Positions 1-64,000 of a DNA stretch of 64,000 nucleotides are shown piece after piece. The notes under the pieces were generated by a model that saw only the letters and a list, made by a program, of their open reading frames with translations, made no database searches and was not told the DNA's origin. The DNA is taken from NCBI GenBank assembly GCA_963734495.1, contig CAVTHK010000011.1:96001-160000 (forward strand). The letters are read 5' to 3'. Made by a program: the position numbers and the translations under genes. The DNA comes from an uncultured Spirochaetota bacterium (GTDB lineage: Bacteria > Spirochaetota > Spirochaetia > SZUA-6 > CAVTHK01). The first letter of the stretch is position 1; each line of letters begins with the position of its first letter.

Positions 1-447
1 AGCGTACTTGCCGGCGCCGGTGCTGACCAGGTTGAGGACGCCCTTGTGGAAGGTGTTCTCGCCCAGCTCCTTGACCACGCGGGTGGCCGCGTCCACGTCG
101 AGGATGCCGTCGGCGAGGAACGGCGCGACGCGCTCGATCCCCACGCGCGCGATGTCGGGGAGCCGGTTGGCGCCGCGGGCCGTGGCTATGCGCTGGCTCG
201 TGGTCGCCTCGTCTATCGGGACGATGCGGACGTCGACATCGGGGTTCTGCGCCATAAAGTGGTCCGCCACTTTTTCGTAGGCGACGATGCGGTACTCTTC
301 GTTGTCCGTGCTCCAGAGCTCGACCACGGTCTTCTTCGCGGCCGCGGTCTCGGAGACCGGCGAGGCCCGGAGCGGGACCGACGGCGCCGCCGCCAGCAGG
401 GCCGCGATCGCGAGCGCTCCGATCCAGGGGAAGTGTTTGCGGGACAT
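1..447 (-). CDS. Carbohydrate ABC transporter extracellular solute-binding protein (N-terminal part, runs off the window edge)
   Basis: Manual translation from ATG at 447 behind an AGGAGAGAGG RBS: MSRKHFPWIGALAIAALLAAA (signal peptide)...VVELWSTDNEE...FMAQNPDVDVRIV...RLPDI; lies downstream of a LacI regulator. Confidence 0.8.
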   Translation of the reverse strand, partial: MSRKHFPWIGALAIAALLAAAPSVPLRASPVSETAAAKKTVVELWSTDNEEYRIVAYEKVADHFMAQNPDVDVRIVPIDEATTSQRIATARGANRLPDIARVGIERVAPFLADGILDVDAATRVVKELGENTFHKGVLNLVSTGAGKYA

Positions 448-615
448 GTTCCTCTCTCCTTGTGTGTGGCTGCCCGGGCGCAACGCCATCCGTGGCGCGC
501 CCCGGGCCCGGTCGATCCATCGACCTTGCGATGCGTGAGTCCTCTCGTTTGCGTCCACCTCCCTTCGCGCGCCTTGCGGCGGACCGCCGGATGCGCGCTC
601 GCGCTTTGTCCCGGC

Positions 616-1665
616 CTACCCCCCGGTCGAGGCCCGCACGACGAGCTCCGGCATGATGATGATCTCGCGCTCCTCCAGCGGCTCGTCCCTGATGATCGCC
701 GCGAGCATCCGCACCACCCGGCGCGCCGTGTCGTAGGTCGGCTGCCTGAGCGTCGTGAGCGGAGGCTGGGTATGCGCCGAGTCCTCCGTGCCGTCGTAGC
801 CCGCCACGGCGACGTCCACGCCGGTCCTCAGGCCCTTCTCGTGAACGGCCCGCATCGCGCCGATCGCGGTGAGATCGTTGACGCCGAGGATCGCCGTCGG
901 AGGCTCCGGGAGGGCGAGGAGGCGCCGCGCCGCCTCGTAGCCGCCGTCGCGGGTCAGGTCGCCGGACGCGACCCACGACTCGTTGGGCTCCAGCCCGGCC
1001 GCGGTCAGGCCGTCGCGGTAGCCGGCGTGGCGCTCGGCCTCCAGCGTGATCCCTTTCGGCGCTCCGATGTAGGCGATGCGGCGGTGGCCCCGGGCTGCGA
1101 GGTGCGCCACCAGCCGCGCGAACGCGCCGCGGGAATCCATGTCGATAAAAGGGAACTGGCCGCGGTGCGCCGTGCGCCCGTTCGCGACGAATGGGAGGCC
1201 GCTCTTGAGCAGATAGCTCACCCGCCAGTCGCGCAGCCTCATGCGGTTCAGGATCATGCCGTCGACCAGGCGGCTGCAGATCCAGCGGGCGTAGAGCTTC
1301 TGCTCGGCCGGCGTATCCGGCTGCGCCTTGGAGACCAGCAGGTCGAAGCCCTGCGCCGTGACCTCGTCGCCGAGCCCCGCGATGAACTCCGAGAAGAAGG
1401 GGTCGGAGAAGCGGCCGCCGCTCGCGGGCAGGATGTAGCCGATGACGTCGGCGCGCCTGCGGCGCAGACCGCGAGCGGCGCTGCTCGGCGCGTAGCCCAT
1501 TTCGGCCGCGGCCTGCACCACGCGCTCGCGCGTCGCCTCTGCGACGTCGTCGTAGCCGTCGAGCGCGCGTGAGACCGTGGTGATGGAGAGCTCGAGCCGC
1601 GCCGCGACGTCGCGGATCGTGACCGACGGCCGCGGTCCGGGGACCCGCGCCCGTTTGCCGCCCAT
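616..1665 (-). CDS. LacI-family transcriptional regulator
   Basis: HTH VTIRDVAARLELSITTVSRAL, hinge YAPSSAARGLR, effector domain ending PPLTTLRQP...ELVVRAST; start placed at ATG 1665. Confidence 0.95.
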   Translation of the reverse strand: MGGKRARVPGPRPSVTIRDVAARLELSITTVSRALDGYDDVAEATRERVVQAAAEMGYAPSSAARGLRRRRADVIGYILPASGGRFSDPFFSEFIAGLGDEVTAQGFDLLVSKAQPDTPAEQKLYARWICSRLVDGMILNRMRLRDWRVSYLLKSGLPFVANGRTAHRGQFPFIDMDSRGAFARLVAHLAARGHRRIAYIGAPKGITLEAERHAGYRDGLTAAGLEPNESWVASGDLTRDGGYEAARRLLALPEPPTAILGVNDLTAIGAMRAVHEKGLRTGVDVAVAGYDGTEDSAHTQPPLTTLRQPTYDTARRVVRMLAAIIRDEPLEEREIIIMPELVVRASTGG

Positions 1666-1717
1666 CGCCGTCCCTTTGACGCTGTGGGACGTCCGCCCCC
1701 GGCGCTTCTTGTTTGCA

Positions 1718-1733
1718 GCCAAAACGTTTTGGC
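1718..1733. promoter_or_regulatory. Putative LacI-type operator, perfect palindrome GCCAAAACGTTTTGGC
   Basis: 16-bp perfect inverted repeat with a central CG and A-tract arms, about 50 bp upstream of the lacI start and downstream of a minus-strand TTGACA (1767-1772). Confidence 0.7.
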
Positions 1734-1966
1734 CCCCACTGACAGGATCGCGCACGGGAAACCCGTTGTCAACCCGCGCCTCCCGGCCGATCCAGGCCGA
1801 TCCCGGCCGCGCCTCCCGGCCCCTCCGAGCTCGCGCCTGCCGGCGCTTGCGGTGCGCTTGCCGCAGCCCGCCGCAGACCGCCCGCGCGCCCCCCGACGCA
1901 GCCCGCCGCAGCGCGTCGCGCGAGAGCTTGACAGCTCCCACCCCTTTCCTAGACTGACCGTCTGGT

Positions 1967-3892
1967 ATGGAGATTCTCAAGGGCCGCGGGCTCGCGGAGC
2001 TGCTCGAGCGCGTGCGCGGAGCGCGCCTGGCGATCGTCGGAGATTTCTGCCTGGACGCGTATCTCATCCTCGACCAGTCGCGCGCGGAGGTCTCGATCGA
2101 GACCGGCCTGGAGACGCGGGCCGTCCGTGAGCATCGCTATTCCCCGGGCGGCGCGGGCAACGTCGCGGCCAACTGCGCGGCGCTGGGAGTCGCCACGGTC
2201 CACGCCTTTGGGGTCGTCGGGCCCGATCTCTACGGCGTCGAGATTCGCAGGCAGCTCGAAGCGATGGGCGTCCGGACCGGAGCGCTGCTGGTGCAGCGGG
2301 AAGGCTGGAGCACCCACGTCTACACCAAGGCGATCCAGGGCGACGCCGAGCTCAACCGGGTCGACTTCGGGAACTTCAACGGCCTTGCCCCCGAAACGGG
2401 GACTGCCCTGCTCGGCCGCCTCGAAGCGATGCTGACCGAGCTGGACTGCGTCATCATCAACCAGCAGGTGCGCTGGGGCATCCAGACCGACGAGTTCCGC
2501 CGCGGCCTCGTGGAACTGGTCGCGCGCCACCCCGCCCGCGTCTTTGTCACCGATTCCCGCTCCTACGACGAGGAGTTCGCGGGGACGATCCGCAAGCTCA
2601 ACGACCGGGAGGCGGTCTCGATCTGCGGAGGGCAGGTGGCGGCCGACGGCGCCGTTTCCGGCTCAGCGGCGCGCGAGGCCGCGACGGAGCTTTACCGGCG
2701 GTGGGCGAAGCCCGTGGTGCTCACGCGGGGCGAGCACGGCTGCCTGGTCGTGGACGAACATGGCGTCCACGAGGTGCCGGGGATTCTGATCCTCTCTCGC
2801 GTCGACACCGTCGGCGCGGGCGACAGCCTGCTCGCGGGCTTTGCCGCGGCGCTGGCCGCCGGCGAGCCGCCGGCCGCGGCCGCGCAGCTCGGCAACTACA
2901 TGGCCGCGGTCACGGTGACCAAGCTCAACGTGACGGGCACCGCTTCGCCCGAGGAGATCCTCGCGGTCGGCTCCGACCCTGACTTCCGCTACCGGCCCGA
3001 GCTCGCCCGCTCGCCCCTGCGCGCCCGCTACGCCCCCGGGTCGGACGTCGAGATTGTCTCTTTCGAGCGGCCCCCGTCGCGCATCACCCACGCGATCTTC
3101 GACCACGACGGCACCATCTCGACGCTCCGGCAGGGCTGGGAGCAGATCATGGAGCCGATGATGATCCGCGCCGTGCTCGGCGACGGCCTCCACACGTGCG
3201 AGCAGTCGCGTCTCGACGCTGTCCGCGACGCGGTGCGCTGGTTCATCGACCGGACCACGGGCGTGCAGACCCTGGCGCAGATGAAGGGACTGATCGACCT
3301 CGTGCGCGACTTCGGCTTCGTGCCGGCGGAGCGCGTCCTCGACGAGCACGGGTACAAGGCGCTCTACAACCGCGAGCTCCTGGACATGGTGCGCCACCGC
3401 ACGGACACCCTCGCCAGGGGCGAGCTCGATGTCGCGGACTTCTCGATCAAGGGCGCCCCGGCTTTCGCGCGCGCGCTGGCTGAGAGAGGCGTCAAGCTCT
3501 ACCTCGCCAGCGGGACGGACCAGTCCGACGTCGAGGCGGAGGCGGAGGCGCTCGGCTACGCGGCGCTGTTCGAGGGCAGGATCTACGGCGCCGTCGGCGA
3601 CCTCTCCCACGAGCCGAAGCGGGAGGTGCTCGTCCGTATCCTCAAGGAGATCGGCGCCGGGGCGCGGGCCGCGCTCGTGACGTTCGGCGACGGTCCGGTG
3701 GAGCTGCGCGAGACCGTCAAGCGCGGAGGCCTGGCCGTGGGCGTCGCGAGCGACGAGCAGCGCCGCTGGGGCTGGAACATGCGCAAGCGCCAGCGGCTGA
3801 TCGAGGCGGGCGCGGCTCTGCTCGTGCCCGACTTTTGCCAGACGCGGGCCCTGCTGGCTCTGCTCGGCTTTGGCGACGGGGGCGCAGCGTGA
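1967..3892 (+). CDS. Fusion of a PfkB/HldE(RfaE domain I)-type sugar kinase and a HAD-superfamily phosphatase
   Basis: N-terminal IVGDFCLDAY, PGGAGNVAAN and PfkB signature DTVGAGD; C-terminal HAD motifs FDHDGTIS, ASGT, FGDGPVE. Confidence 0.85.
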   Translation: MEILKGRGLAELLERVRGARLAIVGDFCLDAYLILDQSRAEVSIETGLETRAVREHRYSPGGAGNVAANCAALGVATVHAFGVVGPDLYGVEIRRQLEAMGVRTGALLVQREGWSTHVYTKAIQGDAELNRVDFGNFNGLAPETGTALLGRLEAMLTELDCVIINQQVRWGIQTDEFRRGLVELVARHPARVFVTDSRSYDEEFAGTIRKLNDREAVSICGGQVAADGAVSGSAAREAATELYRRWAKPVVLTRGEHGCLVVDEHGVHEVPGILILSRVDTVGAGDSLLAGFAAALAAGEPPAAAAQLGNYMAAVTVTKLNVTGTASPEEILAVGSDPDFRYRPELARSPLRARYAPGSDVEIVSFERPPSRITHAIFDHDGTISTLRQGWEQIMEPMMIRAVLGDGLHTCEQSRLDAVRDAVRWFIDRTTGVQTLAQMKGLIDLVRDFGFVPAERVLDEHGYKALYNRELLDMVRHRTDTLARGELDVADFSIKGAPAFARALAERGVKLYLASGTDQSDVEAEAEALGYAALFEGRIYGAVGDLSHEPKREVLVRILKEIGAGARAALVTFGDGPVELRETVKRGGLAVGVASDEQRRWGWNMRKRQRLIEAGAALLVPDFCQTRALLALLGFGDGGAA

Positions 3893-4983
3893 TCGACCGC
3901 GGGGCCCTGCGCTTCCGCCCGCTCGCCGAGCGCGCGAACCGCGTGAGCGTGCTGCGCGACCTCGTGCGGCCGGGTGACGCGCCGCGGGCGCTGTCGCGCG
4001 CCGCGGCCCAAGCGGCGGCCGCGGCAGCCGGCGACCTGCGGAAGGCGCGGGCGGCGGGCCGCGCCCGCGTCATGGCGTTCGGCGCGCACGCGATCAAGAA
4101 CGGCCTCGCGCCCGTGCTGATCCGGCTCATCGAGAGAGGCTGGCTCACGCACCTGGCCACCAACGGCGCGGGCATCATCCACGACTGGGAGCTCGCCTAC
4201 ACGGGCGAGACCAGCGAGGACGTGCGGGCGAACGTGGCGCGCGGCGAGTTCGGCATGTGGGAGGAGACCGGCCGCTTCCTGAACCTCGCGATCGACGTGG
4301 GCGCGTACGCCGGCCTCGGCTACGGCGAATCCGTCGGCGCGTTGATCAGCCGCGACGGCCTCGAGATCCCCGCGGCCGCGGACCTGGAGCGCGCGGCCCG
4401 GCGCGCCGCGGACGACCCCGACGCGGCCGCGCGGGCCGCGGATCTCCTCGGCGTCGTGAGGCGCTTCGGGCTCGCTGCCGGCCGCCTCACGGTCGCGCAC
4501 AGCCACCCGGAAGTGAGTGTGGCGGCAGCGGCGTTCCGGCTCGGAGTCCCGTTCACCGGCCACCCGATGTTCGGCCACGACATCATCTACGCGCACCCGA
4601 TGAACCACGGCGCGTCGATCGGCCGCACCGCGGAGCGCGACTTCCTGCGCTTCGCCGCGAGCGTCGCCGGCCTCGGCAACGGCGGGGTCTACCTTTCGGT
4701 CGGTTCCGCCGTGATGTCGCCGATGGTCTTCGAGAAGTCGCTGTCGATGGCGCGCAACCTGGCCGCGAAGACCGGGGCGACGGTCGATGGCCAGAGCATG
4801 TACGTCGTCGACCTGCAGGAGTCGACGTGGGACTGGGGCGCGGAAGGAGAGCCGCCTCCCGACAACCCCGCGTACTACCTGCGGTTCTGCAAGACCTTCA
4901 GCCGCATGGGCGGCCGGATGGTGCCGGTAGCAGCGGACAACCGCGACTTCTTGCTTGCCCTCCTGTCTGCTCTGGAAACGTAA
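3889..4983 (+). CDS. Conserved protein with a deoxyhypusine-synthase-like (DHS-like NAD-binding) fold
   Basis: GTG start overlaps the upstream stop (GTGA); motifs GAHAIKNGL, HLATNGAGIIHDWE, SVGSAVMSPMVFEK resemble the DHS-like fold family. Confidence 0.6.
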   Translation: MIDRGALRFRPLAERANRVSVLRDLVRPGDAPRALSRAAAQAAAAAAGDLRKARAAGRARVMAFGAHAIKNGLAPVLIRLIERGWLTHLATNGAGIIHDWELAYTGETSEDVRANVARGEFGMWEETGRFLNLAIDVGAYAGLGYGESVGALISRDGLEIPAAADLERAARRAADDPDAAARAADLLGVVRRFGLAAGRLTVAHSHPEVSVAAAAFRLGVPFTGHPMFGHDIIYAHPMNHGASIGRTAERDFLRFAASVAGLGNGGVYLSVGSAVMSPMVFEKSLSMARNLAAKTGATVDGQSMYVVDLQESTWDWGAEGEPPPDNPAYYLRFCKTFSRMGGRMVPVAADNRDFLLALLSALET

Positions 4984-5108
4984 GGCCTGCGGCGCATAGG
5001 AGGGCTTGCCCTCCTGTCTGCTCTTGAAACGTAAGGCCTGCGGCGCATAGGAGGGTTGGCCCTCCTGTCAGCTCTTGAGGCGTAGGGCCTGCCGCGCGTA
5101 AGGAGGCC
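4954..5108. repeat. Three tandem copies of a 51-bp self-complementary unit
   Basis: Unit CTTGCCCTCCTGTCTGCTCTGGAAACGTAAGGCCTGCGGCGCATAGGAGGG at 4954-5004, one mismatch at 5005-5055, degenerate at 5056-~5108; ends CCCTCCT/AGGAGGG pair. Confidence 0.9.
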
Positions 5109-5222
5109 TCGCCGCTCCGGAGCCCGGGCGGGCCGCGGGGACCTTCTTCTCCACTATTCCTTGATTGTCCGGCTCAGACCCGCGTATCATGCCGCCGACG
5201 CTTCGGCGAAAAGGAGGATGCG

Positions 5223-5864
5223 ATGACGGCGGTCGAGCAGTGGCACAACGAGGCGGTGGGCAGGCGCGCCTGCGAGGCGCTCAGGAAGAACGGTTTCGAC
5301 GCCCGGTACGTCGCGACGGGACGCGAAGCGCTCGAGAATGTCGCGGGATTCATGAAACCTAAAATGAAGGTGGGCTTCGGCGGGTCAATGACCGTCGCGG
5401 CGATCGGCGCGCCCGCGAAGGCCAAAGAGCTCGGGGCCGAGGTGCTCGATCACAACGCACCGGGCCTCGACGCGGCGCGCAAGCTCGAGATCAGGCGCGC
5501 GCAGCTCACGTGCGACCTGTTCGTCGCGAGCTCGAACGCGGTGACGCTCGAGGGCGACATCGTCAACGTGGACGGCGCGGGCAACCGGGTTGCCGCGCTG
5601 ACGTTCGGCCCGAAGAAGACGGTGGTCGTGGTGGGGGCCAACAAGATCGTGCGGGACCTCGACGAGGCGTTCACCCGCCTGGAGACCGTCGCCTCGCCGA
5701 TGAACAACAAGCGGCTGAATCAGCCGAACCCCTGCGTCAAGAGCGGCCAGTGCGAGGACTGCGAAGGCGACACGCGCATCTGCCGGGTCTACCAGATCCT
5801 GCGGCGGCGGCCGTCGCTCGCCGATTTCACCGTCATTGTGGTGGGCGAGCCTCTGGGGTACTGA
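5223..5864 (+). CDS. LUD-domain (lactate utilization/YkgG-like) protein
   Basis: VGFGGSMT, ASSNAVTLEG.IVNVDGAGNRVAA..FGP, C-terminal PCVKSGQCEDC...RIC; AGGAGG RBS. Confidence 0.85.
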   Translation: MTAVEQWHNEAVGRRACEALRKNGFDARYVATGREALENVAGFMKPKMKVGFGGSMTVAAIGAPAKAKELGAEVLDHNAPGLDAARKLEIRRAQLTCDLFVASSNAVTLEGDIVNVDGAGNRVAALTFGPKKTVVVVGANKIVRDLDEAFTRLETVASPMNNKRLNQPNPCVKSGQCEDCEGDTRICRVYQILRRRPSLADFTVIVVGEPLGY

Positions 5865-5913
5865 GCGGGGCCGGGCTTTGGGCCCGTGCCTTGGGGTGGC
5901 ACGTTCTCGAAGC

Positions 5914-6387
5914 CTACGCGATCACGAGCCCGCGGATGCCGAGGACGAGCCCGACGCCCAGGCCGTACGCCACGTGGCCCGCGAGGTGCACGACCGCCAC
6001 GGCGAACCCCGCCTCACGGAACCGTTCCACGGGGTGGCGCTCCGCCACGGCGACCACCAGGATGAAGCTCATCACGAAGCCGTGAACGAACCCCAGCAGC
6101 GTCGCGGCGACGACGGTGAGCCAGAAGCCCTCCACGGAGAGGAAGCCGAGAACGAGCGTGTACAGCACGGCGAACACGACGCCGCCGGTGGCGTAGAGCG
6201 TCCCTCCCACGAGGAGAGCCCTGTCGAGCGAGCCGGTGAACACGCTTCCGATCGCCCTCACCATGTCCGCGTTGGCCATCCCGCTCCTGGTGGCCAGGCT
6301 CATCAGGAGCGTCATCGCCCCCGTCCCGACCAGCCCCGCAAGCAGGACCGTCACCAGGAAACGAACGACCAGGACGCCTTGGTCCAT
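5914..6387 (-). CDS. Hypothetical membrane protein (about 4 TM helices)
   Basis: 157 aa, strongly hydrophobic, with AGLVGTGAMT and C-terminal GHVAYGLGVG; GGAGG RBS. Confidence 0.7.
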   Translation of the reverse strand: MDQGVLVVRFLVTVLLAGLVGTGAMTLLMSLATRSGMANADMVRAIGSVFTGSLDRALLVGGTLYATGGVVFAVLYTLVLGFLSVEGFWLTVVAATLLGFVHGFVMSFILVVAVAERHPVERFREAGFAVAVVHLAGHVAYGLGVGLVLGIRGLVIA

Positions 6388-6513
6388 CCGGCACCTCCCT
6401 GCCGCGGCGATCGGGACGCCGCGGCCCGCCCGGCCCTCACCTCCCTTTCTTCGCTGTCACGCGGGCATCGGATCTCTTGACGACCGCTGCCTCGCGACGC
6501 GACTGTAAAATGT

Positions 6514-7504
<991 letters not shown>

Positions 7505-7544
7505 GGCGGGGCGCCCCGGCGCGGCCCCGCGCCAAGGCTCGCGC

Positions 7545-8774
7545 TCAGCGGGCGAGCCACCGGCCGAGCCACGCGAACGCTTCCTCCTGCATCGGAACGT
7601 CGAACTTGTGCGGTCCGTCGTAGAAGGACATGTTGAAGGCATCCCTCGCGCCGGCCTTTGCGTAGCACCGCTCGAGGATCGCCTGCGCGCGGCGCGCCTC
7701 CTCCAGCGTGAACAGCGGGTCCTGCGTCGTCTGCAGCACCAGGGCGGGCGCGGGCATGTGCAGGCTGAGCAGCTCGGGGTAGTCGAGCAGGCGGGTGAGG
7801 CGCGGCACGTAGACCATCCAGGTGTGGGTGTGGCAGACATTCAGCACGAAGTCGCGCCACGTCGTCATGAAGCCCGCCGTGACGGAGCAGCGGATGCGAT
7901 CGTCCACGGCAGCGAGCAGGTTGGTGCGGAGCCCGCCGCCGGAGAGGCCGCAGCAGCCGACGCGGCGCGCGTCGACGTCGGGCCGCGAGCAGAGCCAGGC
8001 GAGCGCGGCGCGGTCCTCGGCGAGGAAGACGCCGGGCCACGACATGCCCGCGGAGAAGAGCGATTTCGCCACGATGTCCTCGTGACGGCGGGCAAAGGCG
8101 TCGTAGGCGGCGATCTCTTCCGTGGTCTCCCGCGGCGAGACGTCGGCCACCGGCGAGGCCGCGGCGGCATCGGCGGGATCGAGCTCCTTTGCGGCGAGCG
8201 GGGGGCTCATCATGCGCTCGACGACGAGGGCCGGAAGCTGCGACGGCTCGACCCTGCGGCTGCCGAACAGGAACGCGTCGTGCGCCAGCACGGCGAAGCC
8301 GCGCAGCGCGAGCTCGTTCACCCAGGCCCGGCCGCCGTAGTAATGGGCCTGGTGGGCGACGATCATCTCGTGCTGCGGGGCGTCCGTGCGCGTGATCTTC
8401 TGATGGCCGAAGTACTTGGCCCCGCCGTGATCGTGCAGCGCGAGCACCGCGGGCAGAGGACCGGAGACGCCGGCCGGCTTCAAGAACACCGCTCGCGTGG
8501 GCGGCCCGTACGCGAGCGTCCATTCGAGCTCCTCGCCCTCGAGCCCGTCGGCGCGGAAGCGGCGGAGGACGCGGGCCTCGCGCGGCGCCGCCGCCGGCGG
8601 CCCCGCGAGCAGATCGGCGAGCCGTTCGCGCGCCGCCTGCTTCCACTCATCGACGGTCCTCCACCGCTCGTTGCGGAACGAGAGCGGCCCCGGGCGCTCG
8701 AGCGAGCTCTCCTCCAGCATGGCGGCGGCCCACGGTCCGTAGGGACCGATCATGTTGAGGGGGACGGTCGGCAT
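7545..8774 (-). CDS. Alpha/beta hydrolase (dienelactone hydrolase / acetylxylan esterase-like)
   Basis: LALHDHGG, nucleophile elbow GLSGGG, QDPLF, GPHKF; ATG 8774 with AAGGAGG RBS. Confidence 0.85.
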
Positions 8775-8803
8775 GGCTCCTCCTTGCGTGCGTCGCGATC
8801 CGG

Positions 8804-9445
8804 TCACGGGAAAAGCGCCTCTTCCACCTCGGCGCAGAGGGCGTGATAGACCGGGAGGTGAAGCTCCTGGACGCGCATCGTCTCGCGGGCCGGCACGCAG
8901 ATCGCGATGTCGACGAGCCCGCGCAGCTTTCCCCCGGATGCGCCGGTGAGGCCGATGGTGGCGATTCCGGCGGCGCGCGCCGCGGCCGCGGCCGCGGCGA
9001 CGTTCCGCGCGTTGCCCGACGTGCTGATGCCGATGAGCATGTCGCCCCTGCGGCCGTAGGCGAGGACCTGCTGAGCGAAGACGTACTCCGGGTTCACGTC
9101 GTTCGCGAACGCCGTGAGGAGAGCAGGGTGCGCCGCGAGGCTGATCGCGGGAAGCCCGCCCTGCAAAGCCTCGGCCAGCGCGCGTCCTTCGCCGGGGAGG
9201 GCGCGCTCGATCGCCTCGCGGAGCGCGGCCGGAAGCGGCCGCTTCTTGAGGAAGCCTTTGACCAGCTCGCCCGCGATGTGGTCGCAGTCCGCGCAGCTTC
9301 CGCCGTTGCCGCACAGAAGGAGCTTGCCGCCCGCCGTGAAGCCCGCGATGAGAGCCCGTGCCGCCTGCCCGATCGCCGCGCGGCAGGTTTCGAGCGCGGG
9401 GTAGGCCGCCATCAGTGCCTCGATGTGAGAGAGCTTGTCCGCCAT
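8804..9445 (-). CDS. gmhA: SIS-domain phosphoheptose (sedoheptulose-7-phosphate) isomerase
   Basis: LCGNGGSCADCDHIAGEL, AFAND, FAQQV, ISTSGN, RVQELHL motifs; ATG 9445 with GAGGAG RBS. Confidence 0.8.
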   Translation of the reverse strand: MADKLSHIEALMAAYPALETCRAAIGQAARALIAGFTAGGKLLLCGNGGSCADCDHIAGELVKGFLKKRPLPAALREAIERALPGEGRALAEALQGGLPAISLAAHPALLTAFANDVNPEYVFAQQVLAYGRRGDMLIGISTSGNARNVAAAAAAARAAGIATIGLTGASGGKLRGLVDIAICVPARETMRVQELHLPVYHALCAEVEEALFP

Positions 9446-9585
9446 AGGCCCGCTCCTCGAGCGCGGACCGCGTGCCGCGCCCTCGATCCTTGTACCACGG
9501 GACGGCGAGCCAGAGAAAGAGTTGTCGGCGCCGCGGCCCCCTCCCGGAGAGCGGGCTTGCCGCTCCGCCGCCAAGGAGATATAGC

Positions 9586-10906
9586 TTGACCGTGGAACGC
9601 GAAGACCTGTGGACCTGGCTCGCCGCCACCCGGCGCGCGACCGAGACTTACCTGCGCGACAGGCTTCTGCCCTTCTGGATGCAGCGGATCCTCGAGCCGA
9701 AATACGGCGGCTTCCGCACCGCCTACGACCGGGACGGGCGGCCGAGCGGCGAGACGCAGAAGACCCTCCTCTGCCAGGGGCGGAGCCTCTTTACCCTCTC
9801 GTTCGCCGCGCGCCTGGGGTGGCACATCCGCGAGCTCGAGCGCCTCGCGCGCGAAGGCTCGCGTTTCCTCGAGCGCTTCCGCGACCCCGAGCACGGCGGC
9901 CACTTCTGGATCCTGGAGGAGGACGGGAGGGTCAAGGATGACTCCAAAGTCGTCTATGGCCTCTCGTTCATGATCTACGCGCTGTCCGAGTTTGCCCTGC
10001 TTACCGGCGACGGCCGGGCACGCGAGGAGGCGGGCTCCCTCTTCGACCTCCTGCTCGCGCGCGCCGCGGACATCGGCCACGGCGGGTTCTTCGAGCACTT
10101 CGACCGGAGGTTCGACCTGGCGGTCGTGCGGCCCGACGGGGTGGCTCACAAGTCGCTGGACGTGCACATGCACCTGATGGAGGCCTTTACCACGCTCTAT
10201 GAGCTCACCGGCCGGGAGCGGCACAGGCGCGCGCTCGTGGAGATGATCGAGCTCATCTACGGGCGCATGGTCGACCCGGGCACGGGCTGCGGCATCTCGA
10301 TGTTCGCGCCGGACTGGACGCCGATCGCGAACGTGCAGCTCGCAACCGTCTGGGGCTCCGACCGCTTCCAGGCCGGCAAGCCGCCGGAGATGACCTCATA
10401 CGGGCACAACATCGAGCTGGCCTGGCTCACGCTCCACGCGCTCGAAGTGCTTGCCCGTCCTGTCGGGCTTGCCGCGCGGGGCACGACCGGCCGCGGCGCC
10501 TGGCGCCAGCCCCGACGAGGCGCTGATGCGCTCGCGCGTCGAGCGGCTTTTCCGCCACACCGTCGAGCGCGGCGTCGACCGGGAGTACGGCGGTCTCTAC
10601 GTCGAGGGGCCGCGCGACGGCGACGCCACCGACACGGACAAGGAGTTCTGGCAGCAGGCCGAGGCCATGGTGGGCTTTCTCGATGCCTGGCTGCTCCTGC
10701 GCGACGAGCGGTACCTGGAAGCCTTCCGCTCGGTCTACGACTTCGTCTTCGGTCACCTCGTTCACCCGCAGCTCGGCGAGTGGTACGCGCTGGCGGATCG
10801 CCGCGGAAAGGTGCTGCGAAGCTACCTCGGACACAGCTGGAAGATCTGCTACCACACGGTGCGCGCCACCTGCCTGGTCGTGGAAAAACTCAAGAAGATC
10901 GTGTGA
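9586..10906 (+). pseudogene. AGE-family (cellobiose 2-epimerase-like) epimerase/isomerase, frameshift between ~10450 and ~10520
   Basis: HMHLMEAF and SYGHNIELAWL in frame 1; WQQAEAMVG and WKICYHTVRA in frame 2; TTG start behind AAGGAGA. Confidence 0.85.
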
Positions 10907-10957
10907 AGCCCGGCGCGCGGAGCGCACCGGGCTCAAGGCTCGCGCGCCTCGCGCGCG

Positions 10958-11650
10958 CTACATGTGAAAGAGCCGCCTCAGCTCGGGCCGGCTGCGCAGC
11001 GAGCGCTGGAGAAAGAGCAGCACCAGGACGACCGGCACGATGCACCCGAACGCCACGAGCGACCAGCCTGGCGCGAAGGGACGCGAGAGGTGTCGGTTGA
11101 GGATCTGCTCCAGCCCCAGCAGGTAGAGACCGGCGGCGAGCAGCGCGAGCGCGGTCACCTGCAGAGGCGGCCGCCGACGCGCGATCGCAGCGGTGGCCGC
11201 GGCGAGCACGACGGCCAGCAGCGCCGCCGGAAGCGCCAGGGGCACGAACCACGGCGGGCCGGCCGTCAGCTTGTCGAGGCCGTAGAGAAAGGCGAGCAGG
11301 GCGGCCGTCTGGCAGCCGAGCCAGACGAGCGGCCGCGGGCAGGAGACGATAGCGACGACCGCCGAGACCCACAGAAAGCCGATGGCGGCCAGCGGGTACA
11401 GCGACCACGTGAGCCGCATGCGGTAGGCAAAGTCCGCTGCGAACACCACGGTCGCCGCCGCGCCGGCCAGGATCGTCGCCGCCTCCAGCATCCAGCGCCT
11501 CATCGCGCGCGGCGCCCCGCGCGGCTCGGGGGGGCGCGGCGCCGCCTTCGGCTCGCCGGGGGTGTCCGCGGAGCCCAGCGGCGTCCCGCACAGCGGGCAG
11601 CGAGCCAGCCCTTCTTCAACCTCTACTCCGCAGCTCCTGCACAGACTCAT
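10958..11650 (-). CDS. Zinc-ribbon membrane protein (DUF6320-like)
   Basis: N-terminal CRSCG...RCPLCG followed by about 6 TM helices; directly downstream of the acyltransferase. Confidence 0.75.
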   Translation of the reverse strand: MSLCRSCGVEVEEGLARCPLCGTPLGSADTPGEPKAAPRPPEPRGAPRAMRRWMLEAATILAGAAATVVFAADFAYRMRLTWSLYPLAAIGFLWVSAVVAIVSCPRPLVWLGCQTAALLAFLYGLDKLTAGPPWFVPLALPAALLAVVLAAATAAIARRRPPLQVTALALLAAGLYLLGLEQILNRHLSRPFAPGWSLVAFGCIVPVVLVLLFLQRSLRSRPELRRLFHM

Positions 11651-11652
11651 CT

Positions 11653-12924
11653 CTATCGCTCCCCGACGGTCACCCCGACGCCCTTGCCCGCGAGCGTGGT
11701 GAAGAACCGCCGCTCGACCTCGCGGTCCTCGACGACGCTTCCGAACGCCACGCGCAGCTCGCCGCGGAAGCTGAGCACGGCGCAGTTCTTCTTTATGCTC
11801 GAATTCGGGCCGAGCGCGAAGCCGAACGACGCGATGTGGGAATCGATCGCCTCGGGGACCGTTACCCGCCCGAGGTTGGAGAGGACTCCGGAGTAGACCC
11901 GTTCGCCGAGACGCCTGTTGGCGACCGAGAGCATCATGTCCTTGAGCGGCAGCGGCACGGCGCGGATCAGCGGGTTCCTCTCCGCGCCGACGTTGCGCGC
12001 GATCTGTCGCGCGAGCTGCTTCTCATCGACCTCCATGCGCATGCTGTGGTGCACCCGGGCGACGATCTCTTCGAGGCTGTACTCGCCGACGGCGAGGTCG
12101 ATCTCCGGCGAGACGAACAGCGAGAAATTCCGCATGGTCTCGGACGGGTGGAACTGGCGCATGTTCACAGGAACCTCGAGGCGGATGACGGTCCGCCTCC
12201 CGCCCGAGCGGCGGCGCGTCTCGGAAAGCGCATGCATGTAGAGCGCGACGAGGTACTCGGTGAGGCTCGCGCCCTGCTCGCGCGCGAGCTCCAGAACGGA
12301 CGCGAGCGGCATCCGGCCGGTGAGGATGCGGTAGCCGGGCGCCGGCCGCCTGCCGCCGGCGAGCTGCCAGGCGGGCGCCAGGCGCGGAGGCTTCGGCAGC
12401 CGGCCGCGGAAGAAGCGGTTGTGGGCGTCCTCGAACTCCCCCGCGGCCGGCTCCTCCGCAGGGTCCAGGAACGGCGCGCGATCCCCGACCCGCACCCCGC
12501 ACTGCGACAGGTACTCGGTCACCAGCGTTCCGAGGAACCGGAGGCCCCCGCCCCCGTCGGTGAGGACGTGCGAAAAATCGACGGCGACGCCGCGGCCCCT
12601 CGCCTGGACGCGCAGCAGGTGCGTGTCGCGCCGGCGCAGCGCGATCATGGAGACCGGCAGGTCGCCCATGGGCTCGATCGCGGGGACTCCCTCGTGGCGC
12701 AGCAGGTAGTACCAGAAGACGCCGCGCCGGAGATAGACCTGAAAGTACGGGCAGCGCCGCAGCACGACCCTCAGCGCTTCGGCGAGCGCCGCGATCCGCA
12801 CCGGCGTCGCGAGCTCGACCGACAGGCGGAACACGGCGGGGGAGCCGGGCGTAAAGGAAGAGGGGTAGATCTTTGCCGCGTTGTCCAGCCTGAGCCAGTC
12901 GCTTTCGCGAAGGTCGGTTGTCAT
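11653..12924 (-). CDS. Alcohol acetyltransferase / condensation-domain CoA-dependent acyltransferase
   Basis: WLRLDNAAKIYP, HxxxD motif HVLTDGGG, VPVNMR, LSNLG. Confidence 0.85.
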   Translation of the reverse strand: MTTDLRESDWLRLDNAAKIYPSSFTPGSPAVFRLSVELATPVRIAALAEALRVVLRRCPYFQVYLRRGVFWYYLLRHEGVPAIEPMGDLPVSMIALRRRDTHLLRVQARGRGVAVDFSHVLTDGGGGLRFLGTLVTEYLSQCGVRVGDRAPFLDPAEEPAAGEFEDAHNRFFRGRLPKPPRLAPAWQLAGGRRPAPGYRILTGRMPLASVLELAREQGASLTEYLVALYMHALSETRRRSGGRRTVIRLEVPVNMRQFHPSETMRNFSLFVSPEIDLAVGEYSLEEIVARVHHSMRMEVDEKQLARQIARNVGAERNPLIRAVPLPLKDMMLSVANRRLGERVYSGVLSNLGRVTVPEAIDSHIASFGFALGPNSSIKKNCAVLSFRGELRVAFGSVVEDREVERRFFTTLAGKGVGVTVGER

Positions 12925-12946
12925 GGCCTTTTCCGCAGGCAACAGA

Positions 12947-13585
12947 TTACACCCACAGCCCGTGCGCGATGAACTGCAGCCACGGGTCTTCGCCCAGGAC
13001 CAGGTAGTAGATGAGCGTGGCCATCCATCCGTGAAAGACGCCCAGCGGGTAGAGGTTGCGCACGCGGAACCAGGTGCTCGTCGTGATGACGGCCATGACC
13101 GAGGTGGTCAGGACCAGCGCGGGCGAAGGGAGGTGCACGGCGGCAAACGCGACGGCCGTCGTCGCTACGGCCCATCGCTCGCCAACGCCCAGGCCGTCGC
13201 GGAGGTTCCCGGCGAGGAGGGAGACGATGAGGAACTGCTGCACCAGCCCCCACGCGGGATACAGGAGAAGGAGGGGAAGCATGTGCCAGTGCAGGAGCAT
13301 CCGCCCGCTCCAGAGCCCGTACAGCAGGCATGCGATCGCTCCGGCCGCGGCGAACGGCGCCAGGCGCCGCGTCGATTCGCCGATCCCGGCGCCGGTAAAG
13401 CCCCATGCCGCGAGCCGGCCGGGATCCGTGCGCGCGCGCAGCAGGACGTAGCCGGCCCAGAACATGCAAGCCGCGACGATAAAGGGGAGCTTGAAGCCGA
13501 GCCCGTCCGACACGACGAACTTTCCGAAGCCGGTCAGAACGAGGGCGACGATCTCGCCGCGGGCGCGGGTCACCGACGTCTTCAC
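12947..13585 (-). CDS. CPBP (Abi/CAAX) family intramembrane protease-like protein
   Basis: Multi-TM protein; WGLVQQFL (QQ in place of EE), FAAVHLP, LGVFHGW; GTG overlaps the upstream stop. Confidence 0.7.
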   Translation of the reverse strand: MKTSVTRARGEIVALVLTGFGKFVVSDGLGFKLPFIVAACMFWAGYVLLRARTDPGRLAAWGFTGAGIGESTRRLAPFAAAGAIACLLYGLWSGRMLLHWHMLPLLLLYPAWGLVQQFLIVSLLAGNLRDGLGVGERWAVATTAVAFAAVHLPSPALVLTTSVMAVITTSTWFRVRNLYPLGVFHGWMATLIYYLVLGEDPWLQFIAHGLWV

Positions 13586-14640
13586 GGCTGAGCCCTCAGC
13601 AGGGAGAGAGGGATCTCCTGCCGCAGCTTCTCCCGCCCTTCCGCATCCAGGATCCGTACGGTGAGCAGCGGGTCCTCGCGGTCCCAGTCGATGTCGAGGG
13701 CGCCCACGTTGTGTCCGATATAAGCGCCGCCGACCCGGAACCTGTTCCGATCGGGCTCGTCGACGGGGGACTTCCGGTTGAGCCCGCTCGAGGTCACGTC
13801 GTAGAGCGGGTAAAGCCCTTCCGCGTCGAGGCGGGAGATCTCGGCAAAGTGGCGGTCCCCGCTCAGGAAGATCACCCCCGAGGCCTCCGTCCTGCTCAGG
13901 GTCTCCAGCAGCCGCTTCTGCTCCAGCGGGAAGTTGGCCCATGCCTCCCAGCCGTGCTGCGCGGCAAGCACCTGGATGCTCGAGACGATCAATCGCACCC
14001 GCGCGGGCTCGCGCAGCCGCTCTTCGAGCCAGCGCCACTGCTCCCCGCCGAGGATCGTCGCCGAGGGGTTGTCGTCGGCCACGTAGGGGCCGTGGGTCAG
14101 GCCGGGGATCCGGCCGATGCGCAGCCGCGAGCGGAAGTACCGCGTGTCGAGCAGGATGATCTGAACGCGACGGCCGGGCGGCCCGAAGAAGGCGCTGTCG
14201 TAAACGCCGTCGTGCGCGCGCCGCGGAGAGTCCGCGGGCACGCGCCAGAAATCGAGGAAGTGCTCCCTCGACATGACTTTCGCGGGGAAATCGCCGCCCG
14301 CGTCGTTGGCGCCGTAGTCGTGGTCGTCCCAGGTCGCCAGCACCGGGCAGGCCGCCTCGAGCCGCTGGAACGCGGGGTCGTTCCGCAGCTCCGCGTAGCG
14401 ACGCTCGAGGACTGCGGGGTCCGACGTATCCGCGTACACGTTGTCGCCCATGAAGATGAAGAGATCGGGCCGCTCACGCACGGCCACGTCGAGCGTCGGG
14501 TGGGGCCGCGTCGGGATCAGGCAGGAACCGAAGAGGATGCGGCGCAGCGCCTGCTCCTGCGCGGGCAGGGCAGGCGGCAGGCTCGCCGCGATCGCGAGCG
14601 CCGCGGCCAGCGCGCGCAGGCTGACTACACGTGTTCCCAC
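13582..14640 (-). CDS. phoD: Alkaline phosphatase D family protein
   Basis: Signal peptide; FGSC, GDNVYAD, WDDHDYG.ND, LLDTRYFR, LSGDRH, TSSGL. Confidence 0.85.
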   Translation of the reverse strand: MGTRVVSLRALAAALAIAASLPPALPAQEQALRRILFGSCLIPTRPHPTLDVAVRERPDLFIFMGDNVYADTSDPAVLERRYAELRNDPAFQRLEAACPVLATWDDHDYGANDAGGDFPAKVMSREHFLDFWRVPADSPRRAHDGVYDSAFFGPPGRRVQIILLDTRYFRSRLRIGRIPGLTHGPYVADDNPSATILGGEQWRWLEERLREPARVRLIVSSIQVLAAQHGWEAWANFPLEQKRLLETLSRTEASGVIFLSGDRHFAEISRLDAEGLYPLYDVTSSGLNRKSPVDEPDRNRFRVGGAYIGHNVGALDIDWDREDPLLTVRILDAEGREKLRQEIPLSLLRAQP

Positions 14641-15566
14641 GTCGGCACGGGGTACGCGCCGCCCCGCTGCAGCGCCCCGATCGCCGCCCGCACCGCCTCG
14701 CGGTCCTCGCGGTAGGTGACGCCATACCACTGGGCATCGGTCGGCAGCACTTTCATGCGCGCCTCGCCGGTGGCCAGCAGGCGGTTGACCAGCGCCGGGA
14801 TGTAGAGCTCGGCCTTCGGGTCTGCTCCCTTCTCGCGGAGGAACGCGGTGAGCTCGCGCTCCAGGAGCGCGAAGACGGTCGGCGTGAAGCCGAAGAGGTT
14901 CATGGATACGACCTCGTCTCCGCTCAGCTCGAGCCTGCTCCCGTCCGGGCGCAGCGACACGGCGCCGGCGCCCTTCTTCTCGATGCGGGTGTGCTCCTCC
15001 AGGCCCGCGAGCCAGCGCCCGCCGTCCGTTCCTCCGGGTACGCCCGCGCTCACGGTGCAGAGCCCGCGCGACACAGTCCCGTGCTCGGAGAGCGTGTTGC
15101 GGAGCGTAAAGCCGACCATGGCGTAGTCGTGAGATCCGGGCGCCGCCTCGAGGAGGTAACGCGCCATCGCCGCGATCGAGGCGCGGCCGTAGAAATCGTC
15201 GGCGTTGATGACAGCGAAGCCCTCGCGGATCTCGCGACGCGCCGCGTAGACGGCGTGCCCGGTGCCCCATGGCTTGGCGCGCCCGGGCGGCACGCGAAAC
15301 CCCGGCGGGATGTCGTCCATCGACTGCAGGGCGTACGCGACGTCGATGCGGCGCTCGTAGCGGCGGCCGACCGCCTCGCGGAAGTCCTGCTCGATCTCGC
15401 GCCTGATCACGAAGACGACGCGGGCAAAGCCGCTCCTGATCGCGTCGTAGATCGAAAAGTCGATGATCGTCTCGCCGCCCTGGCCGACGGGGTCGATCTG
15501 CTTGATGCCGCCGTAGCGGCTGCCCATCCCTGCCGCGAGCACGAGGAGCGCCGGTTTGCCTGCCAC
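14625..15566 (-). CDS. Sugar-phosphate nucleotidyltransferase (NTP_transferase family)
   Basis: LVLAAGMGSRYGGIKQ, KPWGTGHA, VINADDFYG, WYGVTY. Confidence 0.9.
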   Translation of the reverse strand: MAGKPALLVLAAGMGSRYGGIKQIDPVGQGGETIIDFSIYDAIRSGFARVVFVIRREIEQDFREAVGRRYERRIDVAYALQSMDDIPPGFRVPPGRAKPWGTGHAVYAARREIREGFAVINADDFYGRASIAAMARYLLEAAPGSHDYAMVGFTLRNTLSEHGTVSRGLCTVSAGVPGGTDGGRWLAGLEEHTRIEKKGAGAVSLRPDGSRLELSGDEVVSMNLFGFTPTVFALLERELTAFLREKGADPKAELYIPALVNRLLATGEARMKVLPTDAQWYGVTYREDREAVRAAIGALQRGGAYPVPTWEHV

Positions 15567-15596
15567 GCTGGGTATAATACACGGAGGAGGGGCGGG
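15567..15596. promoter_or_regulatory. Putative bidirectional promoter with overlapping -10 elements
   Basis: TATAAT (+, 15573-15578) and TATTAT (-, 15579-15574) inside a 30-bp gap between divergent starts. Confidence 0.6.
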
Positions 15597-16584
15597 ATGG
15601 AAAAGCGAAGGCTGGGGCGGACCGGCCTCGAGATCTCGCGGCTGGTTTTCGGCTGCGGCGCGGTGGGCGGCGTCCTGTTCAACGCGGCGCCTGACGAAGG
15701 GGTCGAGGCGGTGCGGCGCGCGCTCGCCCACGGCATCAACTGGTTCGACACCGCGGCGTCCTACGGCGACGGCAGGTCCGAGCAGCGGCTCGGGGCGATC
15801 CTGCGCGAGCTCGGGGCGACGCCTCGCGTGTCGACCAAGGTCGGGCTCAAGCCCGAAGAGCTCGGCGACATTCCCGGCGCGATCCGCCGCTCGCTCGAGC
15901 GGAGCCTCGAGCGCCTCGGCATGGCGAGGCGTCGACCTCTTTCAGCTCCACAACCATGTGACGCTCGAGCGCGGCGCGCGCCGCAACTCCCTGGGAGTCG
16001 ACGACGTGCTCGGCAAAGGCGGCGTGGCGGAGACGTTCGAGCGCCTCAGGGCCGAAGGGCTCTTCCGCTGGAGCGGCTTTACCGGGCTGGGCGAGACCGC
16101 GGCGCTGGAGCGCATGGTCGAGAGCGGCGCGTTCCACACGATCCAGGCGTACTTCAACGTGCTCAACCCGAGCGCGGTGCTGAGCGTGCCCGCGGGATTC
16201 ACGGCCGTGGACCTCGGGCGGATCGCGGCCACGGCGCACGCGGCGGGCCTCGGCGTGCTGAACATCCGCGTGCTCGCCGCGGGCGCGCTCGCGGGGCGCG
16301 CGCTGCCGGCGGGAGGCGCGCCCCTCACCGAGGGCGCCGATGCCGCGGCCGAGGCCGCGCGCGCCGCCGCGCTGCGGCGCACCCTCGGCATCGGCGAGCG
16401 GGAGCTCCATCGGCTGGCGCTCCGCTTCGCGCTCGCGCGCCCGGAGATCGATGCCGTGCTGGTGGGCTTTGGCACCGCGGACCAGGTCGATGCCGCGGTC
16501 GCGGCGCTGTCCGACCCGCCGATCGACGAGGCGACCCTGCGCGAGATCGCGCGGTTGTACGAAAAGCCGCCGTTCGCAGCCTGA
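15597..16584 (+). pseudogene. Aldo/keto reductase, +1 frameshift near 15921-15930
   Basis: MEKRRLGRTGLEIS..FGCGAVGG, WFDTAASYG.G.SE, STKV, SLERLG, then VDLFQLHN in the shifted frame. Confidence 0.9.
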
Positions 16585-16611
16585 GGCCGCCGCGGCGGCC
16601 TTCAATTCAAT

Positions 16612-17484
16612 TTACATTTTCCCCAGGGCCGCCGAGAGGTAGTCGCTCTTTACGAAGCGCTCGACCACGAACAGGATCACGACGTTGGGCACCACGAGCA
16701 CCAGCGCGACCACGCTTGCGTTGGTCCGGATAAAGTTGTAGCCGAGGAACGAGTAGAGCACGGTCGGGATCGTCTGGAATGTCGGCGTGCCGATCACGAA
16801 CGTCAGGTTGAACTCCTCGAGGCTCGTGATGAACGCGAAGATCATCCCCGCGAGCAGCCCCGGGCGGATCATGGGGAGAAAGATCTCCCTGATCTTGGTC
16901 CAGGTGCCCGCGCCGAGATTCTCGGCCGCGTCGATCACCTCCTGCGGGATCGCCTCGAAGCTCGTGGTCAGCACGCGGATCATGTAGGGAAGCCCGAGCA
17001 GCGTGTGCCCGAGCACCAGGCCGGGGAACGTCTGCGCGAGGCCGAGAGCGGCAAAGACGCGGCTCAGGAACAGCGCAATCACCATTCCTGGCATGATGAT
17101 GGGCAGGAGCACCAGGATCATGACGTACTTCTTGCCCCTCATCTGCATGCGGCCGAGCGCGTACGCGGTGGGAAGCGCGAGGACGAAGGAGAGGGCCACC
17201 GCGAGCGGAGCGAGCGTGTAGCTCGTGGCTATGCCCTTGAGGAGATCGGTGTACTTGAAGACGTACTGCCAGGAGTGGATGGAGAGCCTGGAGGGCAGCG
17301 TCTGGGGATAGGACCACGGGTGGTCGGGGTCGACCAGCGACCAGAGCACCGCCATCGAGAGCGGCGCCCCGATCCAGACGATCTGCACGACGAACAGGAA
17401 GACGATGAGCAGCCAGTAGAAGCGGCTCTTCGCCCCTTCGGAGATCCTCGCGTGCGCCGCCGGGATTGCGAGCGGTTCCGCCAT
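16612..17484 (-). CDS. ABC transporter permease (PotC/FbpB-like)
   Basis: EAA loop EVIDAAENLGA, 6 TM helices, FITSLEEF. Confidence 0.9.
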   Translation of the reverse strand: MAEPLAIPAAHARISEGAKSRFYWLLIVFLFVVQIVWIGAPLSMAVLWSLVDPDHPWSYPQTLPSRLSIHSWQYVFKYTDLLKGIATSYTLAPLAVALSFVLALPTAYALGRMQMRGKKYVMILVLLPIIMPGMVIALFLSRVFAALGLAQTFPGLVLGHTLLGLPYMIRVLTTSFEAIPQEVIDAAENLGAGTWTKIREIFLPMIRPGLLAGMIFAFITSLEEFNLTFVIGTPTFQTIPTVLYSFLGYNFIRTNASVVALVLVVPNVVILFVVERFVKSDYLSAALGKM

Positions 17485-17487
17485 CCG

Positions 17488-18354
17488 CTACTCCCTGGTC
17501 AACAGGCCGGCGAGCCTGGAATAGGCGGCCACCACGAACAGAGCCGTGACGATGATCAGCACGCCCTGGACCGCGGCCTGCCCCCACTCCTGGAACATCG
17601 TCGCCGTCGTGAGCATGCGCACGGCGAGCGAGTTGGGGTAGTTGGGGCCCGCGACGCTCGTGATCGGGAAGTCGCCGAACGCCTTGATGAACATCAGGAT
17701 CATGGAGACGAGGATCCCCGGCATGGCGAGGGGCACGTAGATGTCCTTGAGGAGGGCGAGCCTGCCCGCGCCGAGGTTCTTCGCCGCGTCGATGACGTCC
17801 TCGCGGATGCCGGCGAGCGAAGCGGCCAGGATCAGGAGCACGAACGGCAGGTTCTTCCAGACCTGGATGGCGATGACTCCCCAGCCCTGCCTGTCGTTGA
17901 GCATGCGCAGCGGCTCCTTGATGAGGCCGAGGAACATGAGGAGCTGGTTGACCAGGCCGTGGTACGAGATCACGTTCACGATCAGAAAGGCAGCCACGAG
18001 GGCGGGGACGAAGAGCGGGATCTTGATCAGCGAGCCGAGCGTCGACTTGCTCGGGTCGGGCTTGCGGAGGAAGAGGGCGAGGGGCAGCGCGAGGGCTACG
18101 GTGCCGACCGAGCTCCCGACGCCCAGCTTGAGGGAGAACAGCAGCGAGTCCTGGACCTCCCGCGTGCCGAGGATCGCCCAGTGGGCGAGCGTGAACCGCG
18201 ACGGGCCGACCATGCTGAAGAGCCCGAAGCTCTGGAAGACGGTGACCATCACGGCGGCCGTCACGAAGAAGAAGATGAAACCGGCCCCCGGGATGAGCAG
18301 GAGCCACGCGAGCAGCTCGCCCCGCGGCTTCGCGCCTCGCGCACGTGCGCTCAT
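17488..18354 (-). CDS. ABC transporter permease (PotB-like)
   Basis: EAA loop DVIDAAKNLGAGR; ATG overlaps the ATPase stop. Confidence 0.9.
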   Translation of the reverse strand: MSARARGAKPRGELLAWLLLIPGAGFIFFFVTAAVMVTVFQSFGLFSMVGPSRFTLAHWAILGTREVQDSLLFSLKLGVGSSVGTVALALPLALFLRKPDPSKSTLGSLIKIPLFVPALVAAFLIVNVISYHGLVNQLLMFLGLIKEPLRMLNDRQGWGVIAIQVWKNLPFVLLILAASLAGIREDVIDAAKNLGAGRLALLKDIYVPLAMPGILVSMILMFIKAFGDFPITSVAGPNYPNSLAVRMLTTATMFQEWGQAAVQGVLIIVTALFVVAAYSRLAGLLTRE

Positions 18355-19409
18355 GCCGATTCCCTTTCGAGCACGCGGATCGCCTCTTCGGGGATCCCGA
18401 GCTCGATCGGGTCCCCCTCGCGGAAGGGACGGCCCGTGCTCATCTGCACGCGGACGCGCACGGTCCCTACGTCGACGAACAGGTCGGTGAGGTTCCCCAT
18501 GAAGATCGCCTGGCTGATCCTGCCCTTTACGCGGTTGGCCATCGGCTCCTGGTAGATCGACACGTCCTCCGGCCGGAAGCTGAAAAGGACGTCCTGGCCC
18601 GCGAGGGGACGATCGCTGCGGAGCGCCAGCTCGCCGAACTCGCCGCGCACGCGGTAGCGGTCGCCCTGGGAGCCGACCACCTGGCCGTGAAAGATGTTGG
18701 CGAGCCCGATGAACCCGGCCACGAAGCTGGTCCGGGGCTGGCAGTAGACGGAGAAGGGATCGCCGACCTGCTCGATCCGGCCCTTGTTCATCACGACGAC
18801 GCGGTCGGAGATCACGAGCGCCTCGGCCTGGTCGTGGGTGACGTAGATCGACGTGATGCCGAGGCGCTTCTGCAGGTTTCGGATCTCGACCCGGACGAAC
18901 TCGCGCAGCTTGGCGTCCAGGTTGGAGAGCGGCTCGTCGAAGAGCAGCACGTCGGGCTCGATGACGATGGCTCGGGCCAGCGCCACCCGCTGCTGCTGGC
19001 CGCCGGAGAGCTCGGAGGGCTTGCGGCTGCCGAGGCCCTCGAGGCCGACCATCTCCAGGACGTTCCTGATGCGCGCTTTCTGCTCGGCGAGAGGGACCTT
19101 CTTCATCCGCAGCCCGAATCGGATGTTCTCGTACACGCTCATATGCGGGAACAGGGCGTAGGACTGGAAGCACATGCCCGTGTTCCGCCTGGCCGGCGGG
19201 ATGTCGTTCATCAGCCTGCCGTTGATGAGGATGTGGCCCCGGTCGGGCAGGAGGAAGCCGGCGATCAGCCGGAGGGTCGTGGTCTTGCCGCAGCCCGAGG
19301 GGCCGAGCAGCGTGATGAACTCGCCCTCGCTGACGTCGAGGTCGAAGCCCTCGACCGCAACGAAATCGCCGAACGTCTTGGTGACGCCAGCGAGCTGCAG
19401 GCCTGACAT
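18351..19409 (-). CDS. ABC transporter ATP-binding protein (PotA/FbpC-like, C-terminal TOBE)
   Basis: GPSGCGKTT, LSGGQQQRVALARA, LLFDEPLSNLD, YVTHDQ. Confidence 0.95.
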   Translation of the reverse strand: MSGLQLAGVTKTFGDFVAVEGFDLDVSEGEFITLLGPSGCGKTTTLRLIAGFLLPDRGHILINGRLMNDIPPARRNTGMCFQSYALFPHMSVYENIRFGLRMKKVPLAEQKARIRNVLEMVGLEGLGSRKPSELSGGQQQRVALARAIVIEPDVLLFDEPLSNLDAKLREFVRVEIRNLQKRLGITSIYVTHDQAEALVISDRVVVMNKGRIEQVGDPFSVYCQPRTSFVAGFIGLANIFHGQVVGSQGDRYRVRGEFGELALRSDRPLAGQDVLFSFRPEDVSIYQEPMANRVKGRISQAIFMGNLTDLFVDVGTVRVRVQMSTGRPFREGDPIELGIPEEAIRVLERESA

Positions 19410-19470
19410 GTTTTTGCCCTCGGCACGAGGGGGGCCTGGCGGTCCGGTCCCCCCTCACGCGCGTCCGGTC

Positions 19471-20634
19471 CTACTTCATCAGGACGTTCTTGACGAAATC
19501 CGCTATGAACTTGGCCTTGTACTGGGCAGGTATCCAGGTGAGGCTGTTCTTGCGCTCGTTCTCCGTGAGCAGCGTGCTGGTGACCGACACGTCCGTGCGG
19601 GCCGGGTAGAGTCCCACGCCGCCGAGCGCCTTCTGCTGGTCGACGTCCGTCAGGAAGGAGATCAGCAGGATCGCGGCCGCCTTGTGGGGCGCGTTCTTGA
19701 GCACGCCGAGGGTGTCGCCGCCGCCGGCGAACCCCATCGTCGGGATGTAGAGCTTCGCGCGCTTGAACAGCGCGCCGCCGCTCATCTGGGTGTAGGCGAC
19801 GTCATCCCAGGCCACCGTCAGCCACAGCTCCCCGTCGTTGACGCGCTGGATCGAATCGTTGTTCGAGTTGGTAAAGACGATCTTGTCCTTGCGGCTGTTC
19901 ACCCAGTCCCACGCCTTGCCCCAGTCCGCCACGTCGGCAGCCTGGACGTCCGTGTCCCCGTAGTACTTGTCCAGCCCGCCCGCCTCGTACTTGAGCAGCG
20001 TCTGCACGAAGGCCTGCCCCGCCCCGCCCTTGGACGGGTCGTTGAACCCGAACCGCTTGGGGTTGGCGTCGATCCACGCGGTCAGCTCCTGCCACGTCTG
20101 CGGCGGATTCTTCACCTTGTCGGGGTCGTAGAGAAGCCCCGTCTGGTTCCGCATGAAGGGCACGAGGTATCCGTTGGTGGCCAGCCCCTCCTGCCTCTCC
20201 CACGCGGCGGGCGCGAACTTGTCCGCGTTCGGCATCCGGGCCTTGAGCGGGCCCATCGTCAGGCCCATGTCGAGGACCGATTTCACCCCGGCGCCGCCCA
20301 CGATCATCGCGTCCATCGTGCCGACCGGCATGTCCTTTTCCGCGATCGCCTTGTTAAAGTTGGCCGTTTCGGCGCCCGACACGATGACCTTGGCGTCGAT
20401 GCCGTACTTCTGTTTAAAGGCGTTCATCGCGTCGACAAAGTAGCTCTCCTTGTACCAGACGTAGAGAACGACCTGTCCCTCCGCCTTTGCGGCCTTGACC
20501 AGATCGTCCCACGGCATGGTGAGAAAGTCCTTCTGGGTCGCCGCGGCCGGCGTTTCCGCGCCCCCGCTGGCGAACGAGAGGGCCGCGCTGCACAGGAGCA
20601 GAAGCCCCAGCAGCATACCTTTCCTCATGTGCAC
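19471..20634 (-). CDS. ABC transporter substrate-binding protein (PotD/YnjB-like)
   Basis: Signal peptide ending FASGGAE; PQTWQEL..W..ANP.RF, NAPHKAAA; first gene of the ABC operon. Confidence 0.85.
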   Translation of the reverse strand: MHMRKGMLLGLLLLCSAALSFASGGAETPAAATQKDFLTMPWDDLVKAAKAEGQVVLYVWYKESYFVDAMNAFKQKYGIDAKVIVSGAETANFNKAIAEKDMPVGTMDAMIVGGAGVKSVLDMGLTMGPLKARMPNADKFAPAAWERQEGLATNGYLVPFMRNQTGLLYDPDKVKNPPQTWQELTAWIDANPKRFGFNDPSKGGAGQAFVQTLLKYEAGGLDKYYGDTDVQAADVADWGKAWDWVNSRKDKIVFTNSNNDSIQRVNDGELWLTVAWDDVAYTQMSGGALFKRAKLYIPTMGFAGGGDTLGVLKNAPHKAAAILLISFLTDVDQQKALGGVGLYPARTDVSVTSTLLTENERKNSLTWIPAQYKAKFIADFVKNVLMK

Positions 20635-20715
20635 CTCCTATGGCGTCTTCGCCAAGTCCCGAGCCCCTCGTACTCGGGGGGCCCCGAGCTCCGATCGTTG
20701 TCAGGGCTCAAGGCA

Positions 20716-20744
20716 ATGGTAGTCACAGAGCACCACGGAGTCAA
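20716..20744 (-). promoter_or_regulatory. Sigma70-type promoter of the ABC operon
   Basis: TTGACT-17 bp-TACCAT on the minus strand, about 80 bp upstream of the start. Confidence 0.65.
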
Positions 20745-20816
20745 AATTGAAGGCTGACGCCCGCCGCCGCTTGCGCTGCCATGGAAGGCCGCGTCGGGAT
20801 GCGGTAGTATGGCGCG

Positions 20817-21533
20817 ATGGCATCCGCTTTCATGGCGATCGCGCACCGGGGCGCCTCGGCGCGGAAGCCCGAGAACACGCTGGCCGCGTTCCGCGAGGCG
20901 CTCGCCATGGGCATCCGCGACCTGGAGTGCGACGTGCGGCTCTCGCGCGATGGCCGCATCGTGGTCATCCACGACGCAAAGGTCGATCGGACGACCGACG
21001 GCAGCGGCCGCGTCGCGGACCTCACGCTCACCGAGCTGCGCGCGCTGGACGCGGGCGGGGGCGAGCGCATCCCGCTGCTGGAGGAGCTGCTCGCGATCCT
21101 GACTCCCGACGCGAGTCTCGTCGTGGAGATCAAGGAGGACGACCGCTTCCCCCGGCTGACCGACGCCGTCGTCGCGCTCCTCGCGAAGCGGCGGGGGCCC
21201 GGCAGGGTCGGCATCTCGGCCTTCGAGGCGCCTACCCTGCGGCGCGTGAGGGAGCTCTCGCCGGGCCTCGAGCTCTCGGCGCTGCTGCACGACACGGCCG
21301 GCGCCCTCGACGAGGCGCTTGCGATCGGGGTGGACATCCTCTGCCCGAAGGCGTCCGCAGTCACGGCCGAGCTGGTGTCCCGGCTGCACGCAGGCGGCTA
21401 CCGCGTGCGCGCCTGGGGCCTCGCGGGGCGGGACGAGGCGGAGATGGCGCGCCTCATCCGCTGCGGCGCCGACGGCATGACTACCGACTACCCGGACGTG
21501 CTGGCCGAGCTGCACAAACGCCTTCGCGGCTGA
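20817..21533 (+). CDS. Glycerophosphodiester phosphodiesterase (GDPD/UgpQ family)
   Basis: IAHRGAS...PENTLAAF, LECDVRLSRDG..VVIHD, VEIK, GMTTDYP. Confidence 0.95.
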   Translation: MASAFMAIAHRGASARKPENTLAAFREALAMGIRDLECDVRLSRDGRIVVIHDAKVDRTTDGSGRVADLTLTELRALDAGGGERIPLLEELLAILTPDASLVVEIKEDDRFPRLTDAVVALLAKRRGPGRVGISAFEAPTLRRVRELSPGLELSALLHDTAGALDEALAIGVDILCPKASAVTAELVSRLHAGGYRVRAWGLAGRDEAEMARLIRCGADGMTTDYPDVLAELHKRLRG

Positions 21534-21546
21534 TCCTGCCCCGCGT

Positions 21547-21891
21547 CTACGGCTTCTCGGGCAGCCGGTCGCCCGGGAAGCCCCGGCAGGCGTGGATCTC
21601 GTAGACGAACACCCCCGCCTTTACGCCCGGATCATCGTCCATGACTTTCCGGATTTCCTCGACGGTGCCGTTGAAGATGCCGACTCCCCTGACGTCGCTG
21701 CCGTCCCTGACGGGGCAGACGATGGAGAGGACGCCCTCGGCCCTGAGCGCGAAATTGCGACGCCCGTGCTCCCAGACGATCTTGTCGGCCCCGGGTGAGC
21801 CGGCGGCGGGGCCAGCCTTGAGGATGACCGCAGTGTACTCTCTCGCCACTGTCATCATCTGCCGCATGGAGTCGTCAGTGATTTCTTTCAT
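21547..21891 (-). CDS. YciI-like protein
   Basis: 114 aa with H...and DDPGVKAGVFVYE motif typical of YCII-related domains; GAGGAG RBS. Confidence 0.6.
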   Translation of the reverse strand: MKEITDDSMRQMMTVAREYTAVILKAGPAAGSPGADKIVWEHGRRNFALRAEGVLSIVCPVRDGSDVRGVGIFNGTVEEIRKVMDDDPGVKAGVFVYEIHACRGFPGDRLPEKP

Positions 21892-21988
21892 AGCTCCTCC
21901 AAAGAAGAGGCGTCGCGCCGCGGCCGCCGCCAGAAATGATGGACCGTAATGTACTGACGCGAGACGGCCGTACGGCCCCGCGAGCGGC

Positions 21989-22882
21989 TTACTCGTAGAA
22001 GACCCAGCGCTTCCTCATCCGCCACTGGAACATCGTGGCGAGCGCCACGACGACGAAGAGCAGCCAGGCCAGCGAGCAGGCGTACCCCATGCGGAAGTAG
22101 TTGAAGGCATTCTGGTACAGGTAGTAGATGTACACGGTCGTCGCGCGTCCCGGACCGCCGCTGGTCATGATGTAGATCAGGCCGAAGACCTGGAAGGAGT
22201 TTATGAACGACAGGATCAGGATGAAGAAGGTCGTCGGCGCCAGCATGGGCCAGGTGACGTGGAGAAACTGCTGCGCACGGTCGGCGCCGTCGATGTTGGC
22301 CGCGTCGTAGTACTGCGCGGGTATGCCCTTGAGGCCCGCGAGGTACAGCACCATGTTGTACCCCCCGCCGTGCCACACGCTGACCATGATGATCGCGGGC
22401 ATGGCCCATCGGGACTGGTACAGCCATGACGGCCCCGCTATCCCGAACGTCTTGAGCAGGTTGTTCAGCAAGCCGCGGTCGGGCGCCAGGATCCAGCTCC
22501 ATACGACCCCGATCGCGACCTCCGAGGTCACCACGGGGGCGAAGAACAGACCCTTGAAGAACCCCGAGGTGACGAGGTTCTCGTTGATCAGGAGGGCGAG
22601 CGCGAGCCCGGCGATCAGGGTGAGGGGAATGCTGCCCAGCGTGTAGTAGATGGTGTTGCGCAGCGTGATGCTGAAGAGCTTGTCCGTCGTCAGGATCTTC
22701 ACGTAGTTCTCGAGACCCACGAACCTGGGCTGGGACACGCCGGTCCAGTTGGTGAAGCTCGCGGCAAAGGAGATCAGCGTCGGCACGAAATCGAACAGCG
22801 CCGTCCCGAGCACGACGGGCAGCACGAACAGAAGCCCCATCAGCCGCCGCTGCGTCCTGTAGTTCAGGCTCAAGCCGCTCAC
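21989..22882 (-). CDS. Carbohydrate ABC transporter permease (MalF/UgpA-like)
   Basis: FVGLENY, EAA loop YYDAANIDGA, TSGGPGRAT. Confidence 0.95.
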   Translation of the reverse strand: MSGLSLNYRTQRRLMGLLFVLPVVLGTALFDFVPTLISFAASFTNWTGVSQPRFVGLENYVKILTTDKLFSITLRNTIYYTLGSIPLTLIAGLALALLINENLVTSGFFKGLFFAPVVTSEVAIGVVWSWILAPDRGLLNNLLKTFGIAGPSWLYQSRWAMPAIIMVSVWHGGGYNMVLYLAGLKGIPAQYYDAANIDGADRAQQFLHVTWPMLAPTTFFILILSFINSFQVFGLIYIMTSGGPGRATTVYIYYLYQNAFNYFRMGYACSLAWLLFVVVALATMFQWRMRKRWVFYE

Positions 22883-22900
22883 GCGCCGCTCCTTCCTTGG

Positions 22901-23797
22901 CTATTCCTTGAGCCCCGAAAGCGCGATGCCCTCGGTGAACGTCCGCTCGAAGAGCAGGTAGACGATCATGATGGGCAGCATAACGATCGTGGAGCCCGCC
23001 ATCAGTGGCCCCCAGAGCGTGCCGAACTCACCCTGGAACACGGCCAGACCCAGCGGCGCGGTCATCTTTTCCAGCGTGTTGATGAAGATGAGCGGCCCGA
23101 GGAGCTGGTTCCAGGACCCCATGAACATGAAGATCGCCAGCACTCCGAGCGCCGGCCTCGCCAGCGGAAGCATGATCTTCGTATAGCTCTGCCAGAGCCC
23201 GCATCCGTCCACCCACGCCGAGTCTTCGAGCTCGCTCGGAAGCGTGATGAAGAACTGCCGCATCAGGAACACCCCGAACGTGCTCGCCACGATCGGCGGG
23301 ATGATGAGCGTGTAGTGCGTGTCGATCCACCCGATGCGCCGGAACACGATGTAGAGCGGGATCAGCCTGACGGTGCTCGGTATCATCAGCGTGGCGAGCA
23401 GGAACCCGAACAGGAAGCCGGAGCCCGGGAACTTGACCTTCGCGAAGCTGTAGCCCGCCAGGGAGCACACGAAAAGGGCTCCCAGGACCGCCAGGACCGA
23501 GATTTTCGTGCTGTTCAACATGAAGAGGGCAAAGGGGACGGCCGTCCACGCGTCGGCGTAGTTCTTCCAGACGAACTTCGACGGGATCCACTCGGGCGGG
23601 ATGTGCGCGATCTGGTCCGGCGGCTTCAGCGACGTGGAGATCATCCAGAGAAACGGAGTCGCCATCACGATCCCGACGAGAATCATCAGCGCGTACTTGA
23701 GCACGAGCGCGGCGATCGCGACGATCCGCGATCCGCCCGCGATCATCGGCCTTCTGCGCCTCGTGTGGTCTGCTGCGACAGTCTGATCGGCTGCCAT
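22901..23797 (-). CDS. Carbohydrate ABC transporter permease (MalG/UgpE-like)
   Basis: PFLWMISTSLK, LPSELEDSAWVDGC, GIALSGLK. Confidence 0.95.
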   Translation of the reverse strand: MAADQTVAADHTRRRRPMIAGGSRIVAIAALVLKYALMILVGIVMATPFLWMISTSLKPPDQIAHIPPEWIPSKFVWKNYADAWTAVPFALFMLNSTKISVLAVLGALFVCSLAGYSFAKVKFPGSGFLFGFLLATLMIPSTVRLIPLYIVFRRIGWIDTHYTLIIPPIVASTFGVFLMRQFFITLPSELEDSAWVDGCGLWQSYTKIMLPLARPALGVLAIFMFMGSWNQLLGPLIFINTLEKMTAPLGLAVFQGEFGTLWGPLMAGSTIVMLPIMIVYLLFERTFTEGIALSGLKE

Positions 23798-23821
23798 CCC
23801 GCGCACCCCGCTCGACGGACG

Positions 23822-23853
23822 GCATGGGGGATGCCCTGCGGCATCCCCCATGC
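23822..23853. terminator. Intercistronic stem-loop after the SBP gene
   Basis: GCATGGGGGATGCC-CTGC-GGCATCCCCCATGC, perfect 14-bp stem, no U-tract. Confidence 0.6.
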
Positions 23854-23873
23854 TTCGACTGCGACAGGTATTC

Positions 23874-25172
23874 CTAGAATTCCGCCAGCAGCGCCTCGAT
23901 ATCCTTGCGCACGGCGTTGAGCGCATCCGTCGCCTTGAGATCGCCGTTCATGACGAGCCTGATCTGCGGCCAGTAGATATTGCGGGCCTGCTCGGTGTTC
24001 GTCGTCTTGGGCACGGGCAGGTACCCGTCGAGCGCCTTGATCGCCAGGTCCCTGTCCTGGGGCATGGCCACGCCGGGAAGCCAGTAGGACGCGGCCCACT
24101 CGGGCTTGACCGGCAGCCAGAAGCCCGACTTTCCGAGGATCTTGTAGGCGTCCTCGGACGTGAGGAACGTGAGCCACTTGAAGGCTTCTGCCGGGTGCTT
24201 GGCGTCCTTCGGGATCACCTGCGAGTCGAGCGCCCCGCCGGTCTTGAAGTTCACCTTGCCGGGAATGGGCCTGGCTGCCCACACGAACTTGTCGCCCACC
24301 TTCCGTGCAACGCTCGGGATCTGACGGGTGTCTCCGTTGAACATGGCGAGCGAGCCCGCGGCAAAGAGGTCGGTCTGGTTCATCTGGCCCCACGTGGAAA
24401 ACGGCGGCTGGACGTGGTTGACCAGGGTGAGGTCGGCCACCCACTGGACCGCCTCCGCACCCGGGGGATCGGCGAGGACGAACTTGCGGCCGTCATCGCT
24501 GTAGACGTTGCCGCCGTTGTTCGCCGCCCACGTCACCTCGTTGCTCGGGAACGTATGGCTGACCGAGCCGCCGTAGCGCTTTGTCTCGGTGCCCGTGGTG
24601 ACCGTCAGCTTCTTGGCCGTGGCGACAAAGTCGTCGAAGGTCCACCTGTCCTTGGGGGGAAGGGCGACTCCGGCCTGCTTGAAGGCGTCCACGTTGACCC
24701 AGACGACCTCGGCCGTGAGCCCCTTGACCCAGGACATGTGCTTGCCCCTCACCTTGGGCCAGCTCCAGAACGCCGGGATGAATCCCTCCGTCTTGATGTT
24801 GGCCTTCTTGATGTAGTCATCGAGGGGCAGCAGGAGGTCGCGCACGGAGTAGTCCTGCACGTAGTCGTCGTTGAGCCTCATCAGGTCGGGCGGAGTGCCG
24901 GCGGCGATCAGCGTGTGCATCTTGTCGACGATACGCGAAGGCGTGTACAGCGGCTTGATCTTGATCGTCGGGTTGGCGGCCTCGAAATTCGCGATCAGCG
25001 TGTCCAGGTTCAGGTCCTGAGGGTTTTCATCGAACAGCCAGGTCACTTCCACGGGCTGTCCCGTGCTGGCCGCCTCCTGGGTGCCCGTGGCGCTCACCGG
25101 CATCGAGCTCAGGATGACCAGCAGCCCGATCGAAAAGACCAGGGTCAGCTCGGACTTCTGTCCTTTGTCCAT
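23874..25172 (-). CDS. Carbohydrate ABC transporter substrate-binding protein
   Basis: Signal peptide ending SATGTQE; FEAANPTIKI, AAGTPPD, WTFDDF..TAKKLT; ATG 25172 with GGAGG RBS. Confidence 0.9.
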   Translation of the reverse strand: MDKGQKSELTLVFSIGLLVILSSMPVSATGTQEAASTGQPVEVTWLFDENPQDLNLDTLIANFEAANPTIKIKPLYTPSRIVDKMHTLIAAGTPPDLMRLNDDYVQDYSVRDLLLPLDDYIKKANIKTEGFIPAFWSWPKVRGKHMSWVKGLTAEVVWVNVDAFKQAGVALPPKDRWTFDDFVATAKKLTVTTGTETKRYGGSVSHTFPSNEVTWAANNGGNVYSDDGRKFVLADPPGAEAVQWVADLTLVNHVQPPFSTWGQMNQTDLFAAGSLAMFNGDTRQIPSVARKVGDKFVWAARPIPGKVNFKTGGALDSQVIPKDAKHPAEAFKWLTFLTSEDAYKILGKSGFWLPVKPEWAASYWLPGVAMPQDRDLAIKALDGYLPVPKTTNTEQARNIYWPQIRLVMNGDLKATDALNAVRKDIEALLAEF

Positions 25173-25245
25173 TCGGATTCCTCCCCCGTTCGGATTTGCC
25201 TGCCGTGCTCCCTTGCCGCGGGAGCGGATCACCTCCTGCCCAGAA

Positions 25246-25273
25246 ATTGTAAGCAAACTCCGACCGGTGTCAA
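25246..25273 (-). promoter_or_regulatory. Sigma70-type promoter
   Basis: TTGACA-16 bp-TACAAT upstream of the SBP gene. Confidence 0.6.
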
Positions 25274-25314
25274 ATGCGATTCCCGCAGGGAACGCGCCGC
25301 GGGCGGGCGGGGCT

Positions 25315-26712
25315 TCAGGCATGGAGCTTGCCGCGGGCAAGCGAGGCGAAGATGCCGGCGAGGCAGAGCGCGGAGAAGATCAGAAAGGAGAACCGGAAGC
25401 TCATCAGGAACGCCGGGTAGCGATCCGGCGTTATCTGCGCCTCGCCCAGGAAGACCGCGATGATCAGCGCGGCGACTCCCATGCTCAGCATCTGTCCGAT
25501 CAGGCGCATCGCGGCCGTCGTGGCCGCGGCGACGCCGTAGTGCACCCGGCTCACCGAGCCCATGATCGCGTTGGTGTTCGGCGAGGAGAACAGCGCGAAC
25601 CCCAGGCCGCAGAGCAGGAGGATGCCGACCACGTGCCCGAGCGTCGACGAGGCGCCGAGCGAGGAGGCCAGCGCGAGCCCGGCGGTGGTCAGCGCCATTC
25701 CGATCGAAGAGACGATGCGCGGCTCGACACGGTCCGAGAGCCTGCCGGCCAGCGGAGACAGGATCGCCTGCACCACCGGCTGGATGAGCAGGATGAGGCC
25801 CGCCGTGCGCGGATCCAGCCCCTTGATGTACTGCAGGTAGAGGCTGAGCAGGAAGCCCAGGGCGAACGTGGCCGCGTAGTTGATGAGGGCGGAGAGGTTC
25901 GAGAGGGCGAAGGTGACGTTGCGGAACAGGCTGATCGCGAGCACGGGACTGGGCGCGCGGCTCTCCACGATCACGAAGAGGGCCAGGCACGCGACGCCTG
26001 CGAGCATCAACCAGACGCCGGTCAGCGCCGGAAGCACCCTGAAGCCGTACATGATCGCCAGCAGGGCCACGGCGTAGAGCGCCGAGCCGAGCACGTCCAT
26101 CTTCTGGCCGCGCGCTTCCGCCCATTCCCCCCGCATCTTCCAGATGGTCAGGGCGACCACCAGGCCGCCCAGGATCGTCGTGAGGAAGAAGATGTGTCTC
26201 CAGCCCAGGTAGTGGGTGATGAACCCGCCGATCGCGGGCCCGAACGCGAGACCGGCGTACACCGCGGCCACGCTGATGCCGAGCGCGCGGCCTCTCTCGG
26301 CGGGCGGGTACACGGAAGTCACGATGGCGGTCGCGGTCCCGAACATCATCGCGTCCGTGATCCCCTGGAGCGCGCGGAGGGCGATCAGCATGGTCTCCGA
26401 GGTCGCCAGGCCGCACAGGAGGGACATGATCGTGTAGCCGATCATGCCGGAGAGGAAGACCTTTTTCCGGCCGTAGATGTCCGCCAGCCTCCCGAGAGGC
26501 ACGAGGAACATCGCGGCCGCGAGCAGGTAGATCGTGGATATCCAGCTCAGGGTGACGGCGCCGGAGCCGAACTCGGCGCCGATCGAAGGAAGAGCGATGT
26601 TGATCGAAGACCCCATGAACGGGGTGAGAAAAGCCGCCGTCGCGGCGACGAACAGGACGACTCCCTTGTCCACGCCGCTGGCGGGCCCGGCAGGTCTTTC
26701 AGCGCTGCTCAT
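25315..26712 (-). CDS. MFS transporter, DHA2 (14-TM drug:H+ antiporter) family
   Basis: SSINIALPSI, motif A GRLADIYGRKK, ERGRALG, GPAIGG...LGWR, FSSPNT. Confidence 0.9.
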   Translation of the reverse strand: MSSAERPAGPASGVDKGVVLFVAATAAFLTPFMGSSINIALPSIGAEFGSGAVTLSWISTIYLLAAAMFLVPLGRLADIYGRKKVFLSGMIGYTIMSLLCGLATSETMLIALRALQGITDAMMFGTATAIVTSVYPPAERGRALGISVAAVYAGLAFGPAIGGFITHYLGWRHIFFLTTILGGLVVALTIWKMRGEWAEARGQKMDVLGSALYAVALLAIMYGFRVLPALTGVWLMLAGVACLALFVIVESRAPSPVLAISLFRNVTFALSNLSALINYAATFALGFLLSLYLQYIKGLDPRTAGLILLIQPVVQAILSPLAGRLSDRVEPRIVSSIGMALTTAGLALASSLGASSTLGHVVGILLLCGLGFALFSSPNTNAIMGSVSRVHYGVAAATTAAMRLIGQMLSMGVAALIIAVFLGEAQITPDRYPAFLMSFRFSFLIFSALCLAGIFASLARGKLHA

Positions 26713-26842
26713 GACGTCCGCATAAGCTACCACGGAAGAGCGGTACAGGATAGAGCGGGCGCCGTCTGCCGCTCACCGATCCGCGGCAGCGGCTCGAACG
26801 ACCGCCTGCCGAAAGTCCGACAGGCTGATACAGTGTCAGCCA

Positions 26843-28384
26843 ATGAACAAGCCCGTCCGCCTCGTTCCCCACGCCGTCGTCCTCGTCGCGAGCACGGGGA
26901 TCATGATCATCGAGCTCGTCGCAGGCCGCCTTGTGGCCAAGTATCTCGGCAACTCGCTCTACACCTGGACCAGCGTCATCGGCATCGTGCTGGGCGGGAT
27001 CAGCCTGGGCAACTGGATCGGAGGGAGGCTCGCGGACAGGATCGCGCCCCGCAGGATCATTCCGTGGATCCTGCTGGCCGCTTCGGCGCTCACCGTCCTC
27101 GTCCTCGCCCTGGATCTTCTGGTGACCTTCGTCACGCGCACGGTCGCCGCGGGCGGGATGACGGTCGGCATCCTTGCGCGCGCGGTCGCGATCATCACGG
27201 TCCTCTTCTTTCTCCCTTCCGCGTCGCTGGGAATGGTCTCGCCCGTGATGGCCAAGTATGCCATCGAGGCGTCCTCCGGGGTGGGCGCTACCGTCGGCGG
27301 CATCTACGCGGCCGGCTCGCTCGGCAGCATCGGCGGCACCTTTCTCGCCGGCTACCTGCTCATCCCCGCGTTCGGCCTCAGCGCGAACATCCTCATGGTG
27401 GGCGTCGTCCTCGCGGCTCTCTCGCTCCTCATGGGCGGCCGCCGCATCGTGAGCGGGGCGTGGCTTGCGGCCCTGCTCCTCCTGCTGGTCACGGGAGCGC
27501 CCGAGCGGCTTTCCCGCCAGCCGGAAACGACGCACGTGCTCTTCGAGAAGGACTCCGCCTACTCCTACGTGCAGGTCGCGGACAAGAGCCTCGCCGCGGG
27601 GGTCGAACGCACGCTTCGCCTGGACGCGCTCATCCACAACAGGTACGACCCGAAGAGCCCGGACACGCTCCTGTACCAGTACGAGCGGATCTTCGCGGCC
27701 CTGACTGCCGCCTGGTCGCGCGAAACGGCCGGCGGGGGCCCGTTCGCGACGCTCACCCTCGGGGGCGGAGCCCTGACGCTGCCGACGTACCTCGAGCGTC
27801 ACTTCCCTTCGGCGACTCACACCGTCGTCGAGATCGACCCCGAGGTCGTGCGCACGGCACGGCGCTTCTTCGATGTGCCCGCCGACTCGCGCCTCCGCAT
27901 CGTGGTCGAGGACGCGCGCCGGTACGTCGACGAGGCTCAGGGGAAGGCGGCCTACGGCGTGGTCTACTGCGACGCCTTCAACGCCTACTCGGTCCCCGCT
28001 CACCTCACGACGCGCGAGTTCGTCGCCGGCGTGGCACGCCTCCTCGCTCCGGACGGGATCTTCCTCGCCAACGTGATCGACATCTTCGACTCGGGCAGGT
28101 TCCTCGGCGCCTACCTCGCCACGGTCAAGGCCGTCTTCACGGAGACGGTCGTCTACCTGCCGACGGATTCGCGCTGGGACGCGCGCGCGACGTTCGTGGT
28201 CGCCGCGAGCCGCGGCCGGCCGTTTCCCGCGACGCTGCTCGACGCCGAGGGGAACGCGGTTGCCTCGGCAATCCCGCGGGCGCGGCTCGACGAGCTCGCG
28301 GGCCGCCGGACGCGCATCCTCACCGACGACCACGCGCCCGTGGAGAACCTGATGGCGCCCGTGTTCCTCCGCAGCGTGAAGTAG
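26843..28384 (+). CDS. Fused membrane domain / spermidine synthase-like SAM-binding protein
   Basis: N-terminal TM domain (ELVAGRLVA..LGNSLY.WT), C-terminal LGGGALT, VEIDPEV, DAF, LTDDHAPVE. Confidence 0.9.
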   Translation: MNKPVRLVPHAVVLVASTGIMIIELVAGRLVAKYLGNSLYTWTSVIGIVLGGISLGNWIGGRLADRIAPRRIIPWILLAASALTVLVLALDLLVTFVTRTVAAGGMTVGILARAVAIITVLFFLPSASLGMVSPVMAKYAIEASSGVGATVGGIYAAGSLGSIGGTFLAGYLLIPAFGLSANILMVGVVLAALSLLMGGRRIVSGAWLAALLLLLVTGAPERLSRQPETTHVLFEKDSAYSYVQVADKSLAAGVERTLRLDALIHNRYDPKSPDTLLYQYERIFAALTAAWSRETAGGGPFATLTLGGGALTLPTYLERHFPSATHTVVEIDPEVVRTARRFFDVPADSRLRIVVEDARRYVDEAQGKAAYGVVYCDAFNAYSVPAHLTTREFVAGVARLLAPDGIFLANVIDIFDSGRFLGAYLATVKAVFTETVVYLPTDSRWDARATFVVAASRGRPFPATLLDAEGNAVASAIPRARLDELAGRRTRILTDDHAPVENLMAPVFLRSVK

Positions 28385-28463
28385 CGGGGCCCCCGGCGGC
28401 GCCCAGCGGCGCCCCGGCGGAGTTGACAGCGGCCGGTGAGCGGTGCGACGTTCAGCGGCGGGA

Positions 28464-29615
28464 ATGCGCATCGTCCACTGGTACCCGAACCTGCTCGACG
28501 GCGGCGCCGTCGCCGACGCGGTCACCGGCCTCGCGGACGCGCAGGCCGCACTGGGCGCCGACGTCGTCGTCGCCGCCGCCGAGCCGCGGCGCCCGCGCGG
28601 CGGGGAGCGCACGCGGTCCGGCAACCCGCGCGTCTTCTGCTGGCGGCCCGCGTGGCGATGGCAGAGGGGAAACGTCGTCCTCCGCGGGCTCGCGCGCGCG
28701 GACCGCGAGGAGCTGGCACTCCTGCGCCCCGACGTCGTCCACATCCACGGCGAGATCAATCCCGACAACATGAGGGTGCCTTCAATTTTCGACTGCGCGA
28801 TCGTGCTCAGCCCTCACGGCGCGTTTCACCCCGTCGTGCTGCGCCGCAACCGGGTCGCGAAGGCTGCCTACCTCGCGCTCGCGGATCGCGTGCTGTACCG
28901 CAGGGTGGTCTTCCAGGCGCTCTCTCCCCTGGAAAGGCGGGACATCCTCGGCCGTTTCCCCCGCGCGGAAGTCTACGTCGCTCCGAACGGGCCGAGCCCG
29001 CGCATCGAGGAGCAGCTGTCGGCGCGGAGCATGGACGTCCCGCGGCCGCCTTCAGCTTCAATTTCGTTCCTCTTCGCGGGCAGGCTCGACGTCCGGGGCA
29101 AGGCGCTCGACACGATGCTCGAGGCGTTCGCCCTTGCCGCGCCGGGCATCCCGGGCGCGACGCTGGTTCTCGCCGGCGCCGACCCGGGGGGAGCGAGAGC
29201 CGAGCTGCTGCGCCTTGCGCGCAGCCTCGGAGTCGAAGGGCAGGTCGAGGTCCCCGGTCTCCTCAGCGAGGACGCGCTCGCGCACGCGTACGGGAGGGCG
29301 GACGTTTACCTTCAGCTTTCGAGGAACGAGGCGTTTTCCCTTTCCGTGGCCGAAGCGCTGCTCGCCGGCGTCCCGGTCATCCTCGGCCGCGAGGTCGGCA
29401 TCGGTTCCTACGCCGAGATCGCGGGCCTGCCTCACGTCGCGATCGCGGGTCCGGACGCGGAGGGCGTTGCGGAAGCGATGGTCCGCGCAGCCGGCGGCAT
29501 CGAGGCGCTCACGAGGAGCGCCCGGGAGAGCCGGGCGCGCGTCCGCGCATTCCTGTCCTGGAAGAGAGTGGCGGCGATCACGCTCGCGCGATACGCGACG
29601 CTCGCGCGAGCCTGA
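28464..29615 (+). CDS. Glycosyltransferase family 4 (GT-B)
   Basis: PDVVHIHG, SPHGA, FAGRLD..K, EX7E motif EAFSLSVAE. Confidence 0.9.
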   Translation: MRIVHWYPNLLDGGAVADAVTGLADAQAALGADVVVAAAEPRRPRGGERTRSGNPRVFCWRPAWRWQRGNVVLRGLARADREELALLRPDVVHIHGEINPDNMRVPSIFDCAIVLSPHGAFHPVVLRRNRVAKAAYLALADRVLYRRVVFQALSPLERRDILGRFPRAEVYVAPNGPSPRIEEQLSARSMDVPRPPSASISFLFAGRLDVRGKALDTMLEAFALAAPGIPGATLVLAGADPGGARAELLRLARSLGVEGQVEVPGLLSEDALAHAYGRADVYLQLSRNEAFSLSVAEALLAGVPVILGREVGIGSYAEIAGLPHVAIAGPDAEGVAEAMVRAAGGIEALTRSARESRARVRAFLSWKRVAAITLARYATLARA

Positions 29616-29660
29616 GGTGCCGGCGGTCGGTGCGGCCCGCGTGCTCGCGCCTGCCCGCCA

Positions 29661-30371
29661 TCATCGGCGGAAGTCGGGAATGTCGGCGACCTTCCACAGG
29701 GCGAGGCACTTGTCCCGGTAGTCGACGGCGGGGTGCCTTTCGTTGATCGCCTCGATCGCAGGTGGAAACCCGAACGGAGGCAGCCGCAGGTTGATGGGCC
29801 GCCAGGCGCCGGCAGGGATGTCTTCGTTCGCCTTCCTGTCCGCAAAGGTCGTCGTGAGGAAGTACGCGGATGCGGAGCGCTTGACATTTGCGAGCGCGTC
29901 GAAAATGGCGGCGTACGGCAGGTGCACGAGGCAGTCGCGGCACAGGACGAGGTCGGCGCGGGGGAGCTGGTCGCGCGTGAGGTCGAGCCGGACGAACCTG
30001 CGATTCGCGCCGGCGTACAGAGCCGCGTTGCGCTCGATCATCTCGGCGACGATGTCGGCGCCGGTGTAGTCGACGTCCAGCTCCACCGTCCTCATCCAGA
30101 AGAAGTCTCCGCAGGGAATGTCGAGCAGCGATCGGCAGCCCAGATCACGGACCAGCCGGGGAAGCGCCTCGCGGACCGCCCTCGTCTGCTCGAGGCTCGC
30201 GCCGGAGCCGGAGCGCGAATCGCCGGCCCCCCACGCGCCCGCGCGGTACATAGCGGTGAAGATCCGTTCCTGCGTCCTGCCGCGCATCGCGGGAGAGTAC
30301 TTGATGGCTCTCCAGATCTTCGCGAGAAAGGGAGCCCGTCGCAGCAGGAAGGCCCTGAGGGAGTTCAGCAT
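29661..30371 (-). CDS. Class I SAM-dependent methyltransferase
   Basis: SGSGAS, LLDIPCGDF.WM, YTGADIV, DLVLCRDCLVHL. Confidence 0.85.
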   Translation of the reverse strand: MLNSLRAFLLRRAPFLAKIWRAIKYSPAMRGRTQERIFTAMYRAGAWGAGDSRSGSGASLEQTRAVREALPRLVRDLGCRSLLDIPCGDFFWMRTVELDVDYTGADIVAEMIERNAALYAGANRRFVRLDLTRDQLPRADLVLCRDCLVHLPYAAIFDALANVKRSASAYFLTTTFADRKANEDIPAGAWRPINLRLPPFGFPPAIEAINERHPAVDYRDKCLALWKVADIPDFRR

Positions 30372-30417
30372 GCTCAGACCTGCATTCTACCGCGACGCGG
30401 GCCGCGGCGGTCAAGGA

Positions 30418-30462
30418 CTGGTCGAGCGCTGACCGAGCGCTGGTCGAGGCTGGTCGAGCGCT
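30418..30462. repeat. Four degenerate tandem copies of the 11-bp unit CTGGTCGAGCG
   Basis: CTGGTCGAGCG/CTGACCGAGCG/CTGGTCGAGG/CTGGTCGAGCG in the intergenic gap. Confidence 0.7.
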
Positions 30463-33400
30463 ACCGGCCCGCGAGCCACTGGGGCACGATGATGCGCACC
30501 ACGCGCAGGCCCTGCTGGTCCACGACAAAGGCGTGCTCGCCCGAAACGGCCACCGCCGCGGCGTAATCGACGTCGGCGGAGCTGACCCGGCGCGGGCTCC
30601 GCGGCGCGCTCAGGTCGAGCACGGAGAGGCCGCGGACGCCTTCGGCGAGGTAAGCACGGCCGCCCGCGACGATCGCGTCCTCGACGTTGCGGCTGGGATA
30701 GAGCGCCAGGCTGCGCGGTGAGCGGGGGTCGGTCACGTCGAGCAGCGACAGGCCGGCCGGCCCGGTGACCGCGGCCAGCACCATGCCGGAGTGGAAGGCC
30801 GCCAGGCTCACCGTGCGGGCCTGCAGCGAACCGATGCGGCCGAGCGAGCGCGGGGCGGTCGGATCCGTCACGTCCAGGACTTCGACCCCGTCGGCGCCGA
30901 TGGCGACGGCCGCGAGGTCCCCGTGCACCGACACGTCGCGCGCGCCCCCGAGGGACACGGTGGAGAGCTTCCGCACCGAGCGGGCGTCGGTCACGTCGAA
31001 GATGGAGAGGCCCGCCAGGGCGTCGGCGCAGTAGACGAGCAGGCGTCCGTCGCGCTCCTGCGCGTCGAGCGCCCGGGCATCGCCGCCCGTCTCAAGGCCG
31101 ACGAGGTTGCGCAGGCGGACCCTTCCGCTTTCCCTCTCGATCCCGATGACGCGGACGCCGCGTCCGCGTTCCGCAGCGAGGATGCGCGCGTTGCCGGCGC
31201 CGCCGGCCAGCCTCACGTCGCAGGCGTCCGCGGTGTCGATCGAGGCGAGCAGCGAGGCGTCGCTCACGGCGGCGGGCTCCGCGGCCGCGAAGAGCTTGAT
31301 GCCGGAGCTCCCGTCAGCCACCGCGACCACCGGACCCACGCCGTCGAGCGAGCCGAGGGCGAGAGCCCGGGCTTCGGTGCCGGTCCTCGCCGCGGCGACT
31401 TCGAGCGAGCGGCCCTGGGTGAACACGTCGAGTATGCTCAGGCCCGAAGGACCCGCCGTCAACGCGTAGGCGCGGCCGCAGAAATCGTCGCGGAGCGCGA
31501 TGGCTTCCGCGGGCGCGGACGCGAGGTCGCCGAAGATCCGCGGCGTGGCGGGGTCGCTCACGTCCACGACCTTGGTGCCGCGCGCGCCGTCCGCAAGGTA
31601 GACGAACACCCGGCCGTCCGGCTCTGCCCTGACCTCGAGCTGCCGCGGGTCGTCCGCGGCCACCGACGTCGCGGGCGCCGGCGCCGTGGGGTCGCTCACG
31701 TCGATGAGGTGCAGCGCGTCCGCGGTCGCCACGTACGCGATCTCCCGTCCGTCGGGTCTGAGGCCGACGCTCACGCAGCGCGCGTTCTCGAGGGCTACCC
31801 GAGCGAGCGGGCGCGGGAGCGAAGGCCGGCCGAGGTCGAAGAGCGCGAGCCCCTGGGGGCCGACCGCGCAGAGGAGCCGCCCGGTCGCGCTCAGCGAGAG
31901 GGCGCGAAAGCATCCGGCCAGGGCGGGCCCCGCGGGGGTCGGGTCGGCCGGGTCCGCGGCGTCGAGCACGACGATCCCGCCGTCGCCGGCGGCCACGTAG
32001 ACGTGCGGGAGCGGGCCGCCGGAGACCACGGCCGCGAGCGCCTCGGGCAGGTTGCGCGAGGAAACGAGACGCGGAGCCGCCGGGTTCGAAAGATCGACAA
32101 CCTTGAGGCCGCGGCCCGGCTCCACGACATAGGCCCAGGTGTCGCGGACCGTGAGCGACGCGGGGGCCTCGAGGGGGAGCCTGGAGGTGACGACCGGCTC
32201 GGCGAGGTTGAAGATGTCGACGACCGCGAGCGAGCTCCCGTCGGCCACGATCGCGTAGTCGCCGAGCACCGCCACGGCGCGGGCGCCGGTCACGGCGGCA
32301 GCGCCCACGGGCACCAGCCGGTCGTCCGGGATCGCCGAGGGCGCGCCGGGCACGGCGTCGCTCTTGAGACTCCCGGGCAGGGCGGGCGCGATCCGGTAAT
32401 AGTAGAGCTCGCCGGTGCGCACGCGCCTGTCGAGCAGCTCGGTCGAGGCGGCACGGCCGATGCTGAGCCAGGGGCCTTTGGGGGAGAGCGACCGGAAGAC
32501 CTCGTACTCGGGCGCGCCCGGGATGCGGGGCCAGCGCACGCGCATCTGCCTGTACTCCCCGATCACCGAAGGCGCCAGCGTCGCCGGCGAAAGGGGGATC
32601 GCTTCGACCACGTGCGACCACTCGGGCTCCCCGGCGCCCGCGCCGTCCGCCCTGAGCGCGAAGCGGTAGCGCACCCCGTTGTCGAGTCCGCGCACCATGA
32701 ACGGCGAGCGGACGCCCGCGACCGGCACGCCGCCCGGGCCTGTCGGGTCGCCGCCCGCTGCGGCCCAGGCCAGGGTGTAGCCTTGGGCCAGCGGGACCGG
32801 CTCCCACCGCAGTGTGGCTGCACCATCGCCCGCCTCGGCTGCGAACGACGGGATCGCGCTGCTGGCGCGCTCGATCGCGATCCGCCGCGTGAGACGGCTG
32901 CCGCTCACGGACTCGGCGGTGACGATGAGCTCGTGACGGCCCGAGAGCTTTCCCGCGTCGAGCACCTGGCGGAAGTTGCCCTGGCCGTCGAACGCGAGGT
33001 TCCCGGTGAACACCGCAGCTGCGGCGAGGTCATCGGACGAGCGCAGCTCGCACGCCAGCGAGCGAATCCCGCGGGGTTGCCCCTGCTCGGGGCTGGGGTC
33101 CCATGCCCGCCCGGAGAGCAGGATTCGCGAGCCGACTTTGCCGCCGTCCGCCGGTGAATCCACCTGGAGCGCCGGCCGCACAGTGCCGTCATAGAACAAG
33201 ACGCTGCTCGCGGTCGCGGTGCCTTCTTTTCGCGCGGCCCGCAGGTCGACCGTCACTTTCCCCTTGATCCTGGCCGCGGGGATGACTATGCGGAAGCCGC
33301 CGTCGGCGAAGTTGTAAAAGACCTCCCCGCCGATCTCGGGATACTCGCGCACCGCGTAGGTGAGCCGCTCGATAGCCGTCATGCTCTGCTCCTGCTCGGA

Positions 33401-33949
33401 GTCGCGCACCCGGCCTTCGATCCGGATCTCGGTCTGGTAGAAGGTCGGCTCGAGCGGTCGCAGGATCTGCAGGAAGGGCGCAGCGGCGGGGGCGGTGATT
33501 GCCGCGACCACCGGAGCCCGGGCCGGCGCGGCCGGCGCGGCCGGCGCGGCAGGGGCGGCAGGGGCTCGAGTCGCAGGAGCCGGCGCTGGAGTGGCCGGCG
33601 GAGCGACAGCTATCGGAGCAGCGGCGGGCGGGACCGGCTGCTCCGACGGCGCGGGCGCGGCAGCTTCCTGCTTCGGTGCGGGCGGCTCCGGAGCGACGGC
33701 CGCGACCGGCGCCTCGGTTCGTGCCTCGGCCGTTTCCGCAGCGGCGGGCGCCGCAGCGGCGGGCGCTGTGGCGGGCGCCGGCGGAGGGGCGGGGAGCGGC
33801 TCCTGGGGGGCTGGAGCCACGACGACGGCCGCGGGCTCCTCGATGGGCGCAGGGAGAGGCTTGGGCGCGGGACGGCACGAGGCGACCAGAAGCGCGAGCG
33901 AAAAGAGCGCAGCCGCCGCGATCAGCCGCCGCTTGTCACCCTCGTCCAC
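30461..33949 (-). CDS. Putative lipoprotein with Pro/Ala linker, fibronectin type III domains and LVIVD beta-propeller repeats
   Basis: Lipobox LLVASC; AGDGAATLRW...GLDNGVRYRF (FN3); many AYVA...GL.VVDVSDP..P repeats. Confidence 0.85.
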   Translation of the reverse strand: MDEGDKRRLIAAAALFSLALLVASCRPAPKPLPAPIEEPAAVVVAPAPQEPLPAPPPAPATAPAAAAPAAAETAEARTEAPVAAVAPEPPAPKQEAAAPAPSEQPVPPAAAPIAVAPPATPAPAPATRAPAAPAAPAAPAAPARAPVVAAITAPAAAPFLQILRPLEPTFYQTEIRIEGRVRDSEQEQSMTAIERLTYAVREYPEIGGEVFYNFADGGFRIVIPAARIKGKVTVDLRAARKEGTATASSVLFYDGTVRPALQVDSPADGGKVGSRILLSGRAWDPSPEQGQPRGIRSLACELRSSDDLAAAAVFTGNLAFDGQGNFRQVLDAGKLSGRHELIVTAESVSGSRLTRRIAIERASSAIPSFAAEAGDGAATLRWEPVPLAQGYTLAWAAAGGDPTGPGGVPVAGVRSPFMVRGLDNGVRYRFALRADGAGAGEPEWSHVVEAIPLSPATLAPSVIGEYRQMRVRWPRIPGAPEYEVFRSLSPKGPWLSIGRAASTELLDRRVRTGELYYYRIAPALPGSLKSDAVPGAPSAIPDDRLVPVGAAAVTGARAVAVLGDYAIVADGSSLAVVDIFNLAEPVVTSRLPLEAPASLTVRDTWAYVVEPGRGLKVVDLSNPAAPRLVSSRNLPEALAAVVSGGPLPHVYVAAGDGGIVVLDAADPADPTPAGPALAGCFRALSLSATGRLLCAVGPQGLALFDLGRPSLPRPLARVALENARCVSVGLRPDGREIAYVATADALHLIDVSDPTAPAPATSVAADDPRQLEVRAEPDGRVFVYLADGARGTKVVDVSDPATPRIFGDLASAPAEAIALRDDFCGRAYALTAGPSGLSILDVFTQGRSLEVAAARTGTEARALALGSLDGVGPVVAVADGSSGIKLFAAAEPAAVSDASLLASIDTADACDVRLAGGAGNARILAAERGRGVRVIGIERESGRVRLRNLVGLETGGDARALDAQERDGRLLVYCADALAGLSIFDVTDARSVRKLSTVSLGGARDVSVHGDLAAVAIGADGVEVLDVTDPTAPRSLGRIGSLQARTVSLAAFHSGMVLAAVTGPAGLSLLDVTDPRSPRSLALYPSRNVEDAIVAGGRAYLAEGVRGLSVLDLSAPRSPRRVSSADVDYAAAVAVSGEHAFVVDQQGLRVVRIIVPQWLAGR

Positions 33950-36900
33950 GCCTTCTCCTCACGACGAACCCGGCACACGCCGCAGCAGCAAGGGCACAGA
34001 GAATGGCGAGCCCCGCAAGCGCCGGCCGCTGCAGGGGCGCGCTCGCGGCCGCAGGAACGGGCGGCGCGTCCGCTGGAGCCTCAGCCGCAGCCGCACCAGG
34101 AGCCGCGGGCGCGGGCTCCGCGCGATCTGCTGCAGTCGCGGGCGCGGGGGCTGCTGCGACGGGCGTGCTGTCGCGCGCGTCCTGTACCGAGGGCGCTCCC
34201 GCCGACTGCGGCAGCGTCCGCCGCGGTTGCGGCGCGGGCGACGCGGGCGCTACGGGCCGGCGCGCGGCCCGGGACGCCTGGGGCGCAGGCGCGGCCGGCG
34301 CCGGGGCTGCTTCGCGCGCCGTGCGCGGCGCGGTCTCCGCCGCCGCTCCCTCCGCGCTCAGCCACCCGCTCGCGCGCACGCGAGACGCGGCGGCAGGCCC
34401 GCCCGAAGCGGCCACGGGTGGCGCCGCCGAGCGGGGCGGAGCGGCGCCGCCCCCCGTCATCGATCTGCTCACCGCGAAGTCGCCGCTCTTCGAATTGAAG
34501 GCTTGCTGCGTGTTGCCTGCGACGTCGCTCGCGCCGGTGACCGTCACTTTGACGTTCGACGCGGGGTCTGTCCCGCCCGTCTGCACTGTGTAGGTCGCAG
34601 TGGCCGTGTTGGAGCTCCAGCTCCAGGTCGGCCCGCCGACCAGACGCCCGCTCAGGTCCTGGTCGAACACGACCGTCGGATTCGTCGTTGTGTCCATCGC
34701 CTCCGAGTAGGCAAACTCGAGGGTCAGCGAGCCTTGATAGGCGCTGGCGACTGAGGCGGGCGCGGGCGTGAACAGGTCCACCTTCGGCGCAGTGGTATCG
34801 ATGGTGATGGAGAGGTCTGAGGAGGTTGAAGTATTGCCTGCCGGGTCAGTGGCCTCTGCGTGCAGGGTGTGGGCGCCGGCCGCGAGGCTGACCGCGGCAA
34901 AGGAGTAGGCTCCCGAAGCGGCGGTGGTGGAGGCCAGCTGCGTGGCTCCTTCCATCAGGCGCACTGTGGCGCCGGTCTCGACCGTGCCGGTGAAGCTGAG
35001 GCTGGTCAGCCGCGTGATGTTGTCGCTGCTGGAGCTGCCGCTGTCGCTGCCGTCGGTGAGGTCGGGGGCGGAGACGGCCGGGCTGACACTGGTATCCACC
35101 GTCACGACGAGATCGCCGGAGGTGGAGGTGTTGCCCGCCGGGTCGGTGGCCTCGGCGTGAAGCGTATGGGCGCCGGCCGCGAGACTGACCGCGGCAAAGG
35201 AGTAGGCTCCCGAAGCGGCGGTGGTGGTGGCCAGCTGCGTGGCGCCTTCCATCAGGCGCACCGTGGCGCCCGTCTCGGCCGTGCCGGTGAAGCTGAGGCT
35301 GGTCAGCCGCGTGATGTTGTCGGAGCTTGAGCTGCCGCTGTCGTCGAGGCTGTTGAGGTCGGGCACGGAAGCCGCCGGGCTGACGCTGGTGTCCACCGTG
35401 ACGCTGAGCGTCGAGGAGGCGGCAGAGGTGTTGCCCGCGGCGTCGGCGGCCCGCGCGCTGATGAGGCGGCCGCTGCCCGCGCTGACCGGGGTGTCGATGC
35501 TGTAGGAGCCGCCGCCGGCGGTGCCGCTGGCCGCGGGGCTGCCGTCGACGAGGATCGACACCGTGGAGCCGGCCTCGGCCGTGCCGGTAAAGGTCAGGGT
35601 GGTCAGCCGCGTGATCCTGTCGCTGCTCGAGCTGCCGCTGTCGTCAGCCGGGTCCAGCACCGGAACCGAAGGCACATCAGGCGCAGTGGTATCGATGGTG
35701 ATGGAGAGGTCTGAGGAGGTTGAAGTATTGCCTGCCGGGTCGGTGGCCTCTGCGTGCAGGGTGTGGGCGCCGGCCGCGAGGCTGACCGCGGCAAAGGAGT
35801 AGGCTCCCGAAGCGGCGGTGGTGGAGGCCAGCTGCGTGGCTCCTTCCATCAGGCGCACTGTGGCGCCGGTCTCGACCGTGCCGGTGAAGCTGAGGCTGGT
35901 CAGCCGCGTGATGTTGTCGCTGCTGGAGCTGCCGCTGTCGCTGCCGTCGGTGAGGTCGGGGGCGGAGACGGCCGGGCTGACACTGGTATCCACCGTCACG
36001 ACGAGATCGCCGGAGGTGGAGGTGTTGCCCGCCGGGTCGGTGGCCTCGGCGTGAAGCGTATGGGCGCCGGCCGCGAGGCTGACCGCGGCAAAGGAGTAGG
36101 CTCCCGAAGCGGCGGTGGTGGTGGCCAGCTGCGTGGCGCCTTCCATCAGGCGCACCGTGGCGCCCGTCTCGGCCGTGCCGGTGAAGCTGAGGCTGGTCAG
36201 CCGCGTGATGTTGTCGGAGCTTGAGCTGCCGCTGTCGTCGAGGCTGTTGAGGTCGGGCACGGAAGCCGCCGGGCTGACGCTGGTGTCCACCGTGACGCTG
36301 AGCGTCGAGGAGGCGGCAGAGGTGTTGCCCGCGGCGTCGGCGGCCCGCGCGCTGATGAGGCGGCCGCTGCCCGCGCTGACCGGGGTGTCGATGCTGTAGG
36401 AGCCGCCGCCGGCGGTGCCGCTGGCCGCGGGGCTGCCGTCGACGAGGATCGACACCGTGGAGCCGGCCTCGGCCGTGCCGGTAAAGGTCAGGGTGGTCAG
36501 CCGCGTGATCCTGTCGCTGCTCGAGCTGCCGCTGTCGTCAGCCGGGTCCAGCACCGGAACCGAAGGCACATCAGGCGTGATGCTGTCGAAGGTCACATTC
36601 GGGCTCGGCGTCGCCGACGCCTGGGTGATCGCTGTCACGTTGCCGGCTTTGTCCGTGAGGCCGATCGAGAACGCGATGGCCCCCTGCGCGTCCGTCGCCT
36701 GCATCTCCGTAGCCGCCGTGTAGCTCGGCAGCGTAACCGTGACCGCCCGGCTCGCGATCCCGACGGTCGGCGAAAGAGCCAACTCGCGCGTCGACGCAAA
36801 GAACAGCGTCACGTCGTCTCCGACCTTCGCCCAGTTCGCGTTCGGGTTGCTGCTCGTCATCGCCAGGCCGCTGATCGTCGGCGTGCCCTCGTAGAACGTG

Positions 36901-38477
36901 ATGCCGGAGCCTGCCGAGGCGGTGGTCGTGTTGCCGATGACGTCTGCGGTCGTGATCGCGTACGGCAGGGCCTGCGGCTCACCTCCCGACAGCTTGCGGG
37001 TTGCGCGCCAGGCGCCGCCCCCCAGGTTCGCCACCGAGGCCGTGCGGCCCGGGCCGCCGATGGTCACGGCGACGGCGGCTGGGTCTACGCCGGTTTGAGC
37101 GTCCGACAGCGTGAAGTCGAGCGTCACGGTGTCGTCCACCTTGGCGTAGTTGCCGGTCGGAGCGCTCTGCGCGTTGTCCGAGCGGATCGACACGCCGGTG
37201 ATCGACGGTGCCGTGCGGTCGTCGCGAATCGTGATCGGGAACGGAGCGACAAGCCCCGCGCTGGACTTGGCGGTGATGGTCAGGATGATGTCGCCCTGTC
37301 GGCCCGTGGTGTCCACGGTGAACGCAAGGTTGCCTGCGCCGTCCATGACGCTCGAAAGCGGCGGCACGCTCGACGCGTTGTAGATGCGGGAGACCGGCGT
37401 GCCCACTGTCGACGAAAGGTCGTACTTGAGCTCGACGATCTGAGGCGTAGTGGCAGCCAGGCCCGTGACCGTGATGACCTCCGAGGGTGCATTCGAGGAG
37501 TAGTAGCTCGACCCGCCGACGACCCGGGATGCCGGCGGATTGTGCGGCAGGTTCAGGATGAAGGTCGGGTACGGAAGGTCCTCGACCGCCGTGCCCTCCG
37601 CGGTTCGCTTCATGCCGTTCCGGTCTTCCGCGATCACCCTGACGGTGAGCGTCGTCAGCCCCGAGGCCGGAATCGTGAACGACGAAGTGAAAGACCCGTC
37701 GGGGAACAGCCTGAAAGGCTGCATCACGTCCGGGAACGGCCCGTTGATCCTGGCCGCGTAGCATTGCTCGAGGTCGCTCCACGTCGTCGACAGGAGGAGG
37801 TCCGCACTCCACATAGGGTTCTGGACGATTTCCCACCTGAGCGACTTGAGCTCGCTGATGGCGGGATCGTCGCCCGAGTTGGCGACCGTCCCGTTGATGG
37901 TGAACAGGCCGCCGATCTGGAACTTGGTGAACGCGGTCCCGGGCTCCGCCAGCTGGATCACCATGCCGTCGCTCGGGAACAACTGCCGCCTCGCCTCGGC
38001 GGTATTGCCGTTGCGGTCCGTGGCCTCGACGATGAACTCGCGACTGCGGTCGATCGACGCCGTATCGAGCTCGACGGAAAAGTCGCCGGTGGAAAAGTCA
38101 AAGGTGAAGGGCTGCGGATCGGGCGTCGTCGGGTTGGGCGTGACGGTGAACGAGCTTCCTGCCAGCTTGACCAGCCGGGTGAGTCCCGGCTCCGCCTGAA
38201 CCTGGATCGCGATGTTGTCGAGGACGCCGCCCCCGTCGTTCGCCTTGAACGCCGAGTCCGTGATGCGGCCCGCAACGGTCACCGTGGAACGGATCGAGCC
38301 ATTGGCTTGCGGGGACGTCAGCGTGATGTCGGGCGGGATCGTATCCTCGACGACGCGCAGAAGCTTGTCGTCGACGGGTTCCGGGATGCGGCAGTCCGTG
38401 ATGACCGCGAGCAGGGCGCAGAGGATCGCGGCCGCGGAAAAAGCGATGCGTCCGGCTGCCGCGCCCTTTTCTTCCAT
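33936..38477 (-). CDS. Large surface protein with bacterial Ig-like (BIg/Big_13-type) repeats and a C-terminal TM helix plus poly-Arg tail
   Basis: Six DSGSSSSD.IT..T.L.FTGTAE.G.TV...ATD.AGNTS...VDT repeats; hydrophobic N-terminus; C-terminus LAGLAILCALAAAACAGFVVRRRR. Confidence 0.85.
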   Translation of the reverse strand: MEEKGAAAGRIAFSAAAILCALLAVITDCRIPEPVDDKLLRVVEDTIPPDITLTSPQANGSIRSTVTVAGRITDSAFKANDGGGVLDNIAIQVQAEPGLTRLVKLAGSSFTVTPNPTTPDPQPFTFDFSTGDFSVELDTASIDRSREFIVEATDRNGNTAEARRQLFPSDGMVIQLAEPGTAFTKFQIGGLFTINGTVANSGDDPAISELKSLRWEIVQNPMWSADLLLSTTWSDLEQCYAARINGPFPDVMQPFRLFPDGSFTSSFTIPASGLTTLTVRVIAEDRNGMKRTAEGTAVEDLPYPTFILNLPHNPPASRVVGGSSYYSSNAPSEVITVTGLAATTPQIVELKYDLSSTVGTPVSRIYNASSVPPLSSVMDGAGNLAFTVDTTGRQGDIILTITAKSSAGLVAPFPITIRDDRTAPSITGVSIRSDNAQSAPTGNYAKVDDTVTLDFTLSDAQTGVDPAAVAVTIGGPGRTASVANLGGGAWRATRKLSGGEPQALPYAITTADVIGNTTTASAGSGITFYEGTPTISGLAMTSSNPNANWAKVGDDVTLFFASTRELALSPTVGIASRAVTVTLPSYTAATEMQATDAQGAIAFSIGLTDKAGNVTAITQASATPSPNVTFDSITPDVPSVPVLDPADDSGSSSSDRITRLTTLTFTGTAEAGSTVSILVDGSPAASGTAGGGSYSIDTPVSAGSGRLISARAADAAGNTSAASSTLSVTVDTSVSPAASVPDLNSLDDSGSSSSDNITRLTSLSFTGTAETGATVRLMEGATQLATTTAASGAYSFAAVSLAAGAHTLHAEATDPAGNTSTSGDLVVTVDTSVSPAVSAPDLTDGSDSGSSSSDNITRLTSLSFTGTVETGATVRLMEGATQLASTTAASGAYSFAAVSLAAGAHTLHAEATDPAGNTSTSSDLSITIDTTAPDVPSVPVLDPADDSGSSSSDRITRLTTLTFTGTAEAGSTVSILVDGSPAASGTAGGGSYSIDTPVSAGSGRLISARAADAAGNTSAASSTLSVTVDTSVSPAASVPDLNSLDDSGSSSSDNITRLTSLSFTGTAETGATVRLMEGATQLATTTAASGAYSFAAVSLAAGAHTLHAEATDPAGNTSTSGDLVVTVDTSVSPAVSAPDLTDGSDSGSSSSDNITRLTSLSFTGTVETGATVRLMEGATQLASTTAASGAYSFAAVSLAAGAHTLHAEATDPAGNTSTSSDLSITIDTTAPKVDLFTPAPASVASAYQGSLTLEFAYSEAMDTTTNPTVVFDQDLSGRLVGGPTWSWSSNTATATYTVQTGGTDPASNVKVTVTGASDVAGNTQQAFNSKSGDFAVSRSMTGGGAAPPRSAAPPVAASGGPAAASRVRASGWLSAEGAAAETAPRTAREAAPAPAAPAPQASRAARRPVAPASPAPQPRRTLPQSAGAPSVQDARDSTPVAAAPAPATAADRAEPAPAAPGAAAAEAPADAPPVPAAASAPLQRPALAGLAILCALAAAACAGFVVRRRRGRG
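34786..36573. repeat. Near-perfect 894-bp tandem duplication (2 copies, 3 Ig domains each)
   Basis: 34786-35679 versus 35680-36573; only two substitutions seen by eye (near 34848 and 35184). Confidence 0.9.
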
Positions 38478-38488
38478 ACGATCCTCCG

Positions 38489-40621
38489 CTACTTCGCCGG
38501 CGCGGACGCGCTGCGCAGGTACGCGTACTGCCCCGCGAGCTGCGGATCCGCCGCGGCGAGCAGCGCGTAGTACTCCCCGGCCCGGTCGTAGTTCTCCAGC
38601 TTGTGATAGGAGCGGCAGATGTTGAGCAGCACCGCGGCGTACTCCGGCGAGCCGGTGCGCTCGCGCTCCTGCAGGTCGCGCTCGGCCCTGTGGTAGCTGC
38701 GAAGCGCGTCCTGCGTGCGGCCCTGCACGAAGTAGAGGTTCCCCAGGTTGATCAGGGGGCTCGCGTAGTTGCGGTCAAGCGCCAGCGCGGCGTTGAACGC
38801 CCGTTCGGCCACGTCGTAACGGCCGAGCTGGGCGGCCACGATGCCGAGGCTGTTAAAGTCGCGCCGGTTGTTCGACTCCTGCGCCCTGCGCGACGCGGCC
38901 GCCACGATGGTGTCGATCAGCCCGCCGAGGCTGGCGCTGACGTGGGCGAACAGCCTGTCGGCGTGCGGGTAGACGATGCCGGCGTCGGTCTCGCGCAGGC
39001 CCACGGGCCTGAACGCCTCCTGCGCCTTGCGCGTCAGGTACACCCCGCGCTGGCCGGGGCTGCCGTCGTACTGCCGGTAGATCTCGATTCCGGAGCGCCA
39101 TGCGGCGGCGAACTCGCTCTTCGCAACGAGCGTGATCTCGATGGGGACCCAGAGCTCCCCGTCGATGTCGATGGACATCGCCTGCTCGGGGTGCACCATC
39201 GGGTAGTCCCGCGACGCGGTCTTCGTGTTGATCATGGGGAAGATGTGACCGGGCGCCGTGATGTAGCCCGTCTCGACGCCGACTGTCTCGAGCAGCGCGG
39301 CGAACAGCGCGGTCAGGTCGTCGCAATCGCCGGTGCCCCGCCGCAGCGTGTCTCTCGGCAGGCTGACGGAGTCGACGATGCGCGCGTTCGCCTGCGCGGC
39401 GCTGAAGGGCGAGGTCGGGTCCGCCTGGTAGATGACGCCGAGCTCCTTGAGGGCATAGTAGATCTGCATGGCGATCTGCAGGGGCTCGCCGAGGCCCGGG
39501 AGCACCGTGTCCTTGGCCGCCTGGCGGACGTAGCTGGCGAGGTTGCGCAGCGCGCCGTCCGACTGCGTGATGAACGCCGCGAACTTGCGGTCGTCGTCCC
39601 ACGTGATGGCGGTCCGGTCCTGCAGATCGTACGTGACGGGGAACGCCTGCGTCGCGGGACGGTTGCGCGCGACGTAGCTCGCGCGGATCTCGCCATTGAG
39701 CGGCGTCACGCCCTCGGTGGAAAAGACCTGCGAATTGAAGGCCGCCAGCAGCTTGACCTCGGTCGTCTTTCCGGGGCCGAGCTCCGCGATCGAGGCCGCC
39801 GGCGTCGGGTTGTCCATGAAGCCTTCCTGGAAGAAGGCGACCTCCACGTCCCGGATCGGGTAGCTCTCTATGTTGGTGAGCGTGATCGTGGCGATCGGGT
39901 GGGAGACGTAGTGGCTCTGCATCGCGGCGTACACGGGCGGGATGACGGCTTCGCCCATGCGGAGGCTGCGGATGATCGCCCGCGGCGCGTCCGGGTCCTC
40001 CCCGAAGCGATAATGGGCGCCGATTCCCAGGCCCAGGGCGAAGCCGTCATACCGGTCGAGCGGCGTAAAGGAGCGCTGGTAGCTCAGCGAGGGGGAGATG
40101 TCGATGCTGATGGCGAACGACGGGTTGAGGCTGATCTTGCCCGCGGCCGTCGCGAGCAGGTAGAGGTTGCTCCTCGGGGAGAACTCCCCGGTCACGGGGT
40201 CCTTGTCGAGATTCGGGAAGATCGCCTCGGAGAGGCCCGCCGCCGCGCTCGCGCCGATCTCGAATTCCCTGCTGATGCGGTGCGAGTATCCCAGCCCGAG
40301 CTGGCCGAACCAGTGCCTGTGCTGCCAGCGGTCCTCCGGGTCCCCCTTGTTGACGTAGTCCCAGTTGCGCATGCCGAGCCGCGCAAAGGGCTGCAGCGAC
40401 GTGCTCGCTGGCAGCGGCGCGCGCGCGCTCACCGCGAGCTCGGTCACGTTGAAGTCCGTAGAGTAGTCGTTGAAGGGAGAAAGCTGCTGGAAGTCGATCC
40501 CGACCGACGCGGCAAAGCGGTAGTACTCGTCGAGGTCGGGTCTGCGCTCCTGCGCATGGACGGTGCACGAGAGCGCGACTGCGGCGAGAAGGCACACGTG
40601 ACCGACGCGCCTACGGACCAC
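38489..40621 (-). CDS. Secreted protein: beta-barrel-like N-terminus, transglutaminase-like domain and TPR repeats
   Basis: Signal peptide; alternating beta strands ending GAHYRFG; GDCDDLTALFAALLE, PGHIF, WVPIE; TPRs (FNSLGIV, LINLGNLY). Confidence 0.8.
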   Translation of the reverse strand: MVRRRVGHVCLLAAVALSCTVHAQERRPDLDEYYRFAASVGIDFQQLSPFNDYSTDFNVTELAVSARAPLPASTSLQPFARLGMRNWDYVNKGDPEDRWQHRHWFGQLGLGYSHRISREFEIGASAAAGLSEAIFPNLDKDPVTGEFSPRSNLYLLATAAGKISLNPSFAISIDISPSLSYQRSFTPLDRYDGFALGLGIGAHYRFGEDPDAPRAIIRSLRMGEAVIPPVYAAMQSHYVSHPIATITLTNIESYPIRDVEVAFFQEGFMDNPTPAASIAELGPGKTTEVKLLAAFNSQVFSTEGVTPLNGEIRASYVARNRPATQAFPVTYDLQDRTAITWDDDRKFAAFITQSDGALRNLASYVRQAAKDTVLPGLGEPLQIAMQIYYALKELGVIYQADPTSPFSAAQANARIVDSVSLPRDTLRRGTGDCDDLTALFAALLETVGVETGYITAPGHIFPMINTKTASRDYPMVHPEQAMSIDIDGELWVPIEITLVAKSEFAAAWRSGIEIYRQYDGSPGQRGVYLTRKAQEAFRPVGLRETDAGIVYPHADRLFAHVSASLGGLIDTIVAAASRRAQESNNRRDFNSLGIVAAQLGRYDVAERAFNAALALDRNYASPLINLGNLYFVQGRTQDALRSYHRAERDLQERERTGSPEYAAVLLNICRSYHKLENYDRAGEYYALLAAADPQLAGQYAYLRSASAPAK

Positions 40622-40744
40622 ACCGACCCCCTTGTTGTGGCGTAGTGCAGGAGGGGAACAAGATGTATACTAGGAGTGTATCCCTGCGGGCCCGGCGCCG
40701 CAAATTCGATCAGCCTCCCGATCCGTCCGTGCCAGGGGGTCTTG

Positions 40745-41647
40745 ATGAAACACCTAACACTGGTGATGTTGCTCGCGCTTGCGTTGTGCGCGTCGGCGTA
40801 CGCGCAGGATCTCCGCGTGCAGTATCTGGACGGGCTCGTCGAGCTGCAGACGGGGGCCGCGTGGCGCGAGCTCGCCGCGGGCGACAGCGTGCCCGCTTCC
40901 GCGGTGCTGCGGCTCGACGACGGCGCGATCGCCGAGCTGGCGGGGGGCGGGATGACGCTGCGGCTCACCCGGCGCGGGACCTACGACCTTGCGAGCCTGG
41001 CGACCGCGAGCGCGCAGAGCAAATCCGCGGGACTCGGCACCTTTCTCACGCAGCGCGCCAGGGCGATGGGCGGTGCCCGCGCCGCCAAAGCCGACGCGAG
41101 CGCAGCCGGCGTGCGGGCTGAGGCCAAGGATGACCGGACGGTGAACTGGGTCGGAGCGGAGAGCGCCGACGCCCTGATCTCCAGCGGCATCGAAAAGCTG
41201 GCCAGGGGCGACTACAAGGCGGCGTACGCGACCTTCGAGGATGCGCGCGACGCGGCGGCATCCGCGAGCGGACCCGACGCGGCGCGGGCTGCCTTCTATC
41301 TGGGCTATGCCTCGTACCTCAACGGCGACCTCGTGTCCGCCCTGCGGTATCTCGAAAAGCCACGGCCCGACCCCTCGTCGAGCATGTACAACGACCACGT
41401 GCTGGTGCTCGCGCAGCTGCTCGTGGAAACCTTTGCCTACGCGGACGCCGCGGATCTGCTGCAGGGGTACATCGGGTCGGGGGCTCCCCGGGGAGACAAC
41501 CTGCAGGCCGCGCGGCTCTTTCTCGGGCTGAGCCAGAAGGGACTGGGCAACAGGCAGCAGGCGACCGAGAGCCTGCAGGCCGCGCAACAGATGAACGCCG
41601 GCTCCGACGCGGGCCGCGCCGCGGCCAGGCTGCTGGAGACGCTGTAG
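40745..41647 (+). CDS. Secreted TPR protein with a FecR-like N-terminal beta domain
   Basis: Signal peptide (SAYA/Q); YLDGLVEL...GD.V....VLRL..GAIAEL...AAGVRA; TPR-like helices. Confidence 0.7.
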   Translation: MKHLTLVMLLALALCASAYAQDLRVQYLDGLVELQTGAAWRELAAGDSVPASAVLRLDDGAIAELAGGGMTLRLTRRGTYDLASLATASAQSKSAGLGTFLTQRARAMGGARAAKADASAAGVRAEAKDDRTVNWVGAESADALISSGIEKLARGDYKAAYATFEDARDAAASASGPDAARAAFYLGYASYLNGDLVSALRYLEKPRPDPSSSMYNDHVLVLAQLLVETFAYADAADLLQGYIGSGAPRGDNLQAARLFLGLSQKGLGNRQQATESLQAAQQMNAGSDAGRAAARLLETL

Positions 41648-41777
41648 GCGGGGGCGAGACACCGAGTCCGGCCGTGGACCTGACTTCATCGGCTACGGCT
41701 TGATCGTCGACGACGCCAGCGCCGCCGAAGACTCCCGGTCGGTGCGCAGATCCCTCTGTGTCGCCCCGCAGTATAGG

Positions 41778-41829
41778 GGCACTTTTGGAGAAAAGTGCCG
41801 TTTACCGCCGCGGGCGGCGCGGCTAAGGT
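41778..41829 (+). promoter_or_regulatory. Putative activator site overlapping the -35 of the lyase promoter
   Basis: GGAGAAAAGTGCCGTTTAC (41787-41805), then TTTACC-17-TAAGGT; the same motif occurs at 47788-47806 (-). Confidence 0.65.
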
Positions 41830-41855
41830 GGGCCGGCAGCACAGGGAGGCCAGGC

Positions 41856-44190
41856 GTGTCGATCTTTCCCGAGCAGCGTCCCACAGGCAACTTTACGATC
41901 CCGCGTCCGGAAGACGGGCAGACCGTCGCGGTCACTCCCCCGGGTTTCGTCTGGAATCCGGCCGAGGGGGCCGCGAGCTACGCCCTGCACATCTACGACT
42001 CGAAGCGGCATGTCGTCTACACGCGGGACGGCATCACGGACCCGGTCCACGTGCCCGACCGCAAGCTCGCCCCCGGCGCGTATGAGTGGGACCTGAGCGC
42101 GGTGGACGCCGGCGGCCGGTTGCTCGGCCGCAGGGGCAAGCTCAGGTTCATCGTATCCGACGGTGTCCCCGAGCTTCCATGGGTGAGCCCGAGCGAGCTT
42201 CTCTCGCGCGTTCCCGCGGGCCACCCGCGCCTCATCTACCACGGCGACTTCCTCGCCCGCGTGCGCGCAACCCTCGGCGCGGGCAGGCGTGCGGCCTGGA
42301 AAGGCGTCGAGGAGTCGGCCGACCGAGCCCTTACTCTCGACCCCGCGCCTTATCCCACCTACGACAAGACAGGCGACGCGAACCTGTCGCGCCTCGAATA
42401 CGTCAAGTACTATCGGGCGTTCCCGCGCTGGGTCGAGGCAGGGCTTCAGCCGCTCGCCCTCGCCTACCTGGTGTCCGGGGAGGCGAAGTACGGGGCCGCG
42501 GCGAAAAAGCTTCTCGCGGCCTTTGCCGAGTGGCCGGTGGCCGACGACAACGTCACCTCCGTGCTGGCGAGATGGGGAGACGAGCCCGGGCTGCACCTCG
42601 CGCGCATAGCGCACCGCGCCTACGACTGGATCTACGATCTGCTCGACGAGCCGCTGCGGCAGGAAGGTCCTGACCATGTGCGCCGAGCGCGCGCGGCAGG
42701 CGCTGCGCCGCCTCGTCCATCGGCACAACTACCTGACGAGCCCCGCGGAGAGCCATCCCGCCCGGCTGGTCGCGTATCTTTCGGAGATGGCGATCACGAT
42801 GGCGGGCGAGGCCGAGGACGCGGCGGAGTGGCTGGAGTATTCGCTCAAGGCGCTGATGACCTTCTACCCCCACTGGTCGGGTGCGGACGGCGGGTGGGCC
42901 GAAGGGATCTTCTACGGCAAGAACTACAACAGCTACTACATCCCCGCGCTCGAGGCGCTGCGGACCGTCGGGCTCGACCTGTGGCAGCGGCCTCCGTTCA
43001 GCCTGGTGCGGAGGTTCTTCTTCTACTGCAGCACGCCCAACGCCGAGTTCAGGCCCTACGGCGACGGCGCCGACCGCGGCGGACCCAACCCGGACCTGAC
43101 GCTCCTGCTTCGTCACCACGCGCGCCGCTTCCGCGACGGCGCCTGCCAGTGGTGGGTCGAGCAGTCGAAGGCCACAGACGCCCCGGACGCGACGGTGGCC
43201 CTGCTCACGGAGGACGACGTCGAAGGCGTTCCTCCCGCGGACCTGCCGCAGGCCGCGGTCTTCCGCGACGCCGGCTGGGCGGCGCTGCACAGCGACCTTG
43301 CGCACCCCGCCGTCGACACGTTCCTGCTGTTCAAGAGCAGCCCGTACGGCAGCATCAGCCACAGCCACGCGGACCAGAACTCGTTTTCCATCCTCAAGGG
43401 CGAGAAAGCGCTTGCCATCCCGTCGGGCTACTACGGGCCTGCCTACGGCCAGCCGCATCACGCCGACTGGACGCGCCAGACCAGGGCGAACAACTCGATC
43501 CTGGTGAGCGGACGCGGGCAGGTCGTTCGCGAGGGGTGGGCCAGCGGCCGCATAACAGACCACGAGGTGGGCGGCCAGGTCTCGTACGTGTGCGGCGACG
43601 CAACCGCGGCGTATGGCGGCGACATGACCCTCTTCCGCAGGCATGTCCTGTTCGTGCGGCCGGCCCTCTTTGTCGTCCTCGACGAGCTCGCGGCCCCGCG
43701 CATCTCCAGCTTCCAGTGGCTCCTCCACGGCCTGGAGGAGATGGAGACCGACGAGGAGGCCGGCTCCGTTGCCATGCATCATCGGGGGGCGCACCTGAGG
43801 GTCCGCCTGAGCTCGCCGGCCGGGCTGTGGTTCAAGCAGACCGACCTCTTCGACACGCCCTACAACTCGGGCTCTCCGCCGGCTTTCCGCGAGGAGCACC
43901 CGAACCACTGGCACTTCACGGCGTCGACGATCAGGCCGACGACCGGGACGCGGATAGGCGCGGCCATGCTCGTGACGGGCGAAGGGGAGCAGGTGACGTG
44001 GGAGACCGCGGCCGCGGACGGCTGGCTGCGCGCTTCGGCCGCGGGCTCCGACTGGTCGGCGGAGGCGTGGGCGCGGCTCGCACCCGAGGCCGCCGTTCCC
44101 GAGGCTCTCCGCGGGTGGGCGCCGCGGGACCCGCTGCTGGTCGCGGGCCGCTGGACGCGCGGCGGCGAGCAGGAGGCGCTGCAGCGGTGA
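41856..44190 (+). pseudogene. DUF4962 + heparinase II/III-domain polysaccharide lyase (PL15-like exo-lyase), +1 frameshift near 42658-42661
   Basis: HPRL, AYDWIYD, DGGWAEG..Y, PYGDG, FKSSPYGSISHSHADQNSF, H..WTRQT.ANN; no signal peptide. Confidence 0.85.
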
Positions 44191-44218
44191 GCCGCCGCGG
44201 CGCGCCGCTCGCTTCCCT

Positions 44219-45100
44219 TCAACCTTTGATCGATCCTATCAGGATCCCCTTCGTGAAGTACTTCTGGATAAAGGGGTAGACCACGATGATGGGGAACGCG
44301 ACCACGACGATCGTCGCCATCTGCACCGACACGGTCGGCGGCTGGTAGTCGGGGTTGATCTGGTCGAGCAGGTCGATCTGGCGCGCGGAATCGAGGATAC
44401 GACGCAGCACGACCTGCACAGGCCACAGGCGCGAGTTGTTGACGTAGATCACCGCGGCGAACCACTCGTTCCAGTGGTACACCGCGTGGAAGAGCGCCAT
44501 CGTCGCGATGGCGGCGGTCGAGAGCGGAAGCACGATCCGGAAGAGGATCACGAACTCGTTCGCCCCGTCCATCTTGGCCGACTCTTCGAGGCTGTCGGGG
44601 AGCTGCGCGAAGAAGTTGCGCATGATCAGGATGTTCCACGCCACCATGAGCCTGGGGAAGATGTAGACCCACACGGTGTTCAGCAGGCCGAGGCTGCGCA
44701 CCAGGAGGAACGTCGGGATGAGGCCTCCGGAGAACCACAGCGTGAAGGCGATCATCGCCGTGAGCGGCCCGGTCAGCGGGTAGGACTTCTTCGCGATGAC
44801 GTAGGCGAACATGGACTCGACGAGCAGGCTCAGGGCCGTGCCCGCGACCGTCCGGAAGATCGTGATCTGATACGCCCTGAAGAGCAGCGACTTGCTCGAC
44901 AGGATGAACTTGTAGGCCTCCAGGTCGATGCGCTCGGGGATGAGCGCGAACGGACGCACGGCGCGCTCGGCGTCCGACATCAGCGAGCGGCTGATCACGA
45001 AGAGAAAAGGGTAGAGGGTCGCGGCGCAGAGGAGGATCAGCACCGTGGAATTGGCGACGTCGAACAGCCTCTCTCCCAGGGTCTTCCTGATGTACAGCAT
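44219..45100 (-). CDS. Carbohydrate ABC transporter permease (YtcP/LplC-like)
   Basis: FSGGLIPTFL, LPDSLEESAKMDGAN, YPFIQKYFTKG. Confidence 0.95.
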   Translation of the reverse strand: MLYIRKTLGERLFDVANSTVLILLCAATLYPFLFVISRSLMSDAERAVRPFALIPERIDLEAYKFILSSKSLLFRAYQITIFRTVAGTALSLLVESMFAYVIAKKSYPLTGPLTAMIAFTLWFSGGLIPTFLLVRSLGLLNTVWVYIFPRLMVAWNILIMRNFFAQLPDSLEESAKMDGANEFVILFRIVLPLSTAAIATMALFHAVYHWNEWFAAVIYVNNSRLWPVQVVLRRILDSARQIDLLDQINPDYQPPTVSVQMATIVVVAFPIIVVYPFIQKYFTKGILIGSIKG

Positions 45101-45104
45101 GCGC

Positions 45105-46064
45105 CTACCAGAGCCCTTCGGAGCCCAGCCACTTGACGATCCTGTTGGCGGCGTAGACCAAAGCCAGGCTCGTGAATGACTGGAAGAACCCCACGGCCGT
45201 CGTGTACGAGAAGTCGGCCTGCAGGATCCCGCGCCTGTAGATGAAGGTCTCGAACACGTCGGCCACCTCGTACACCGCGGGGTTGTAGAGGTTGAAGATC
45301 TGCTGGAAGTTCTCGTTGATGATCTCGCCCACGCGCAGAATCAGGAAGATGACCACGATGTAGGCGATCGAAGGCAGCGTGATGTGCACGGCCCGCTGGT
45401 AGCGGGTCGCGCCGTCGATGTAGGCGGATTCGTACTGATCCTGCGGGATGTTGCTGATCGCGGCCAGGTACACGATGGAGCCCCAGCCGATCCCGCGCCA
45501 GATCGAGGAGGCCACGAGGACGCTTCGGAAATAGCGCGTGTCCGCGAGGAACGTGATCGGCTTGATCCCGAGCGAGCCCAGCAGCGCGTTGATGGGTCCC
45601 ATCGTGGGGGACAGCAGCATGATCGCGAGGCCCGCGATCACGACCCACGAGATGAAGTGCGGCAGGTACGTGATGGTCTGCACCGTCCGCTTGAACGCGC
45701 TGCTCGCCACCTCGTTCAGGAGCAGCGCCAGGAGGATCGGCGCGGGGAAGCCCCAGACGAGGCGGTAGGTGCTGATGAGCAGCGTGTTCCGCAGCAGCCT
45801 CCAGAAGTAGTGGCTGGAGAACAGGTTCGCGAAGTGCTTCCAGCCGGCCCACGGCGCGTTGATCACGCCCATCACGCCGCCCATCCCGTTGTAGTCCTTG
45901 AACGCGATGACGAGCCCGTAGATCGGCACGTAGTGGAAGAGGAGAAAGTAGAGGATGCCGGGCAGCGCCAGCAGGTGGAAGAACCGGTACTTCCACAGGA
46001 AGAGCCGGGCCCGCGCGATGAGCGGGGCCCGGTTCGCGGCGGCCGTCGTCTCGAAGCCGTTCAC
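45105..46064 (-). CDS. Carbohydrate ABC transporter permease (YteP/LplB-like)
   Basis: IAFKDY, YLPHFISWVV, YESAYIDGA, TAVGFFQS. Confidence 0.95.
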   Translation of the reverse strand: MNGFETTAAANRAPLIARARLFLWKYRFFHLLALPGILYFLLFHYVPIYGLVIAFKDYNGMGGVMGVINAPWAGWKHFANLFSSHYFWRLLRNTLLISTYRLVWGFPAPILLALLLNEVASSAFKRTVQTITYLPHFISWVVIAGLAIMLLSPTMGPINALLGSLGIKPITFLADTRYFRSVLVASSIWRGIGWGSIVYLAAISNIPQDQYESAYIDGATRYQRAVHITLPSIAYIVVIFLILRVGEIINENFQQIFNLYNPAVYEVADVFETFIYRRGILQADFSYTTAVGFFQSFTSLALVYAANRIVKWLGSEGLW

Positions 46065-46071
46065 CGCGGCG

Positions 46072-47679
46072 CTACTTCTTCTGGTACTCGCTGTACATCT
46101 TCGTGGCGAGCTCGACGTACTTGTCGCCGTGAATCTTGCGGTACTGAGCGATCACGGCGTCCCAGTCGCTGACGGGCCGCTTGCCGATGATGATGTTCAC
46201 GACCGCTTCTTCGATGAGCGTCTGCGCGTCAGCCATCGAGTTCTCGACCGGCGTTCCCTTCCACTTGTAGGCGACGAACCAGTCGGGCGACCAGACGTAG
46301 CCGATGTTCTGCATCATTGTCTGGACTTCGTCGTACTTGTTCCTGACGAAGCCGGCGTCGATATTGACGACCTTCGTGAAAAAGGAGTGGCTGTCCTCGG
46401 TGAGCGCGTAGGCCTTGCGGTAGATCCTCTTCTGCGGGTCCTTGTACTGCTTGATCTCGCCCTTGGCCTCGTCTGCCCACTCCCAGTGCGGGCCGGGCAG
46501 CCCTTCGCGCGTGATCAGGTAGTTGGTCTTGGAGGCCACGGACCACTGGAAGAGCTTGATGGCCCACTCGGCGTTCTTGCTGTAGGAGACGATCCCCATG
46601 AACGGCGTCCCGGGCGGCTGGCGGGGGACCTGGAAGGGCTTGCCGTTCTCGAGCTTGATCTGGGGATACTCGTAGTACGCTTGGGGGACCTTCTTCATGA
46701 GGGTTTCCCACGGGCGCACGATGTTTGAGTACCAGCCGATGGAGGCGCCGACCCTGTTGGCGATGACGAGGTCCTCGACCTGGTTTCTCTTGAGCGTGTA
46801 CTGCTCGGGGTGGAGGATCCCTTCCTTGTGCCACTGCGCCATCTTCGCGAGGTAGTCCTTGTACTTCGGGTGCATGACGTGGGGTACGACGCGGCCCTGC
46901 TCGTCAATGTAGTTGGCGTCGTAGCCGGCCGGCACTCCCGTGATGATGTAGGGCAGCACGCGCTCGAAGTCCTCGTTGTAGTTCCTCGCTACCATGGGGA
47001 AGGAGTCGACCTTGCCGTTCCCGTCCGGGTCCCCGGTTTTCACGGCTTTGAGGTAGGCTTCGAGCTCGGCGAGGGTCGAGGGCGGATTCTTGAATCCGAG
47101 CTTCTCCCTCCAGTCCTTGCGGATGAAGACCATGTTCCCCATGTTGCCCTGCCTGCGGGGGATGGCCCAGATCTTTCCGTCCTTGTCCTTGACGGCCGCC
47201 CAGCATACCTCCTCGGAGAAGTGCTTCTTGAGGATCGGCCCGTACTGATCCAGCGGCTTGTTGAGCGCCATGAGCGCGCCACGGTCGACCATGTCCCACA
47301 TGCTCGCCCGCTGGGTGCTCACCTCGAAGGCGTCGACGTCCTCCTGGGATGCCAGCGCGAGGTTGGCCTTCTTGGCGAGCTCCTCGTCGTCCTTGGCGTA
47401 GATCATCTCGAACTTGATCCCGGAGTCCTTCTCTATGAAGTCCTTGACCTTCTGGTTGTCATCCGCTTCCCAGCCGCCGGTGTCCATCTGGATCATGAGG
47501 ATCTTGACGGGCTTGGCCTGGACGGATGCGGCGGCCGCCCCCGCTTCCTGCTTTCCTGCGGCCCAGAGGGACGCGCAGGAGAGGACGACGATGCACCCGA
47601 CCAGCCAGAGCGTCAGTCTCCCGCCGGTGCGCCCGGCCGCGCTCAGGCACCGTGCCGAATTCTTGCCGACTCGCTTCAT
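46072..47679 (-). CDS. Oligosaccharide ABC transporter substrate-binding protein (YtcQ/LplA-like)
   Basis: Signal ending WAAGKQE; IRKDWREKLG...P.TL.EL..YL.A.K.GDPDGNG; IIGKRPVSDWD. Confidence 0.9.
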   Translation of the reverse strand: MKRVGKNSARCLSAAGRTGGRLTLWLVGCIVVLSCASLWAAGKQEAGAAAASVQAKPVKILMIQMDTGGWEADDNQKVKDFIEKDSGIKFEMIYAKDDEELAKKANLALASQEDVDAFEVSTQRASMWDMVDRGALMALNKPLDQYGPILKKHFSEEVCWAAVKDKDGKIWAIPRRQGNMGNMVFIRKDWREKLGFKNPPSTLAELEAYLKAVKTGDPDGNGKVDSFPMVARNYNEDFERVLPYIITGVPAGYDANYIDEQGRVVPHVMHPKYKDYLAKMAQWHKEGILHPEQYTLKRNQVEDLVIANRVGASIGWYSNIVRPWETLMKKVPQAYYEYPQIKLENGKPFQVPRQPPGTPFMGIVSYSKNAEWAIKLFQWSVASKTNYLITREGLPGPHWEWADEAKGEIKQYKDPQKRIYRKAYALTEDSHSFFTKVVNIDAGFVRNKYDEVQTMMQNIGYVWSPDWFVAYKWKGTPVENSMADAQTLIEEAVVNIIIGKRPVSDWDAVIAQYRKIHGDKYVELATKMYSEYQKK

Positions 47680-47762
47680 CTGTCCGCCTCCTTTTTGCCC
47701 CCTGTGCTCCGGGGGGCTTGCCCCCCGCTCGGGGGGTTCGAGAGTCTGCGTGAACCGACTGG

Positions 47763-47820
47763 ATTGTCCCGGCAGCAGGTCGCCGGCGTAAAGGGCACTT
47801 TTCTCCGATTATCCCCTTTT
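47763..47820 (-). promoter_or_regulatory. Putative activator site and promoter of the ABC operon
   Basis: Minus strand GGAGAAAAGTGCCCTTTAC (47806-47788), then TTTACG-18-GACAAT. Confidence 0.65.
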
Positions 47821-47860
47821 CCCGCGCCGCGGGCGCGGGGGCAGGTGGGCTCCGCGGGCC

Positions 47861-50263
47861 TCACGCCACGATCTTGCGGTAGCGATGGGGAGTCGCGCCC
47901 TTTACCTTCTTGAAGACCCGGATGAAGTACTTGGCGCTTCCGTAGCCGACCTGCCGCGCCACGTCCTTGACCTTCGCGTTTCTGAGGAGGAGGCGGCAGG
48001 CACTGTCGATCCTGCGCTGCGTGAGCAGCTCGACGAACGTTCTCCCCATCCTCTCCTTGAGGACGCGGTAGATCCTCGAGGGGCTGAGGTGCAGGTCCGC
48101 GGCGAGACGGTCCATGCACAGCAGCGGATTGTCGAAGTTCGCGTCGACGTACTCCATGACTCTGCGCAGGAACTCGCCGTCCGCATCCTCCGCCGCCTTG
48201 CGGCGCCGGCCGCAAACGCAGGCGATGAGCCTGCGGAAGAACACCTCGGCGCCGTCGAGGGTCTTGAGGCCCGCGAGGACTTCGAGCACGGGCTCACCGT
48301 GCGTCACCTCGTCCGGGAGGCGGCCGCTGCCCGCGTACCCCGAGATCATCACGTAGAGCCGGATGACGAAATCCTCCAGGTCCCGGCCGCAGGCACGCTG
48401 TTCGCGGAGGGTGCGGTCGAGCACTTCGCCGAGCGCCTCCTGCGCGGCGTCGTCCCTTCCGGCGGACACCGCCTTTTCCAGGGGCTCCCATCCGCACTCC
48501 AGCGCCGACGGGCGGGCCGGCGAGCCGCGCCTCGCGTCCTCGCTGGAGACGACCGCGGTGCGGCCAGTGACCGGCCGCCGGCTCAACGCCGCCAGGCTCT
48601 CGTTATACAGCCCGGGAAGGTCCGAGGGCCGCGCCGCGCGCCTGCTGACTCCGACGGCGAGCTCCACGCCGAGGTATTCTCTCGCGCCGTCCGCGAGCTG
48701 GCGGGCCAGCTCGACGGAGGCGACGCTGTCGGGATCATCGCGATGGTCGGTGACGATGACGTCGAGGCCGGCGTCGTCGGCGTCGACGATGTACGCGGAA
48801 TAGCGCCGGCCCTCCAGGATGCGCTCGACAAGGCCGCTCAGGCTGAGCTTGAGGACCGGAAGGCGGAAACCCGCCTCCTCCAGCTCGTAGAGGTTCAGCA
48901 CCTCCATGGCCAGAACGCGGACGGCGCGCCCCTCGAGCTCGATGCCCAGCTCGGCGAAGCGCCTGCCGATCTCGTCCTCGCCCAGGGAGGAGTCGGTGAG
49001 CAGCCGGTGCAGGAAGCGCTCGCGGTAGACCGGCAGCATCTGCCCGAGGCGGTCGGCGAGCAGGACGTTCTTCTGCGCGATCCCGCGGACGTAGCGGTCG
49101 ATGTCGCGGAAGGCGGCGATGCCGCTGTGGCTGAGCTGCTCGCGCAGCGAGTCGATCAGCTCGTCCATCGGCCGCGACGTGAGGCGCGCGGTGAGCACTC
49201 CGAGCAGGAGGATGGTCGCGAGCAGGAGCATGCTTGCGAGCACCGTCGCGCCCTGCATGGAGGCGATCAACGCCCGCACCTCGTCGTACGACTTGACCCA
49301 CACGAAATCCCAGCCGAGGAGCGGAGAGCTGGTCCTGGTGAGCAGCCATGCGCGGCCGCCCTCGCGCCGGACGACCGTCGTGTCCCTCGCGGCGTCCCGC
49401 TCCTCTCGAAATGCTGAGAGCACCAGGGGAAGGGCGTCCCGCTGTCCAAGGATCATCTCGCCGCGGGCGCCCAGGACGACCAGGTCGTTGCCCCGCCCGA
49501 GGCCCATCCGGCTGATCACGTCCTCGTAGATGGTTGCGGGGTCGATGTTGACGATCAGCGCGCCTTCGTTGCGCGGGCCGCCGGTCGGGAGCCGCGAGAC
49601 GAGGCTGATGACCGTCTCCGGGGGTCTCTCGTCGTGGATCGAGGTCCGCATCGAGCGCTGGTTCACGAGCGTGATCTGCCGCTCTGACGCCCGGTACGGC
49701 TCGAGCCAGGTGTGGTCGGGAAAGGTTTCGATCGAGCAGAAGCCGTAGTCGGTGTCGTAGACCTGGCCGCTGCGCTGCAGGTAGACGGAGAGCGAGCGGA
49801 CGTACTTGCCGCCGTACCGGATCTCGGCGAGGCGGGCGAGGACGGCCTGCCTGCGCAGCGGGTCGCTCGACCCGCCCTGCGCCAGCAGCCCCTTGATGAT
49901 CGAGTCGCCGTTGACCTGGTTGGTGCTGTCGAGGATCCCGTCGATGATGAGCGAGACGGCGCCCACGGACTGGGCGAGCATGGCGCGGTTCGACTGGATG
50001 TAGAGCGAGGTGAGCCTGTTGCGCGCGCTGCGCGAATAGAAGAGTCCGCCCCCGAGGACGGAGAGCAGGCTGAAGGCAGCGATCACCAGGTAGAGCTGGA
50101 GGAATACCCCTCGCCGGCCCAGATGTCGATGCAGCGGTCGTTCTGCCCTCACGGCCCGCAAGTATGCGCCTTCGCGAAAAGGCCCGTCAACGCGCAACGC
50201 GGCTGCCTCGCCGCTGCCGCCGCCCGCAGCGCTCACCTCCCGCGGTGTATCGTTGCGCCGCAC
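47861..50263 (-). CDS. Membrane-anchored AraC-family regulator with an extracytoplasmic Cache-like sensor (YesS-like); start uncertain
   Basis: Two TM segments flanking a sensor domain; C-terminal AraC HTH (VKDVARQVGYGSAKYFIRVFKKVKGATP). Confidence 0.9.
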   Translation of the reverse strand: MRRNDTPREVSAAGGGSGEAAALRVDGPFREGAYLRAVRAERPLHRHLGRRGVFLQLYLVIAAFSLLSVLGGGLFYSRSARNRLTSLYIQSNRAMLAQSVGAVSLIIDGILDSTNQVNGDSIIKGLLAQGGSSDPLRRQAVLARLAEIRYGGKYVRSLSVYLQRSGQVYDTDYGFCSIETFPDHTWLEPYRASERQITLVNQRSMRTSIHDERPPETVISLVSRLPTGGPRNEGALIVNIDPATIYEDVISRMGLGRGNDLVVLGARGEMILGQRDALPLVLSAFREERDAARDTTVVRREGGRAWLLTRTSSPLLGWDFVWVKSYDEVRALIASMQGATVLASMLLLATILLLGVLTARLTSRPMDELIDSLREQLSHSGIAAFRDIDRYVRGIAQKNVLLADRLGQMLPVYRERFLHRLLTDSSLGEDEIGRRFAELGIELEGRAVRVLAMEVLNLYELEEAGFRLPVLKLSLSGLVERILEGRRYSAYIVDADDAGLDVIVTDHRDDPDSVASVELARQLADGAREYLGVELAVGVSRRAARPSDLPGLYNESLAALSRRPVTGRTAVVSSEDARRGSPARPSALECGWEPLEKAVSAGRDDAAQEALGEVLDRTLREQRACGRDLEDFVIRLYVMISGYAGSGRLPDEVTHGEPVLEVLAGLKTLDGAEVFFRRLIACVCGRRRKAAEDADGEFLRRVMEYVDANFDNPLLCMDRLAADLHLSPSRIYRVLKERMGRTFVELLTQRRIDSACRLLLRNAKVKDVARQVGYGSAKYFIRVFKKVKGATPHRYRKIVA

Positions 50264-50350
50264 GCCGCCTGCTGTCCACCGCGCGCCCCCTTGCCCGCGC
50301 CGGCCAGTGTGGCATAATCCGCGAAGCAGCGCGAAAGGGGCGGGAAAGCC

Positions 50351-51628
50351 ATGCGTACCATTATCGAGCCGTCACGTGAGACCCCGGTCGTCGCGGAAGT
50401 GGACGTGCTGGTGGCCGGCGGCGGGCCGTCGGGAGTCGCGGCCGCTGTCGCCGCGGCCCGTCTCGGCGCGCGCACGCTGCTGCTGGAGCGCTACGGCTGC
50501 CTGGGAGGGCTGGCGACCGGCGGGCTCGTCCTGCACCTGATGGCCATGTTCGACAAGGCGGGCCGGCGCTGGGTCGGCGGGCTCGCGTGGGAGACGGCCG
50601 AGCGGCTCGCCGCGCTCGGCGGCTTGGCGCACGAGAGCCCCACGCGGCCGCACGCGGACTCCGAGCTCCTCAAGGTCGTGTGCGACCGCATGTGCGCGGA
50701 AGCCGGCGTCACGCTGCGGCTGCACTCGTGGGGCGTCGGCGCGCTGGTCGAAGGAGGTGCCGTCCGCGGCGCGATCGTCGAGAGCAAGTCGGGCCGGCAG
50801 GCGGTGCTCGCGAAAGCGTGTGTCGATGCGACGGGCGACGCGGACCTCGCGGCCGGCGCGGGCGCGGCGTACCGCAGCGGCACCATGGCCATCGGCCTCC
50901 CGCTCAAGATCGGCGGTGTCGACCTCGATGCATGGCGGGAGTTCGAGTCCAGGGATCCCGAGCGCGCCCGGGATCTCGCCGAAGAGGTCAGGGCGGCAGG
51001 CGGGTACCGCATTCGACCGCGGCCCACCCCTTATGGCGCGGCTGGAGTCTACTGGGTGAACATCAACGGGCTTGCCCGCAGGGCTTCCGGCGCCGCGGCG
51101 AACGGCAGCGACAAGCTCGAAGGCGACCTGGACGCGACCAGCGTAGAGGACCTGAGCTGGGCCGAGGTCGAGCTGCGGGAGCGCACGCTCGCGTCGCTCG
51201 ACTTCTACCGCAGGAACGCGCCGGGGTTCGAGAAGGTGCATCTGCTCGCCTTCGCGTCGCAGCTCGGCGTGAGGGACAGCCGCCATATTCGCGCGGTGCG
51301 CTCGGTGTCGAAGGCCGACGTCGAAGCTGACCACGCCTGGACCGACGGGGTCGGCTGCGTCGCGATGGACTACTCCACGCCCGGCCATGCGCGCGTGCCT
51401 TACGGCTGCCTTGTGCCGGAGCGGCTCGACGGGCTCCTCGCCGCCGGCCGCGCGATCGATGGCGACGACTGGGTGATGGAGACGCTGCGCCTCATCCCGC
51501 CGGCGATGGTCAGCGGCCAGGCCGCCGGCACCGCGGCGGCCCTCGCCGTGCGCGACGGGATCCCGCTCCGTGCCGTGGACACCGCTGCCCTCCGCGCCCG
51601 GCTCGAGCGGGACGGCGTGATCCTGTAG
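50351..51628 (+). CDS. FAD-dependent oxidoreductase
   Basis: VLVAGGGPSG, LERYGCLGG.ATGG, DATGDADL, VPYGCLVP, GQAAGTAAA. Confidence 0.9.
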   Translation: MRTIIEPSRETPVVAEVDVLVAGGGPSGVAAAVAAARLGARTLLLERYGCLGGLATGGLVLHLMAMFDKAGRRWVGGLAWETAERLAALGGLAHESPTRPHADSELLKVVCDRMCAEAGVTLRLHSWGVGALVEGGAVRGAIVESKSGRQAVLAKACVDATGDADLAAGAGAAYRSGTMAIGLPLKIGGVDLDAWREFESRDPERARDLAEEVRAAGGYRIRPRPTPYGAAGVYWVNINGLARRASGAAANGSDKLEGDLDATSVEDLSWAEVELRERTLASLDFYRRNAPGFEKVHLLAFASQLGVRDSRHIRAVRSVSKADVEADHAWTDGVGCVAMDYSTPGHARVPYGCLVPERLDGLLAAGRAIDGDDWVMETLRLIPPAMVSGQAAGTAAALAVRDGIPLRAVDTAALRARLERDGVIL

Positions 51629-51639
51629 CGCGTTCTTTC

Positions 51640-51667
51640 TTGACTTCGGCAATCGCGGGTATATCAT
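51640..51667 (+). promoter_or_regulatory. Sigma70-type promoter
   Basis: TTGACT-16 bp-TATCAT upstream of the SBP gene and its GGAGG RBS. Confidence 0.55.
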
Positions 51668-51696
51668 GGATCCAATCTTCCCGGAGGAGGTGCCTC

Positions 51697-52992
51697 ATGA
51701 AGGCTACGGGGATCATCGTCGTCTTCCTCGCCCTGACGATCGCGATTGCGTTCGCCGGAGGGCAAGGCGAGGGAGCCAAAGGCAAGCTGGCCGACTCGAT
51801 CACGGCTGCTCTCATCGAGAACACCAGCGACTACAAGACCATGAAGCCGGCGCTCGAGGAGTGGGGCAAGCGTAACAACGTCAAGGTCGAGGTCATCGGC
51901 TACCCCAACAAGGACCATAAGAACGCGCTGGTCACCGCGTGGGCGGCGGGCTCCGACAAGTACGACCTGGTGCAGCAGGGGCCGATCACAGAGTTCGTGG
52001 ATGCCGGGTTCATCATTCCCCTGGACGGGTCCGCCAACCCGGCCGTCAAGCTGACCAAAGAGTACCTGGACCAGATCTACGAGTCGGTCTACGAGATGTC
52101 CAAGTACAAGGGCAAGCCCTACATCCTGTACTACAGCACTGACGCCAACCCCCTGATCTGGCGCAAAGACATGTTGGAGGCAGCGGGCCTTGCCAAACCG
52201 GGGGACAACTGGACGGACTTCGTCAAAGCCGCGATCAAGCTGACCAAGGACACCAACGGCGACGGCGTGACCGATGTCTATGGCTTCTCGTCCTGGTACT
52301 CGCCCCAAACCAACGCCAACGCCCGGCAGTGGCGCGAGGTGGCCTACAACGAGGGCTCGGAGTGGTGGGCGAACAACGACTACACCTTTACCGATGAGCC
52401 CAGCGTTAGGGCGATGCAGCTTCACTATGACCTGATGAACAAGTACAAGGTCACGCCGCTGGCGGCGACGACCTGGTATCAGAACGAGCAGTTCAACGCG
52501 CTCAAGGCGGGTCAGGTGGCCATGTCCCAGATCGGCATCTGGCAGTGGGGCTCACTGAACGCGGACGACTCCCCGGTCAAGGGCAAGTGGGGCATCGGCG
52601 AGATGCCCGCCGCGGCCAAACGGCGCAGCACCGAGCTCGGCGGCAACGGGATCATGATCCCGAAGCTGACCAAGAAGGCGGCCACGGCATGGCAGGCTGC
52701 CCTGTTCACATGCAGCGAGGAGATGCAGATCAAGATGCAGCAGAGCCGCCTCGATTGGTCTGCGATGAAGTCGATCTACAAGAACGCGGCCGCGATCAAG
52801 GGAATGGAGGAGGCTGCGGCCGCCTACGAGCGGAACCTGCTGAACGCGCACACCCTGGCGAAGTCTCCGTACAGCAACGAAGTCGAGCTGATCTGCGCCA
52901 AGGCGATGGACAAGATCCTTCACGGCGCCGTGAGCCCGAAGCAGGGTCTCGAGGACGCCTACAAGGAGATCCACGCGACCTTGAAGTGGTGA
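51697..52992 (+). CDS. Carbohydrate ABC transporter substrate-binding protein
   Basis: Signal ending FAGGQGE; WRKDML..AGL..P.DNW.DF..AA.KLT.DTNGDG. Confidence 0.9.
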   Translation: MKATGIIVVFLALTIAIAFAGGQGEGAKGKLADSITAALIENTSDYKTMKPALEEWGKRNNVKVEVIGYPNKDHKNALVTAWAAGSDKYDLVQQGPITEFVDAGFIIPLDGSANPAVKLTKEYLDQIYESVYEMSKYKGKPYILYYSTDANPLIWRKDMLEAAGLAKPGDNWTDFVKAAIKLTKDTNGDGVTDVYGFSSWYSPQTNANARQWREVAYNEGSEWWANNDYTFTDEPSVRAMQLHYDLMNKYKVTPLAATTWYQNEQFNALKAGQVAMSQIGIWQWGSLNADDSPVKGKWGIGEMPAAAKRRSTELGGNGIMIPKLTKKAATAWQAALFTCSEEMQIKMQQSRLDWSAMKSIYKNAAAIKGMEEAAAAYERNLLNAHTLAKSPYSNEVELICAKAMDKILHGAVSPKQGLEDAYKEIHATLKW

Positions 52993-53013
52993 CGCCTCGC
53001 ACGTGAGGTTCTT

Positions 53014-53037
53014 GGGGGGAGCCGAAAGGCTCCCCCT
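53014..53037 (+). terminator. Intercistronic stem-loop with GAAA tetraloop after the SBP gene
   Basis: GGGGGGAGCC-GAAA-GGCTCCCCCT, no U-tract. Confidence 0.6.
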
Positions 53038-53059
53038 CGTGTCAGCCCCGGGAGGGCCC

Positions 53060-53965
53060 ATGCCGCAACGGCCGCGCCGCAAACTCACATTTGAACGTGT
53101 CTTTCCCTACCTGGCGATCGCGCCCGCCCTCGTCCTCATGGTTGCGGTGCTTGCCTATCCGATGCTTCAGATGGCCGTCATCAGCTTTCTTCAGTACAAC
53201 CTGAGGAACATCATGGGGCCGAAGCCCTTTGCGGGTTTCGACAATTACGCCCTGCTCCTCAAGCTCCCGGATTTCTGGCCTTCCTTCGGCCGCACGCTCT
53301 ATTTCGTCTTCTGGGGCTTGCTCGTCCAGATGATCCTGTCGCTGGGCCTGGCGCTTGTCGTCAGTCGCGACTTCTTCGGAGTCGGACTCGCCCGCAGCAT
53401 CATCATGCTTCCCTGGATGACCTCGTCGGCAGCCACTTCCGTGATGTGGGCCTGGCTCCTCGAAGGCACCTTTGGCGCTGTCAACTACGGGCTGCGCATG
53501 CTCGGCCTGATCAGGCAGCCGATCCTCTGGCTCGGCACCTACGGCCTGACGATGAACGTCGTCATCGGGCTGGACACCTGGCGCGAGGTGCCTGTCATGA
53601 CGATGATGCTGGTCGCGGGCCTGCAGTCGATTCCCGGCGAGCTCTACGAGGCGGCGCGCATCGACGGCGCCGGCTTCTGGTCGATCTTTGTCCGGATAGC
53701 GATGCCTCTTCTCGTGCCGACGATCATCCTGGTGCTGACGCTGCGCACGATGATCGCGCTGCGCGTCTTCGACCTGGTGGCTATCCTCACCAAGGGCGGC
53801 CCCGGGGGATCGACGGAGGTGATCGGCACTTACATCTACCGCAACGCCTTTTCGCGCTTCGATTTCGGCGCCGCCGCGGCGCTGTCGGTCATCCTCTTCC
53901 TGGTGACTCTCGTCATCAGTCTCGCCTACCTGCGGATGCTCGACAGCCGAAGGGAGGCCTACTGA
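53060..53965 (+). CDS. Carbohydrate ABC transporter permease
   Basis: FAGFDNY, ELYEAARIDGAG, TKGGPGGST. Confidence 0.95.
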   Translation: MPQRPRRKLTFERVFPYLAIAPALVLMVAVLAYPMLQMAVISFLQYNLRNIMGPKPFAGFDNYALLLKLPDFWPSFGRTLYFVFWGLLVQMILSLGLALVVSRDFFGVGLARSIIMLPWMTSSAATSVMWAWLLEGTFGAVNYGLRMLGLIRQPILWLGTYGLTMNVVIGLDTWREVPVMTMMLVAGLQSIPGELYEAARIDGAGFWSIFVRIAMPLLVPTIILVLTLRTMIALRVFDLVAILTKGGPGGSTEVIGTYIYRNAFSRFDFGAAAALSVILFLVTLVISLAYLRMLDSRREAY

Positions 53966-54828
53966 TGCCCTCCCGCCATCGGCGTCCCTCGGTGGCTACG
54001 ATCCTGGGCCGCTCTCATCTGCATGTCTACGCGGTCACGGTTCTGGCATGCGCGATCGCGGTGGGACCGATCCTGTGGACCCTTCTGACCTCCTTCAAGG
54101 CGACGGCGGAGGTCTACACGGCGATACCGACGGTGTTTCCACGGCGATGGGTGGTGGAGAACTATCATTCGTTGGTCCGCAACGCCGACTACCTGGCCTA
54201 CGGCCGCAACAGCATCGTGATCAGCGTCTTCGGCACCGTCTTTACCGTGTCGATCGCCGCGCTCGCCTCCTTTGCCTTTTCGCGGTACAAGTTCAAGGGC
54301 GGCAACGCGTTCTTTCTTGCGGTGCTCATCGCGCGCATGATCCCGCCGATCTCTTTTATCGTGCCGCTGTACGCCGGCGTGCGCGTGTTCAACGGCATGG
54401 ACAGCCCCGTGACCCTGATCGTGCTCGATACCGTGCTCAGCCTGCCGTCCGGCATCTTCATCCTGCGCGTCTTCTACGATCAGATCCCGAGGGAGATGGA
54501 CGACTCGGCGCGCATGGACGGGTGCGCGAACATCAAGCTGCTGCTGCGCATCATCGTGCCGCTCTCGGTGCCGGCCCTCGCGATGGTCACGATCTTCACT
54601 TTTACCGGAATCTGGAACGAGTACCTGTTCGCGGTCACGTTCGGACAGACCCACGCGGCCCGCACCCTGCCGGTCGTCGTGGCCAACCTGATCGAACCCG
54701 AGCACGAGACGAGCTGGGGGCAGGTGGCGGCGATCACCATGGTGACGACCTTCCCCATGCTGTTTCTGTGCGGATACGTGCAGCGTTACCTGGTCAGCGG
54801 AATCATGGCGGGATCGCTCAAAGGGTGA
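53965..54828 (+). CDS. Carbohydrate ABC transporter permease
   Basis: PILWTLLTSFK, IPREMDDSARMDGC, WNEYLFA, GSLKG; ATG overlaps the upstream stop. Confidence 0.95.
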   Translation: MPSRHRRPSVATILGRSHLHVYAVTVLACAIAVGPILWTLLTSFKATAEVYTAIPTVFPRRWVVENYHSLVRNADYLAYGRNSIVISVFGTVFTVSIAALASFAFSRYKFKGGNAFFLAVLIARMIPPISFIVPLYAGVRVFNGMDSPVTLIVLDTVLSLPSGIFILRVFYDQIPREMDDSARMDGCANIKLLLRIIVPLSVPALAMVTIFTFTGIWNEYLFAVTFGQTHAARTLPVVVANLIEPEHETSWGQVAAITMVTTFPMLFLCGYVQRYLVSGIMAGSLKG

Positions 54829-54858
54829 GCGGCCGCCTCGACAGAAGGAGAGAGACAC

Positions 54859-55925
54859 ATGTCCTACATCTACGACAGGATCTACGGGATCATCGCTGCG
54901 ACGCGGACGGCCTCGGCGATGGGCGCGGCCGTCGAGGGCTGGACGACAAAGGCGATCATCGACAAGTTCGGCGTCCTCGAGCACTTCGAGCCGTTCCACC
55001 ACTACAAGGAGCGGACCCAGTGGGTGCACCCGGCAGGCTGCACGGAGGACGGCATCGAGCGGCAGAAGCTGATGTGCACGGCGATCATCGAGAAGCAGGA
55101 CCGCATCACCGCCAACGACCTGGTCGAGACGTGGAAGAAGGTGCTCGACCCGGCAAAGATGGTCAACATGACCGAGCAGTTCGACCGCGACCTGCTGGCG
55201 GTCGCCAGGGCGGGGATCGTCCCGGCAGCCGACCTGGGGACGTTCTGCAAGTACCTGCACCTGAACACGACCATCCGCTCGTTCCATGCCTCTGCATGAT
55301 CAACCCCGGCGACATCGAGGCGGTCATCCAGGACCTCTACGACGTCGGCCGGGTCTACCAGCCGCTGGTAAGCGACTCCTACCCGTACGGCGTCGCTTAC
55401 AACGCCGCAGTCGTGCACGCGATGACGCCGGGCGCGACGGTGGACTCGGTCATCGCCACCGCGCTCAAGTATTCCAACGACATGGTGCGCAAGCAGCTCG
55501 AGCGCGACCTCGCGGTGGCGCGCAAGTACAAGAGCGCCCTCGACATGCGCGACGACCTGCACCAGTACTACACGGCCAAGGATGCTTATTACGACCAGTC
55601 GCGCGCCCACGAGACCGCGTGCAAGGCGATCGCGATCTTCGCTGTCGAAAAGGGCGACGTGCGCAAGTCGATCGTCGCGGCGGTCAACTTCGGCCGCGAC
55701 ACCGACTGCCTGGCTGCCGCAGCGGGCGGCCTCGCGGGCGCGCTGCAGGGCATCGACAAGGTTCCGGCCGACTGGGTCGACAGGGTCGAGGAGGTGACGA
55801 AGGCGAACCCCTACACCAACTCGCACGTGACGATGAAGGAGACCGCCGACGGCATCTACGCGGCTTTCAAGAACCGGATTGCGAAGATGAAGAAGTACGT
55901 CGCCTTCGCCGAGGCGAACGCGTAA
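54859..55925 (+). pseudogene. ADP-ribosylglycohydrolase (ARH/DraG)-family protein, -1 frameshift near 55289
   Basis: DRIYG...SAMGAAVEG, GCTEDG, and in the shifted frame AVNFGRDTDCLAA.AG.LAGA..G. Confidence 0.85.
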
Positions 55926-55949
55926 GCCAGCGGTCCCGAGCGGAGCGTC

Positions 55950-57013
55950 GTGGCGGCATCGTTCATCCAGGTGGGCTGCGGGGGCTGGGGCGGCCGCTGG
56001 GTCGCCGAGTTCCTGCCCCCGCACATCGCATCCGGACGCGCCATGCCCCTGGCCGTCGTGGATATCAGGCCGGAGGTGGCGGCCGCGGCGGCCGCGGCCT
56101 ACCGACTGCCCGCCGATCGCGCGTACACCGACGCGGCGCGCGCCTTCGACCGGCACGCCGATGCGGACTTCGCCGTCATCGTCGTGCCGCCGGCGAGCCA
56201 CGAGGCGATCGTCGACCTGGCTGTGGCCGCGGGCATGCACATCCTGAGCGAGAAGCCCATCGCCGACACGATGGCCGGCTGCGCGCGCGTCTACAAGAAG
56301 GTGAAGGCTGCCGGCCTCAAGATGGCCGTGACCATGAGCCACCGCTTCGACCAGGACAAGCAGACGCTGGCGCGCGAAGTCGCCAGCGGCCGCTACGGGC
56401 GGCTCAACTACGTGGTCGGGCGTAACACCTGGAACTGCCGGCGCAGGGGCGACTGGGGCGAGTTCCGCTACGACATGGCCGACCCGCTCCTCGTCGAATC
56501 GACGGTTCACCGCTTCGACATCATCCGCGCGGTCGCGGGGGCGAACGCCTCGCGGGTGTACGCGCTGACCTGGAACCCGGCGTGGAGCGACTTTCACGGA
56601 GACTGCAGCGCTCTCATCACGATCGAAATGACCAACGGGGTCAAAGTGTTCTACGAGGGCGCTAAAGCGAACGCGTCGGCGCTCAACAGCTGGGGCTTCG
56701 ACTACTTCCGGGCGGAGTGCGAGCGCGGGACGCTCGAGCTCGACAACCGGGTGCTTCGCCTCCTGCGCAGCAGGGGCAACGACCGGCCGTCGGCCGAGAC
56801 GCTGCCGCTCGCGGAGCAGCCTGCCTGGATGAACACGTGGCTCGCGAGATGTTCATCGACTGGCTCGAGGGAGGCCCCGAGCCGCCGAACTCGCTCGAGG
56901 ACAACATCCAGTGCGCCGCGCTGCAGTTCGCGGCGCTGGAGAGCGCCCACAGCGGTCGGCCCGTCGATGTCCAGGAGTTCCTCGAGCGGCACATGCGGGA
57001 GGTCGCGGTGTGA
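55950..57013 (+). pseudogene. Gfo/Idh/MocA-family oxidoreductase, -1 frameshift near 56847
   Basis: VGCGGWG, ILSEKPIA, ESTVHRFD; C-terminus AALESAHSGRPV in another frame. Confidence 0.85.
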
Positions 57014-57777
57014 GCGGGGGCAGAGTCGCGGTGATCACCGGCGGGACCGAAGGGATCGGCTTGGCCTGCGCGGCGTTGTTCGTCGAGCGCGGGTGGCGGG
57101 TCGTGATCGGCGGCCGGTCGCAGGACAAGGGCCGCCGCGCCGTGGAGATCCCTGGGCGCCGAGGCCGCGTTGTTTCTGGCCGGCGACGTGGCTGACGTGG
57201 AGGTGAACCAGCGGCTGGTCGGCACGGCCACAGAGCGCTGGGGCAGGCTCGATGCGTTCGTGGCGAACGCGGCGGCGCGCGTGTACTCCGACTTCGAATC
57301 CGCAACGGCTGGGACTGGGACACGGTACTGGCGGTCAACATCAAGGCGCCGGCGTACGGGGCGCGTTTTGCCGTGCCCGCCCTCAAAGCGCAGGGCGGTG
57401 GAGCGATCGTCATCATCTCCTCGCTCAACGCGCGGGTAGCGCGCAAGACCATGCCGCTCTACGACCTCACCAAGGCAGCGCAGATCTCCATGGCGAAGAG
57501 CCTCGCGGTCGCCTACGGCCGTGCCGGCATTCGAGCCAACGCCGTCTGCCCCGGCTGGATCATCACTGACTTCCACGCGCGCAACGCGGGAGTCTCGCCG
57601 AAGGAGCTGCGCGACCGCAACCCCGGCCACTGCCCGCTCGGGCCGCCCGGCGTGCCCGCGGACATCGCGTCGCTGGTCGTCTTCCTCTGCTCCGACGAAG
57701 GCCGACATATCACGGGGCAGGAGATATACGTCGACGGGGGCGAGAGCGCGACCTCGATGAACACGAAGGTGGGGTGA
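57010..57777 (+). pseudogene. Short-chain dehydrogenase/reductase, two frameshifts (~57150, ~57311)
   Basis: TGGTEGIG, LDAFVANAA, YDLTK (YxxxK), IRANAVCPG, ITGQEIYVDGG across three frame segments. Confidence 0.85.
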
Positions 57778-57854
57778 CGGGACGCGCCCGCGAGGCCGCG
57801 CCGAGGAAAGGAAACTGCTGCGCGTCGGCGCAAGACGAATGTCAGGAGGGTGTC

Positions 57855-58948
57855 ATGCTCAGGGACAAGTTCATGGGGTGCATCGCCGCGTCGTGGATCG
57901 GCTCGTCGATGGGAGCCGTGGTCGAAGGCTGGTCGCGCGAGCGGATCAAGGAGAAGTACGGGTTCTTCGACAAGCTCGACGAATACCGCCACTACGTCAA
58001 CGTCACCGACTGGACGCGTATGCCCGGGACGACCGAGGACGGCATCGAGCGGCAGAAGCTCATGGCCACCGCCATCATCGAGAAGAAGGGCCGCATCCTC
58101 GCGCACGACCTGCTGCGCGTGTGGCTCCGCGACCTCGACCCGGCGAAGATGATCTACAAGCAGGAGCGCTTCGACAGGTCGCTGCTCGAGCTCGCGCGCG
58201 CGGGCACGCCGCCGTCGGAGCTCGGGCGCCTCTGGCCCTTTCCCAACGTGAACTCGGTGGCGCGCGCGTCCCACGTGATCGGCCTCATCAACGCGGGAGA
58301 CCCCGAGGGCGCGGCCGACGACACCTACGAGATCGGCAAGCTGTACGCGGCCGAGCATTACTTCTCGCTGCGCTGGGCCGCGCTCTACAACGCGGCGATC
58401 GCCGAGGCCTGCAAGCCGGAATGCGACCGTGGAATCCGTCATCGCGACCGCCAAGCAGTTCGTTCACTACCGCGCCGCGGCCGGCTCGCTCTACGCGCTG
58501 TACGACACGATCGAGAAGGAGGTTACGCGTGCCTTCGACCTCGCGGCGAAGCACAAGGACCCGATGAAGATGCGGGACGAGTTCTACGACTATTACAACA
58601 GCACGGACTACTTCAACTACCACATCTCGCAGGCCAACGAGGTCGTGTCCAAGGGGCTCGCGGTCTTCGCGCTCGACCAAGGGCGACCCGAAGCAGGCGA
58701 TCCTCGTCTCCTGCAACTTCGGCCGCGACACCGACTGCCTCGCCGCGGTCTCCGCAGGCCTGGCCGGCGCTCTGAGCGGACCGGGGTCGCTGCCGAAGGA
58801 GTGGATCGAGCAGGTGAACAAGGCGACGCTCGCCGACCCGTACACCAACAACAAGCGCACGATCGAGCAGACGGCCGACGGGCTCGTCGAGGCCTACACG
58901 ACGAAGGCGAAAAAGTTGAAGGAAACCCTGCGGCTGATGGGCGTCTGA
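57855..58948 (+). pseudogene. ADP-ribosylglycohydrolase-family protein (second paralog), two frameshifts (~58421, ~58675)
   Basis: DKFMG...SSMGAVVEG, GTTEDGIERQKL, and manually read CNFGRDTDCLAAVSAGLAGALSG...DPYTN; stop at 58946-58948. Confidence 0.85.
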
Positions 58949-58987
58949 TCGCCGACATCGCGCGGCGGGCGGCTCAGCGCCCAGGCG

Positions 58988-60145
58988 TCAGCGGCCGGGG
59001 TCGCGGCCGAGCGTGATCTGCGAGGAGCCGAAGTTCTCGATGCTGCGCTTCTTCTCGTGGAAGCGCGGCATGCGCGCCAGCATCCCTGCCGCCGTGTAGA
59101 AGGGGTCCGCGGGATCGAGCGGGACCCGCACCTGTCGGCCTTCAACAGACGCCTTGTAGATCGCGGTGATGAGCTCGATCGTCTTGCGTCCCTCGACGCC
59201 GTCGATGAAGGGCGCGCGGCCTCCCTCGATCGCCGAGAGGACGTCGTCGATCTGCCCCTCGTGCCCCTCGTATGGGATCGTCTCCAGCGCATCGTAGCGT
59301 GCCTGGAGGCGCCGCACGGTCTCGGCGTCCTCGACCGGGAAGCCGTTTTCAAGCGACCGGCCGGCCCTGACCTTCCAGGGGATCCAGAGGCCCGCGCGCT
59401 CGCCCTGGAACATCAAGCCCTGCTCCTCACCATGATGCACGAGAGAGGCGGTAACCTGCGACAGGGTGCCGTCGCGGTGGCGGAGGATGGCGATCGCGAG
59501 GTCCTCGACTTCGGAGTTGTCGTGGTTGACGTTCGCGATGACGGAGACGACTTCGGCCGGCATGCCGCGGAGCCAGTGCAGCAGGTCGATGTGGTGCACG
59601 GCGTGGTTGAGGGTGCAGCCGCCGCCTTCCTTTTCCCACGTGCCGCGCCACCACAGGTCGTAGTAGCTCTGCCCGCGCCACCACCAGGAGTTGACCTGCG
59701 CGTGCAGGACGCGGCCGGCGGCGCCTTCGTCGAGGAGGCGCTTCATCTTCATCATGGGCGTGCGGAAGCGGTTCTGCGCGACCACCGAGAGCAGCCGGCC
59801 CGAGCGCTTCGCGGCCGCGACCATGGCGTCGCAGTCCGCCAACGAAGTCGCCATGGGCTTCTCGCAGAGCACGTGCTTGCCGGGGTCGAGCGCGCGGATC
59901 GCGGCCTCCGCGTGCAGCGACGGCGGCAGGCAGATCGACACGAGGTCCACCGACGGGTCCGCGAAGACGGCGTCCAGCTCGCGGGCAACGGACGCGTCCA
60001 GGCCGTGCTCGTGTTTGAGCGCCTCGGCCTTCTCCGGGTAGATGTCGCAGAGCGACACGATCCGGCAGCGGGACGAGAAGCGGACGAACGCTTTCGCGTG
60101 CGTGCGGGCGATGGCGCCGCAGCCGAGCAGCGCGACTCGGATCAT
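58988..60145 (-). CDS. Gfo/Idh/MocA-family oxidoreductase
   Basis: LGCGAIA, HVLCEKPMA, WRGTW..EGGG.TLNHAVHHID. Confidence 0.95.
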   Translation of the reverse strand: MIRVALLGCGAIARTHAKAFVRFSSRCRIVSLCDIYPEKAEALKHEHGLDASVARELDAVFADPSVDLVSICLPPSLHAEAAIRALDPGKHVLCEKPMATSLADCDAMVAAAKRSGRLLSVVAQNRFRTPMMKMKRLLDEGAAGRVLHAQVNSWWWRGQSYYDLWWRGTWEKEGGGCTLNHAVHHIDLLHWLRGMPAEVVSVIANVNHDNSEVEDLAIAILRHRDGTLSQVTASLVHHGEEQGLMFQGERAGLWIPWKVRAGRSLENGFPVEDAETVRRLQARYDALETIPYEGHEGQIDDVLSAIEGGRAPFIDGVEGRKTIELITAIYKASVEGRQVRVPLDPADPFYTAAGMLARMPRFHEKKRSIENFGSSQITLGRDPGR

Positions 60146-60170
60146 GGGAGCCTCCGGGCGCTGGCGCCCA

Positions 60171-61244
60171 TCATGCGAGCCGCTCGAGGGCCTGCATCGC
60201 GGCGCGCATGTAGCCCAGCGCGAACGCCATGCCCGTATGCCACGGGCTCGATGTGCTCATCTCCGGCGTGTGGTCGGGTATCAGGACCCCGTCGTAGCGG
60301 TTGTCGCGCAGGACCTTCAGGGCGCGGATCATGTCGATGTCGCCCTCGTCCACGAACACTTCCTGGTAGTCGGGCACCCGCCCCCGGACGTTGCGGAAGT
60401 GGACGTAGAAGATCTTGCCCTCGCGGCTGTAGGTGTCCAGGGCCTCGTAGACGTCGCCGGTCGCCATCTCCTGCACCGAGCCCATGCAGAACTCGATGCC
60501 GTTGGCGGGGCTGGGCGCGAGGTCCAGCAGTCGGCGGTACTTCTCGGGCCGGTTGACGAGGCGCGCGGCGCCGCGCAGCGACTCCACCGGCGGGTCGTCG
60601 GGGTGCGCGGCGAGCCGCACGCCTGCCTCTTCGGCCACGGGCAGCACCTCGCGGAGGAAGTCCCGCGCCCGGTCCCACAGCTCCTGCTCGCCGATGCCGG
60701 CCAGGTAGCCCGGAGGCGCCTCCGGGTCGAAGACCATGTTCCAGACCATCCCGTTGGGGATCGCCCGCTCGGGATCGATCGCGGAGGCGTCGAAGCGCAC
60801 GGACATCGCGTCGCCTCGGCCGAAGGGTCCCTTGGTCCAGCCCCACACGCCGGCGATGCTGAAGTTGTACCCGATGATCGGTATCCCCGCCCTGCCGACG
60901 TTCCTGATCGTCTGCTTGACGATCTCGATCTGCCGCGCGCGCATCGGTCCGTCCAGAAGGATGTCGTGCCAGTGCGCGGGATCGAAGTTCTCGATGGCCT
61001 CCCAGCGCAGGCCGTGGCTTTCGATGGTCCTGCGGATCGCGACGAGTTCGTCGACGGTCCAGAGGCGCTCCCGGTTGAGCGTGACTCCCCACCCGCGCTC
61101 GTCGTCGCCGCGGCTCAAGCTGGGGTTGCTGCCCCGGAAGTAGTCCACGAGGTGCACGACGAGGTGCGTGACCCCGGCCTGTCGGGCGAACCTGAAGTTG
61201 TCCTCCGTAAGAGAGTCACGATACAGGCCGAGGCCGAGCTTCAT
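60171..61244 (-). CDS. uxuA: Mannonate dehydratase family protein
   Basis: FARQAGVTH, GYNF, LAAHPDDPP, GIEFCMGS, HFRNV, IPDHTP. Confidence 0.9.
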   Translation of the reverse strand: MKLGLGLYRDSLTEDNFRFARQAGVTHLVVHLVDYFRGSNPSLSRGDDERGWGVTLNRERLWTVDELVAIRRTIESHGLRWEAIENFDPAHWHDILLDGPMRARQIEIVKQTIRNVGRAGIPIIGYNFSIAGVWGWTKGPFGRGDAMSVRFDASAIDPERAIPNGMVWNMVFDPEAPPGYLAGIGEQELWDRARDFLREVLPVAEEAGVRLAAHPDDPPVESLRGAARLVNRPEKYRRLLDLAPSPANGIEFCMGSVQEMATGDVYEALDTYSREGKIFYVHFRNVRGRVPDYQEVFVDEGDIDMIRALKVLRDNRYDGVLIPDHTPEMSTSSPWHTGMAFALGYMRAAMQALERLA

Positions 61245-61398
61245 CCTGCCAATATAGCGATACCCCCACCGGGGGCGCCAAGCGCGGGCGAACCCCGCAC
61301 CGGAGCGCGATGGAGCAGTTGCGCGCCGGGCTTGCGGGGGCTGGGCGGCAGGCCGCAACGACCGGGGCGGTGTTGCGGGCGCGTGACTGGGCCCGCCC

Positions 61399-62376
61399 CT
61401 ACCCGAACAGCAGCTTGGCCGTCTTGCGCAGCATCGGGATGCCGCGCACCTCGGTGTCCAGCAGCGGGAGGATCGCGCGCACGCTGCCGTCGAAGAGCGT
61501 CTCGATCTGCTTCATGTACCCTTCCTGCATCGCGACGCGGTTCTTCACGAAGTCCGGCGAGTCCGGCCGCACGTCCCTGCGGTCGATCTGCATGTTGACC
61601 ACGACGCCGCCGACGGGGATGCCGAAGTCGTGGAACCAGCGGATGAAGCGCGTGATCACCGCGATGGGCAGCGCCTCCGGGAGCGTGATGAAGAAGAACG
61701 AGGTGAGCTTGCCGTCGGTGAGGAGCACCTTGGCCCGAGCCATCCGCTCGCGCAGGTTCAGCAGGTACTCCATGAGCGGGTCCTTCTGCTGCTTCTTCTT
61801 GCTGTAGGAGAGCAGGTCCTTCAGGGTCATGGCCTCCTCGCGGCTCTTGACCATCTTGTTGACCCACATCGAGTAGACGCCTGACATCCCGAGGAGCCTG
61901 CGCGCGTTGGCCGTCGGCGCCGTGTCGAACACGTACACGTCGTACTTGTTCTCGAACATGAGGTCGATCATGTTCTCGAACATGGCCGACTCCTCGAACG
62001 AAGGGTTCATCGTCGCGCTCTCGACGAACTCGTCGGCCTTGGTCTTGATCTCGGCGTACTTGAGGAACCACTCGATCTTTTCGCGGATCTCGTGCTTGGA
62101 CTTGTTGATGGTCTCGCGCGTGTCGATCTCGTAGGCCTGGAGGTTGGGGACCTCGGGGATGTCGGTCGGCTTGCCGAACACGTCGCGGTCCAGCATCGAG
62201 GAAAGCGAATGCACCGGGTTCGTGGACGCCAGCAGCGTCTTCCTGCCGGCGTCGGCGAACCACAGCGCCGCGGTCCCGGCCAGGACCGTCTTGCCCACCC
62301 CGCCCTTGCCGCCGAAGAAGATGTACTTCAGGCCCGGATGGGCCGCCAGGTACTGGCGCATCGTCTCTGTGATCAT
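61399..62376 (-). CDS. Get3/ArsA-family ATPase (single domain; switch I Asp replaced by Asn)
   Basis: FGGKGGVGKT, STNPVHSLS, FDTAPTAN, TLPE.LP, GVVVN; no cysteines. Confidence 0.9.
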   Translation of the reverse strand: MITETMRQYLAAHPGLKYIFFGGKGGVGKTVLAGTAALWFADAGRKTLLASTNPVHSLSSMLDRDVFGKPTDIPEVPNLQAYEIDTRETINKSKHEIREKIEWFLKYAEIKTKADEFVESATMNPSFEESAMFENMIDLMFENKYDVYVFDTAPTANARRLLGMSGVYSMWVNKMVKSREEAMTLKDLLSYSKKKQQKDPLMEYLLNLRERMARAKVLLTDGKLTSFFFITLPEALPIAVITRFIRWFHDFGIPVGGVVVNMQIDRRDVRPDSPDFVKNRVAMQEGYMKQIETLFDGSVRAILPLLDTEVRGIPMLRKTAKLLFG

Positions 62377-63353
62377 TTTTCGTCTCCAAAGAGGACAGCG
62401 GCCATCCGCTCGATCATGGGCAGTCCCGTGATGTCCGACTCGAACTCCGGCACGTGCGCCCGCACCTCGGAGCCGAACGTCTTTTCGATGGTTTCGAGGT
62501 GCCCCTTCTGCATCTGGAGCCTGTTGCGCAGGTAGTCGGGGATGTTCTGCTGCCCGAGCTCCTTGGGGATCACGCGGTTGACGACGTACCCCGACAGGGG
62601 GACGTTGTACTTCGCAAACAGGCCCGCCGCCTTCTGCGTATCGAGGATGATCATCTGTTCGGGGATCAGGACGAAGAAGAAGGCTGTCTTCTCGCGATTG
62701 GTCAGGATCCCGGAGGACGTGTTGATCCGACGCTTTATGTCCTGGAGCTCGCCGAGGATCTTGTCCTCCTCGCTCTCCTTTTCGTGCTTCATCACCGAGG
62801 CGACCTGGGCGTACTCCTGCATCTCCTCGCGGAGGCCCGTGATCTTGTCGATCCACTCGTCGTACACGGAGGCCATGCTGAGGTAGTAGAGGGCGTGGCC
62901 GAGCGGCACCAGGTCGTAGATGTAGTAGTCGTACTGTCCGCCGACGACGATGTCGACGACGGCGTCGAAGATCGCGCTCTCCTCCATGGCCGGCTCGGCG
63001 GCCGTGGCCTGGATGTAGTTCTCGATCTCCTCGGGGATCGTTTCCATTCCGTACATGGTGCGGATCTTGCCGCGGATCTCTTCCTGGTAGTCCTTGATCC
63101 GCCGGTCCGCGTCGATCTCCTGCGCGAACAGGTTAGGCATCACCTCCACGGGTCCCTTGCCGAAGATGTCGCGCTTGAAGATGTCCGACAGGCTCGCCTG
63201 GGGATCGACGGAGAAGACCAGCACCTTGAAGCCCTGCTTCGCGAGCCAGAAGGCGGTGGTCGCGGAAAAGGTCGTCTTGCCGAGGCCGCCCTTGCCGCCG
63301 AACATGATGTAGCGCCGGTCGGGATACTTCTCGAAAAAAGTTCTCAGGCTCAT
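62373..63353 (-). CDS. Get3/ArsA-family ATPase (single domain; divergent switch II)
   Basis: FGGKGGLGKTT, SVDPQASLSD, YDLVPLGH, LIPE, YVVNRV; no cysteines; stop overlaps the next start. Confidence 0.9.
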   Translation of the reverse strand: MSLRTFFEKYPDRRYIMFGGKGGLGKTTFSATTAFWLAKQGFKVLVFSVDPQASLSDIFKRDIFGKGPVEVMPNLFAQEIDADRRIKDYQEEIRGKIRTMYGMETIPEEIENYIQATAAEPAMEESAIFDAVVDIVVGGQYDYYIYDLVPLGHALYYLSMASVYDEWIDKITGLREEMQEYAQVASVMKHEKESEEDKILGELQDIKRRINTSSGILTNREKTAFFFVLIPEQMIILDTQKAAGLFAKYNVPLSGYVVNRVIPKELGQQNIPDYLRNRLQMQKGHLETIEKTFGSEVRAHVPEFESDITGLPMIERMAAVLFGDEK

Positions 63354-63407
63354 GAATGCGGCTCCTTGCCCGCAGGGTTGTTCGGTAAACGGCGGCGCCG
63401 CCGCCCC

Positions 63408-63677
63408 CTACGCCAGCGCGTCGGTCAGATCCTTCTCGCGCAGCATGCGCCGCTTCCACGTGGCGATCTGCGGCACAACGTAGGGCAGCAGCCGCAGGCT
63501 GTAGTACGGCGGAAGGATGGGCACGCCCAGCAGGTCGCCCATCGTGATCAGGATGAACAGGTGCTCCATGCTCCCGCGCGTCTTGAGCGCGAAGCGGGCC
63601 ATGTCGTGTCCCGCCATGCCGTAGAGCACGCTCTTGAAGCTCTGGAACAGGCTGCGCTTTTCCTTGTCTTTGGCCAT
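63408..63677 (-). CDS. Small conserved protein (89 aa) associated with the ArsA-like ATPases
   Basis: GAGGAG RBS; LFILITMGDLLGVPILPPYYSLRLLPY; paralog immediately upstream. Confidence 0.8.
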   Translation of the reverse strand: MAKDKEKRSLFQSFKSVLYGMAGHDMARFALKTRGSMEHLFILITMGDLLGVPILPPYYSLRLLPYVVPQIATWKRRMLREKDLTDALA

Positions 63678-63806
63678 AGATGCTCCTCAAGCTCGAGCGA
63701 CGCCGGGACCGACCCCAACGTCCCGTCTTTCTGCCTGTCCAACTGGCAACAGGCCGTTGTCTTCGCCGCCGCAAAGCGGTTGCGGGCGCCGCGGACGGCG
63801 CCCGGG

Positions 63807-64000
63807 CTAGTGAATCTCCTCCACGAACAGGTCGGTGAGGTCGCGCTCCCGCAGCATGCTGAGCTTCCAGCCCCGGATCGCGGGGATCACGTAGGGCAGG
63901 AGGCGCAGCGTGTAGTACGGAGGCAGGACAGGCACCCCGAGAAAATCGCCGAACACAACCAGCACGAACAGGCGCTCGATCTGGCCGCGCTCCCTCTGGA
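63807..64000 (-). CDS. Paralog of the 89-aa protein (C-terminal part, truncated by the window edge; absent from the ORF track)
   Basis: Manual translation: QRERGQIERLFVLVVFGDFLGVPVLPPYYTLRLLPYVIPAIRGWKLSMLRERDLTDLFVEEIH*. Confidence 0.85.
   Translation of the reverse strand, partial: QRERGQIERLFVLVVFGDFLGVPVLPPYYTLRLLPYVIPAIRGWKLSMLRERDLTDLFVEEIH

Follow-up and report, generated by a model that had tools for sequence, protein, structure and literature searches.

What is done by two adjacent ATPases of the Get3/ArsA fold that are encoded together with a pair of related small domains is the question raised by a locus at the end of a 64,000-nucleotide stretch of DNA from an uncultured Spirochaetota bacterium (assembly GCA_963734495.1, contig CAVTHK010000011.1, positions 96,001 to 160,000 of the forward strand; hereafter the window). 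To our knowledge, ATPases of this fold have only two known jobs, namely arsenite pumping and tail-anchor targeting. The original prediction for this locus described four co-oriented reading frames, all of which do lie on the minus strand, and suggested that a cstA gene may lie just past position 64000. Extension of the contig bore this out, with a gene for a 600-aa CstA located directly upstream of the four frames. The extension also altered the picture of one of them, as the frame described as 'small protein A' runs past 64000 and encodes a protein of 215 aa, of which only the last ~85 residues represent the small domain. The features of the locus, in gene order, are as follows.

CstA gene: window-equivalent 64522-66324 (contig 160522-162324), minus strand, 600-aa permease
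Full 215-aa protein gene: reaches window-equivalent 64454 (contig 159807-160454), minus strand
C-terminal DUF7990 domain of the 215-aa protein (P0121): 63807-64000 in the window, minus strand, open reading frame and translation
Small protein B: 63408-63677, minus strand, 89 aa, Pfam DUF7990 (PF25952)
ATPase 1: 62373-63353, minus strand, 326 aa, single-domain Get3/ArsA-fold P-loop ATPase
ATPase 2: 61399-62376, minus strand, 325 aa, paralogue of ATPase 1

The genes within the window are the distal part of a five-gene minus-strand operon, with the order cstA, 215-aa protein (thioredoxin-like and DUF7990), free 89-aa DUF7990 protein, ATPase 1 and ATPase 2. The CstA gene, identified by its Pfam match (E = 4.1e-117), stops 67 nt before the 215-aa protein gene on the same strand and is the sole CstA gene in the genome (assembly 83 % complete). 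The stop codon of ATPase 1 overlaps the start codon of ATPase 2 as ATGA, as had been noted, and this translational overlap fits an equal dosage of the two ATPases. The genes of the locus are clean and intact, and a promoter and terminator scan of this GC-rich DNA returned nothing usable. The sequencing datasets listed for the locus included none of RNA, with small shares in all 20 DNA datasets.

Conservation of this arrangement was evaluated in two sets of loci. The first comprised 80 genome loci chosen by similarity to small protein B, with the neighbouring genes located by tblastn. Both ATPases occur downstream of small protein B in all 69 loci with sufficient room, and CstA is encoded upstream on the same strand in 60/61 loci with room. 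A second DUF7990 domain is present in 71/78 loci, in 51 of which a thioredoxin-like domain is also found. For the second set, another DUF7990 subtype served as the anchor, and 32 of 80 metagenome loci extended over at least 4 kb. In 31/32 of these, a second small protein is followed by a B-type small protein, ATPase 1 and ATPase 2 in this order, and a free-standing thioredoxin-like CxxC gene is located directly upstream of cstA in 11/22 loci with room. The recurrence of this gene order (69/69 and 60/61 loci) indicates that the association is beyond chance, and the predicted co-occurrence of the small protein family with ArsA-like pairs holds in both sets. A pattern marking the module, derived from an 11-sequence alignment, furthermore matched 611 or more places among the genomes of 185,579 species, each represented by one genome. 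Two loci depart from the common arrangement, with one (L028) lacking CstA in the 9 kb upstream of its accessory genes, and the other (L113) encoding CstA and a small protein with no ATPases. Four deltaproteobacterial loci (L075, L083, L084 and L086) encode only one small protein, so that a stoichiometry of two small proteins and two ATPases is not obligatory. Natural fusions were also considered as evidence of contact between the small proteins and the ATPases, and were set aside. In three of the five listed fusions (~400-420 aa; P0382, P0386 and P0387) the second half of the small gene lies in a shifted frame, and these therefore look like sequencing or gene-calling errors, while P0359 and P0371 are in frame and are each represented by a single sequence. 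Artefacts or read-through likewise seem to account for the proteins P0208 and P0351, with their tandem double domains.

Both ATPases match the Pfam ArsA_ATPase family (E = 2.3e-67 and 2e-64) and exceed the curated cut-off of 135 bits for TIGR00345 (GET3_arsA_TRC40), with scores of 221.7 bits for ATPase 1 and 202.1 bits for ATPase 2. Among solved structures, the best matches to them are 3ug6 (E = 2.9e-61 and 1.7e-52) and 3zq6. ATPase 1 incorporates a complete set of motifs, comprising the P-loop GGKGGLGKT, switch I SVDPQAS (Asp50) and switch II DLVPLGHA. The P-loop of ATPase 2 (GGKGGVGKT) is intact, its switch I reads STNPVHS, with Asn53 in the place of the catalytic Asp, and its switch II reads DTAPTANA, with the Gly-His lost. 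Alignment of ATPase 2 to 3ug6 gives the same replacements (D to N and GH to AN) and places Pro and Val at the CxxC positions. These motifs are invariant across 34 orthologues of ATPase 1 and 32 orthologues of ATPase 2, with SVDP in the first and STNP in the second ATPase gene in 69/69 and 25/25 two-gene loci. The two ATPases share 34 % identity, as compared to 64-84 % with orthologues in other genomes, and are therefore an old and co-inherited pair. The heterodimeric ATPase of the original prediction stands as a strong suggestion, made by the complementary and invariant degeneration of the motifs. A complex prediction with ATPase 1, ATPase 2, two ATP molecules and small protein B scored 0.32, and a control in which ATPase 1 was replaced scored 0.30. 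As had been noted, neither ATPase contains a single Cys, and ATPase 1 accordingly also lacks the Get3 CxxC pair. The reported Met residues in the helical middle part were likewise found, accounting for six of the thirteen Met in ATPase 1 and ten of the seventeen in ATPase 2. The sequence shows mostly charged residues in the middle helices of ATPase 1.

Small protein B has 6330 homologues, with PF25952 precomputed on all 120 that were listed, on all listed homologues of the small domain of the 215-aa protein and on the 215-aa protein itself. The nearest Atlas clusters are 99-100 % DUF7990, the name given to PF25952 in the Atlas. The two small domains share 52 % identity, and the shared motif reported for them (GDxLGVPxLPPYYxLRLLPYVxP...WK..MLRE.DLTD) is invariant between the two. 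For small protein B, an AF2 model with helices at residues 4-50 and 57-88 (mean pLDDT 72) predicts a helical hairpin whose tip (LFILITMGDLLGVPILPPYYSLRLLPYVVP) is hydrophobic and whose ends are polar. The hydrophobic stretch of the small proteins is single, moderate and situated in the C-terminal half, with 19-residue Kyte-Doolittle window maxima of 1.59 for small protein B and 1.85 for the other small domain. Small protein B shares a median identity of 84 % with its orthologues in the 80 loci, and the invariant residues include Gly47, Asp48, Gly51, Pro53, Tyr58, Tyr59 and Arg62. Identities in the second set are 71-81 % for small protein B, 68-73 % for ATPase 1, 64-70 % for ATPase 2 and 37-41 % for CstA. 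Small protein B is thus the most conserved component, even in a set not selected on it, which argues that it is a specific subunit.

The 215-aa protein has full-length homologues of 205-253 aa, with identities down to 38 %. Its residues ~1-125 make up a thioredoxin-fold domain bearing a CxxxC motif, a domain absent from the original prediction. In the AF2 model, pLDDT values of 81-91 were obtained across residues 41-120, and values below 50 in the loop carrying the Cys pair and in the DUF7990 domain. Structural matches to the thioredoxin-like domain have Z scores of 7.1-9.0 over 80-86 aligned residues, and most of the 50 listed are thioredoxins or thioredoxin-like proteins. The Cys motif in most homologues is CxxC(E), as opposed to CxxxC in the protein encoded here. 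A pattern search across 160 loci gave no selenocysteine (UxxC) form of the thioredoxin-like partner, a weak test given that the pattern recognised only 23 CxxC sites. A candidate identity as ArsD found no support, with no Pfam ArsD match to the domain and no ArsD among the 50 listed fold matches.

The association of these genes, including the doubled ATPases and doubled small proteins, has been known since 2010 (Castillo and Saier 2010; Int J Microbiol 2010:187373; PMC2963123). The portions of that paper drawn on here describe cstA-cstX-(cstY)-arsA-homologue operons from genome comparisons, and propose that the ArsA homologues energise CstA through the linker CstX. They include adjacent ArsA pairs in Pyrobaculum arsenaticum and Symbiobacterium thermophilum (31 % and 25 % identical), as well as paired CstX paralogues in P. 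arsenaticum and Thermococcus kodakarensis. As in those operons, where the same portions of PMC2963123 give ars genes as absent, the locus encodes a CstA permease, a small protein of ~90 aa and single-domain ArsA homologues of ~330 aa. The 89-aa small protein B takes the position of CstX, between cstA and the ATPase genes, and probably is CstX, an equivalence which rests on size, position and context. CstY, described there as an archaeal protein of ~210 aa, may or may not match the 215-aa protein. The Asp/Asn asymmetry, thioredoxin-like fusion and hairpin shape are features of the locus described here that are not mentioned in these portions of PMC2963123. A literature search retrieved no experimental work on CstA-ArsA-homologue operons, CstX or DUF7990.

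The operon resembles other systems in part. As with ArsA-ArsB(-ArsD), an ATPase of the Get3/ArsA fold with two non-equivalent nucleotide sites is combined with a carrier that could work alone, and both systems include a partner with a thioredoxin fold, which is the fold of ArsD. Unlike ArsA, a fused two-domain protein, the ATPases here are the products of two separate genes and have no Cys or metalloid site, while the carrier is CstA, not ArsB or Acr3, and DUF7990 subunits are added. The ATPases share the fold, deviant Walker A motif and overall length of Get3 (3ug6, 3zq6 and eukaryotic Get3/TRC40). However, Get3 forms homodimers or homotetramers with an Asp in every subunit and a CxxC at the interface, whereas the two genes here encode a heteropair that lacks CxxC and has Asn at one of its sites, and we know of no tail-anchored client for this pair. 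Two adjacent genes for Get3-fold ATPases thought to pair are also a property of BagA/BagB (Rv3679/Rv3680), which we take to be interacting Get3-fold ATPases of mycobacteria, and PDB 6bs3 is among the structure matches obtained here. The NCBIfam scores of 29-43 bits are far from the BagA and BagB cut-offs (400 and 521), however, and the BagA/BagB context is without CstA and DUF7990. In the E. coli cstA-ybdD and btsT-yjiX loci, a small conserved protein (PF04328) is likewise encoded directly after a CstA-family gene, but the cstA-ybdD locus is without an ATPase and YbdD ends in Cys-Cys. Homology of DUF7990 to YbdD/YjiX was considered and rejected (hhalign probability 0.5 %; no Pfam match to PF04328 at E values up to 0.1). 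Two of the operon proteins score 33.5 and 34.1 bits against NCBIfam NF041419 (cory-CC-star; cut-off 80), and are related to this family without being members; their C-termini (...DALA and ...EEIH) do not have the Cys-Cys of NF041419.

For the function of the operon, we consider the chances to be even that the five genes encode an ATP-coupled or ATP-gated CstA transporter complex. ATPase 1 and ATPase 2 would form an ATP-sandwich heterodimer, in which Asp50 of ATPase 1 would mark the single hydrolytic site and Asn53 of ATPase 2 a second site that would bind ATP and hydrolyse it poorly; the corresponding Asp to Asn change in Get3 blocks hydrolysis and retains ATP binding. Both DUF7990 hairpins would place their hydrophobic tips in the membrane or against CstA, with the polar N- and C-terminal helices facing the cytoplasm, and would tether and couple the ATPase dimer to CstA. 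Binding and hydrolysis of ATP may then drive or gate the passage of substrate via CstA, in a manner resembling ArsA, which makes an ATP-driven pump of ArsB, by itself a secondary carrier. The thioredoxin-like CxxC module may exert control by redox state or ligand, or pass on substrate in the way of ArsD with ArsA. The no more than moderate confidence of the hairpin model (pTM 0.34), the low pLDDT of the same domain in the 215-aa protein, and the loci that lack CstA, the ATPases or a second small protein count against this mechanism. Those members of the CstA family examined to date (E. coli CstA and BtsT) are, in the parts of the literature drawn on, proton symporters that run without an ATPase, and the ATPase is thus not needed for transport as such.

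This last observation speaks for a regulatory switch without energy coupling, where the ATPases would sense ATP/ADP and the thioredoxin-like domain the redox state, and both would act by way of the small proteins to gate a CstA proton symporter in starvation. The same synteny evidence applies to such a switch, a degenerate ATP site such as that with Asn53 is typical of a sensing or latching site, and the conserved CxxC(E) of the thioredoxin-like partner suggests a redox input. Computationally the switch is indistinguishable from the ATP-driven version, but the complete catalytic set of ATPase 1 in 34/34 orthologues argues that turnover matters, and we regard a purely regulatory role as unlikely. 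Rather improbable as well is a Get3-like insertion chaperone, by which the ATPase heterodimer would take up the hydrophobic DUF7990 hairpins in a groove, deliver them to the membrane as subunits of CstA and itself remain outside the working transporter. In keeping with such a chaperone would be the archaeal Get3 homologues as the nearest solved structures, the TIGR00345 scores of both ATPases well in excess of the cut-off, the single moderately hydrophobic stretch of the small proteins and the clustering of Met in the helical middle part of ATPase 2. However, clients of Get3 need hydrophobicity and not a fixed sequence, while the small protein is nearly entirely fixed across phyla, polar ends included. 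In contrast to a classical tail anchor, the hydrophobic stretch is furthermore interrupted by invariant Asp, Arg, Gly and four Pro residues, with ~17 charged residues following it. The Get3 CxxC pair is missing in both ATPases, the charged middle helices of ATPase 1 do not favour this role, and neither strict 1:1 pairing of the genes nor a degenerate second site would be expected of a catalytic chaperone.

A component of an arsenite or antimonite pump of the ArsA type, to which the Pfam ArsA_ATPase matches and an acr3-like gene on the same contig could point, is extremely improbable. The absence of Cys from both ATPases leaves no metalloid ligands, their scores against the ArsA equivalog TIGR04291 are 94.6 and 104.2 as opposed to a cut-off of 650, and they are single-domain proteins of ~325 aa as compared to ~580 aa. 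The acr3-like gene is in two pieces and located ~13 kb before the start of the window, ~75 kb from the locus, while the genome yields a single ArsB-like match, which is on a different contig, no ArsD match was found in this 83 % complete genome, and no ArsB, ArsD or Acr3 match occurs in or next to the operon. The conserved neighbour is instead CstA, and the original view that the locus does not serve arsenic resistance is upheld.

The ATP-coupled or ATP-gated CstA complex can also be framed in a stronger form, to which we lend tentative and clearly lesser credence: a novel primary (ATP-driven) nutrient importer, in which an asymmetric Get3-fold heterodimer, one of its ATP sites catalytic and the other latch-like, would be docked on CstA via two DUF7990 membrane hairpins, with the thioredoxin-like CxxC partner serving redox control or substrate hand-over. 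CstA-family transporters are widespread importers of pyruvate and peptides that are tied to starvation. The locus belongs to the cstA-cstX-arsA-homologue operon type of 2010, and is no new kind of system; a third conserved job for ATPases of the Get3/ArsA fold, beside CstA, has been predicted since then (PMC2963123). This operon type is widespread, and the Asp/Asn asymmetry, the extreme conservation of the 89-aa protein and the thioredoxin-like CxxC partner, whether fused or encoded upstream of cstA, provide handles for experimental work. Should the importer prove true, it would be the second case, after ArsAB, of an ATPase of the Get3/ArsA fold powering an otherwise secondary carrier, and the first such case in nutrient uptake.

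The 61399-64000 region of the window holds four open reading frames in the ORF listing, all in the same orientation:

63807-63998, minus strand: C-terminal end of the gene for a 215-aa protein, its frame open at the window end
63408-63677, minus strand: small protein B, 89 aa
62373-63353, minus strand: ATPase 1, 326 aa
61399-62376, minus strand: ATPase 2, 325 aa, with its ATG at 62376 and its end at 61399

An ATGA is common to the stop codon of ATPase 1 and the start codon of ATPase 2, and the translations of both are free of cysteine. Both match the Pfam ArsA_ATPase family (E = 2.3e-67 and 2e-64) and pass TIGR00345 GET3_arsA_TRC40 (221.7 and 202.1 bits versus a curated cut-off of 135). The window corresponds to G000:C11:96001-160000, and the next 15 kb of the contig beyond its end was also analysed. 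The open frame continues there into a 215-aa protein (P0121; 100 % match to the genome's own gene call), of which only the last ~85 residues form the small domain, and this domain shares the LGVPxLPPYY-type motif and 52 % identity with small protein B. On the basis of the frames, the overlap, the lack of cysteine, the family matches and the small-domain identity, the original observation of a co-oriented pair of ATPases with two related small domains is therefore real. The cstA gene expected just past base 64000 is also present: on the same strand, 67 bases upstream of the 215-aa protein gene, lies the genome's single CstA-family gene, whose permease product is 600 aa long (Pfam E = 4.1e-117).

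For small protein B, 6330 relatives turn up in the database at E values up to 0.001, and PF25952, named DUF7990 in the Atlas, is precomputed on all 120 of those listed, the best at 82-94 % identity. When 1.84 billion cluster representatives were searched with a profile, 436 clusters matched. Operon order was compared in two sets of loci. For set 1, a single genome of each species was scanned with a pattern that was confirmed at no fewer than 611 places; the best 80, chosen by similarity to small protein B, were kept. By record title these are mostly from Chloroflexota, with some from Acidobacteria, Spirochaetota, deltaproteobacterial groups and Phycisphaerae. Counted by tblastn with the window's proteins as queries, and among loci with room for each feature, ATPases 1 and 2 lie downstream in 69/69, CstA lies upstream on the same strand in 60/61 (exception L028), and a second DUF7990 domain and a thioredoxin-like domain occur in 71/78 and 51/71, respectively. 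Four deltaproteobacterial loci have a single small protein only. Because set 1 had been chosen by similarity to small protein B, set 2 (80 metagenome loci) took as its anchor another DUF7990 subtype, whose C-terminal tail is rich in His; the 48 loci shorter than 4 kb were dropped and 32 retained. In 31/32 (exception L113) a B-type protein comes after the His-tail protein, and the ATPase genes come next for as far as the contig extends. Doubling of the module is thus the rule for this kind of operon, in which the thioredoxin-like protein recurs, fused or free. Further elements occur among the metagenome loci L114, L117, L122, L129, L146, L150 and L168 and in L078: several modules have a third DUF7990 gene right after ATPase 2, and some have a ~1.7 kb insertion between the ATPase genes (L078 and L117) or ~0.9-1.3 kb insertions flanking ATPase 1 (L129).

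The first ~125 residues of P0121 have a thioredoxin-like fold in the AF2 model (pLDDT 81-91 over residues 41-120), with fold matches at Z 7.1-9.0 that are, among the 50 listed, mostly thioredoxins or thioredoxin-like domains. A cysteine pair follows the first strand, as CxxxC in P0121 and CxxC(E) in most homologues. Full-length homologues of P0121 are 205-253 aa long, with identity down to 38 %. A free-standing thioredoxin-like CxxC gene lies directly upstream of cstA in 11/22 set 2 loci with room. The DUF7990 proteins (P0233, P0240-P0244, P0253, P0255 and others) differ in their C-terminal tails: ...DALA/DAMF marks the B type, ...EEIH/QEIT/IEGID the subtype fused to the thioredoxin-like domain, and His-rich ...EH(D/E)xHLHG(V/L/I) the third. 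A related NCBIfam family takes its name from a terminal Cys-Cys, which is likewise present in E. coli YbdD. Variable tails with a potential metal-binding or redox role may be a theme among small CstA partners.

ATPases 1 and 2 share 34 % identity, as against 64-84 % between each and its orthologues in other genomes, and the duplication is therefore old, with both copies retained. Their nucleotide-binding motifs differ as follows:

P-loop: GGKGGLGKT in ATPase 1; GGKGGVGKT, intact, in ATPase 2
Switch I: SVDPQAS in ATPase 1; STNPVHS in ATPase 2, with Asn at the family's catalytic Asp position
Switch II: DLVPLGHA in ATPase 1; DTAPTANA in ATPase 2, with the Gly-His lost

These motifs are invariant in 34 orthologues of ATPase 1 and 32 of ATPase 2 and, by gene order, Asp in the first gene and Asn in the second occur in 69/69 and 25/25 two-gene loci. 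In Get3, the Asp-to-Asn change blocks hydrolysis while still allowing ATP binding. Together with this effect, the invariant asymmetry makes it likely that the two ATPases form an obligate heterodimer with one working and one latch-like site. No trace of conserved cysteines was found across the ATPase orthologues, most having none and the rest one to three, and ATPase 2 has other residues at both archaeal Get3 Cys positions (alignment to 3ug6). A third Get3/ArsA-fold ATPase gene (G000:C10:312595-313470; locus L006) stands alone, away from CstA, and scores highest against Pfam among the genome's three (275.8 bits); it may encode the cell's general Get3/ArsA homologue.

Modelled alone, small protein B is a predicted helical hairpin (helices 4-50 and 57-88, turn at GVPILPP; mean pLDDT 72, pTM 0.34). 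Hydrophobic residues flank the turn on both sides, the ends are polar or charged, and the top 19-residue hydrophobic window scores 1.59 (Kyte-Doolittle). Asp48 and Arg62, inside the hydrophobic arms, are invariant or nearly so. Small protein B is also the most conserved component in set 2 (71-81 % identity, compared with 68-73 % for ATPase 1, 64-70 % for ATPase 2 and 37-41 % for CstA), though this set was selected without it.

The analysis establishes gene content, conservation, motif asymmetry and the folds of single parts, and all contacts between the parts are inferred. We give about even odds to a CstA complex that is coupled to ATP or driven by it, analogous to ArsA-ArsB, in which the DUF7990 hairpins would tether the ATPases to the permease. 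A Get3-like insertion chaperone dedicated to the small proteins appears unlikely. Sequence-specific constraint as strong as that on small protein B is more in keeping with a subunit that touches several proteins than with a client valued only for its hydrophobicity. A purely regulatory switch is similarly improbable. Arsenic resistance is effectively excluded; the ArsA equivalog scores of the ATPases (94.6 and 104.2) lie far under the cut-off of 650. The single complex prediction for the module, on both ATPases with 2 ATP and small protein B, scored 0.32 beside 0.30 for a control with ATPase 1 replaced and speaks neither for nor against binding. Apparent gene fusions in the databases, considered as evidence of contact, were mostly frameshift artefacts.

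The surroundings of the operon comprise, within the window and in L003, which holds the sequence upstream of cstA:

Window 60171-61358, minus strand: UxuA-like mannonate dehydratase/TIM-barrel protein, downstream neighbour
Window 58988-60145, minus strand: GFO/IDH/MocA oxidoreductase, downstream neighbour
Window 57774-58775, plus strand: ADP-ribosylglycohydrolase-family protein, downstream neighbour
L003 5512-6102, plus strand: TPR-repeat protein, upstream of cstA and divergent
L003 6180-7367, minus strand: HEAT-repeat protein, upstream of cstA

The downstream neighbours (57774-61358) probably form a separate sugar-acid cluster. About 13 kb ahead of the window (G000:C11:82250-83366) lies an acr3-like gene for an arsenite carrier, which is unrelated to the CstA module. 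Its match to the model falls into two neighbouring segments, covering positions 1-224 and 224-327, and the first segment contains a TAG; the gene appears to be split or damaged. Within the host phylum, matches to the module occur in 4/201 sampled genomes, strong only in the source genome and one other (G108). Among close relatives they occur in 5/31 (source genome included), the four strong ones being the source genome, the sole same-genus genome and two others. The GC content is 0.61-0.65 over cstA, small protein B and the ATPase genes (window 61399-64000 and L003 1-5400), 0.69-0.72 in the flanks, and 0.71-0.74 in the thioredoxin-like gene lying inside the module, while the module proteins are 74-88 % identical in Chloroflexota MAGs. 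The patchy distribution, GC drop and Chloroflexota identity suggest lateral spread of the whole module.

Castillo and Saier 2010 (PMC2963123) describe 26 gene clusters of CstA with ArsA homologues, with a ~90-aa CstX in 24/26 and a ~210-aa CstY in five archaeal clusters. ArsA pairs are adjacent in Pyrobaculum arsenaticum and Symbiobacterium thermophilum, CstX paralogue pairs occur in P. arsenaticum and Thermococcus kodakarensis, and it was proposed that CstA transport is coupled to ATP hydrolysis via CstX. A full-text literature search covering papers outside subscription journals found no other paper using CstX in this sense, none on DUF7990, and no experimental study of such an operon. The module genuinely belongs to an operon type that is already in print but, as far as this search reaches, untouched by experiment; it is intact and typical of that type rather than a new kind of system, and its moderate interest is as a clean test case for the CstA-ArsA-homologue operons.
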